Part shown: piece after piece, positions 1 to 64,000 of the stretch
Numbering within the stretch: position 1 is the first letter of the stretch
Layout of the letters: every line of letters begins with the position of its first letter
Source of the DNA: Octopus sinensis
Taxonomy: Eukaryota
Assembly (NCBI RefSeq): GCF_006345805.1
Contig: NC_043015.1
Location: forward strand, 20,522,001 to 20,586,000
Direction of reading: 5' to 3'
Length of the DNA: 64,000 nucleotides
The notes under the pieces: generated by a model
The model's input: only the letters and a program-made list of their open reading frames with translations
What the model was told of the DNA's origin: nothing
Databases searched by the model: none
Program-made: the position numbers and the translations under genes

Positions 1-152
1 TGACAACAGATGCTGGTGTCAGCGGTTCAGCAACAGAGAGGCCGATAGAACAAGACTAGCCGTACAAAGAATAAGTCCTGGGGTCAATTTGCTCGCCTTA
101 AGGCGCTGCTCCAGCATGGCCACAGTCAAATGACTGAAACAAGTAAAAGAGT
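1..152 (+). mobile_element. SINE family A, 3' tail (truncated by window edge)
   Basis: Ends GGCGCTGCTCCAGCATGGCCACAGTCAAATGACTGAAACAAGTAAAAGAG then (TA)n; the same tail recurs in reverse at ~3060, 16000, 32600, 33240, 45410 and 51930. Confidence 0.85.
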
Positions 153-934
153 ATATATTAAATATTTGTATATATGTATATATATATATATATATATAAT
201 ATATATATATGTGTGTGTGTGTGTATAAATTTATGTATGTGTAGCTATATGGCTCAGATCAAAATGTAACACAAACACACACACATATATAAAAGTTGAT
301 ATGAGTGCGTTTTAATATGGAGCCTCGATGTGACGGTACAAACAGTGATTAAAATCTAGAGCTCCACCAGTAGAACGAATAGGAGAAAATGTCGGTTAGT
401 TTCACCCGATAGTTGCCCGCTAATCAACATTATTATCTTCGTTTGTTAAGATCTGCAGGCCTGGAGTAATATTTATTAAACGGGTGAATATAAATTTATC
501 GACACACAAACTGTTTCGTTGCCAGCTTTTATTTGCGCGTGAGCAGTGTGAGTGGTGTTGTGTGTGTGTGTGTGTGTGTGCGTGTATGCTAGCTTTGCAG
601 AGATGTGAGTGTGGTTTTAATTGAGAGAGAGAGAGAGAGCGAGTGTGTGTGTGAGAAGAGTGTTTCAGGAGGAAGGTATGTGTACCGTTTGTGTGTGCAA
701 GTCTGGGAGTGTGCGCCATCTTTGAGAGAGAAAAGTGCGTGTACGTATGTGTGCTATTTACAGAAAAAAGATTGAAAAAGAGAGAGAGAGAAAGAAAGAG
801 AGAGGGAGGGTGAAAAGAGAGAGAAAGAATGCGTGCGTGTGTGTGTTATTTTTATGCATATTGATAATGTAGGACCAGTATAATGAATTGGAAGTGAATT
901 CTGTTTTTTTTTTAAAGCGAAAATAATTTAAGGA

Positions 935-1650
935 CGCAGTGAATATATAACTAGCTGTGTGTGTTTGTAAATACGCATATGTGCCCGTATGTGTGTGTGT
1001 GTTTGTGTCTGTGTGTGTTTGTGTCTGTGTTTGTTTAGGGATGTGAAATTAGGTATTAGAAAAAAAAAGAAAAAACAAAACATCAAGCAGGAAAGCAAAA
1101 ACGGAATTTGAATAGATAAAAAGCATAATAGGGAATATCTATATTTGGCAATGAGGTCAGAGGTGACAGTGAGCTGTAGAAGGAGCGGTCAATATTAGTG
1201 GAGTGTTAATGTATTATGGGGAAGAGTATGTGTGGGGGTGGTTGTGCGGTGTTCGGAAAATAATAATAATAATAATGATATTGATTTTTCACTATAAGAT
1301 AGGTGTCGTAGTTTTTCAAAGGCCTGGTTTGTGAGCGAGGTGGGGTGTATATATATATATTAATATATAAACTGCAATTCCAATCTTCTGTTCTAAAGAT
1401 AGTCCAACTATTTTATATACACAACCCTCTCGCACACCCTACTCCCCAACCGTCTCCCTCGTCCCCACCCACTGGTATTGACCTCAAGTTCTATACCTAA
1501 CTGTCAATTATTGACCCCTCAACCAAATATATATTCCCTATTATTCTTTCATCCATTCAAATTTTCATCGTTTATTCTAATTCCTAAATTCACATTCCCT
1601 AAACGCGAACGCAGTCACACGCACACATACCTATACGCATATATTCACTA
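935..1650. repeat. Old, diverged ~700-bp inverted repeat (fold-back)
   Basis: 1032-1205 (GTTTAGGGATGTGAAATTAGGTATTAGA...ATAATAGGGAATATCTATATTTGG...GGTCAATATTAGTGG) aligns with the reverse complement of ~1465-1604. Confidence 0.75.
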
Positions 1651-1835
1651 ACATACACACATATATATACATTTATACACAAGCATGCTCATACATATCT
1701 GCACGCACTGATTCACAAATGCACTCACACACATATGTAAAAGTCGACCAATGAGAATGAGTGCTCAACACTCAATTACTTCCTTTTCTTTTGGACATTC
1801 CAATGTTTCCTGTTTCCGAAGAAGAGCTTTGCGCC

Positions 1836-1878
<43 letters not shown>

Positions 1879-1934
1879 TTCGTATTTGTATTTGGTTTGC
1901 AAGATTCTTGATGTGAATTCATGTGTTGAAAGAA

Positions 1935-2165
1935 ATACTTACTGGACCTTGGGAGGAGCATTAAGCCGGTAATAATAAACACTAGCAATACTGAACATTT
2001 GAGCGATTAACTGTTTGACATATGAGTTTGGAGAACTAGTAATAAACGGCTGATCGTTAAATTGGTTAACAGAGTAACTAACCGATTAATTAACAACAAC
2101 AATAAAGGACCGAACCAGTGCGTGTGTTTATTATTACCGGCATAATTCCCTCCCAAAGATAAATA

Positions 2166-2170
<5 letters not shown>
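1935..2170. mobile_element. MITE-like element with ~45-bp terminal inverted repeats
   Basis: CTTGGGAGGAGCATTAAGCCGGTAATAATAAACAC pairs with GTGTTTATTATTACCGGCATAATTCCCTCCCAAAG; abuts (TA)n. Confidence 0.7.
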
Positions 2171-2201
<31 letters not shown>

Positions 2202-2361
2202 AAATTAATCAAAGGACATACATAGTATGTCTACCTACCGGGAAATAACAGTCAAAACTCTTATTAAATCGCCAAAAATACGCTGATGAAAACTATAGAA
2301 ATTAAACGAAGGCAAAATCAGGTTAAGACAATCTACTAACATATATTTAAGTATCTGGACT

Positions 2362-2415
2362 CACGTGAACCGGTTTCTAAACTGGCAAAATAAGCCTTAG
2401 CTTCTTCAGCACGCG
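2362..2415 (-). ncRNA. Type I hammerhead ribozyme motif (Penelope-like minimal type)
   Basis: Minus strand reads CGCGTG-CTGAAGA-AGCTAAGGCTTATTTTGCCAGTTTA-GAAAC-CG-GTT-CACGTG: 6-bp helix I, intact core, palindromic helix III (ACCGGT), GUU site. Confidence 0.75.
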
Positions 2416-2516
2416 TTACCATGACTAGAGATTTCCAACCCATCGCTTTGAAGTCTGTGCTGCAACTGATTCGTTTCGCGCTGAAACCACAGCAGCCACC
2501 AGTGTAAATTATTTTG

Positions 2517-2583
<67 letters not shown>

Positions 2584-2980
2584 CATACAGTAATTGCTTA
2601 AGCATTGGGTATGTACCTAGTAGTGAGTACCAATGAAGAGCGTTCACTGCCTATTGCTACCCGGATTCATCCACGTTTCTTCTTTACAATTGTCGTTGGA
2701 TCTGCCTCAAGAATTCTTCTGTAACAGAACCTGTCACTCGCGATTCGTGCCCGAGGGCTAAAACATATGATCACTTATAACATGCTATATTAAAACCAAA
2801 CAACAGAGGGTTTACTTAACGAGATACCCCTTGTTAAATCTCCTGGTACTGAAGAATACACAACAAACAGTTGTAGGTATCTCACCCGCGAGGGATCGAT
2901 GCAAGGTGGAACGAAACGATCGGTATGTGCAATAAAATTTCTCGTATATTCCATTGCACCCCTCTCCATCCTTTGATCAA

Positions 2981-3013
<33 letters not shown>

Positions 3014-3051
3014 GCTGGATTGTAAAGAAATGAATTCGAACATGATTTATT

Positions 3052-3385
3052 TTTTATTTATTTCAGTCACTGAATCGCGGACATGCTGGAACAACGCTTT
3101 GGAGAGTTTTGTCGAATAAAATCGTCTCATACTTTATCGGTCGTTCCTGCCTAACCGTTAAGTTATGGGGACGTAAATATACCAACGTCGGTTGTCAAGC
3201 AGTGGTGGGGGACAAAAACCAACACATATACAGACAGACACACACACAGATATGGCTGGTTTCTTTCAGTTTGTTTACTACAACCACCCATATGTCTTAG
3301 GTCGGACTGAGGCTATAGTAGGAGACACTTGCTGAAGGGGCTACACTCTGGAATGGACCATACGGTTCGGAAGCCCCATAGCCAT
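3052..3385 (-). mobile_element. SINE family A, diverged full copy
   Basis: Reverse tail, internal (CA)n, and reverse core GAGGCTATAGTAGGAGACACTTGC. Confidence 0.8.
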
Positions 3386-3439
3386 ATACACACTGAGTGT
3401 GAACAAGTGGTACACATGCGTAGTAATACTCTGTTATAA

Positions 3440-3626
3440 TGGTTTCAAATTTTGGCAGATGGACAGCAATTTTTTAGTATTCAACTGATATTAAATTCTA
3501 TCGACCACCAAATAAGGAAACGCAAAATCTACCTCGGTGGTATTTGAACTTAGAACGTACAAAATTGCAAGAAATGCTGATAAACATTTTGCCTCACGTG
3601 CTAACCACTCTGCTGCTCCACCGCCT
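3440..3626 (-). mobile_element. SINE family B, diverged
   Basis: Aligns with the better-preserved copy at 42075-42289 (ACCTCGGTGGTATTTGAACTTAGAACGTA...GCTAACCACTCTGC...CCGCC). Confidence 0.7.
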
Positions 3627-3909
3627 GGTATAATGAAAGATGAAGCTGCCCGCAGAAAGTATACAGCACAACCATTGAACTTGTCAACGTGGAGTCAATT
3701 CAACCGTTTTTTTATGACGATGTTCAACAAATATCTCCTACGACGTCAGAATGATGGAAATATTTCACCTTCAACATACGAATTTTGTTCCTTTCACAAT
3801 GGAAATAAGTACAAAATGGAATATACAGACCTACATGTGTGTGTGTGTGTATATATATGCCTATTTATATCCATACATCCATACATATGTATACATATAT
3901 TCACACACA

Positions 3910-4199
3910 CATACACACATATATATATACGTACATATACATGTACAATACCACTCCATGTGTGTATATACATATACCTGTCCCTATGTATATATCTATA
4001 TCTATATATATATATATATACTTATATATGTATATATATATTATCTATATATATATATATATATATATACGTATATATATTTATATATATATATCATATA
4101 TAATGCTTATATACACATATACATAAACATATATATGCTTATATATACTATACATATATAGCTTATATTACATATACATATATATAATACATATATATA

Positions 4200-4230
<31 letters not shown>

Positions 4231-4884
4231 ATATATATAATATATATATATATGTATATACACATATCTTGTATAAGTAATTTTCACAAACTGGTCTCCT
4301 TACATAAACATCCACGCACACTCTCATACATGTACCTCCATACACAACATGTTTATACACGTCTGAATGCGAGAGTGTGCGTGAATAATCAAAAGTTCCC
4401 CAATTTTTGTTTTTGTTAAAAAGGATGAAATAAATGAATTAGGTAAATGTATTAAATGAAATTTGCCTCCGGTTATTCTGATTTCATTTTTTTCCGTTAC
4501 TTTTCTTATTAAAAGAAAATCACGGCTACAGCATGACCGCACTCAGTCGCACAGATTAATATACATGAAATAACTAACTGACTTAGTCCCAAGAAACAAA
4601 ATGTACACCAAAAGAAATGAATAAAATAAAAGTTAAAAAACGAGTCAATTCTAAGACAGTAATTTAAAATGTAGCCCTGGGTTAAGAACGAAACGAAATT
4701 TAATACAAGTCAGCATCAACAAGATTATGATTAAAACTCAAATGAAGAAAACAAGAATTCCCATACAGATACAAACACACATATATATATACGTACATAT
4801 ACATGTACAAATACACCTCCATGTGTGTATATACATATACCTGTCCCTATGTATATCTATATCTATATATATATATAATACTTA

Positions 4885-4933
<49 letters not shown>

Positions 4934-5069
4934 GTATATATATTTATATATATATATACATATAATGCTTATATACACATATACATAAACATATATATGC
5001 TTATATATACATATACATATATATGCTTATATATACATATACATATATATATATACTATATATATAAAT

Positions 5070-5128
<59 letters not shown>

Positions 5129-5635
5129 CACATATCTTGTATAAGTAATTTTCACAAACTGGTCTCCTTACATAAACATCCACGCACACTCTCATACATG
5201 TACCTCCATACACAACATGTTTATACACGTCTGAATGCGAGAGTGTGCGTGAATAATCAAAAGTTCCCCAATTTTTGTTTTTGTTAAAAAGGATGAAATA
5301 AATGAATTAGGTAAATGTATTAAATGAAATTTGCCTCCGGTTATTCTGATTTCATTTTTTTCCCGTTACTTTTCTTATTAAAAGAAAATCACGGCTACAG
5401 CATGACCGCACTACAGTCGCACAGATTAATATACATGAAATAACTAAATGACTTAGTCCCAAAGAAACAAAATGTACACCAAAAGAAATGAATAAAATAA
5501 AAGTTAAAAAACGAGTCAATTCTAAGACAGTAATTTAAAATGTAGCCCTGGGTTAAAGAACGAAACGAAATTTAATACAAGTCAGCATCAACAAGATTAT
5601 GATTAAAACTCAAATGAAGAAAACAAGAATTCCAC
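3910..5635. repeat. Near-identical tandem duplication, period ~868 bp
   Basis: Unique core 4261-4761 is repeated at 5129-5633; each copy is preceded by the same TA/CA-rich block. Confidence 0.95.
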
Positions 5636-5785
5636 ATACATATACACACACACATATATATATGCATACATGCATACATGTATATACATATATACATATA
5701 CATACATATACATACGCATATATACACACACACACATATAACATATATATGTCTCTCTCACTCTCTCTCTCTCTCTCTCTCTCTC

Positions 5786-5840
<55 letters not shown>

Positions 5841-7266
5841 TATAAATTGCATTCATTTCCTTGAGTATTCCCCTTAGTATGAAAGCAAGAAAAAAAGAAA
5901 TATTTTTTTATTTGTGTTTCTGTGCATTAATTCTCTCGGTTATTTCGTTTAATAATACGAAAATCTTCATCTCTCTCCCTCAATTAGATTTCTCTATTGT
6001 GCCTTGTGTTGTTGTTTCTTCTTCCATTTGTTTAATAGGAGAGAAAGGGGGGAGGAGAAAATGGAGGGGGGGGGGCAGCGGGAAAGGGATGTCGGTTAGT
6101 TTGATAAAGAAAATAAGATAACAAAGAGACAAAAGTATAAGTCTTGGAAGGAAAAAAGAGAGTGAGTAAATATTAAATAAAAGGATATCATAAAAACAAT
6201 AAAAGAATACAAAACCGATAAATTTTGAAAAGAAGTCATACAAGAAAAAGGGGCTGCAGGCTGGGCCTCTGATCAACAGATCAACCAACTTAATTCTTTC
6301 AGCTTTTATACCTTCCAAACATGTTGATTCGGTTCAGTAAATTATCAAATCTTGTTCGGCGGCGCGCCCTCGTTATTATTCAAACCTGGCAATGAATGAT
6401 TTTTGGCCGAGATATGATTTAATTATCGAAGATGTCTGCAGCTGAGATAAGAGGATGGAATATTAAATGGTTCAGAAAGCCAGCGAACAATACTGTATTT
6501 TCCCATTATATCAAACTGTTTTGAAGATGAAGGAATGAGTTACTATTAATAGCGATGTACAATGGGATGTAATAATGAAGTAAGATAATATAATATGGCT
6601 GATGTGTTTCTATGTATCAGTCTTATATCGCAGGCAAACCTCAGGCGCAAACGAGTGTGACGCCATGATATCAAAGGGAGATTATTTCTTTCAAGCAAGT
6701 TTAATTAATTTGTTGGAGGTTGGAGGATGAAAGAAAAAGTGAAATTATACTAAATGAATGTATAATTTTTAAAAAAGGAAATCCAAATAATATAAGAATA
6801 GGAATAGAATAATCGAATTCGATTTCTTTTTTTTTTTCTTCGTTTGGTCATTGGGCATTAGACATTTCTACAGAGTAATGGCAGGAAAGTGATTATTCAA
6901 CATCCGAAAGCCAGATTAAAATCAGGAAAGATGAAATATGTTCGGAATATTCCATCAAATCGCTTTAAATAGTTCGCCACAAAGCTAAACATGTTTTCTG
7001 TGTGGATACTCACTATCTCCATAAAATGCACAAATATTCTTATATCGACAAATTTTCTTGGTCTAGATGCAGTAGATATATTTTGGAAGACAATCCAGTC
7101 ATAACCATCCTTTCCTTTTCTGTATCTGTGATAAAACTTTCCAGTGTGTCTTTCTTTATTAAGGCGATCTTAATGCAGTTTGTCTGGAATTTCGTGTTTA
7201 TCTCTAGCAGAATAAAACTTTATCAAAATGTGGTGATATATGAAAGATGAAATGAATACACATCCA

Positions 7267-7324
<58 letters not shown>

Positions 7325-7332
7325 CTATCTAT

Positions 7333-7364
<32 letters not shown>

Positions 7365-7478
7365 ACGTCTGTCTGTCTGTCTGTCTGTCCGTCCGTCTGT
7401 CTGTCTATCTATCGATTAATCTACCTACCTATCTATCGTTCACTCGCCTCTCTCTGTGTATGTATATATATATATATA

Positions 7479-7533
<55 letters not shown>

Positions 7534-7666
7534 ATATAAACATGTATATATATACATATGTCTATATACATGTATATATACATATATATATGTATATATA
7601 TATTTATATGTATGTATACACATGTTTGTGTGCGTATATATATACATACATATGTACATGTTTGTG

Positions 7667-7702
<36 letters not shown>

Positions 7703-8910
7703 AAATTAGTGTTGACAAGGATTTCAATAGTTTTGCTTCGCAAGTTATCCAAGTAATATGGTTAAATAATCCGTCAGGCGAAGCTTAGATTCAAGACAAT
7801 AAGAATTTTACCTGATAAATTTTACTTTACTCTCAGTAAATTATCCGTTGTTGTGCTTAATCTAACTTTAAAATAGTGTCTTCGACTTAACACACACAGC
7901 ACAAAAATACTAATTGGTGTCGCGTCCCTAAGAATTCCAACGTGATTCTTCGACACGAATTTGAATACAAAAAAAAATACTATCAGTCTTTTCAGATATA
8001 TCGCCTTTATACAGAAATATTTCTAATCTATGTATTGAGGAATTCGACATGAATTTCGCTTTTTCCTTAAACGTGAATATATACACACCATACACACTCA
8101 AACACATACACATATACACTTGATAATGCATACGTCTTTTGTTGAGTTGTGTTAAATGAAATGAATATTCATAATTTGTGTAGCTAGAGAGTGTGAGGCT
8201 CTGGGCAGGCCTTCAATTTACCGCCGTTCCTTGGCGAATGTACCATACACAAGTTTATATACCAGATCCAAAAGTGCTGCCCCTACGAAAGCGTCCCTCG
8301 GGGCGGATCGCTCTTATCACTGCTCGCCCCACTTTAGCTAGGCTACTGATATTTATGGAAATATCTAATCGGCTCGCTCTGTAACATTTATTAAATATTC
8401 TCTGTTTTACGTGGCAGTCTCCAACTCAAAATCACATGAGTGCTAACAAGCTGCACTGTCAGTGACGTACGTTTGTATTAGGTGGATGCTCATACTTGGT
8501 TCCATTGTTGACACGAACATATACGTGCATGTGCTGTGTACCAAGTAAGATATGAGGGAGAGATGATCACCTTGTGGGTTTCATATCCCAGATTAAGGAA
8601 CACCACAAACTTATGCACTTCCTCGGTTAAGAAACACTTCGATAAATAGCTAACCATGAAATAAGTGTATATCTAAAAGGGGATCGTTACTTCTCAAAGT
8701 ACAGTGCAGTATATTTAACTGCATGTAAAGTACCTCTGTTGTATCAGGCAAATAAAACTTGTTCTTTATTTAAATTATACTTTTATTATTTCATATTACT
8801 CTCACTTCTGTTTTCAGAATATTAATGATAATATTGATGTCTATTCATATATATGTAGAGAGTTGCTTTCATGAGTTTATAAGGTGACATGGTGCTTTTA
8901 AAAAGTGATG

Positions 8911-8982
8911 GTCAGATATCCAGAAAATTCAGTTATCCGGTAGTGCGCCAGCGCTAGTTGTGCCGGATACGAGAGAGTTTAT
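8911..8982 (-). mobile_element. Solo pogo/Tigger-like MITE end
   Basis: Minus strand AAACTCTCTCGTATCCGGCAC...CCGGATAACTGAATTTTCTGGATA has the TATCCGG sub-repeat pattern of such ends; no partner end found. Confidence 0.4.
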
Positions 8983-9514
8983 TTAGCTTTTACCTACACG
9001 CCTATTTTCACATAAATTTCCCACTTCGCTACAACATATTTTATCTCACTTAAAGGCTTAGTCCAACTGATCAAATATGAATAAAGCAATTCTCAAAATA
9101 CTTGTTATACTAACTTCACATTAAATAAAATAGTTACATTTCCCACCATTCCGTCATGCACCCGCAGGAAATTGTTGAAACACGTCACTTCCTGTCGCTG
9201 TTAACCATGTCACACTATTTGCTGCTACTAATACAACATAAGTCAACCAACCACAGCTTTAAAGACACTAATTCATCAATATTTTTCCTAAAAATACGAT
9301 CATTGAACAACCTTGCATTTTCTGTTTTTATTTAATAGCATCAAGCTTACTTAACTCATCACCTGCGTTGGTCAGTGCACATACAGTTTATACACGTATC
9401 TTTACACACACACACACACATATATGTGTTGTGTGTGTTGGTGTGTGTGCATACGCGCGCACACAAACAGACACGCATACATATATTTTATATATATAAT
9501 ATATATAATATATA

Positions 9515-9545
<31 letters not shown>

Positions 9546-10544
9546 TTTATAATATACATATAATATATACATACATACAGTACATAATATAGCGGGTGTG
9601 AGTGTGCACATGTTGAAAATTGCATTCCCCTTAATAATTATTACGCCAACTTCCTTGCTAACCATAATTGCAGATTAATTAACCCCTCTAAATTGAGCTA
9701 GTGTTAACCATCAAGCGCGTTCTAGAGGCAATTAACCTGATGGAAATACTGTGAAACTAGTTGAATGGAATTGCTCCCCACCCATCCGTCATTAATTGAT
9801 TCCACACTATCAACAAGAGTTTTCTCTGCCATTCCATCTAATGTAATACTGTGCACTTCTATCAAATCTATCATTAAATTCCTTCTCTTGAAAGCCCTGG
9901 AATTCTTCAGAAATTCACCATCATTAGCAATGTCATTAACAGGCTAATAACAAACGTTAGGTAATTAATGTTAGAGTAGGACGATTATTACTGATTCAAA
10001 AATCAGGGTTACGGTATCACTGACTTCTCCACATGTAGCAGTCGCTGATTAGAGGTGGGCTTCAGAAAACACAACATCACAGCTGACCCGGGATATGTAG
10101 AGATGAGAGTTTAGCAATGTTAGTATACATGAACGGCCACGCCATCGAGAATTTTGAAAAAGAATAGAAAAAGAATATTCATGAAAGATGATTTAAGTTT
10201 CATCTCTTCCACCTTCTTCAAAAAGCAAGCTTTTTAAAACATTAATACTTAAATTAAACTTAAAAGATTGCTTTTAATGGAAACTAAATTGGAAACCATA
10301 CATGTGCATATGAGTTCTTACTGTCGTCGTAAATAGGAGAGATTTCGATTTATCTTCAAAAAGGCGCACCTCTATTGGAGTATTTCTCTGAGGTAACTTA
10401 CGTGATACCAAGATGTTTCAATGAAAAACTCACAAGAGGAAACAAAACAAAAAAATAAAAGCTCTTCCCAACCATGTACAACAGAACCAGGATGTGGGAA
10501 ATACGTATTCTAATCTTCCCTTCAATGTGAATATAGCCATTAAG

Positions 10545-10690
10545 ACGGTGTGCTGGCACAATCATTAGCACACCGAGTTAAATACCTAACGACATTTCTT
10601 CCGTCTCCACGTTCTGAATTCAAATTCAGCTGAGGTCGATAAACTAAGTACCAGTTGAACACTGGCGGTAGTCTAATCGACTTAGCTCCG
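10545..10690 (+). mobile_element. SINE family B, internally deleted
   Basis: tRNA-like head TGCTGGCACAATCATTAGCA...GTTCTGAATTCAAATTC, then GAGGTCGATAAACTAAGTACCAGTTG. Confidence 0.75.
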
Positions 10691-11037
10691 TATATTGCCA
10701 TGAACGTAGCCTGGAATTTTTTATGCTAAGTATGTCATTTGTCAGATTCATTCATGTAACGCTAACATCATTTATCATTGCGTGGATAAACCTGTTTTCC
10801 AACATCACGATATGGCTGAGCGGTTTCTCGCATAAAAGTCTAGTGACTTCGAATTGCTCCAAAATAAGTGTCATCAAACGATAATCGGTTGTAGCGGTGC
10901 CCGTCAATACATCTCTCTCACTATATCTTTCTGTGTGTCTGTTTGCTTGCCCCCATCTGTCTCGAAGTGCAGTTATTCAGTGATACTGAAATGGTCCACG
11001 TGACCAATCACAAGGTAAGAATGTAGCTAACCATCAT

Positions 11038-11079
<42 letters not shown>

Positions 11080-11177
11080 TACATACATATAAGATAAACT
11101 AACTCGGAAATAGATGCGTGGCGTTCAATCAAATATTAATACAAATAATATATATATATATATGTATATATATAAGT

Positions 11178-11211
<34 letters not shown>

Positions 11212-11887
11212 CATAAATATATTATTTATATTGTAAATATATATATATATGTATATTATTTAATACAACATTGTGTGTGTGTATGTCTCGAGTACTTATA
11301 AGGTTTGAATTGATAAGCATTGTAAACATACGAATAATATGGATATATATATTATATATATATAATATATATATATATTATATATATACACACACACAAA
11401 CCAAATCTTCAGTTACTCGTTCATTTCCTTCAATGTAGCGCGTTGTTGTACCGACGTACTTACTTTCTTAATTGCCAATAAAGGATTTCCCAGCCTTGCA
11501 GCCAGTTCTGTAGCAACATTTCACGAATCAAAACATGTCAAAGTTATTAGATTAGACTAATATAATGGTCTAAATTTCTTTTTGTTTGGCGTCACGTCAG
11601 TTTTTCTAAGACTGAACCGATGTTTCCCTAATAATGTATCCGCGCCTAACAAAATAATAATTCCTAATTATGATAACTTTATTACATTTCTTTTAAGCCT
11701 CCACCAATCAGATTCTCCCATCAACAGTCTCTCATTGACTTCTTTTATAATATATACGCCTGTTTTCATTTTTTAACCTACATAAATATGTTAACGCATC
11801 TAAATTTTACACACAAACATATATATTCATATATGAACATATATGTACACATATACACACAACCGCTGACATAAATACACAAATACA

Positions 11888-11932
<45 letters not shown>

Positions 11933-11969
11933 CCATGTCTTTCTATGCATCTATATATTTATCCATATA

Positions 11970-12560
11970 CAGGGTGCCCCGCGAAAAGGTAGCCCGGGTG
12001 AAGTAGTATAGTGTAAATACAGAAATAAATTTACACGCAAGTGTAAAAAAAGTGAGACGTCAGAGTTTCCAACACATCGTTGGCATCACTTCCAGTTTAT
12101 GTGTTGTATTCTTTGAACTTCGAGTAATCCTTTGGCAAATGTCCTAAATAACTTCTGGGGTTCGAACTGTAGCGTCTCTATGTTTTGGGACATTGTGCAC
12201 TGACCCAGTAAATCGTCACTTTTTAACCAACATTTGTATCGTTCTCTTTACTGTTAAGCCTTTACCCTGAAACTTGGCTTCAAAAGTTTCACGCATTTGC
12301 TTAACAGAACCCGTTCTCATACGCTTTCGCAATCTCCACTCTCTCCGCTATTGAGTGCGTCTGGCAGAAAAGGCTACAGATGTTCACTCAATACAATCTA
12401 ACAATCAACTAATGCGATGGGGATGCGGTGAGGATAACGTAGCAAAGCAGTCGAAATAACATAATAAAACATGCAAACGAAAGGCAGGTTGCTTTTCCAT
12501 GCGCTTAAACATATTTCTGTATTTACACTACGCTACGGAAGCCGGGCAACTTTTAGTACG
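11970..12560 (-). mobile_element. Internally deleted Tc1/mariner element retaining the transposase N-terminal HTH (DUF4817-like)
   Basis: Starts TA|CAGGGTG; imperfect TIRs (AAAAGGTAGCCCGG..TAGTGTAAATACAGAAATA vs TATTTCTGTATTTACACTA..CCGGGCAACTTTT). Minus-strand translation HSIAERVEIAKAY/RTGSVKQMRETFEAKFQGKGLTVKRTIQMLVKK*RFTGSVHNVPKHRDATVRTPEVI*DICQRITRS. Confidence 0.85.
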
Positions 12561-12688
12561 ATTATCATATGAACTTTATTAGCTTAAAGCTGTTACCGCT
12601 ATATAACATGAAATAACTCATAGTTGAGAGCTTGGGTGTCACAATATAGCTTCCACGGAGCCTCAAACACGAAGTGCAACACTTAAAC

Positions 12689-12784
<96 letters not shown>

Positions 12785-13034
12785 GTATAGGATGGTTTGG
12801 AGATGATGTACGGTATTATATATTAGAAGAAATGAGGTAATCAGAAGATCGGATGGTTCATATTTACAGATATTTATACATTACATTTTTTACATATATA
12901 TATCATATCATTCAGATCATATCATTCAGATCATTAGCGCTTTCTCCCATTCTAGTGGGGTTTTCAAATCAAAATATATATATGTATGTATGTATATATG
13001 TAAGCATACCTATGTTTATATGTGTATATGTATG

Positions 13035-13068
<34 letters not shown>

Positions 13069-13101
13069 GTATATGTATATGTATATATATTATATGTATA
13101 T

Positions 13102-13168
<67 letters not shown>

Positions 13169-13183
13169 ATATATATATATATG

Positions 13184-13360
13184 TTAGTTAGTTAGTTTGG
13201 CTCAAAAGCAAATAGCAAGGCCATGTAGGGGGACATGGAGTAAGTACAGGATGGTGTTCATGTAAAGAGTTCAGGCCACTTGAGGTCAAGGGAGACTTTG
13301 AACAAAGCGGTCGTCGGCATCTTCACCATCTCGTCTGGCAGCTTGTTCCACGGATCCGCT
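13184..13360 (-). mobile_element. 5'-truncated CR1-like LINE 3' end
   Basis: Minus strand encodes ADPWNKLPDEMVKMPTTALFKVSLDLKWPELFT* (WNxLP...FK..LD, typical ORF2 C-terminus), followed by a short 3' UTR and (AACT)n tail next to (TA)n. Confidence 0.85.
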
Positions 13361-13497
13361 GCTGCATAAGGTGTCTATGAACAATGTGTATGCATTGAGT
13401 ATGATGACTATTTTCTATCTCTATTTGTCTATGTATACATCTAAATATGTATATATATGTGTATGTTTTATGCATGTATGTATGTATATATAATCTA

Positions 13498-13550
<53 letters not shown>

Positions 13551-13655
13551 CTCTATCTATCTCTCTCTCTCTCTCTCTCTCCTCTCTCTCTCCTCTCTCT
13601 ATATATATATATATAATATATATATATAATATATATATATAATTATAGGTATATA

Positions 13656-13686
<31 letters not shown>

Positions 13687-13866
13687 ATATAATATATATT
13701 ATATATATATATATACACGAATGTATCAACGTGTGTATGTTTGTATCGTTTACAGTGCTTTGGACATTTATTCGGAAATCTTGTTTTCGTTTCAGTCTCA
13801 CCTTTCTACCAAAAACATGAACTCGACCTACTTGCCTTCGTTCTTTATCTCCTTCTCCTGTTCCCC

Positions 13867-13911
<45 letters not shown>

Positions 13912-14218
13912 CATTATTAGATTTTATTATTATTATGATTGTTGTTGTTGTTTACGTATTTTTCGTAAGATTATCTAACTTAGTTAATATTGATCAGATT
14001 GTGGCTGCTATTTACGCAATAATCATTAACCTTAGCCAATTCACCTAGATAGATCGCAGTGATACATAATATTTTTGTGTTCAGTCCACTCTATACACAC
14101 ACTTGCGCATGCACATACAATACATATACATTTACGCACACGCACACACACACATATATATATATATATGTATATATATACACGTATATATGTATGTATC
14201 TATAGTATGCAAATAAAT

Positions 14219-14255
<37 letters not shown>

Positions 14256-14301
14256 GTTATAATGTATACACACAGCGACGCACGCCCACGTTTATGTCTG
14301 A

Positions 14302-14335
<34 letters not shown>

Positions 14336-15277
14336 ATGTGTGTTGTGGTGTGTGTGTGTGCAGATGTACATACATAGTTATATAACTATATATATAATCA
14401 TGCAAATATGTAACTTCACAATAATACATCAACATGCGTATGCCACAATTATATCCACATACAATATATTTATTGATATATTGATACTCACATACACACA
14501 TATTATTTGCAATACGTGTATGCTGTATACACATACTTGCGCGCTCATATATATACATACATGATGTACATAAAAATGTGTGCTCAGCATATATATATAT
14601 ATGTATATATTCTGTACAAACTCACACACACACACACGCGCACACACACAAACTCATACATATATATCATACCGACATTAAATTCGTTTACTTTTTTTTA
14701 CATTCTGCTCTTACAAAAATTATTTATTTCCGTGTTTATTGTATCGATAACGATATCTTAAACTCTAATGTTTCCACATAAATAAATACATTTCCCGTTT
14801 ATCGTTAGATTTTTTTTTGTCGTCTCTCTTTGCGCTGGACAAAATTGTTTCTCCTTTATCACCATTCAATACAATTCTTTTGAGAACGATTTTATTCTTT
14901 CTCTGTCAAATAATTCCTCCTTTCTAGTCCTCTGGAATAGCAGAGTTTTTAGAGCGTCGTACAAAGAGCCTTGCGGTATTCATGTAAAACCTCTTAACGA
15001 TAAGAGTTCAAATCAAACTGAATTCAACTTTATTCTCTAAATTTCTTTGTGCCTATATAAGAAATATATATTTAATTCCTCTTATGGTCCCGAATATTGG
15101 AACTCTGAAAGCATCAAACAAAATGGCTTGTGTTAAACTGTTACGGTCCTTTTTCATTTCAACATCACTTTGCGTCCTTCAGAGTACGATAAATAAAGTA
15201 CTAGCTGTGCACTGGAATCAATAGAACCCACTGCTGCTTAGAAATCTGGCAAATTGCATTTGCACCTATGGAATTTC

Positions 15278-15313
<36 letters not shown>

Positions 15314-15708
15314 CTCTATATATATATAATATATATATATAATATATATATATATAACTGTAAGAACTTACTGTGGACAAGGGTACGTGGTGTTCGATTA
15401 TAAATTTATAAAAAATACACATTAAGTACAAGATATCACCAACGAGCGAAAAACACGTAAGCACACGGGAGATGAGTAAAGAACAAAATACCAAAAAGAG
15501 TCTACTTCCTCCTCAGTTATCGATTGTTTATTACTCTCAATTTCCAGTTTTCAAGAATTAGATTAGAAAATTCATAAGACAGCAGCATCAAGAAATTTTA
15601 AAAAATATAAATTTTGTGGAGAATTAAGGCTTCGAACGAACAAAAAGCAACAGAATGGACGTACAAAGTAAACAATCGACGGTCCCGGACTTAATGTGTG
15701 TATATATA

Positions 15709-15885
15709 CTTTATTTAAAGCAGCAGAAAATTCAACAAAATCTGTTACTCTGAGTTTCCCGTTGCAACTCAGAGTAACAGGTTTTGTTGAATTTTCTGCT
15801 GCTTTAAATAAAGCATATTACTCTACCACTGGTATTTGAGTACTCTTTTTTCCACTTTGTTTCACATTTATGTGTTTACTCCGGT
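15709..15885. mobile_element. Hairpin-plus-tail element (48-bp stem), same family as 44259-44500
   Basis: 15709-15756 pairs with 15766-15813 with one G-U; tail GCATATTACTCTACC...GAGTACT is shared with 44449-44480. Confidence 0.85.
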
Positions 15886-15892
15886 ATATATA

Positions 15893-15923
<31 letters not shown>

Positions 15924-15991
15924 AGATATAGATATATCCTTAGGTAGGTTCATAGGAATTATATAGAAGTGAAAATTGTAAATATGGCTTT

Positions 15992-16129
15992 TATCTTTTA
16001 TTTGTCTCAGTCATTGGCCTGCGGCCATACTGGGGCAACGCCTTGACAGACATTTTAAAGTATAATGAATCGATCACAGTACTAATAATTTTTTCAAGCC
16101 TGAAACACAGACACATGCAACATATGCGT

Positions 16130-16199
<70 letters not shown>

Positions 16200-16370
16200 T
16201 ATATACATACACACACGACGGGTTTCCTTCAGTCTCCGTCTACCAAATCAACTCAAAAGGATTTAGTCTCTCCGGGTCACTACTAGAAGACACTTTCACA
16301 ATATACCATACAGTTAGACTGAACCTGGAAACATGCGGTTGGGAAACACAATGTTTTACTACACAACCAG
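15992..16370 (-). mobile_element. SINE family A with internal (CA)n(TA)n
   Basis: Reverse tail GCGGCCATACTGGGGCAACGCC; reverse core GACGGGTTTCCTTCAGTCTCCGTCTACCAAATC...AGAAGACACTT. Confidence 0.8.
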
Positions 16371-16847
16371 TCCTCTGTTGTGTATATATACATATATATA
16401 TATATATAATATTATATATATATATATATTTTATTTATTTGTGGTGTTGTGTGTGTATTTATACATTGTATCACTATATTTGTATATAGTGACACGCATG
16501 CACACAAATGCACGAGTATCATGTGAGCATCTGTCTATTCTAGCGAATACGTGACCAAAGTTTTTGTAAGATCCCTGCTGTGTGGCCGCTAATCCATGGC
16601 TTATATTCACGACGTGTTTATTGTCGAACATTGTCTAAATTTAATCCTATTGACAAAGAAAGATTTCCGATGCACAAACTTCGTCGTAAGTATGTAGGTG
16701 GGTAGGCATATATGAGTATATTTATTTTATCTATCTATGCATCTATCTGTCTGTCTGTTTGTCTGTTCATGTTTCTCCCCCCCTCTCTCTCTCGCTCACA
16801 CACACACACACACATGTATATATATGTATATATAAATAGGCGTAGAC

Positions 16848-17002
16848 ATAACTGCGTAGCAAGAAGTTTACTTCTCAGCCATAGGCTTCCGGGTTCATTC
16901 CCACTGCAAGACATCTTGGACGAGTGTCTCTACTATACTCTCAGGCTAACAGAAGACCTGTGATTGTATATAATAGACGGAAACTGAAAGAAGCACAACG
17001 TA
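16848..17002 (+). mobile_element. SINE family A head/core
   Basis: GGGTTCATTCCCACTGCAAGACATCTTGGACGAGTGTCTCTACTATA...AGACGGAAACTGAAAGAAGC. Confidence 0.75.
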
Positions 17003-17114
17003 TAAATGTATATATATATTGCATTGCAATAAAAAAAAATTATGTATTAAGAATTTGGGTACTTTACACCCCTAAACCCCTATCTTACTTGTACTATATA
17101 ATATATAGGTATAT

Positions 17115-17186
<72 letters not shown>

Positions 17187-17193
17187 CAAAATA

Positions 17194-17253
17194 AGCAACA
17201 AGAATATCCAGAATATCCAGAAGCGCAAGGATGCCTCTGGATATCCTGTTGCT
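17194..17253. repeat. Short hairpin at the start of a ~180-bp insert within (TA)n
   Basis: AGCAACAAGAATATCCAGA pairs with TCTGGATATCCTGTTGCT. Confidence 0.65.
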
Positions 17254-18108
17254 AATTGGATTTTAATCACCTTATTTTGAAATTGTATGGATAATACCGT
17301 ACTAGATTCTGGTGCCTCAACTAAAGTACCATATTCCTCTGAATCTAAACTTTTACTGAACTCATCTACTATATATATATATATTATATATATCTTATAT
17401 ATATATGTTAATAAAATAGAATATATGCATATATATTATAAAACATATATGTACGTACCTACCTCTACATGTACATATAACGCATATATGTGTACAGGAC
17501 ACCAAAAAGAACGTCGAACACAGAGAGACGACGAAACACATAGACACAAACCAAGGAACAAGACAGCAAAAAAAAGGAGAGATACAGGAAATAAGCACAA
17601 CGAAAAATCCCCTCTTCAGTCGCTAAGATTTCATCTACTAAACGTTTCGAAGGATAAAAGCGAGACGTATACTTCGAAGAAAAATTCCTTCCCGCGAAAA
17701 GCAAATCAGTTAAAATTCTGAGATTTTTTCGCAGAGGGGTAAAAAAAAAGCAAGACGGTAACGACAGTACAAACATATAAACAGTAAAAAATATATATAT
17801 AAACAGTGGAAAAATAAATATATAACAGGGGAGACAGGACAAGGGAAACAAGATAAGAAGGGCTGTTAACGCCAGACGAAAAAAGTATTGCAAACGCTGG
17901 ATTATCGTGGAAGACGAGAGAGGGAAAATTTGTCGACCAGAAGCCTTACAAGGCGGCGAGAAAAGACGAGAAAAGCATAGCAGTTACGACGGAAGTATCG
18001 TCGCAGATGGATGACGGGAATGGGGGAGAGGAGCAAGAGGAAGAGAGAGAAGAAGGGGAATGGTGCATATGTAAGTATGTATGTATGTATATAAAATAAC
18101 AGAAAAGT

Positions 18109-18305
18109 AATGTTGAACGCGGTAAATTATAAAACTGGAAAATATTGTCAGAAAACGGCTACAGGCGTGGAACCTGATTTCAGCCGCTATCTGAGGGGTA
18201 CAGGTTCGACTCCTGTATCAGTCTTCTGGCAACATTTCCCCGTCTTATAAGGACAAATACCCAATATTTTTCTGCTGTGCTTAGAATTTTACCGCGTTCA
18301 ACATT
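18109..18305. mobile_element. Palindromic MITE-like element with a tRNA T-arm/B-box-like motif in each arm
   Basis: Ends AATGTTGAACGCGGTAAA / TTTACCGCGTTCAACATT; inner pair TACAGGCGTGGAACCTG / CAGGTTCGACTCCTGTA. Confidence 0.8.
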
Positions 18306-19111
18306 TGCTTGCTTGTCTGTAATACACACACATATATGTATGTATGTACAGATAAAAACTCATAAATATATATACACATTTATATATTTGTAATATGTAT
18401 GTATATATATATATATACATATATTTATATATGTATATATACATACACGTGCACATATATGTAGTTAAGTTTATACTAATAATGTAACGAAAACGAAAGA
18501 ATTTTCATTAGAAAAAAACTTATAATATATTATACACAATTCGGAAAAAAAAAAGGAAATTTGTTTTGTATGAAATAAAGGAAAAATTTTAGAAAGACGC
18601 AAAAGAATTTCGGGCGCCATATAGATTGTAACGGAAATATAAACTGCTGTATCTGGAAAGTAATATTGAAATTTTAGAAAATATACAAACTGAAGAACCG
18701 CTGTCGACAGAGAATAAAAACGGCGAGCATTTGAAAAAGAAAGGAAAAAATCTGTAAAAGAGAAACGATAGGGAATGGTATCGAGAAGTACACACATACA
18801 TACACACATACACACTCACGCACACACGTGGACTTTCGTACGTATACAGGTTTTTGTGTTCGTGTATATATACGTAAATAAGAATGAGTGCTCCAAACCG
18901 CATTTGTGGATAAATATTCCTGATTTGTGTATGAAGACTACCATTGGTTTCATGTTAAGAAAAAAGCTCAACAATTTTTTCAAGTGGATCACATAGAGAA
19001 ATAGGAGTTCGTCCCCATTTTGGATACACACACCCACACACACACACATATATTATTATTATTTCTAAATCTCTCTAAGTGAGACTACAGCAACAGCACT
19101 GTGTATTAATA

Positions 19112-19674
19112 GTTATCGCCAAGTTAACATGGTAGTCCAGAAAAATAGGACGAATGCTGCCGTTGATTAGCTCCAAGAGGCCATCGCCTCTAGACAGCTA
19201 TGTGACACACAAATCTGTGTCCATTACTATCTTCGAACAGAGAAGGTCATCAACTTCCCCTAGCTGATTCAACATCCACAGACTAGTTTCGGGGTATTTG
19301 CCCGTTATGAATTTGTTGTAGCCGAACACAGCAGGCGTCGCTGTTGGGTGTCTGTTCGAAGGTTTATTTGAATATATCCAGTGGAACACATTCTCTGGTT
19401 TTCAAATAGAAAAATTACTATTTATAAATCTCACTAAAGGAGACTTCTAACAGACAGTCAACAGCGACGCCTGCTGGTTTCAGCTACTCAACATTGATAA
19501 GGAGAAAATATTCCGAAACTTTTCTGTGGTTGTTGAACCAGCAAGGGGAAGCTGACGACCTCCCCTGTTCGAAGGTTGTGATGGAAAGCTAGCTAGAGGC
19601 GATGGCTTCTTGGAGCTAATCAACGGCAGCATTCGTCCTATTTTTCTGCACTGTCATGTTAGCTTGGCGGTAAC
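19112..19674. mobile_element. ~560-bp fold-back element with ~250-bp arms, each with a decayed hammerhead motif
   Basis: AGAAAAATAGGACGAATGCTGCCGTTGATTAGCTCCAAGA is mirrored exactly at ~19608-19647; complementarity continues inward to ~19360/19445. Confidence 0.9.
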
Positions 19675-19934
19675 AATGAATATATATATATATGTACATT
19701 ATATACATATATGCTTTTGTATATATTTATTTCACTGTATCCGTCTATCTATCTATGAAGTTTTAGAAAAAATGCTTGGTACAGTCATAATATGTGAAGG
19801 AAGACTTTCATAAATTTAAAAGCACGTAAGGTGCTTAAGAAATGCTAAGAGATATCACGTGATGTTTGTGTCATTCTTTATAAGATTCGTTATCGTCGTC
19901 GTCCCCCCTCTCCCTCCTCTCCCTCCTCCTCATC

Positions 19935-20098
19935 CTCATCATCATCATTTAACGTCCGTTTTCCATACTCGGACGGTTTGACAGAAGCTGGTAAGCCGAA
20001 GGGCAGCACCGGGCTCCAGTCACCTGTTTTGGCACGGTTTCTACGGTGGGATGCCTTTCCAAACGCCAACCATTTCATAGAGTGTACCTGGTGCTGCT
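19935..20098 (-). mobile_element. RTE-related SINE/LINE 3' portion
   Basis: Minus strand TGGTTGGCGTTTGGAAAGGCATCCCACCGTAGAAACC...GGAAAACGGACGTTAAA(TGA)n, an RTE-type tail. Confidence 0.7.
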
Positions 20099-20171
20099 TA
20101 TAAATTTGATAATTTTGAATTCTTTCATACATACATATATATGAATATATAAAAATATATGTATGTGTGTG

Positions 20172-20204
<33 letters not shown>

Positions 20205-20486
20205 CGTGCGCGTGTATGTGTGTGTGTATGTAAGTGGGTGCGTTTTAATGATATAATGTCTTTCCAGCAAGTGTCCTTACATGACCGCAGTCCAATGATT
20301 CAAACACCCAGATGAAATAATAACATATACCCACAGATATATTGTGACTGCGGTAAATGATTCTTGTAGCATACCAGTTGCCCTTGCGGCAAATATTAAA
20401 ATATTGTTCCTGTTACTATCAATATATCATATCGTTACTTCTGCAACTGCCCTTAGTAATAGTTATTATAATTGTATAATGAAACA

Positions 20487-20503
20487 TTCTTCTTCTTCTT
20501 CTT

Positions 20504-20592
<89 letters not shown>

Positions 20593-20645
20593 CATTATTA
20601 TTATTATTATTATTATCATTATTATTATTATTAACATTATTATTA
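20487..20645. repeat. Compound microsatellite (TTC)n-(TTA)n
   Basis: Direct inspection. Confidence 0.95.
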
Positions 20646-21234
20646 CCATTCTTCTAGTAATTATTATTATAATGTAATGTCTTAACGGTTTAATTTCTGG
20701 TAACGGAAAGCTGTCCGCAAGCGTCTGACAACTTCAGATCTGTATTGGAAATGGTTGACAGTTCATTGTAGAGAGAACTGTTGATTCCAGCAACAGACTA
20801 CGCATGACTTAATTGAATTGCTTTGATTTCTGCAGAGTTATTTATGTTGCGTTCGCCTTATTAAGTGAATTCAATTGATAATTCTTGGCTTAAATTTTCT
20901 CGTAACTATAGAAATTTCGTTTTCCATTTTCAACTGTATGCATTCCCTAGTGACGAGTTTTATAGTTAAGTGCACACGTGGGTGTGCATGTGTATCGGCG
21001 CACGTGCGACTGTGTCTGTGTATGTCTGTATATCACTGGTTATAGGTCTGCTTGTGTGTGTTCTTATGAATGTGAATGTTATAAGGAGATTGTGAACCAG
21101 TGTATGAACGTTTAGAGGCAATATATGTATCTGTGTGTATATATTGATATTTCAAGTGCATTCTCGCACTGATAAAAGCATGTGTGTATGTATGCATGTA
21201 TGTATGAATGTATATATGTATGTATTTAGCTATG

Positions 21235-21321
<87 letters not shown>

Positions 21322-21857
21322 TTATCTACCTATGCATGTGTGTGTATGTATCTATCCATCTATCTGTGTCTGTCTGTCTGTCTATCTATCTATAAACATG
21401 TATGTTTGTATGTATGTATGTATGTATGTATGTATGTATGTATGTATGTATGTATATATCAATCTATCAATCTATCTATTTATCTATCTCTCATATCTAT
21501 ATCTTAATCTACCTATCTGTCTCTCCATTTGTCTGTCTCTCTGTCTCGCTGCATAGATGTCTATATTTATGTAGATATGTATAAGCGTGTTTAGGTGTGT
21601 ACGTATGTGTAAGCGTGATTAGGTGTGTGTATATGTGTATTGCATATTTGTATGTTTTTAAATATGTTTTTTTAAACGTAAAATTTCTACATGTATACAA
21701 TGCGTGCACGCACACTGACGCTCAGCCCCCCTCCTATCTATCTAATGTGTTTCTATATATTTCAAGGCATGAGCACAAATCGTTAATCGATAGATGAGTC
21801 AGTATATATATTACTGTTAAATCATGTATGATTATTACTTTCATATTACACACACAC

Positions 21858-21903
<46 letters not shown>

Positions 21904-22049
21904 TGGTGTGTGTGTGTGTGTGTGTGTGTGTCTGTGTGTGTGCGTGTGTGTATGTGTGCATATCTATATATAAACATGTTCTCCTTTGAAGTATATTTAA
22001 AGTTCTTTGCAGAAATCACGGCAATCATTCATAAAACGCATTTTTTTTA

Positions 22050-22530
22050 ATGGGAAAAGGCACTTCCATGGATTTGTGATTGAGTACGTAAGGTATTGAG
22101 TGCATATCTGTAGCTTCTTGTGTGGATATCATTGCAGTGATGTAAAATGGGAGTATATTTTCGTTGGGTGCCCGAATATGTGTGTACTTTCATTCATTTC
22201 TTTTCGTTCACAAGGTATCTGTGCAATAATATCAATCCTACCTGTTCTTATTAATTTCGTGCTTGCTTTCACGATACCTGTAACCCCAGATTTTTGATAA
22301 TGTTTTCTGCTGGGGAAAGCAGTTTATATCTTCTCCGTCCGTGGAGCTTCTTGGCGTAATTTCTTCGCACAGAAATGCGAATTTCTGAGATATTTAACAA
22401 TCTAAGAGCTTTTCGTCCCTTTCGTAGGACATATTCAGGGGGTTTTTGCGAACCTTTTTCTTTTTCTAGATTTGGGAAAAGATCTTGATTTTATTAAAAA
22501 TTTCACTGTAATTGCATGGATGTGAGTGTA
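22050..22530 (-). pseudogene. Possible highly decayed Penelope-like RT C-terminal region
   Basis: Only scattered peptides (RKHYQKSGVTGIVKA; IPYVLNH) loosely resemble PLE QxYP..LI..GI.KA and LPYV.TH motifs; many stops. Confidence 0.25.
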
Positions 22531-22556
22531 TATATGCACATAGGAACGATTAATTA

Positions 22557-23030
22557 ATGCGTGTATGTATGTATGTATGTATGTATGTATGTATGTATGT
22601 ATGTATGCATGTATGTATGTATGTATGTATGTATGTATGTATGTATGTATGTATGTATGTATGTATGTATGTATGCGTGTGTGTGTATGTATGTATGTAT
22701 AAATGTATGTATGTAAATGTGTGTATGTATGTATCTGTGTGTATGTATGTATGTATGCATGCGTGTATGTGTATGTATGAATGCGCGTGTGTATATGTAT
22801 GTATGTGTGTGTATGTGCGTACGTATGTATGCATGTATGTATGGATGCATGCATATATGTATGTATTCGTATATATATAAATGTATGTAAGCGTAATCGT
22901 ATGCATGTATGTATGTGTGTATGTATGCAACTATACGTATATCTGTATGTATGTATTTATGTAAGTATACGTATGTGTATGTATGTAAGTATACGTATAT
23001 GTATGTGTGTATGTATCTGCGTATGTACGT
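22557..23030. repeat. (TATG)n microsatellite, degenerating 3'
   Basis: Direct inspection. Confidence 0.95.
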
Positions 23031-23889
23031 GTGCATCTACTATTCATTGAAGAATGTTACTATCGATTCGCATAAAGGCATATTTCAATTCCTGTGCTTT
23101 TGATGCGTACACAGACAAAAATAAAATTATACATACACACACACATTTATAGATACAAAGATACATACATACATACACACGCATATACATGTCTACGTAT
23201 AAACACCTACACATACATATACTTATATTCATACACCCATTACAGCCAAACATACAAAACATTTTTTGTATCTTATTTAATGTGGATGTACTGTAAGAAT
23301 ACCGTAATGCTGCGGTGTTCCTCGAGAGAGAAGAATCCCACTCACACACACACAGACACACATGAAATGAAGTAACTGCGAAGGTAGTCTGACATACTCT
23401 TGTGTCATTCGTTATTTCAGTATCAGATGTTTTGAAAAGGGTTTTTTTTCTTTTTTTGGTATTTGGAGTGCGTTGTTGGGATTTGATGTGGAGAGACGGT
23501 ATGACGATGTCTGACGTAATATTAGCTTTAGAAAGTCTATATACCCATCGATTGTACAAAGAATAACAGACAATCGAATTATTCATAACTATTACAATAC
23601 AAAATTATTTCGTCTCATAGAAACAATGACTTACTTTCCAAGCGCCACCGTACCACACTGGATCTGTTGCGTTATCTTTTTTAAATTGCAGCTCATTTTA
23701 AGAACGAATTAAAATGATTTGGCACGGAGTTAAAACTGCTTACACCAAGGCATTTTACCTGTGCACATCACCTTTGTAGATATATGCTTACATTTCTCGA
23801 TTTCAGAAATATTTACGCCACAACAATAAACCTATGTTACCAGAATGAAACGTATATATATGAGTAAATATTCAATATATATATATATA

Positions 23890-23926
<37 letters not shown>

Positions 23927-24229
23927 TGTATATATGTGCATATATAGATATATACAAATATATATATATATATTATCTTATATGTATATATATATATGTT
24001 TGTATATATGTATGTATATATATATATATGTGTGTGTGTATATATATAAATATATATATATATATATAAAATAATTATTGGTGATTTCAATTATCCGCAC
24101 CAACGCACGGTTGCAACACCATATGGTTGTACCTCCAACCGTACTGTCTTCTGCTGTGATTTTTGCTACCAAGGTATCGGTTAAATTTTTGATTAATCTG
24201 CTACAAGATTATTCATCTTTCTATTTCAC

Positions 24230-24272
<43 letters not shown>

Positions 24273-25132
24273 AAGAGAGAATGTATGTGTATTTGTTTGT
24301 GTGCATGTACGTATGTGCAATATATGGCGCTACAATTTTGCATACATGCATCAATAAACGCGTATACATATATTCTAAAAGGCATGCATGTTTAAATCCA
24401 TCCGTACGTCTACCAATGCATACATCCATATGAAAGTGGAGATAAAGAAACGGGGAAACATCGAAACGATGTAATGTTTGGTTACGTTTGCTCGTATAAA
24501 ACTGCTTTACTAATGAATCTTAGTGAAATGAAGTTGGCATGAGTGACGTCTTGAGAGAGAAATTCTATAAACTCCTAAACTTGGGTTCCGACTTCAAACT
24601 GAAGGCTTTCATTTGATTGATGCGGACATAAAATCAATTGATTTCTTTCAAGGAAATAAAACGAGACTTCAAAACCTTTCAGTGCATCGATTTTCTTGGA
24701 AATATTCCATGGAAAGAAAAATGGGAATTAGTAAAGCTAGGAAACAGAGAGAAGGTTATACCGAAAAGGAAGTGAAATTAACTGGCAACAAAACAAGTTT
24801 AAAAGGAAAGTACAAATTGAAAATATAAAAATAAAATAAAGACGAGGAAGAACTTAAAGAAAAAATGGAAAAAAGAAACTTTAGTTAGCTATATTAGAAT
24901 ATGTAATAGTATGACGAAATTGCATGTTAAAGAACTGGACTGATACACACTTAAATAACCTGTACTTTCATGCTTCTGAGTTGCAATGTTCTGCGTTCAA
25001 ATCACAAATGTTTCCACATTGCTGTTTACCCCCGTCAGATAGATGTTACACAAATACATACACTCATACATACAAACACACGCACGCATTTATGCGTATA
25101 TATATATATATATATAATATATATATATCTTC

Positions 25133-25283
25133 GTAGGAGTGGCTGTGTCGTAAGAATCTTGCTTCACAACCACAAGGTTCAAATTTCAGTCCCAAAGCGT
25201 GGCATTTTGGGCAAGTGTCTTCTACTATAGCCGCGGGCCGACCGAAGCCTTGTGAGACGGAAACAGAAAGAAAACCGTCGTGT
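25133..25283 (+). mobile_element. SINE family A head/core
   Basis: GGAGTGGCTGTGTCGTAAG...GTGGCATTTTGGGCAAGTGTCTTCTACTATAGCC...GACGGAAACAGAAAG. Confidence 0.85.
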
Positions 25284-25304
25284 ATGTGTGTGTGTGTGAG
25301 AGAT

Positions 25305-25455
25305 TCGGGTTTCTTTCAGTTTTTGTCAATCAAATCCATTTAGTAGGCTTTGCTCTGCCTGGAGCTAAAGTAATAAACATCCTCCCAAAGTGACACATAG
25401 CAGTGCTGAACCGACAACCAAGAGGTGGTCAGGCAAACTTCTTACCATACAACCA
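25305..25455 (-). mobile_element. SINE family A head/core, inverted relative to the previous copy
   Basis: CGGGTTTCTTTCAGTTTTTGTC...CCCAAAGTGACAC...CTTCTTACCATACAACCAC. Confidence 0.75.
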
Positions 25456-25467
25456 CATACACATTTA

Positions 25468-25503
<36 letters not shown>

Positions 25504-26244
25504 ACACACACATACTCACACACACGCACACACACACACCACACACACACTCACACACACACACACACACACACACCACACACACGGGTTGTTACTAAGT
25601 TATCGGTTTTCTAGGAAACATTAAAACATCTGAGAAGTTTTTGCTCCGCTTTGCCAAGCAACCTCATCGCATGTTGTTTTACACGGCTCTTGATTAAATG
25701 GCATAAAGCACATGTCTACTTCTTTTATCAACTCCAGGATGAAGACATGTAAAATTGAAGTCCGGTCATAGGAAATTGGACTGCAAGTTCCTGGAACTAT
25801 AATCGCAAAGCAAATGCCTGTGTACGTATATACATACATTACATAAATCCATCCATACATACATAATTATAATTAAGGCCGCTGGAATGCCAAAGTGACA
25901 CATACGCTAAAAGTAGATGTAAAATACCTACAATTCATTCTAAATCAATTTTCTATTTATAACCCTAGTTCGGATGCGAGGTAACGGGCAAGAACATTTA
26001 TAAAATTTCGGATAATCCTACATCTTAAGATTTCATGCTCTGCAATAGAAATTATCCTTAATTATAATTTTGATAAGTAATTATATACTTAAAACTTAAT
26101 TTTACCGATACGGTCATTTTCATACGCAACCCAGTTTTTCAACATAAAACGAGATTACTTTCTCAGCGAAGGAAAAACGCGTCAACAACTTAATAGTAAG
26201 CAAGCTACTTATCACACAGCCTCTCCTGCGCCTATATATATATA

Positions 26245-26279
<35 letters not shown>

Positions 26280-27614
26280 GGTGTGTGAGAGAGGGATTGC
26301 TGATGCTCTCCGACCGGCTTCTTTGTTTGTGTCGACTCGCTTGTATGTTGAAATATGCTGCCTAGTGTGGTCGCATCTGAAACCATTTAGTTGCAACACG
26401 AAATACTTAACTGTACATCTATATCCTTCTCTCTCTGTATATGAGGGACTAAAACGACCTGAGTGTGTGAAACGCATGAACCGTTTTATTTATTGATAAA
26501 ACCTGTAAATCTGAATCAAATCTGCTCATAAACTTCTCTTATTATCAACTTGTATTAATTAGATACATCGTGTCGTTGATGAGAGCCTATTTAGCGTCTC
26601 ATTTAACAAATAAGGAGGGGAACTGAGTGGAAGAGATTTATGGTGAAGCCTTTTAAACTCGTTCTTATTGCTACAAATAGCATTCGATTAGAATCAGGCA
26701 TGACTCGAAAATGTGCTTTCTTTAAGCACTAATTAAACGAATAATGGCTAGAAATGATCGAAGATGTCGTTAGAAGCTAGCGAGGCGCATTAGATATAAT
26801 TCATCCGGACACCTAAAAGTATTTCGCACTATGAGCAGTATAGGGCCGCATGAAAGCTTTATCTTGTAAAGTATGCTCACTAAGTCAACATGTCAAAGTC
26901 CATCTGCGTGTCAAATCTATAGATAAAGACGTGCGAAGGTACGAAACATCGATACCTTTCACTTACGGTCTGACTCTTCTTCAAGTTTGCTTTCTGGGAC
27001 TTCTGCAAAAATATTCTTCGATTTCGGATTATTTTTGCAAGAACTTTGACCTGAAACCGAGTATTAAGACCAGTTTAGAAACAGCTATAACTGGTCACCA
27101 ACTGAATGTGTTTATAAACTTTATGAAGAACGACTATTTGCAAATAGCCCCATATATTTATTTTATGATTAATCGCATGAGAAACATCAGTATTCAAAAG
27201 TTTTTTGCAGGAACTGGTGGTGAGGATTCAGAAGGGATATGTGTTATCATAAGGTTGACAGTTTGCAAAAAACTGATCACCAATGAAATTGCTTAAGGAC
27301 CAATGGTAGTATTCCATCCTGATCCTTGAGTGTATATCGGCTGGCGATTTATGGACAGTTTGGCGAATAAACTGCTAATGTTTGGGACCAACTAGGTATA
27401 GAATAGGTACACTGGATAATTATACTACACTTTCGCATGTGATTTTAGTCCTTCATATTTAGTTATTTTGCAGTATATTCAAGATCACAACGTATTGTAA
27501 GTGAAACCTACGGTAGAGACTGGATTTATCATATTGAGCATTAAGAATCGTTTGAGTAAAGGATATATCTAAAAACGTACGAGCGCACGATTAAAATTGG
27601 TAGTTGAAGCTAGA

Positions 27615-27909
27615 CGCAGGCATGGTTGTGAGAATCAGTAGTTAGCTTTGCAACCACGTGGCCTCGGGTTAAGTTCCACAGTGAAACTCCTTGAGAAAGT
27701 GTCTTCTAATATCGTCTTGGTGCGACCAGCACCTTGTGAGTAAACTTGATTGAAGGAAAGCCTATGGAAGAACGTCATGTGTGTGTTGTGAACGTGTGTG
27801 TGTGTATGTAATAGCTTTGATAATTTGATAGGTTTCGGCCAGTATAGGCTCAGGCCACGTCTAACTTATAGCACTACCTGGTGCTCTCTCTCTTTCTTTT
27901 CTCTCCTCA

Positions 27910-27987
<78 letters not shown>

Positions 27988-28245
27988 AAATATATATATA
28001 TATATATATACGGGAGTGTGTGATCATGTGTGTGCGCGCGTGTCTATGTGTTTGTCTTGTATCGCTTGACAAATGTTGTTGCTTCGTTTCAGTTCCCGTA
28101 ACGTTTCAGTTCGGTAAAATATACGAACAGAATTAGTACCAAGCTTTAAAAATAACTAATTTGAGTGACTCGTTCGATTAAATCGGTCAAGGTTGTGCTC
28201 CAGCATTGCAGCGTTACTCGCTGAAAGATCTTGAACAGTAAAAGT
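27615..28245 (+). mobile_element. SINE family A, head and tail separated by an expanded microsatellite interior
   Basis: Head 27615-27780; tail 28050-28245 (CCCGTAACGTTTCAGTTCGGTAAAA...GGTTGTGCTCCAGCATTGC). Confidence 0.65.
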
Positions 28246-29803
28246 ATATGAAACCATTTAGGAATGCTTCTATGAATTCTGCAGCAGCAAAACCTTTACA
28301 CGTATACGCACATACATAAGCAGGTGCATATATGCACACACACACATACATACACGCATACTTAAATTTTACAATCAATAAGGAATTATTTTTTTTAGCT
28401 TAGAAGAAAGTCAAATTTTTCTTTGAAGGGTCTGAAGCCTTTGACTGACCCTTTATTTGATCTTCACCCCAAAATGGGGTGGGGAGGGGTAAGTTGAATC
28501 TCATAGTATTTGAACTGAAAAAAAAGGAACAAAAAAAAAACGAAATAACATAACGCGTTTAGGCCAGCATCCTACCGTGTCTATAACCGCAATGCGTACA
28601 ACCATACACACACACACATGCATATATATATTATATATATATATATATATTATATATAATATATAATATATATATATATTATATATATATATACATATAG
28701 ATATAATATAATATATACACACGGCTACGTCGAAACATATAGACACGTAACATGTACAGCAACACTTGAAGTTTTACACATACAACACCCGAACTCAAAC
28801 ACTTTCAAACGCAAGCTCTTTCGTAAGTGAACAAAATAGACACTGAAAATCAAAAAAAAAAAAAACATACACACACACACAAATTGCATAAAAAAACATC
28901 CTCATAAACACACATGAAAACATAAGCGCTTTGAAACACAAACACTGTCGCACATGCGCATAAACACGCAAGCATACATGCAAACACTCACACACTTATA
29001 TTGCGTATACATAATATCTGCAAGCAAAACACACGAAAACGTCTATACTCACACAACATACAGAGGCAATAAACATACACACACAGCAATTCGTAGATAA
29101 ATACAAAAAATATAAGTAATAATGATTGAACATCTAAAAGACGAAGATTATATAAACCCTCCTGCCCAACCCTACCACTGTTCTGGTAATATAATGAAAA
29201 CTTTTCTTCCCAAATTTATCAGAATATCGTCTGTAATTTATCGTTCTCCCAATATTTACACCAAAAGGACTAGTCTTACAATCAGTTGATTATCTTTTTC
29301 TCTGTCGACCCACCACCCGCTTCACACACCAACTCTATCCTTAAATCTTCCCTCCAATATGCAACAACAATTCAAACACAACAATAAATATAACAACCTT
29401 AATAACATTTCCACTAAAATACTAAGGCGTTTGTGTCCAGTTAAAAGAAAGACAATCAACACAATCTAATCAACTCAACTGTAGCAATATCAAACATTTT
29501 TCATGAAATAACTCACTAAAAAAATTACTAAAAAAATAATAAAAAGAACCACAGCAGGGGAACCGGGGAACTAATAAATACCAACGCAGACCGAAACGAA
29601 ACGAAATTCGTACATATCGTTTTCTGTTTTTTTGTTATTTCGGTCGGTCACTGAATCTGTTATGGAATAGAGGGTAAAATAAATAAATAGATGTATTATT
29701 ATTGGATATTGGCTATTGGCTATTAAGAAGAACAACTTGAAATTCTTTTCGAGATTTCAATATTAACTATAAATACTCATAAATACATACATATGATATT
29801 ATA

Positions 29804-29874
<71 letters not shown>

Positions 29875-30325
29875 TGTATGTATGTATGTATGTATATGCA
29901 TATCAGCATGTTTATGTGTATGTATGTAAACACACAGACACACACACACAGACACACAGACACACACAGACACAGACACAAACACACACCCACACACACA
30001 CACACACACACCACACACACACCACATATATATATATATATAATATATAATATATATATACAGGGTGATAGATAGAATCGATTTTTATTCATAAAAGTTA
30101 CTTTTCAGACTTCTGCTGGAGGCATACTATTGATTCCTCACACACTTTCCTTCTCTTTCTCTCCCATTCTCTCTTTTCCTCCCTCTCCCGTTCTCTCTTT
30201 TCCTCCATCTTCTTCTTTTCAGTTCATCATTTAAAAGTAAAACTGCAATATTTTTTTATTCTCTCACTGTCTCTCAAAAAATTAAATAATGTGTGACTAG
30301 AGTTTGTGTTTATTACATTGTTATT

Positions 30326-30327
30326 AG

Positions 30328-30413
<86 letters not shown>

Positions 30414-30432
30414 GTACTACTACTACTACTAA
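30326..30432. repeat. (CTA)n microsatellite
   Basis: Direct inspection. Confidence 0.95.
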
Positions 30433-30874
30433 ACAACCATAGCACAACGTTTATACTTTAACAAATGAAAAAATAATGGCATTTCAAATGGCGTTAATAA
30501 GAAAAGCAGTAACCGAAATTAAGCTAGCATTGCTTATCAGAAGGAAGCTGATCGATACAGATCGATTCCCCTATAAGAAGAGAGCATTGGAGATTTATGC
30601 TAAGGGGGACAGTGTCTGCCTTGCCTACGAAAAATACCTAGGAGAAAGCTCCATATACCCTCAAAGGAATATATAAAAAAATCCCATGCCAACTTTTGGG
30701 GCAACAAAATATGGGGTCCTGAAATGTATGCCTGGTATTTAAAAATGTCCGTAATGTGTCAAGATAAATAAAATGGGCGAAGCAGGGAGATTTGTTGTAA
30801 AGGTAGCCGTCAGATTCCCATTGCCGTTCCGGTGTTCTGCGGTAGTGTATTTAACTCAAAGATTTAATCGACAA

Positions 30875-31450
30875 AGTTTTGGACAGCATTGGCCTCCATG
30901 TCTAACTTAATACCACGACTTGGGAAATACACTTAAAGGTATTTCATACGAATCCTTGTTTGGGCGCTATAGCCCATTCCTGGAGAGTTAGTTTTTACAG
31001 GGCAGGTGGTTTATCTGGGATTTTCTTTGAAAATATTCGTCCAGGAACAGTTTAGGGTATCTTTTTCTTAGGGTATCTTTTTCTTCTCTTATGTGTCTTG
31101 GAATGATATTAAGGAGAGCAGCACCCGTTGAGTTGAAGTAATTCTGCCTGAGTGTTGTGATGTTATGCGAGCACAACTTTTGAGAGGACGAACAGTAAGA
31201 GGACCAAGTCTTGGTGAAATTTAAATTAAATGCCAACATCAGTTGTACACTGCTGCTGGAATATTTTCCTCATTAGGCAAATGATATAAAGCCCGCGGCG
31301 ACGTTGGAGGGAATAAAAACAGTTTCTAGGGACGATCCCACTAGCAAAGAGCTGTCAGGCAGTCCAGTCTCCTTGTGATCGATCTCTAGAATGCTTCGAT
31401 TTTTATAATGTTCTGTTTCAGGTAGGGAGACCACAGCGGACAACACTATA
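30875..31450 (-). mobile_element. Decayed 3' fragment of a LINE related to the 36-39 kb element (different family)
   Basis: Minus-strand CCPLWSPYLKQNIIKIEAF*RSITRR...WDR...YSLQRRR..YII...KIFQ...TLRQNYFNSTGAALLNIIPRHIR parallels YCSQLWSP...LEAIQRSYTKK...YWERL...FSLERRRERY...LFNILPKCLR. Confidence 0.85.
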
Positions 31451-31804
31451 TGACATAAACCAGTAGCTTTAGAATTAAACCTGGAACGACGCAGATACGA
31501 AACTGAATACTTAATTGCACGGTTAGGCCTTTGTATTGGTTTTCTGCATATTGAAGACCTGACATAGAAATGCAAGCGAATATATTTACCACACACATAC
31601 ATATATACACATTGCAAACCAATGTTCGTGGCGTCATTCCCCCAACAGTGTTGTGTTCTCATTTCGAATGCAAGCAAAGAACTAGAAATCGTATGAAATG
31701 AAACAAAGGCCACACGCTGACACACAATTATATCCAAAACATAAACACATCAAGGCACGCACACGCACATATATGTGCGTTCACGCGTGCTATGTTACTA
31801 TATA

Positions 31805-31876
<72 letters not shown>

Positions 31877-31958
31877 CTATCTATCTATCTATCTATCTAC
31901 CTTTCTATCTGTCTGTCTTTCTGTCTGTCTATGGATATCCGTATCTCGGTATATATAT

Positions 31959-32019
<61 letters not shown>

Positions 32020-32591
32020 TATATATATTCACACACGCACACACATATATGTGTGTATATATATATGTGTATATACATACACCTATATATTTGTGTGTAT
32101 ATATAACGATGTCAAATCTATACACACAAGTGTATGGGTGTAAAAGATCACATTATTTCCAATTATATGTAATTTAGCATGCATTATAAAACTTCCCGGG
32201 TTTCGTATATTCTAAGAACCATCCGTGAAAATCTCATTAAAACCAACACTGTATCTCCAGAACCAGACAGGTTTCACTCTGGCACCAGTCTATATAACAT
32301 TTCCACCGAATAAATTAAATATTAGCAAAAAAAGTTTCTATGCTGTTTTTATTCGCCTAATTTTTTGTTTCCAATTTTTTTTCTCTATTTCGCTATCTTT
32401 AAATATTATTTTGGTTTCAACATTAGCATTGGTGCAGTAGACATAGCAGAATTTTCAACAAAATATCTTGGAGGGTATATTTATATTCTTTTATATTGTG
32501 ATTTCGAATCACGATGATGTCTGCTTCGGTTCTAATTGAGGAATTATCTACCACTAAAATACTGAGGATAATTAAATCGATGCTAAATCTG

Positions 32592-32808
32592 TTCTTTATT
32601 TGTTTCAGTCATTTAACTGCAGCCATGCTGGAGCATCACCCTTAGTCGAACAAATTGATCCCACGCCTTATTCTTTGCAAGCCTAGTACTTATTATGTCG
32701 GTCTGTTTTACCGAACCGCTAAGTTATGGGAACGTAAAAACACCAACATCGTATGTCAAGTGATGGTAGAGGGACAAAAACACACACACTTATATATATA
32801 TATATATA

Positions 32809-32842
<34 letters not shown>

Positions 32843-32980
32843 CGACGGCTTCTTTCAGTTTCCGTCTACCAAATCCAACCACAAGGCTTTGGTCGGCTCG
32901 AGGCTATAGTAGAAGACACTTGCCCAAGGGGCCACACATTGGGACAATCTGGAACCGTGTGGTTGGTAAACAAGCTACTA
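32592..32980 (-). mobile_element. SINE family A, well-preserved copy
   Basis: Reverse tail GTTTCAGTCATTTAACTGCAGCCATGCTGGAGCA, internal (TA)n, and core GAGGCTATAGTAGAAGACACTTGCCCAAGG. Confidence 0.9.
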
Positions 32981-33234
32981 TATGGGAAAACAAATATATT
33001 TGTCTTCTTTGAATGAGAGAATTAGCAAAGAGCGCAGGAAAAAGAAAAGAAAAACGGTTTGACATTTGTTTTCGACAGGTCAAAATTTCATTTAGCTGTT
33101 TCGTGTTTAATGGAAAAAAATCCAGTTGATTCCTTGATTTCACCAGCTATCTCCTTTCATAAATATGTGCTGCACTGCTATTTCGAAAAAAAAATATTAT
33201 TGGAATTGTAAGGGCGTTGGGTTGAGATCTTTTA

Positions 33235-33636
33235 TCTTTTTTGTCTTGTTTCAACATTAAACTGCGACCGTGCTGGGGCACCGCCTTGAAGAATTTTTTT
33301 GTCAAATGAATCCACTCCAAGTCTTATTCTTTTAAAACCTAGTACTTATTCTATCCGTCCCTTTGTCGAATCGCTCAGTTACGAGGATATAAACATAACA
33401 CCGGTTGTCAAGCATCGAGGGAGGGCACATATACACACACAAACGCAAACACACGCACACACACGCTCACACACACATACATGACGGGCTTCTTTTAGTA
33501 TCGTCTCCCAAATCCACTCAAAAGGCTTTGATCGGCCCGAGGCTACAGGAGAAGACAGCTGCTCAAGGTGCCATGCAGTGGGACTGAACCTGGAACCCTC
33601 TGTTCGGGAAGGAAGTTTCTTACCACACAGCTACGC
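33235..33636 (-). mobile_element. SINE family A, full copy
   Basis: Same tail, core and head; reverse B-box GGACTGAACC; reverse head TTCTTACCACACAGCTACGC. Confidence 0.9.
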
Positions 33637-34139
33637 ATGAATCTAATAATCATTAGAATCTCGGTAAAACTACTGTGCAATATCTTATCCGGATTGCTTA
33701 TTTCCGGGAAAATTTCGGTTTGGGTCGAGAAATCAAGAATGTAACAACTGTGCTTGATAATTTCATTAATTATTCCAGCATTGATGGAATACATACCAGT
33801 GTTAGAAATGCTTTTTCTTGGAATGTCTTATATTATATGTCTATTTGAAAGCATTGAGAACAACATCTTTAAGAAGTCTCTTAGTTGCATCAATGAGGTT
33901 TCAGTCGCTCGACCTGCTAGTGACAGCAGCCAAAATCTCCATAAAATCCTGGCACTAACGCTTTGAGGAAAATGGGGAAAAGCAACATCAAAAAAGAAAA
34001 ATGTTACATTAGGTAATATAGTCATAAAAACAATATATTAAAACAAAATACTGGATGGTCACGGTTGGCATACTTTTAGTCAAGATGATGTTCAGTTGTG
34101 GCTGACCTAATGCTACAAAACGAACAAAAAAAAAATCCC

Positions 34140-34485
34140 GTACATTATTTACATTACTTCCATTTGATGGATATTTGTCTTCATCTTGTTTGTTGTTAAC
34201 ACGTTTCGGCTGATATACCCTCGAGGCTTCATCAGGCGTCTTGGGGAAATTTCGAACTTGGAAAACAAGAAGACGCCGGAAAGATAAAAATATATATATT
34301 ATGTGTGTGTGTGTGAGTGTGTGTTAGAACTGTGAGAAAATATGTTTCCTTAGCTTTCATGAAATCTGGAGGGTATATCAGCCGAAACGTTGTCTGAACA
34401 ACAAATAAGACGAGGACAAATATCCGTTAAATGTAAATAATGTAAATAATGTACATAATTCCCCATCTCTTAAATATAGAACTGA
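34140..34485. mobile_element. Inverted-repeat element (Penelope pLTR-like) with a hammerhead motif in each arm
   Basis: 34140-34235 mirrors 34357-34453; left arm minus strand CTGATGA..AGGGTATATCAGCC-GAAAC-GT; right arm TCATGA..AGGGTATATCAGCC-GAAAC-GTT. Confidence 0.85.
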
Positions 34486-34777
34486 AAAAGTCCCGTTTCT
34501 GCAACAGGTTTTGTAGCAGTGGGTTAGAGTGTACTTTTAAATATAATTGTCAGTGTATTTGTGACATTACGGAAAGTTCAAGTTCGTGTGAAGAACGTTT
34601 TAAAAGAGTTAATTCTTTCAGATCAAATTTAAAGAATAAACCTTGTTAGGGTAAAGAGTTGCTAATTTAAAGTTTAATTTAAAAATTGCAATTACTATGC
34701 AAAACGTAATTTCATTTCTCGACGTCTCTGTATCTTTTAAACCTACCTACCTACCTACCTACATACCTACCTATCCA

Positions 34778-34825
<48 letters not shown>

Positions 34826-34924
34826 ACTATCTCTCTCTCTCTCTCCACACACACACATATATATTCATATATATGTGCTTTATCCGTTTACTTGTCTATC
34901 TAGTGTACTTTATATACATACATA

Positions 34925-34974
<50 letters not shown>

Positions 34975-35529
34975 TAATATATATATAAAGGAGAGAGTGA
35001 GAGAGAGAGAGTCAAACATAATTATTTCTCCGTCTGCCTGCTTGACTGTGCAGTCATTTCATTATTTCACTGTCATTCTTCAATCATTTCTTTGAAAGTT
35101 AAGGAAACACTACATATTCTAATACACAAACACACACACATACACACACATATGTATATATATATATATATATATATATTTGTTTTCACCTTCTTGTTTC
35201 AGCGCGGAAACTGTACTAAAACAACGAAATGCCTGCAAAATAAACGTGACCAAGTTCTGGTATTAGGTCCCGGATGTTGCCAAGAGCATAGGAAAAATCT
35301 CGTCGTGGTTATTTACAAAACATTGCTAACCAACAAGATTCAGACGTATATATACCTTACACCTTTAGTAAATTCGTGTTGAATAAGTGAAAAGAAGTAA
35401 TATACTCAGAAAAACAAAAGAATATCAAATAACTTTAAAGAACCTCGCCTCCATCATCACCCGAACCACCACCGCCACCGACCTTAGCTGTAGTAACAGC
35501 AATAACAAAATGCCATAGAAAATGCAGTC

Positions 35530-35587
<58 letters not shown>

Positions 35588-35718
35588 TTATATAAACAAC
35601 AAAGAAAATAATTTCAGTAAAAACAGGAAAAATACGAAGATACCGTAGAGAAAATGAGTTTAGTAAAGTATAATTTGTCAGGAGAAAGTCTAACGATAGT
35701 GTGCTTATTGTTGTTGTA

Positions 35719-35754
<36 letters not shown>

Positions 35755-36183
35755 GTTGTTTATTGTGTATGTTTATTTTGGAGTTATGTTTAGTTTTCTT
35801 CCACACTTTTTTTAGTGAAATGTTTTCCCAAAGCTATTGTGTTATATTTGTGTGTGAGTGTGTGTGTGTGTATATATATATGTACTTATGTGTGTTTCTA
35901 ACTATTCGCACATTCACACACATATACCTTTATATACATAATCATTATACTTGCATAAACACGAACAAACACACACACATATAAATATATATACAGTTAT
36001 TTATACATACACACATATAGATACATATTCATATATATATATACATAAATAAACATGTTGAGATATACCTTACACATCCACATACATATATATATATATA
36101 TATATATAAATCCTTAAATCCTTAAAAATGTTTTAGCCCGAAGGTCGCGGCCATGCTGGGGCACCACCGCTGAATGAGCTACA

Positions 36184-39074
36184 CTAATATGTGAATCCAC
36201 CTCTGATACGTGGCACTTGATCAACAAGGGAGTTCGATGCTGCTTCCCGTATCTGCGTCTCCTATCGTGAGGTAGGTTCATCTGGGACTCCCGACAAGAA
36301 GAGATCCAGTTTAGTTTTAAAGATACCCACATCCACACAATGTAAGTCTCTTAGGCATTTAGGGAGGATGTTAAAGAGCTGTATTCCTCTGAAACCCAAG
36401 CTGTTGCAGTATCTGGTCCTGTATTTTGATGGTAATGTTGGAATCTTTGGCACTGTTCTGCGGTTGGGGTAACTTTGAATGCCAAAGTTTGGGACAAGAC
36501 CCTCCAGGATTTTCCAGATGTATATCACCGCATATCTCTCCCGCCTCCGCTCTAGGGAGAAGAGATTTAATACTTTCAGTCTTTCCCAGTAGCTGATATT
36601 TTGCATTGAGACGATCTTCTTTGTGTAGCTTCTCTGAATTGCTTCGAGTTCTGCTGTTAGTTTTATATTGTGTGGTGACCATAGTTGGGAGCAGTAGTCC
36701 AAGCGGCTGAGGACGAATGTTTTCCAGAGGACCATCAGTGTCTCCTTCTCTCTTGTTCTGAAAGTCGGAGATCCATCCAGCTAGCCGTCTGCATTTTATC
36801 ACCAGATTAGTAATGCACTTGGAAGATGCATCATTGCTCACGTCAATGCCTAGGTCACGCACTGATTTTGACTCAGGGATTGCAATTCTTCCTGGGCCAG
36901 TGTATCCAGTCTGCACGTCGATTACCTTTGTGTGCCGGTAGCGCAGGGCCTGGAACTTACCTGCATTAAACTGCATGTTGTTGTCCTCCGCCCAGCTTTT
37001 TATTTTATCCAACTCCTGTTGCAGATGCGCAATATTTTCAGGGTTTTGTATTGTGTGGAGACTTTTGTGTCATCTGCATAGCTAGCAAGGGTGGCCAGCG
37101 TAGCAACTAAAGGTATGTCTGAAAGGGCCACTATGAACAGCAGTGGCCCCAAGACAATGCCCTGTGGAACACCGCTTGTTATTTGTGTTTCCTTGGAAGT
37201 GGCTCCATTGCTCACAACTGCCTGCCTTCTGTCTTTTAGGAAGTTGTGCAGCCACTCTCCAAGTTTTCCGCCTGTGCCGAGATCACGCAGTTTTTGACAG
37301 ATCATACCATGGTCGACTTTATCAAAGGCTTTTGCAAAGTCGAGATATATTACATCCACATTTGAGCCATTTAGTAACTGTTTTAACACCCAGTCATAGT
37401 GTTGCAGGAGCTGTGTTAGGCAGCTTCTACCTGGTCGAAATCCATGCTGGGTGTCAGACAGGAAGTCATTTTCTTCAAGGAACATGATTAGTTTCTTGCG
37501 GACTATTCGTTCCATGACTTTGCTGATGCGTGAGGTCAGAGAGATAGACCTATAATTTTATGGATAGGGCATATTACCCCCTCTTTCAATTTGACTGGGA
37601 GCTTACCACTTGCAAGGAAGCTCTGAAAAAGAAGCTGTAGCGGTTTTGCAAGGGCTCGTTTGCACGATTTGAGAAGGATCGCTGGAAACTCATCAGGTCC
37701 AGCAGCTGAGTTTGTGTCAATCTCATCTATGGCTAGTGTGATATCATCATCTTCAATGTTGATGTACTCAATTTTTGCCTCTTTGGCCGCAGGTAAAGTG
37801 GCAAAGAATTCTTCTGGGTTGTTTACTTGCCTGTGTCCCAGAGGTGTAGTGAACACACTTTGGAATTGTTCGTTCAGTATTTCACTTATCCTGTCTCTTT
37901 GGCAAACTTAAAGAAAGCTTTAGGGTTTGATTTTATATTTTCTATTACCCAAACTTCTTTATCTGCTCTCTCCTTTTCATGGGATTGATGCAGACTTTTC
38001 TTAATTTCCATTAGCATTCTCTCGAGCCGAGACTTCTCACCACTTTTGGTGTGCTTGCTCAGGCGGTTCGCAATCCTTGTCCGTCGTCTCATAAGAATCC
38101 TCCTTTCTCTAGGGATCCTGTTTTTGTTTTTGTGTGTGCTGGCCCTGTACACTGGGACATATTTGTCACATATGGCTTGTATTATGGACATGAAGTGTTT
38201 GTGTTTCATGTTAATGTCCGGTGTGGAGAGACATTTAGGCTAGTCCTGTTTGAGGATCTCTTTCTCAATCAACTTCCAGTTTGCTTTATGAAAGTTTAAG
38301 TTGGAGAGATGGTGGATGCTTTGTATAGGCTGTGTGTCTCTTGGTCCATACATAGACAGCTCTATCATGTTGTGATCCGAGATCATCGTCGGCATCACTT
38401 TAACATTATGGATAATATCCATATTGTTTGTGAAGCAGAGATCCAGTATATTATCTGTCCTTGCTGGTTGCAGAACTATTTGCTCCATGAAAGAGGCATT
38501 TGTGAGATGGAGAAGGGACTCTGCCTGTGACTACTGATGGTGTGTCATCCCTGAGAGCATCTGACCCCCAGGCCATTCCACATTGGGGAAGTTAAAGTCA
38601 CCCATGAAGAATGCACCGTTGTGTTGTTCAAGGTTGGTGAGGACTTCTATTTTTGTTAGGCAGTCTTCAAACATGCCTGGGTGATTTGGGGCATCTGGTG
38701 GGCGATATGTAGTGCATATGACGATATTCAGTTGTCTTATGTGTACAATATGAGTGTCACACACTGAGTTTGAATATGACAACAGGACCTAGGGCGTGAG
38801 GTCATCTCGGATGTACATTGCAACTCCACCATGGCTCCTCCCTTTTCTATCTGAGCGTATGACTGCATATTGCGGTATGTGTATTTCTCCATCCCCTACA
38901 TCGGGTCCAAGATGCGTTTCTGTGAGTGCCATGCATATAGCTTGATTGTATGTCACAAGGTCTCTCAGGAATGAGATTTTCCTTTTACAGTTGCCGCGCA
39001 GCAGCCCTCCTACCTACGTTCAGTAGAAATATTTTTGTGGTGTGTGTGTTGGTGTTGGTGTCAGTGGTGGCCAT
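36184..39074 (-). pseudogene. LINE ORF2 (APE endonuclease + reverse transcriptase), frameshifted
   Basis: EN motifs LTETH, GGVAMY, YRPP, GDFN, LDLCF, SDH; RT motifs QHGFRPGRSC, YLDFAKAFDKVDH, GVPQGIVLGPLLF, YADD; split over at least 7 ORFs by stops and frameshifts. Confidence 0.95.
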
Positions 39075-39560
39075 CCTGCATCTGTTGGTGGTGGCCTTAT
39101 GTGGTGGTAGTTCCAGCTTTGTGCTTGTAGCCATGTCAGCTGCTGAACAATTTTTTGTGCCATGCACAAAAAAGATTGCAGTTCAGCTGCTGCCCTTCTG
39201 ACACCTGGGTGAAGCTGGCCATTTGTTGGGTTACCGCGCACCACATCCGCATATCGTCTTTCAGTGGTCCGTGCGCTATTTTTCCTTCATTTATAGTTTT
39301 CTTTTTCTTTATCTTTTTGTTCTCCCCCAGGGAGGGGTTTTTGTCTTGTGTCCAAGCGGTTTTGGTAGGGCTTCTGATGTGCAAAGCGACAGTTCGCACC
39401 TTCGACGCCGTACCAGCAGTCCCCCTTCAGGTAGAATTTGCAGATGTTTCTGCCTTTTCCCTTATAGTTCTTGCTGGGGTTCTTTTGTTTTTTTCTGAAC
39501 AGGGTTTGTTTTAGCTTTAATTTTCTTGTCTTTTACCTCCTGTTTCCCATCAATTTTAGG
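39020..39560 (-). pseudogene. LINE ORF1 remnant with CCCH zinc finger
   Basis: 39442-39377 translates CKFYLKGDCWYGVEGANCRFAH; the C-terminal ORF (stop at 39020) overlaps the putative ORF2 ATG at 39074. Confidence 0.7.
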
Positions 39561-39624
39561 TGTTTTTTCATATATATATGTATGTATTGTAATATATATA
39601 TATACATATATAATATATATATAT

Positions 39625-40185
<561 letters not shown>

Positions 40186-40240
40186 ATATTATATATTGTA
40201 TATATATATATAGTATATATATATAAATATATAATTTATA

Positions 40241-40287
<47 letters not shown>

Positions 40288-40897
40288 GTAATATAGATAC
40301 TTGAATGTTACATGACGTCACATGACGCTTAACTTTCTAAGAATATTGCCTGCTACTATGGGTAATATCAGAAAAGTATATGCGATAATATTGTTTAAGC
40401 ACTGATCAAATTAGTTGGAGCTTATACACAATAAAGAAATGAATACAAATGTTCAAAAGTTATATTTTTATCACCTAAAAAAAAAACTAAACATAGGAAA
40501 TTTCTCATTTGAATATTTGTAATAAATGTTTTTTTCCTAAATTTTATCGACATAAGTGTTATCTATTCACCTTCCACGAAAACCAGGCTTTGCAAAATTT
40601 CATGAAAAATGTGTATTTTTCAGAAATTTGTAAGACACTACTCACTTTCCGTTATAAGGGGTGAAGTGAACCAACCTACTCACAGTTATACCAGATATTT
40701 CATAAATATTTTGAGGTGCAGCACACAAATATATACATATATACATTCACACGTACCTACACACACAAACATATTGATATAGTTCATGTATTTTGTGCAA
40801 TCAATGGAGAGTATATTGCATAAGTTCTATGGTGAAATGCAGTCGAATTTGAACATACAACTCATAATGAACGATGCATACATACATACACATATAC

Positions 40898-40931
<34 letters not shown>

Positions 40932-41498
40932 TACGTGATCACGTGACCGACCAGACCATCAGATGTTGTTACACATCGCTGGTCACAATGAAAGGATATA
41001 ATAAATATCCTGTAAACAGATGTAAGACCTATCTATAAATGTTCTAAAATCGACACAGCCTTGGTTTCTTATCTCATTACGAAATTAAATTCATAAACAT
41101 ATATATATATATGCATATGTTTCTCACCCGTTCTTGCGCCGGGTTTTACGTTTGTGGCTATTTGTGTGCGGGATCAGCTAGTTAATGGCTTTAATCTACA
41201 TAAAAAGGAAAATCAGATGAACAGTAAATAACTGTCTGTGTTGCTAGTTAAATAAATATAATGCTGATTAAAGTATATCAGAAATGATATCATTTAACCA
41301 GGGTAGTTTCCAGATCGTTACTCATCTAGAGATGAAAATTCCAAGAGTTTCAGATTATATAATGATCAGGTAAAAGGGTTAATGAGCAAAGAGAGTGCCT
41401 ATGTTTGTTTAAACTTTGTATATATGTGAATTTCCGGGACTTAAACTGGAATTCATGAAATGGTGTCACTTTGTGAAAAATTCGGACCTGGTATAGAG

Positions 41499-41537
<39 letters not shown>

Positions 41538-42074
41538 TAGTAGTAGTAGTATAGTAGTAGTAGTAGTAATAATAATAATAATAATAATAATGATGATGAT
41601 GATGATGATAATAATAATATTAATAAAGCGAGAGAAGGTTGGTTATGTATTTTGTCATGAACATCCTCAAGAAAGATTGGCCAAACTTTTAACATAATTG
41701 TTTTTAAAAAAAGAAGCTCATTTTTTAGGGTTTGAATTGAATCTGTTTGCACCAAAATAATTTGAATTGAGATGAACAGATTTGGCAAGGGAAGAGTTGA
41801 TTAGTGAAAAGAAAGAAACATTTCAATTGATAGCATAGGAACGGAATAGGTTCGTGCATCAGCTTGGTAAAGCAGCCAATGCTAATACGATAATAGATTG
41901 AATGGAAAATGGATTACAAAAATTTGAAGAAAAAAAAGGTACTTACTTCACTGATCTCTTTGTAATATACCCGTTCTGTAAATCTTGGTGGATTGTCATT
42001 TACATTTGTAGCTATAATATTAACTGTTATAGTGACCTGAAAGAAGAAAAAAAGTAAAAAATATTAATAACAAT

Positions 42075-42289
42075 CCTTTCGGCTGGAGGCATAAGGCATC
42101 AAATTTTGGGGGAGAGGGGGTCAGTCGATTATATCGACCCAGTGTTTCGCTGGTGTTTATTTCATCGATCCCGAGAGGATGAAAGGCAAAGTCAACCTCA
42201 GCGGAATTTAGATTCAGAACGTAGCGACGGACGAAATACTGCTAAGCATTTCGTTCAGTGCGCTAACGCTTCTGCCAACTCGCCGCCTT
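42075..42289 (-). mobile_element. SINE family B, best copy
   Basis: Minus strand GGCGGCGAGTTGGCAGAAGCGTTAGCGCA...GTTCTGAATCTAAATTCCGCTGAGGTTGACTTTGCCTTTCATCCT; adjacent to (AAT)n. Confidence 0.85.
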
Positions 42290-42291
42290 AG

Positions 42292-42341
<50 letters not shown>

Positions 42342-42348
42342 TAACTAA

Positions 42349-42381
<33 letters not shown>

Positions 42382-42884
42382 TATAATTATAATAATACAG
42401 AAAGAGATGGCTGGTGTGTATTTTGTCTTGAACCTCCTCAAGTAAGATTGGCCAAAGCTTAACAGCATAAAAATTGACACAACTAGCACCAAAGAAAATT
42501 AAATTCGATAAAACCGTAAACAGAAAGCAACAAGAACAAGAACAACAACAACAGTAGCAGCAAAAAGATAATCGTATATAAAGCTATGGAATCTTTTCGT
42601 GGAGACCTGGCAATTTCAAAAATACTAAAACAAAAGTTAAATGTCACGAAGTGACATTTTCTCGTCGTGGCGTATCCATTATAATGGTATAAATAATAAT
42701 AATAATAATAATGATAATAATAATAATAATAATGACGGTGAGGATAATATTAATGACAACAACAATAGATAAAATGATAATGATCATTATAATGAATGTA
42801 ATACCAAAAAAAAAAAAAAAAAACTGAATAGCATCCTTAGGAATTTCTCATATCTTAGACAATATAAACACACACACAAACATA

Positions 42885-43001
<117 letters not shown>

Positions 43002-43422
43002 TATATATATAAATATATATGCATATAAATATATGTATATATAAGCTTATATATGTGTGTGTGTGTATATATGTGTGTGTGTGTGTGGTGTTGTGCATAT
43101 ATATATATATATATATACACACACATATGCGCGCGGACATACACAAATGTGTTGATCTGAATGTATATACAATGATTTTTTTCGAGTTTAGTATGACACG
43201 TGTATGATAACCATGGAAAAAATATGAACATGTGATAGTTGGGTGGGCGTAAGAGGAGGAAATCGCTTCGGAGAGAACCAATCAGATTTTAATGAAGAGA
43301 ACTAACACATTCCCATTTCTGTACACTGTACGTTTAAGGTGAATATATATATATATATTAACTTATACATATATACATATACACACACATATATACATAT
43401 ATATACATATATATGTATACAT

Positions 43423-43467
<45 letters not shown>

Positions 43468-43468
43468 C

Positions 43469-43890
43469 ACCGTAACGTATATTTGCCAAGTGTGGCGTCA
43501 TCCTATACAGGACAGTGCTTCTGATGTTTGTAGCCCCAGAAAGACATCTCCTCCAGCTGGCTAACGACACACATTTTCATTGTCCGTTTATATTTGCGAG
43601 GGAGATCATCGATCCCATCTTTAGCCTTACATGATAGACACGGTGTCGAGTTTCTAGGTGTTTCCCCGTCCTCAGCGTGTGCTAATCAGCAGCTAGTGAT
43701 GGAAGCTCAGGCAACTCGCAAAATACTATATATTTTTCAAGCGACACACTGTCGCTGATCTCGTAGAAGAGAGAAACTGAGCGAGATTTTCTCAGTAGCA
43801 GTAGGGTCCCGTAACATATATTTGCCAACTGAGTGTGGTGTCCTATAGAAGGGAGTGCTACTGATGTTTACAGCCCCAGGAAGACAGGCT
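43469..43890 (-). mobile_element. Element with ~78-bp direct repeats 340 bp apart enclosing a decayed hammerhead motif
   Basis: CCGTAACGTATATTTGCCAA...CTGATGTTTGTAGCCCCAGAAAGACA (43470-43546) is repeated at 43809-43886; minus-strand ACACG-CTGAGGA...GAAAC-TCGACAC-CGTGT at 43680-43638. Confidence 0.65.
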
Positions 43891-44210
43891 CCCTTCCTGC
43901 GGCAGGCGAGGTGGAATCAGGAATCATATATGCGCTGATTTTAGATTTAATCAATCTTCATCAGTGACGCATTTACCCTGTCGGCAAGGGGTAAAGAGCC
44001 AAAGTCATCTTGTCAGCTTTATAGAGAACATTGTAGGAAACATCGACTGATTTTGAAAGTGAGAATTATAAAAATGCTTGCACGTGGCTACTAGTTGTTT
44101 TGGTTAGTATTACAGGTACTTACTAGCACAGTCCGTCACTTTACTGACTATTATATATATATATAATATATTTATATATATATTTATATATTATATTATA
44201 TATATATATT

Positions 44211-44241
<31 letters not shown>

Positions 44242-44258
44242 ATATATATATGTATATA

Positions 44259-44500
44259 CTTTAATTTATTAAAGCTGCAAAACATCCCCAAAATATCTCA
44301 AAAAAATGCTACTCAGAGTTTCACGTTCCTGTTCATCGGACAGTTTGGATTCTCAATCTAAACTATCGGACGAATGTGAGCATGAAACTCTGAGTAGCAA
44401 TTTTTGGTGATATCCATGTCATGTTTTGGCAGCATAAATAATAATGAAGCATATTACTCTACCTCCGATATTCGAGTACTATTTTTCCTCAACTTGTGCT
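44259..44500. mobile_element. Palindromic element with divergent hammerhead motifs, plus tail
   Basis: Minus 44343-44307 CTGT-CCGATGA-ACAGGAACGT-GAAAC-TCTGA-GTA-GCA; plus 44363-44399 CTAT-CGGACGA-ATGTGAGCAT-GAAAC-TCTGA-GTA-GCA. Confidence 0.8.
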
Positions 44501-44627
44501 TACTTGCTTATTTTGGCATATATATATATATACATTATACATACATATGCATATGTATATATATACACACATACACATATACATATAAATAATACATTCA
44601 TATATACATACATACATATATACATAC

Positions 44628-44678
<51 letters not shown>

Positions 44679-44985
44679 GATGGGCGTGTTTATGTATCTT
44701 GTTTTTAGGAATATTGAGTCTGGGATGATATAAAAAGTAACTGAGGGTAAGTATTGTATGTAAAGTTCATTTGTATGGGAAAGTGGAAGGTTAACTGTAA
44801 TACACGAACTCACATTTCTTCGAACCATGATCCAATATTTACGCGCTAATATGTATGGATATATTTACTTCGAGATTCACATTTTCGAAAAAGAATTACT
44901 TCACCTCCTCGAAATTCTTAAAATCACATCACATCAGCAATGTATATATACATACATACATACATATATACATATATATATATTT

Positions 44986-45033
44986 ATCTAGGCCGATGAA
45001 GGACAATGATCCTGAAACACGGTGTCCCTAGAT
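44986..45033 (+). ncRNA. Type I hammerhead ribozyme motif (U4C core variant)
   Basis: ATCTAGG-CCGATGA-AGGA-CAATGA-TCCT-GAAAC-ACGGT-GTC-CCTAGAT: 7-bp helix I, 4-bp helix II, helix III ACA/TGT, GUC site. Confidence 0.8.
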
Positions 45034-45404
45034 GCAGTTCCGGCAGTTGGGGGTGTTTGTCTCCCCTTCGTATGTGTATATAAGACAGGATAAAATGTGT
45101 CGAAGCTGTCAGGAGGCGTTCGGGCCCTCCTAGGGCTATATAACGGTGGTTGTACCCCTACTGTCAATTCTTGTTAGATTGACAGTATACAACCAGTATA
45201 TATATATACTATATATATATAATATATATATACATATATACATATATATATACATACATATATTTATATATATATATGTACATGTATAGATATATATATA
45301 TATAATATATATATATAACATATAGAAATACATACATACATTATAACATATATATAAATATGAACACACGCGTCTCATCTATCTATATATCTATCTATTT
45401 ATTT

Positions 45405-45775
45405 ATTTTACTTGTTATAGTTTTTAAACAGTAGCCACGCTGGGGCAACGCACGGAAGAAATTTTGCCAATGAAATTCACCCTAGCAATCCTATTCTTTC
45501 GAGCATGATACTTATTGTATGCCGAACCGCTAAGTTACGTCGACGTAAAAATATCAACACCGGTTGTCAAGCGGTGGGAGGGGGACAAATACAAAGATAC
45601 ATCCACACTTATATATACGAGTGTGTGTATAGCATCATTTCTTCAGCATCCGGCTATAAAATCCACTCACAAATCCTGGGTAGGTTCTAGCAGAACTACT
45701 TGCTCAATATGCTACGCAATGGGACTGCTTCCAGAACCACATGGCTGGGAGGCAAACATCTTACCACACAACCAC
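45405..45775 (-). mobile_element. SINE family A, diverged full copy
   Basis: AGCCACGCTGGGGCAACGC...GCCGAACCGCTAAGTTACG...CTTACCACACAACCAC. Confidence 0.8.
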
Positions 45776-45809
45776 GATATTATATTATATATATTATATT
45801 ATATTATAT

Positions 45810-45848
<39 letters not shown>

Positions 45849-45988
45849 ACAAAAGCTAAGATTTCAGAGAACTTAGAACTTTCCTAAATTCTCCCTTTTT
45901 TCCCCAGATGTCTCTCAACCGGTTAAAATAGAATTGATAATTATATAGAAAATACATGATAGATAAATCAAATCATCATGATTTACAA

Positions 45989-46042
<54 letters not shown>

Positions 46043-46576
46043 GTTGTGTGGTGGGTTGTGTGTGTGTGTGTGGGTGTGTGTATGTGTGTGTTGTGGTTCT
46101 TGCGTCTTTAATAAACCGCCCCCAAGTACATGTAACCACATACATGAAAGCGGGAAAAGCCTTCCGTCAATCTTTGTCACTTATTGAAAAGAAAAGTATC
46201 AGTTTGGTTTGCGTATACATTCGTAAGCACATGGTTATTTCACTGCTTGCAGACTTCAATTTCTTATTTAGTTGAAGATTATAAGCATGGTGATACCACC
46301 ATATTTCTGAATGTCGATATATGTTGCGTATTATTCAAGAGACAATGAATTATAGTCCATGAATATAAAACAATTATCAATATATATATAATCACTATTC
46401 GCTACATTGAGTACTGTCGACTTTGAGATATGTATATTTAATAGATCCTCGATTTAGCTATTGTGTACTTGTCTGAGTGTGTACATATGGTGCATGTTTC
46501 CTTCCAAATAAATTGAATTAAAATACAGCTATGCCCGAATTTTAGCTTTTTTATTGAATTCATTTAATATTTGCTC

Positions 46577-46792
46577 ATTAGTCCCTTAAGTTTAGTATGA
46601 AGCATAACCGTTCGTAAACCCATTAGTCCATTAGCGTTTAAAAACCCTTGCGACTTACAGCAAAACGCCTGAACAAATCGCCATTATTGCCACGGCTTTC
46701 TTCCGCTGTAGTGGCCGTTAAGGTCTTCAAAGACTAATGGACTAATGTGTTTAGGAACACCGTGTTTTCTAAACTAAACACAGTGGACTAAT
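46577..46792. mobile_element. Fold-back/MITE-like element with ATTAGTCC sub-repeats
   Basis: CATTAGTCCATTAG pairs with CTAATGGACTAATG; outer ATTAGTCC pairs with GGACTAAT. Confidence 0.7.
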
Positions 46793-47184
46793 AAGGAGAC
46801 ATGAAATATCATTTATGAAACTGTGTAAAAATTAAAGCAGTCGTGTCATTTAATATAGCGTATGTGAGTGTGTACGTCCATGTGTGCGGGGTGGATCGGA
46901 CGCGCGTGGCTGTTGCTCTGTGTAAATGGTTTCTATAAATGTTGGAGCAGAATTTGATGAGATAACGACTTTCCAATTTAGGCACAAGATCAGTAATTTT
47001 GTGGGTAGTAGAAACCCAAAACTAGCACTTGATTGATGCCTTATTTTAATCGATCCAGAAGTGAAGAAATACAAATTTGACACCGGCAGGAATTGAAATC
47101 CGGGCGTAAAGGGTCTGAACAAATGACAGAACGCCTTTTGTCTAACTATTATGAAATTGCATGGCACGAAAATAATTGTTTTAA

Positions 47185-47330
47185 TTTAGGCTCACGACCA
47201 GTAATTTTGATTGGTGAGGAATAGTCGATGTCAATGGACCCTAGTACTGGACGAGTACAATAATTTAGTGGGTGACAAAAATGTAAAGCTGATCTTGGCT
47301 GAATTTGAACTTAGATCTTAAAGTGGCGAA
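47185..47330 (-). mobile_element. SINE family B, highly diverged
   Basis: AGTCGATGTCAATGGACCCTAGTACT...GAATTTGAACTTAGA resembles 42120-42220. Confidence 0.5.
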
Positions 47331-48735
47331 ACTACTAATAAAAATTAGATACTTTTGACTTGTCTAAATAATTAATCTCAGTGCTTTGGGCTTTTTAATT
47401 GTACAAAATTATACGCACCTCCTAACGTACTATATTGCGCATGCCGCAGTGATGTTCCACTTATGTGTGGTGAAGTTTATGCTTCGCTAAAGAAGTCTAA
47501 AAAAAGCCTAAAACATATCCGTTGTTCTCTCCCTTTCTAAAAATTATTAAAACATCATCTGTTGATCTAAAATGTTCTATACTTCACCGCATGAATATAT
47601 TCTGAAGAGATTGTTGAAGTTCACTGCATTCAATATGGCAACACATGTTTTCCATGCGGAAGGTGTGTCTCTCATTACGTAATTCCAGCAATCTACTCAT
47701 TTCTCTCCTAATAACAGTTCGCCCCTTTAAATAGTCTATAGTACTTCACTCTAGAAATTCCATTTGCAAATTTTAACAAACAAATCATGAATTCACAGAA
47801 AGACATCCGAGGGACAAAAAGACAGAAATCCGACTCCAAATGTATAAAAAGTTAACAAAGTAAAATAAAATATAATAAAATAAAACAAGTTAAATATAAT
47901 TAATTAAAAAAAATGACAATAATTAATTAAAAAAGGAAAAATAAATCAATATTTTAAATTAATTATTCGATTTAGCTATCGGGAAGAAATTAGAGTTTGA
48001 AATAAGCGTTTACTATAGATAAAATGATATAAATTTATATATTATATCTAGATACAGAGGAATTATGAATATAATATTATCTCGTTATGTACATCTACCT
48101 ATCTAACACATAAACACATATACAGACACACAAATATCTTTCCTTGTGTGTGTGTGTATTATCTGTTCATACATGTATATATATACATATATATTTAAAC
48201 TCACACATCTCTTCATAGACAGAGAAACATACGTATATATAAATACATACACATACGTACATGTATATGTGTGTGCGTATGTGTATGCACAAACGTTTGT
48301 ATACGTTTATTCATACACATATACATATGTATTTCTACACACACGTTTACAGTTCTATATACATATATATATATTACATATATATATATACATATACACA
48401 TGCATACACATATATTCATACATGCGAGTAAATGCATATATACATACATACATACACATGCACAAATGAACATACATATTTATATATACATACAAGCCTA
48501 CATATACACAAATATATTGACAAGCAGCACACACATACGGCGTGTATACGTAAGAGTGATGTTTGTCATTTACATAATGCATCTGTATGGATGTACGATT
48601 CAAGATTTATGCCTCATAAGCATTCGATTGTGTAGAATTCATAATTACGGACACATACACACATACACACATGTACATATGTATATTCTTATATGTATGC
48701 CTGGGTGCCTGTACATGTGACACAATACAGCAATA

Positions 48736-48769
<34 letters not shown>

Positions 48770-48842
48770 ATTCCTTGTGTGCTTTATATATATGTATAAT
48801 CTACACACACATATAAATATCAATACAGACATGTATACACAC

Positions 48843-48941
<99 letters not shown>

Positions 48942-48971
48942 CATCCATCCATCCACTTGTCTATGTCTATC

Positions 48972-49003
<32 letters not shown>

Positions 49004-49123
49004 CACACATACTTTCTATTTGTACACACATGTGTATTTACGTATTCTTATGCATTAATACACGTTCATACACTTTCATACGCATACATTCACAAACACT
49101 CACCTCACACACATATACATACG

Positions 49124-49162
<39 letters not shown>

Positions 49163-49620
49163 GCATATATACACATATATTTTCTATTCATACGCGCATC
49201 TATTTACGCATACATAAGTACACATACACAATCGCAAGCACACTCACACACACAAACATACACAATTCTTGCATACAACAAATACTATTAATTTAGGTTT
49301 TCAATCAGGACACAATTTGCAAACGTTACGCCGCATTGCCAACAGTGTATTTCCGTTTTCGCAGCCACACCGATTTCCTTGGAGATTTCATAGACACTTA
49401 GAGGTCCTGCATAAACATGAGATGCAACAAAAGGATATCAGACCAATGGAAGGTCGTTAGATGTATATTGGGGGGTAAGACTCGGTGGTGCAGTTTCCGC
49501 CTTTTGAAACGAATAAGAAACAAACCTTGTAGTGGCAATATAATTAAGATCAATATTAATTGGAAAACATATATCTGACCTGGTTTCATATATGACCATA
49601 TATCCTCTGTGTGTGGGTGT

Positions 49621-49657
<37 letters not shown>

Positions 49658-50342
49658 GTGAGTGAGAGAGAGAGTGCGTGTATGTGTGCGTATATTTGTG
49701 TGTATGCAAATAAGAGTTTGCATGCATATGTTTTCTACACATATAAGTGTATATGTCTGTGTAGCTAGATATTATACATGTTTGTGTGTATGTGTGTGTG
49801 TGGGGGGGGGGGCGTGTGCATGTATATGCTGATGTATAAATAAAATATCCCTCCCTCTCCCTTTTCGATTTATATATTTTTGCTCAAATGCATACATACA
49901 CAAACATAAACACAAATTTATACACACACAGACACGCACACACGCACGCACACACACACACACATACACATTAACATATTCTTTGATATATGTATTTTCT
50001 GAAAATTAATGTACTATATATATATATTATATATATATATACATGTATGTATGTATGTATACACCCTCGTATGAATATTTATGTATTTTGTGCTTGTGAG
50101 TGTGCATACATAACACGTATATATACGTATGTCTGCGTGTATGGGTGTAATGATAATATGATAATATTGGTAATCATTACATAATATTCACATCAGTTGT
50201 AATACAAATTATTGCTAACTACGGTAAACATTTACCGTTTCTCTGGGGCTGGCCTATAATCGATAACTCTGACCTCTGTATTTCACTCTTAATTATTTGA
50301 TCGATCCGGATAGGATAAAAGACAAAAATCATCCTTGCAGTT

Positions 50343-50377
50343 TAATAATAATAATATAATACTAATAATAATAATAA

Positions 50378-50432
<55 letters not shown>

Positions 50433-50447
50433 TAGATGATATAATTA

Positions 50448-50494
<47 letters not shown>

Positions 50495-50543
50495 GTGATA
50501 ATAATAATAATAATAATAATAATAGTGTGATAATAATAATAAT

Positions 50544-50586
<43 letters not shown>

Positions 50587-50590
50587 TAAT

Positions 50591-50663
<73 letters not shown>

Positions 50664-50689
50664 TAATAATAATAATAACAATAATAATA
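50343..50689. repeat. ~350-bp (AAT)n microsatellite
   Basis: Direct inspection. Confidence 0.95.
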
Positions 50690-51012
50690 GGTTTAGGAAG
50701 ATCAAGTATATATCACTTAACATGTACACGGTTTGTGGTTCAGAATAGTAACTATGAACACATGTTGCAGCGAAAACAGAGGTTGTCTCTATAGAATTGT
50801 GTCTTCTCTGACTCGAGCCAGACTTAGACATTCACGAACAGCAAAGACGATCTTAATGGCGTTGCTTAATATGCGTAATGAAAACGAAAATTAGCTGAGG
50901 TAAATAACCATCGTTGGGTTTATGTTCAATGAATAAGAGAGAAGTGCTGAATACACACACACACCACAAACACACACACACACCACACACAACACACATT
51001 ATAATATATATA

Positions 51013-51045
<33 letters not shown>

Positions 51046-51139
51046 TTCAGAGGAAATAAGTCTTTTTTTTTACTGAAAATGAAATTTCTCCCGCGATACG
51101 AGTTTCCCGAGACAAACTCTCCAACTGAGTATCAACAAA

Positions 51140-51178
<39 letters not shown>

Positions 51179-51528
51179 TGTCTGTCTGTCTATCTCTCTA
51201 TCTATATTTCTATTTAGTTCAAGAGATGATATTTGGAAAGTATATTTGTCTGTGAATTACACTCTCTTCTAGAAGCAGATTTATTTAATAAGTGAACCAT
51301 CCATATATTCAGTAAAACACTTTTATGCTCTGTAACTATACTACTGTGTGTTTGTATATACACGAACAGTTTCTTGCTGTGAAGACACGTATCTAGGCAT
51401 GTTTATATAAAACGCCCTGTGTCTCCAAGCACTTTTATACGTATACACACACACACACACGCACATATATATATGCATAATTACGTATATGCACATGCAC
51501 ATATATATGCATACATACACAAATATAC

Positions 51529-51577
<49 letters not shown>

Positions 51578-51921
51578 CATATACACTTACATACACACAC
51601 ATATAGATATGCATATATGCACATACATATAGATATACATATATCTAGTTACATATACATATATATGTATATATATATAAACATGCACCTAACAAATATA
51701 GCGTATAACATAGGTAATTACACAACTGTATACACGATAAGATACGTACTTATATATACACACTGTGCACCGTATATCTCCCTGCACCAAGTTATACAGC
51801 ATTCACACGCACACGTATATACACTAAACTGTGCATCATACACAATGTATCCATCAACACATAAATATACATAGTGAAACATAGAGCTATATATACAGAT
51901 ATATTTGTATATATGCTTTAT

Positions 51922-52108
51922 CTGTCACTTGTTTCAGTCATTGGACTGCGACCATGCTGGGGCACCCCGTGTTGTCATCAGTTCGGCAAAGTGACCCTTG
52001 TATTTTATGCTGTTGGTTTTGCTTTTGCCGTTGGTTTACGGGGACTGAAACAGATGAACACTGGTTGTCATGAATGGTGCGTGCAAACACAACACGCAAA
52101 CACACACA

Positions 52109-52169
<61 letters not shown>

Positions 52170-52250
52170 TCATCATCTGCTTCCGTAGACTTTCCGTTTA
52201 ACAAGGACTCCGAAACCACATCGTTACAAAGCGAGATTCCTAACCACACA
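51922..52250 (-). mobile_element. SINE family A, internally deleted, with (CA)n
   Basis: Reverse tail GTTTCAGTCATTGGACTGCGACCATGCTGGGGCACC; reverse head ...TTCCTAACCACACAG. Confidence 0.75.
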
Positions 52251-52304
52251 GACATATATATATATGTGTGTGTGTGTGTGTGTTGTGTGTGTGTGTGTGT
52301 GTGT

Positions 52305-52465
52305 GGCGCGGCGTGGCGCTGTGGTAAAAACGCTTGCTTCCGGCCTGTATGTTTCCGGGTTGACTCACTGCGTAACACCTTGGAGCAAGTGTGTCTTGTT
52401 ATAACCCGGAACCGATCAAAACCGTGTGAGTGGATTTAGTACACGGAAGCTGAAAGAAACCTATC

Positions 52466-52467
<2 letters not shown>
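52305..52467 (+). mobile_element. SINE family A head/core
   Basis: GGCGTGGCGCTGTGGTAAAAACGCTTGCTTCC...CACCTTGGAGCAAGTGTGTCTT...GTGAGTGGATTTAGTACACGGAAGCTGAAAGAAACC. Confidence 0.8.
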
Positions 52468-52509
<42 letters not shown>

Positions 52510-53150
52510 TATGGGTGTGTGTGCGTATGTTAGTGTATATGTGTATACATGTATGTATATATGTATGCATGTGTGTATGCACACATATATACATATGTCT
52601 ATGTGTGTGTGTATATGTATATATACTACATTATACAACTTAATTCTTATATACACTCCACATTGTACACGATAGACAGGAAAATAAGAAAACAGACTCA
52701 TTCAGTAAGAAAGTTGTTTTTCTCCAAGTTTGTTTCCGATCAATGCAACTTAATCTTTCAGATCGATAGTATGGTTACTACGCCTAATCAATAAATGTAT
52801 CGATCAATATCTTTTAATCTTCTTTGGGTTCATTTATCCTTATTCATTTGTCTTTATTCGACAGAGATCTTTGTATTCTTCTGTTAATCTATTAATCCAT
52901 ATAAGACGTCAGTGATATGTCGAAATTACGCTACATTAATAATCCCTTTTTAGATTGAAAGTAATCTTGAAATTAAATTACGCTGCTGTTGTTGTTATTG
53001 TTGTTGTTGTCGGTGATGTCAATGATGGTGGTATAGATATTGATGATGATGATGATGTTTTATTAAAACAAGCAGATCATGCTTACTCATACATCGTATT
53101 AATACACTCGAGCATGATTCACTTATGCGCCGCACACATACTAACACCCA

Positions 53151-53183
<33 letters not shown>

Positions 53184-53341
53184 AAATGATGATGACGATG
53201 ATGGCGTCAACAATCTAGATGTATATACAAACATACAGACAACCGGTCCTTCATACATGAACGATGCTTTTGCATAGCATACGGTTTTGGACAAACACAG
53301 ACGCACGCATATGTATATATATATATACAGAATTACATATA

Positions 53342-53399
<58 letters not shown>

Positions 53400-53576
53400 C
53401 AGGGATGATGGTGCAAAAGTAGGCATACAGTTATGAAAAAAGAAAATAGAGAATACTTTTTTATCAAATAAATTAAAAGTTACGATAAAAGTACTATTAT
53501 AGTTATAATAAATGTATTATTATGATTAATGCCAATGAAAATATCAAATATGAGGCTATACTTTTGCACCACCCTG
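53400..53576. mobile_element. Tc1/mariner-type MITE
   Basis: TA|CAGGGATGATGGTGCAAAAGTA ... TACTTTTGCACCACCCTG|TA; TA target duplication. Confidence 0.85.
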
Positions 53577-53826
53577 TATACACGCAAATATATACTTACA
53601 TACACGCATATATGTGCATACACATACATATATATAAATGTGTATATATATATATGCATGAATTTAAATAGAGGTTAAAATCATGACCTTAAGGAATAGA
53701 AAATATTCAATGAGTTACTGGGTGTTACCTATTATTTTGTTGTCTAAGTAAGAGGCTTAAGTAAAACACACCAGAAAATGGAGAAGTAGCGTTAATATAA
53801 TTTATTAACTGCGAAAATTCAACATA

Positions 53827-53911
53827 TTACCTTACAGCTGTTTCGATAGTGCCGATATAAAATTCCAGTAATGAAAACAATTTTGGGAGCAACATCTCGT
53901 CAGAGGAGTAA
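53827..53911 (-). ncRNA. Type I hammerhead ribozyme motif with intact core and extended helix II
   Basis: Minus strand TTACTCCT-CTGACGA-GATGTTGC-(36 nt)-GCACTATC-GAAAC-AGCT-GTA-AGGTAA; palindromic helix III ACAGCTGT; GUA site. Confidence 0.8.
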
Positions 53912-53934
53912 AAAAAAAGTTAATAACTTATATC

Positions 53935-54605
53935 AACCCTGGAGATTTTGCATCTACAACAAGAGTCGGTCGCAATATGTAGGTAGGTTGAAGAAAATAA
54001 CATGTAGTTTAATGCTGGAAAAGTCCGAGCCCTGTACTAGCAGCACGGAATGAAAAGCAGACAAGGTATACTGGCCTTGGAGGGATTGCAATCCCTGAAT
54101 CAAAACCTGTGTGCGACCTGCGGATTGACATACCCAGGTAATGATGCGTCTTTCCAGATGTATATTCCTAATTTGGTTGTCCGTAGAAATTTCAGAACGA
54201 GAGACTAGAAGACTATGATGGTCCTCTTGAGGACATTTTCCTCAGCCATTTAGACTACGTAACCACACAATGTAAAATAAATAACGGAATTTGAAGCATT
54301 GTAGCGAAGCTACACTAAGTAGAACATCTCAATGCGACATGCCGCTTACTGGGAGAGACTGAAGCGGAAAAGATATAGTGATATATAACTGAAAAATCGT
54401 AGAATTTGTAACTAAATTTGACACCGTAAGTTATACAAACAGTAGAACGAGGCGCCATTGAATAATGCAAAAACCCAAATATTGTCATGAGGATACAGGA
54501 CCAGATACTACAACAGGTTGTGTTTCAAAACCAAACTGTATCTCCTTCTGTGAAGAGTTCTGGGTGAACCTACTTCGCGGCAAGAAACGCAGATGAGGGG
54601 AGCAA
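53935..54605 (+). mobile_element. Older, deleted 3' fragment of the same LINE family as 36.1-39.5 kb
   Basis: AACATGTAGTTTAATGCTGG...GATTGCAATCCCTGAATCAAAA...TACTGGGAGAGACTGAAG...TACAGGACCAGATACT...GAACCTAC aligns with the reverse complement of 36240-37045. Confidence 0.9.
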
Positions 54606-54639
54606 TATATATATACACAATTGGCAGGGTCGTTAGATC

Positions 54640-54940
54640 CTCAGACAGCAATTTGAACTGATTGTCATGATGTAACTGCGACTGCCTATATAGATATGTT
54701 AGTGAGTGTCTGGTCAGCTACTGCGCATGGTTTTTGTGTGAAAGTAATTGTCTATACGGAAAGCTTAACGGTATTCGTTCCATCACTCCGCACTTTAATT
54801 TACAAACTCGCCGGCGTCAAATACACGTTTCATTGAAATCGATTCAGATAACATAAATATCAATCCAAGACAGAAGATTAAGGTATTTCTTCTGTTCTTT
54901 GGTTTCTGAGTTCCACTCATCACGGTCTCTTTAATCAGAA
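54640..54940 (+). pseudogene. Possible decayed Penelope GIY-YIG endonuclease remnant
   Basis: DSNLN*LS*CNCDCLYRYVSE/SGQLLRM resembles SNLIY..C..C...YVGETG..LR; later PHFNL and HGL.N; heavily disrupted. Confidence 0.35.
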
Positions 54941-55183
54941 GCCTCAAACTGTCACGCAGTTTATCCCAACTGCCCGGTATCATGAGGGCTTTTAATGCAA
55001 TCCACTTCTCGGTTACAATCATGTGAACCCAAGTCATCAGCTTGTGGACAGCTTCTTCTCTATGTCTCTCCCCATCCGACCAATTTCAGGGTGAGGTGTA
55101 ATAGTTCATGGGTACTGATTTGCCTCCTAGCAAAAAGAGAAGAACGTATAGGTACGTACTAAATACACACACACACGCACTCT

Positions 55184-55230
<47 letters not shown>

Positions 55231-55614
55231 CATACACACACACGTATATTTACATAGAAAGGTATGTAAAAATTTAAATACATGCACCTTGGCAAACTTT
55301 GATTAAACGGAAAACAACTCATTCGCACGTAATGCATCTTGTTTAATTCATACACATTCATCCTTTCACACACACACACGCACACACACACACATACATA
55401 CACACACACACACATACACACACACACACACACAAAGTAATATACTCTCAGTATCATACTTACACACACGCACACACACAAACACACACACACACATTCA
55501 GTCACACACAGACAACTGCTTGATCTCGCAGACGAAAGATCAGGCTTTGATGTCAATTTCCTGTTCTTTCCTGTTTTACCTCAAGGCATAAGAACTTGTC
55601 TACACTCACAAACA

Positions 55615-55717
<103 letters not shown>

Positions 55718-55841
55718 TTGTCTGTCTGTCTGTCTGCCTGTCTGTATGTCTGTCCGCCTACCTACCCTACCTACGTACCTACCTACCTATTTATCAATAT
55801 ATCTTTCAATCTATTTGTCTGTCTGTCTCTATGTCTATCCG

Positions 55842-55898
<57 letters not shown>

Positions 55899-55910
55899 TT
55901 CTCTCCCTCG

Positions 55911-55942
<32 letters not shown>

Positions 55943-55943
55943 A

Positions 55944-56001
<58 letters not shown>

Positions 56002-57263
56002 TGAGAGGTATTGGTGTCAAGAAGACCCAAAGGTGTCAGGTAACACTAAGTAAGTGCCATGGACAGACCATAGTTCAGCTCCTGGTTCGATAATGATACG
56101 AATGAGGAGTCCAAAGTGGGTCATAAACAGGTAGACTGACACACATGTACACAAAGTTTTGTTATTGTGTGCATGTGATTAACTGACAGCGCTATGAACA
56201 TGATTTCGTCATTGTAGTGTCATGTGATAAATAAAAAATACATTGTCATTAAAAGCATATAATTATTACTAATAGAAACTTACAAAATCTGTCTTCATTT
56301 AATTATAATTTATTAAACATTTTTATTTTAGAGATCATTATGTATTTTCTTAGTCGTCTATATATTCACTATGAAATCTCATAAAATAGAAGTAACACAG
56401 TTGTTCCTTCGTAGTATTACATATTACCCAACATGTGGAAAATATTATCCCCAAATTATTCGTTATAGGATGGTTAATCCCCAAGCCTTCTTATAAGGCG
56501 TATTTAATGTAAATGAATAAATTACAGACGAAGTTGATGTTGAGTTCTGAGGCATTGTTTTCTATACATTTTGTATTTTAACTTCCTCATCATGTTGTAA
56601 CAAAACTAGAGACATCTAACTGGATGAGAGTTATCTCATTCTGGTTGACGGGGATATAGGTGCAGAGGGAATGGGACACGCAGCCATATATAAATTAATT
56701 GATTGTCTAGAATCATTATCTAGACTGTATGTAAATATCACCGTTTATCACCTACATCAGGGACCTTCACCGGATGCAAAGGGGATATCTCACATATTCC
56801 ATTCAAGCACAGGTTTCTTTAAGCTTTTCAGTATTCAGTATTTTTCCAGTATTCTTTAAGCTTTCTAGTATTATTTAAGTTTTTCAGTATTCAGTGGGAA
56901 ACTGCCCACAGGATGTTTCTCATTGGTATAGAACGATGATTCCGGCCAAAGAATCATCCCTTATATGATAACATAGCCTGACAGTAACCCTAGGCTTTCA
57001 GAACATTACCACGTAGGAGGAAGCCATTTCCCTGTACCGTTATGAAAACGAGAGTAATATAGCTCTCTTCTCTTCGAACTTTTGTATATTAAAGCTTTAG
57101 ATAAAGCTTCACTTCTAACCGAAAAAGCTTATCGATCACTAATGAAACTATAAAAACACTTAAAACTATCGATATATTATTTTTGTACATAGAGAAGGAA
57201 ATTAGTTGTGCTATAATAATTCACAAGAAATCTATACATTTAGTTGGATGTATGAATATGAGT

Positions 57264-57465
57264 ATACGGTGGGGTGGGGGCGAAATGCTCCTGGCTTTAA
57301 GGGTAACACGAAAGGCCTGGTTGGAGGCACATTCTTCCAGTTTCTTTTATAGGGCTTAGATAAAATGAAGGACCGATGGAATAAGTGTGTGAATCTGAGA
57401 GGGGAATATATTGAATAAAATCATAATTAACTGATCCTCCCATTTCATACCCAGCCAGGAACTAA
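57264..57465 (+). mobile_element. mariner-derived MITE carrying the transposase C-terminus
   Basis: TCCTGGCTTTAAGGGTA pairs with TACCCAGCCAGGA; AWLEAHSSSFF/LDKMKDRWNKCVNLRGEYIE* matches the mariner RW.KC...GEY.E end. Confidence 0.85.
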
Positions 57466-57626
57466 TATATATATATTAGACACACTGGATGCGTTTCCGT
57501 CCACAAATGCATGTATGTAGATATGTCCATATGTTTGTATATATATATATATATATACTGCAGGAATGTAATTACGCACGTGCTAGTGGCGATTACTTTT
57601 CCTTCTTTGGATTTTCCCCTTTCTTC

Positions 57627-57659
57627 TTTCTGGCGAAGAGCTATGCTCGAAACGTCAAA
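57627..57659 (+). ncRNA. Minimal hammerhead motif with mutated core (PLE-type)
   Basis: TTT-CTGGCGA-A-GAGC-TAT-GCTC-GAAAC-GTC-AAA; A6G change; helix III reduced to the ACGT palindrome. Confidence 0.65.
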
Positions 57660-58219
57660 CTCTCATTTTACCGAGTGTCAAGCTAATACATTTCTTGTGT
57701 ACATCCTCTTGTTGTCCGTTAATTTTATTCGTTTATTTGAATTCATTGTTTATTTGAAACTGACCCTATGTGTGTATGTATAAGTGTGCGCGCGCGTCTT
57801 ATATAAATTATATAACATAGATATGTATAACAGTAATGTTTTCTGTCGCTCTGTAAATCTACACAATCCGAAACACGAACGTAATTTCACCTCCAATAAT
57901 CATACCTTGCAAAATGAAAGTAAAACGGTACAAATTGACTTTAATACGAATACGCTGAGATACAACAATGTCGTTGCTGTTATTATTATCATCATCACCA
58001 TCACCATCCTCCTCATCGTCTTTTGAATAGTCGTATTAGTTTTAATATATTTATCAGCATTCTCTGTTCGTGTACAAGATAAAAAAATTACATTATGCAT
58101 ACATTTTTTTTGTTATTTTAAACAAATTTCCTTGTACGTTAAAGGAAACGAAAAACCTCGATTTCGGAATTAGCTTACAAAGTGATGTTTACATTATACA
58201 TAAATACATACATATATAA

Positions 58220-58307
<88 letters not shown>

Positions 58308-58325
58308 ATGTATGTATACACACAA

Positions 58326-58365
<40 letters not shown>

Positions 58366-58931
58366 GTGTGTGGTGTGTGTGTGTGTTTTTGCTACTTTGC
58401 TGTTGATGTATTTTTGTTATCTCTTATTGTATTTTAATCCTGCTTACATTTGGATTAGTTTCCATACGAAAACATAATTATTGTTATTTGTATTATTACC
58501 ATTGATATTATTTATACATCATTTTAGTAAGTACACATGCTTATCTACATATATCTAAATGATTATGTCACGTATATGAACATATTATTTTGCACACACT
58601 CATGTACAGATAACCTCATTTCTGGTTTTCTTTAATTCCCTCCCCTCTTTCGTCGTCTACGCATGTATATATAACAATATATATATATGGACATACATAT
58701 ATTCACACACACGCACACAGAAACACACACACATATGTATGTGTGTGTGTGCATATATATATATATTATATATATATATATATATATGAACAAACACACA
58801 CAATATATATATATGAACATATACATATTCACATACACACACGCACACTCAAGACTATGTGTGTTCCTATGCATATAATCTGATTCCTAGTTTTCTATAA
58901 AATTTGCCTAGCACGGAATCATTTCCCATAC

Positions 58932-58997
58932 CATGGCGTCCCCGCTCTCTTTTAAGTTTGAATCTCTGCTTTGAAATCTTCTTACGTGGTGTCCTCA
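58932..58997 (-). CDS. Candidate 66-nt internal exon (phase 1-1), basic peptide
   Basis: CTTTCTTTAATTGCAG|TG...CATG|GTATGG; open frame xRTPRKKISKQRFKLKRERGRH; no homology recognised. Confidence 0.3.
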
Positions 58998-59721
58998 CTG
59001 CAATTAAAGAAAGGTTCACCTTTGCCTCATATCTACTGTTGAATTTTTTCTTGTTATCGCATACTCGATAGTAGTAGCAGTAGTAATATTAGTACTCTTC
59101 TACGGTGTTGTTATTTCTACTGCTGGTGTAGAGTGTTTTAGCTATGGCTGGCTTCGAGTATATCCCATACAAAAGCTGCAAAGAATGTTGTGATTTATTA
59201 TTTTTTTTATTTTATGTCCATATATACTACAGTTTATGAACAATAACGTCCGTTGGAAACCTATTTCGTTGTTACAGATACATCATGGAAAATCTTTAGC
59301 TTACTACATTACTGCTACGAAAAAAGACACGAGAACCATGTAGCTTGGCGCTGAACAAATCAGGAAACGAAGAAAAATATTAGCATATCTTTATTCACCA
59401 TGTACAACTGTTTTGGTACTACTTCGGAAAAAAAAAACACGAAGTTTTACTGAAACAATTATAATTGATAATTGAAGATGTGCTAATCTCGTCCTCGTAT
59501 TTCGATGATATATTACTCTTCAGAAAACCTACACAATGTATTTTCTAAACCAGTAGAAATTCGATCCTTCTCGAGGCTATGGTTCGAGCGTGTAGATAGT
59601 TATGTGCTGGGATTGAGTGCTGCATCGAAAATATTCCGGTTTTATATCCAACAACACTCTATAATAATATATATATGTGTGTGTTTGTGTGTGTGTGTGT
59701 GCGTGCATGCATGTATAAAGA

Positions 59722-59970
59722 GTAAAGACTCCCTTCGGTCATGAAGGTAAGTTTGTTTTGTAGAAGACCAACAGTCATGCCATGCATGTCAGCCTCCCCT
59801 CTCCATGCCACAAATGATGCCCAGGGGAAAGGCAAAAGCCGATACAGCTTGGCATTACGTCTGAACTCATTTCTACAGCTGAGTGAACTGGAACAACGTG
59901 AAATAAAGTGTCTTGCTCAAGAATATAACACACAATTCAGTCAAGGAACCACAACCTCAGCCACTGAGAC
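59722..59970 (-). mobile_element. SINE family D body
   Basis: Minus strand TTGAGCAAGACACTTTATTTCACGTTGTTCCAGTTCACTCAGCTGTAGAAATGAGT resembles conserved central domains of invertebrate SINEs; head decayed. Confidence 0.7.
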
Positions 59971-60339
59971 ACGCATTTTAACACGCACACACACACACAT
60001 TTATACATAAGGTGAAGGCACGTGTCTTTGTTAGCATATTTGGCCCACGATGATAAAGTCGTAAGTCTGAGACCCGGCGGCGCATGCAATGGAGGTACAC
60101 TCAAGGTTCATAAATATTATAAATGACATTTAATAATATCCTATTGATATGTGGGATGCGGAAACCTATGTCGCAATACATTAATAAAATCTAAAGATTC
60201 CCATCCACAAGTCGTTTTCTTTTATTACGCTATCTATCTGTCTGTCTGTTTGTCTGTCTGTCTCCCGAGGATCAAACTAATACGCCTGTTTTTCGTTCAT
60301 ACACCTTTTTTCGTCTTTTGTTCTTCTATAAATTTCACC

Positions 60340-60386
<47 letters not shown>

Positions 60387-60395
60387 TGATACGAA

Positions 60396-60524
60396 GAAAG
60401 CCACAACTCTTGTGAAATAGAACTAGTCAGGTTTCCGCGGCCGAAACATTGATTTCTTTAACTAAAATTTATGTTTCGGCCACGAGACTCTGGGTAATTG
60501 TATTTCACAAGACTTGTGGTTTTC
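60396..60524. mobile_element. ~130-bp palindromic MITE-like element
   Basis: AAAGCCACAACTCTTGTGAAATA...GGCCGAAACAT pairs with ATGTTTCGGCC...TATTTCACAAGACTTGTGGTTTT. Confidence 0.8.
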
Positions 60525-60624
60525 ATTACAGCATTATCTTTATTGTCTTAGTGCGATTCTACTACATAATATGTGTGCGCGTGTGTGTATGTGTGTGAGC
60601 GTGTCGGTATGTCTGTGTGTGTGT

Positions 60625-60665
<41 letters not shown>

Positions 60666-60676
60666 AGAGAGTGAGT

Positions 60677-60707
<31 letters not shown>

Positions 60708-61559
60708 AAGAGAAAGAGAGTGAGTGAGAGAGAGAGAGAGAGAGAGAGTGATAGAGGGAGAGAAAGAGAGGGAGAGTGTGTGTGTGTTGGAAATGAATGC
60801 ATATTTCACTTCTGAAAACAAAATGAGTGAAAGAACCTCTACAATCGAAACATTTTCTTTTTCTGTTCTTTCGACGCTTAAAAGATTTATAAATATATCA
60901 TTTAATGCAAAACCGAAAGCAACTGAATGCAATCTATTAATCTTATTGCCGTTTGGGGATAAGGAAATAGACATTGCATCCTTGTTTTCAAGGGTTACGA
61001 TTATGCAAATTTCAACGTGGATATGATTACCTTATGCTAAATGTTATGTTCGATACCTTATTCTTAAATCTCTTCCTTTCATTCACGCTTTCCTCAGCGC
61101 TTCTCTTTTCCTATGCCATTCTTCTTTCTTTCCCTCTTCTTTCTTTTCCTCTTTTTCAATTTTATTTTGCCTTTCCTCGTTCACTGATTTCTCTAAGTTT
61201 TATATTTTCTCCGTGAATTTTTTATTATATATCGGAATCGCCAACCTATTTTAGGTTCTCTTTGAAGAGACGGAAGTTGAAACATAATGGGCAGCTTGTA
61301 TGGAAACAGCTAATATAATATATATACATTATCTCTCTCTCTCTCACACACGCACGCACACACGCACACACACACACACCCACACACCCACATACATTCA
61401 TATTCTATTTTTGAAATTGAGTTCTTCAGCTGTGGATTTCTCCTGCATATATTATCCGTTTCTTCAAATGCACAAACTCTCTCTCTCCCTCTCTGTCAGT
61501 ATGTCTCTGTCTCTTTGTTTGTCTGTCTGTCTGTCGCTCTCTCACAAACACACAGGTAT

Positions 61560-61708
61560 ATAAGGGCTACCAAAATGCTGGCTACCAAAATTATTCACGA
61601 ATTGTTGTTCAGCATAGGGCTGTAGAAGAATCTACTTGCCCAAGACGACATGCAGTAGGACCAAAATGAAAATGATGTGGTTGAAAAGTGAATTTCTTAG
61701 CCAAACCG
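61560..61708 (-). mobile_element. SINE family A head/core, diverged
   Basis: AGGGCTGTAGAAGAATCTACTTGCCCAAGACGACATGCAGTAGGAC. Confidence 0.6.
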
Positions 61709-61712
61709 TCCG

Positions 61713-61753
<41 letters not shown>

Positions 61754-61792
61754 CTGTCTGTCTGTCTTTCTGTCTATCTATCTATCTGTCTA

Positions 61793-61895
<103 letters not shown>

Positions 61896-62540
61896 ATCTG
61901 TCTGTCTGTCTGTCTGTCTGTCTATCCATACCCTGAATGGAGAAACTCTTTAAAAAACATTCTCCATTATACCATACCAAAAGTCGTGCTTCTAGATATT
62001 TTTTTATGGATTACGTCAAATAATAATCACAACAACAACAATAGCCACACAGCGAAAGCAACCGCACCAAAACCTGTTTAATTCCTGCATTGTGTATGAC
62101 TTCTTAACGCAGCGTTTAGATTCTGCACAATACTAAAAGACCTAATAAACAATCTTAACATTGTGCTAGTTAATTCTGGCATTGAGTTAATTCTGTTTAA
62201 ATCACTGTAATCTAGAAAATTCGGAGTCTTTTCAGAATCTGCAAGTCGACAGATTCTCTGCATCAATATATTTATGCAACTCCCAGTGTAATCAGAAATG
62301 CAAAGCGCATACGAAATTTATAGCTAAATTTAATGCGGTTCATTTCATTTTTCTTCTGCCACCATATTCTTTACAACACACACACACATACGTTTGGGTC
62401 TGTGTAAATATATGTATTTGCATAGGCGCACATATGTACGTGTGACACGAGTATACATACATATATAAGCGTATATACGTGTGTGTAAATATACATATAC
62501 ATATATATATATATATACACATATATATATATAAATATTA

Positions 62541-62592
<52 letters not shown>

Positions 62593-62615
62593 ATATATAT
62601 ATATATATACATATA

Positions 62616-62667
<52 letters not shown>

Positions 62668-63103
62668 ATATATACGCGGTTGTATATGAGTTATATAGCT
62701 CATAGATACGAATGCGTATAGAGATGCACATGTATTATCTCGCTCCTGGTGCGTATCTTAAACGTCGGCCACTCCAGAAAATGAATATTAAATTCACATT
62801 TCTAATAATTTCCAACCAAGATTTTCTATTTATAAAGTTCAGTTTGCACAGCACATATTGACTAAACACAAATAGGCATGTAGAGACACATCACACACGC
62901 ATATGTAGTATGCACATGCGCACACGCATATTTTTTGACCAGATAACACAAGTGTAGTGAGAGAATAGATGCCTCTTGCATTCGTTAGCAACAGGTTCGT
63001 AATCTGCGTTTGTGACATAAGTGATGCTACTTCATAGTCACGCACTAAGCCAGGGGCGTATAGTGAAATCTTTGATACTCTCTCCCTCTCCCCCGTCTCT
63101 CTC

Positions 63104-63192
<89 letters not shown>

Positions 63193-63799
63193 TATGTGTG
63201 TATATGTGTACATGTAAATATGTAAATACACATGTTTATTAATATTGTCCTTATTCCATACCGTTTGTCTGAAATCTTTCGTCACACACCTGTGACCTCC
63301 TCAGTGACTCTCCATGTCACGTGTTTCCGCCTGATCTATTTAGTCCATTTTGTCTTTCTATGATGTATATCCTGATCTGTGCATACGGTTCCGTCTGCAT
63401 CTGTGAGTGCGTGCGCGCGCGTTCGTTCTTTCGCGTGTGTACGTGTCGCTATCTCTTCTATATATGTGTTTTATGTGTGTGTGTGCATGGGTTTGCTTAC
63501 TATACCGTTTGTATCCATAACCTTTATTTATTTATTTACTTAATTATTTGTTTACTTGTCTCTCCTCCCCCCATTTCATCTTAAGTATATATCAGTGTGT
63601 ATTTTGTATATGTGAGTAGATGGGTTTATACTTCATGCTGTTTGTACCTGTTAGATTTCCCTCCCATTCTGTCTTTAGTCGACATGTTGCGTAGTGTGGT
63701 GGTGGTGGTGGTGGTGGTGGGGTGGTGTTTCTGTTCTATTCGTGTTTTCTGTTGAAGCTCGGTCTGTCTATTACTATGTGTGTGCCCTCTGTAAGCTGT

Positions 63800-64000
63800 C
63801 CTGATATCTTGCGATTTTTTTTTCTCTGGGGGCTATGTGAAGGACCTGGTCTATGTCTCCCCTCTTCCTGCAAACCTAGAGGAACTCGAACAGTGAATCA
63901 CTACCGCAGTGGAGACTGTTAACCAAGACATGCTGCAGAGTGTTTGGGAGAAACTGGACTACCGACTTGATGTGTACCGTGTCTCAGGCGGTGCGCATAT
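63800..64000 (+). pseudogene. Tc1/mariner transposase C-terminal remnant (runs off window)
   Basis: PD..CDFF/LWGYVKDLVYVSPLPANLEELEQ*ITTAVETVNQDMLQSVWEKLDYRLDVYRVSGGAH. Confidence 0.9.

Follow-up and report, generated by a model that had tools for sequence, protein, structure and literature searches.

The stretch analyzed here, referred to as the window, comprises 64,000 nucleotides of Octopus sinensis DNA (NCBI RefSeq assembly GCF_006345805.1, contig NC_043015.1, positions 20,522,001 to 20,586,000 of the forward strand). Between two TA-rich tracts it holds a short insert that carries a hammerhead motif and ends in a hairpin, and some 500 bases to the left of this lies a second, unrelated fold-back element, hereafter the 44.3-kb element (Table 1). 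The initial annotation, made from the letters alone, had read the same CCGAUGA core, with C at position 4 (C4, or U4C), in both elements, and had placed the insert in (TA)n with a hairpin at its end, all of which we recovered. Window positions 43501-43560 and 43841-43900 are alike and lie ~340 bases apart, perhaps as the remnant of a tandem repeat.

Table 1. Features of the insert, its flanks and the neighbouring fold-back element, in window coordinates.
Feature	Position	Strand	Remarks
Old palindromic fold-back element, unrelated to the insert	44260..44497	-	CCGAUGA core at 44339-44333; one-sided tail
TA-rich microsatellite, left flank	44943..44986	.	
Insert, a single 5'-truncated arm	44987..45197	+	Positions 150 to ~360 of the 364-base putative retrozyme unit
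Hammerhead helix I, 5' strand TCTAGG	44987..44992	+	Also the truncation point of the window copy
Core CCGATGA (CCGAUGA in RNA)	44993..44999	+	C at position 4 is the family state
Helix II	45000..45013	+	A-U at base, then 3 pairs; 6-base loop 45004-45009
GAAA, near-palindromic helix III, GUC	45014..45026	+	GAAA 45014-45017, helix III 45017-45025, GUC 45024-45026; cut predicted after 45026
Helix I, 3' strand CCTAGA	45027..45032	+	
Orphan 3' arm of the family's long helix I extension	45033..45070	+	From the full-monomer fold, pair counts
Terminal hairpin, immediately ahead of the first of the two family end sites	45148..45194	+	z -6.4
(TA)n, right flank	45197..45361	.	

The motif has the three helices of a type I hammerhead around C3-N-G-A-N-G-A, GAAA and UH, with helix I open, and a descriptor that demands helix lengths of at least 6 (I), 4 (II) and 3 (III) matched once in the 64-kb window versus not at all in 60 shuffled windows. 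The annotation had called this fold textbook, and while the helices, the core and the GUC site lie where it had put them, helix II stands on an A-U pair and helix III, ACAC-G-GTGT, is nearly palindromic about a single central base, which allows a monomer at most 3 pairs with a 3-base loop. Helix III was predicted not to fold alone and to self-pair with a second copy at -9.3 kcal/mol; near-palindromic helices of this type are described as a dimer-acting form in metazoan hammerheads in the available text of PMC4209133, and the fold is therefore not a textbook one. The predicted minimum-energy fold is likewise not the hammerhead, as it pairs the core with helix III, and the Rfam hammerhead models gave no match at the gathering score or at E<=10, the only Rfam matches being microsatellite-driven miRNA models. 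Across 18 distinct rows from the C4 family and its sister families, 95.6% of the cells were paired, versus 74.6% in shuffles and at most 54% in slid alignments, and 13 of 15 helix pairs showed both-sided changes, figures that are inflated by kinship among the rows; within the C4 family alone covariation is thin (both-sided change in 2 of 33 pairs). The core letters and GUH were constant throughout these families while the helices varied in pairs. The hammerhead motif is real, yet it is internal to its repeat unit and does not head the element.

This internal position is evident from other copies, in which ~150 bases of the family unit precede the hammerhead. At locus L032, ORF-less units of 364 bases run head to tail, accompanied by an inverted truncated arm, and the window insert corresponds to the last 59% of this unit, with 94% identity to the L032 unit and up to 95% to the best copies, and with its 3' end at the first of two family end sites. 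The annotation's proposal of a compact 210-bp element headed by a ribozyme thus gives way to a 5'-truncated piece of a tandem unit, whereas its broader description, a ribozyme-bearing non-autonomous retroelement, is borne out. The end-hairpin pattern had 1,660 exact matches genome-wide (2.7 Gb), and a genome search with the window insert returned 1,679 candidates, the best 40 of which were scored, with a top identity of 94-95%. The tandem units at L032 and elsewhere are short and ORF-less with a type I hammerhead in each; the unit is self-paired, with a predicted raw folding energy of -136 kcal/mol as a circle, and in the predicted full-unit fold helix I is extended by ~40 further pairs, an extension whose 5' partner is lost in the window copy. 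No ORF combining reverse transcriptase and GIY-YIG domains between pseudo-LTRs was present in the unit copies examined. The family thus has the sequence features of a metazoan non-LTR retrozyme, with cleavage and circles putative, and its new aspects are the fixed C4 core and a clear Penelope footprint. Contigs from three runs that we presume to be RNA, as no label says so, cover the unit in a form in which strand, ends and circularity are unreadable.

The unit also occurs in runs under three other organism labels. Loose contig ends (runs X1, X4, X12 and X16) suggest that more families share the terminal hairpin region, and one low-depth contig carries a run of T-to-C changes resembling opposite-strand RNA editing.

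The window copy itself is probably a dead fragment and ordinary as such. Its terminal hairpin is more perfect than that of the family (-22.2 versus -17.1 kcal/mol), which is a private trait: the loop-side variant was found in 0 of 100 hairpins among the matches listed (1,660 in all), and other private changes comprise a 3-base loss and 3 substitutions. The hairpin-perfecting changes, at window positions 45123-45168, resemble the outcome of template switching in a near-palindrome; they could instead be an assembly error.

Position 4 of the core was examined by counting exact 21-base matches genome-wide, which yielded 369 with C4, 12 with U4 and 9 with G5A, such that C4 accounts for 369 of the 381 matches that have either C or U at this position, where U is canonical; C4 was also found in 23 of 25 cores of a hairpin-chosen sample. 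These frequencies settle that U4C is not copy-specific decay, in agreement with the annotation, whose proposal thereby passes the consensus check that it had set itself. Because C4-G5 forms a CpG, decay yields both minor forms, U4 and G5A, and the two are equally frequent (12 versus 9, p 0.66). The idea that all U4 copies arose by CpG decay was rejected when 8 U4 insertions were fetched: a shorter helix III is common to four of them and in two both units have U4, which means that a small U4 sub-lineage exists; in 3 others the partner unit has C4. C4 occupied all 8 rows of the family branch, which lie up to ~20% apart and include older subfamilies, whereas most sister retrozyme families have U4 (11 of 11 sister rows compared); C4 is therefore likely to be a derived, fixed state on this branch.

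Outside the branch, the fold-back family of the 44.3-kb element (1,132 candidates, ~75-84% identity) has a hammerhead-like C4 motif in each arm, with C4 in 13 of the 16 copies listed. The genome also abounds in Penelope-like elements that have long open frames and a C4 or U4 hammerhead motif of their own: a minimal hammerhead upstream of a 1,008-codon frame for reverse transcriptase and GIY-YIG had 10,103 exact matches, and among 100 matches listed, 68 were C4 and 32 U4 by eye. The suggestion that U4C is lineage-typical consequently holds, on the copies compared, for this branch, the 44.3-kb family and the Penelope-like hammerhead, and not genome-wide, given the U4 of most sister families. At L159:1365-1400 and 1637-4663 we noted a large Penelope-like family with this 1,008-codon frame, a CA-rich 3' region and the minimal hammerhead, which we take to be Neptune-like.

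The mode of insertion was read from 101 arms mapped at 58 loci, which were drawn consecutively from the list of hairpin matches. The 3' ends of the arms cluster at two sites ~58 bases apart, both of which close with a word resembling TAT; of the 91 arms ending near these sites, 64 run into TA repeats. Among 39 head-to-head pairs, 31 had one end of each kind and none had two alike, the other 8 having an unclassified end. The inverted truncated arm, the optional tail at one end and the microsatellite targets are features of non-autonomous Penelope-like elements, for which tails and inverted arms are described as hallmarks (PMC8557442, in its available part). According to the available text of PMC11167929, the Penelope-like element PAc has two internal start sites in vitro, cuts both strands of AT-rich targets and uses uncut RNA as its main template, and its hammerhead is protein-assisted; a one-of-each rule would be expected from an enzyme that starts at two internal sites and cuts the target on both strands. 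As 34 of the 101 arms span the predicted cut site and 16 are longer than one unit, still ORF-less, a linear monomer released by cutting did not serve as the template, and we infer an uncut multimer or a circle, which look alike in this evidence. The 5' ends are scattered and do not pile up where the cut is predicted (1 of 101 arms compatible), and the genome therefore gives no direct sign of cleavage. Four of the 101 other arms start at unit 149-152, as the window copy does (expected 0.5, p 0.002), a hot spot resting on these 4 arms, and at locus L217 the inverted arm folds back exactly at this start point. No autonomous element sharing the unit or the hairpin was found, the one Penelope-like family compared (30 loci) having no similarity to it. 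A Penelope-like element adjoining locus L026 was considered as a partner and rejected, as it belongs to a large separate family without similarity to the unit.

We are fairly confident that the insert is a copy, truncated at its 5' end, of a 364-base repeat that lacks an ORF and has a type I motif in which C4 is the family state, and that it was likely written into (TA)n by a Penelope-type enzyme; by its sequence the family as a whole is a non-LTR retrozyme, for which a Penelope-like element is the likely mobiliser. The reverse transcriptase and endonuclease, borrowed from such an element, would nick both strands of a (TA)n tract, prime at two internal sites that lie beyond the terminal hairpin and copy an uncut multimeric or circular RNA, while unit-length RNA would be freed by slow cutting of the ribozyme, either in dimeric form or aided by protein. 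The available text of a vertebrate survey, which reports 8 of 9 retrozyme dimers as uncleaved in vitro (bioRxiv 10.64898/2026.07.22.740005), counts against this account. At helix I the growing DNA may stop or fold back; the window arm would have stopped at the 5' strand of this helix, where new DNA can fold back on itself, and the hammerhead therefore looks like the head of the element in the window copy. The strict one-of-each end rule bears on how animal retrozymes re-enter the genome, as it ties them to PAc-type internal start sites and names RNA sites to test.

Other accounts of the insert were weighed against the same data. A compact SINE-like element of 210 bases, with a ribozyme head that frees the 5' end, seems barely credible: the 4 other arms starting at helix I would suit it, yet 97 of 101 start elsewhere, a type I cut would put the 5' end at 45027 and not 44987, and the upstream continuation seen in the tandem unit refutes it. 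A 5'-truncated pseudo-LTR of an autonomous Penelope-like element, the ORF-bearing copies of which are rare or unassembled, would account for every insertion mark, all of them being those of Penelope-like elements as far as PMC8557442 describes them, and our genome searches scored best candidates only. Against this, the units abut directly at 364 bases, the 16 arms that exceed one unit have no ORF anywhere, and in the 58 sampled loci no arm was seen running into other shared sequence, making this origin improbable. Somewhat more room must be given to the view that the C4 hammerhead is catalytically dead, its motif kept as structure, and that the family spreads only through an enzyme-binding hairpin, which we nonetheless consider unlikely. 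U4C lowers in vitro activity "considerably" in the viroid where it is known (PMC3088659, available part), PAc insertion in vitro was unimpaired by hammerhead mutants (PMC11167929, likewise in part), the base of helix II is weak and no end signal marks the predicted cut site. Yet G5A copies have not been amplified (9 versus 369), the core letters and GUH stay fixed as the helices change in pairs, the viroid U4C variant stays infective by the same account (PMC3088659), and position 4 is only C or U among the 100 Penelope-like motifs listed. That a supposedly harmful core change became fixed and amplified suggests that slow cutting may be tolerated, or even useful if uncut RNA is the template.

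The retrozyme units are themselves interrupted by another element. At loci L031 and L013, a 1.75-kb element sits at the same base ~35 bases upstream of the hammerhead core. It has a poly(A) signal and a single ORF of 454 codons, which encodes a zinc knuckle (zf-CCHC at E 9e-4, slightly short of the cut-off) and has ZCCHC3-like Atlas matches, that is, a LINE-type ORF1 without ORF2, which we presume to be of Tx1 type. This ORF1-only lineage was seen at L031:1846-5300, L162-L178 and L276-L295, often stacked, and its ORF1 had 12,081 candidates in the genome. Thirty loci containing its 3' end were inspected: 19 continue into the hammerhead unit at the same base, 6 into a copy of the target followed by another element, 4 are situated elsewhere, and the remaining locus belongs to another subfamily. 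In 16 of 18 composite loci, chosen as known composites, the unit is split by 1-3 copies with a duplication of 8-16 bases, and a strict filled-site pattern had 27 matches, such that the element shows both target-site duplication and target preference. When 20 diverged loci (57-76% identity) were picked by ORF1 alone, with the flanks unseen, the descriptor placed a hammerhead no more than 110 bases from the poly(A) signal in 13, versus 0 of 136 and 1 of 229 control poly(A) signals (1 of 365 together), and in 3 more of the 20 the core was visible by eye; the distance from poly(A) signal to core was always 21-40 bases. Divergence among the hosts reaches about half of the letters, and their cores are of the U4, C4 or U3-A8 kind. 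No ORF2 partner was found in the ~6 kb beyond any of the 20 ORF1 loci or at the 27 filled sites (1.5 kb each), and the 2 copies retrieved with a poly(A)-junction pattern were of the ordinary kind. We found no published description of a LINE that targets hammerhead repeats, or of octopus hammerheads.

A sister retrozyme with the U3-A8 covariant core lies at L291:2431-2487. A close subfamily of the ORF1-only element (L272-L274 and L286) targets short repeats inside a palindromic element that lacks a hammerhead and has CCAAT- and TATA-like motifs in its arms, and at L275 the 5' end of the subfamily keeps a piece of this palindromic target even at an unrelated site.

Judged from these junctions, the ORF1-only retroelement inserts just upstream of hammerheads in the C4 and sister families and has switched between them. 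It might instead be cargo inherited within one composite retrozyme, and in line with this ORF1 and target distances are correlated at depth (Mantel 0.43, p 0.0003, 24 loci) and some composites occur in inverted arms (L031 and L169). Within the C4 family, however, no such correlation holds (Mantel -0.04, p 0.64, 19 loci); both tests are made noisier by L048, which is incomplete, and L176, with a bad ORF1 alignment. Target duplications flank and separate the ORF1-only copies, the close subfamily sits in a different repeat, and at L279 and L290 the ORF1 and its host come from different groups, these ORF1s being closest to those in other target families, although recombination between composites may be a source of such mismatches. 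We accordingly think inherited cargo a rather improbable origin of the independent-looking, site-specific copies. The fullest form of the invader reading is an ORF1-only hyperparasite of retrozymes that switches families, with the host ribozyme cutting read-through RNA, the target-copy end guiding insertion and the C4 family serving as the current young host; we offer it tentatively and consider it doubtful as a whole. For its targeting step, we hypothesize that the element uses the ribozyme or read-through RNA; for other elements, the available part of PMC4494074 states that co-transcribed target RNA makes targeting stronger. If the invader does read or use the ribozyme, this would be a target class that our literature searches did not find in print and a possible case of RNA-guided LINE targeting.

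Comparison with known systems places both elements. Like the metazoan non-LTR retrozymes, as described in the available portions of PMC7229834 and bioRxiv 10.64898/2026.07.22.740005, the octopus family has an ORF-less unit in the mussel size range of 350-390 bases, one type I hammerhead per unit and a self-paired monomer (PMC7229834), and it co-occurs with Penelope-like elements. It differs from those accounts in having C4 as the family state, in forming dispersed short head-to-head inserts under a strict two-end rule instead of long arrays, and in having no sequence found in common with an autonomous partner, the octopus unit being known from sequence alone. With PAc (Poseidon, Anolis) and other Penelope-like elements it shares two internal start sites giving an optional tail (PMC11167929), an inverted truncated arm, AT-rich or (TA)n targets and a palindromic helix III (PMC4209133, PMC8557442); in contrast to what the available text of these sources describes, it has no ORF, its tail is ~58 bases versus 30-40, and its 6-pair helix I with a long extension is unlike the minimal Penelope-like hammerhead. 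The viroid U4C hammerhead has the same core change, there a rare variant in the part of PMC3088659 available, here the majority state of hundreds of genomic copies in several subfamilies. The ORF1-only invader recalls the Tx1-clade elements that target repeats, namely Tx1 in Tx1D, and both Tx1-Mar and SINEU in Mariner-N4 (PMC4494074), and the ORF1-only element HAL1 (PMC5753468), in its single ORF1, its target duplications of ~8-16 bases, its mobile-element target and its tandem stacks separated by the duplication; unlike these, as far as the two sources describe them, its targets are the hammerhead repeats of several diverged families.
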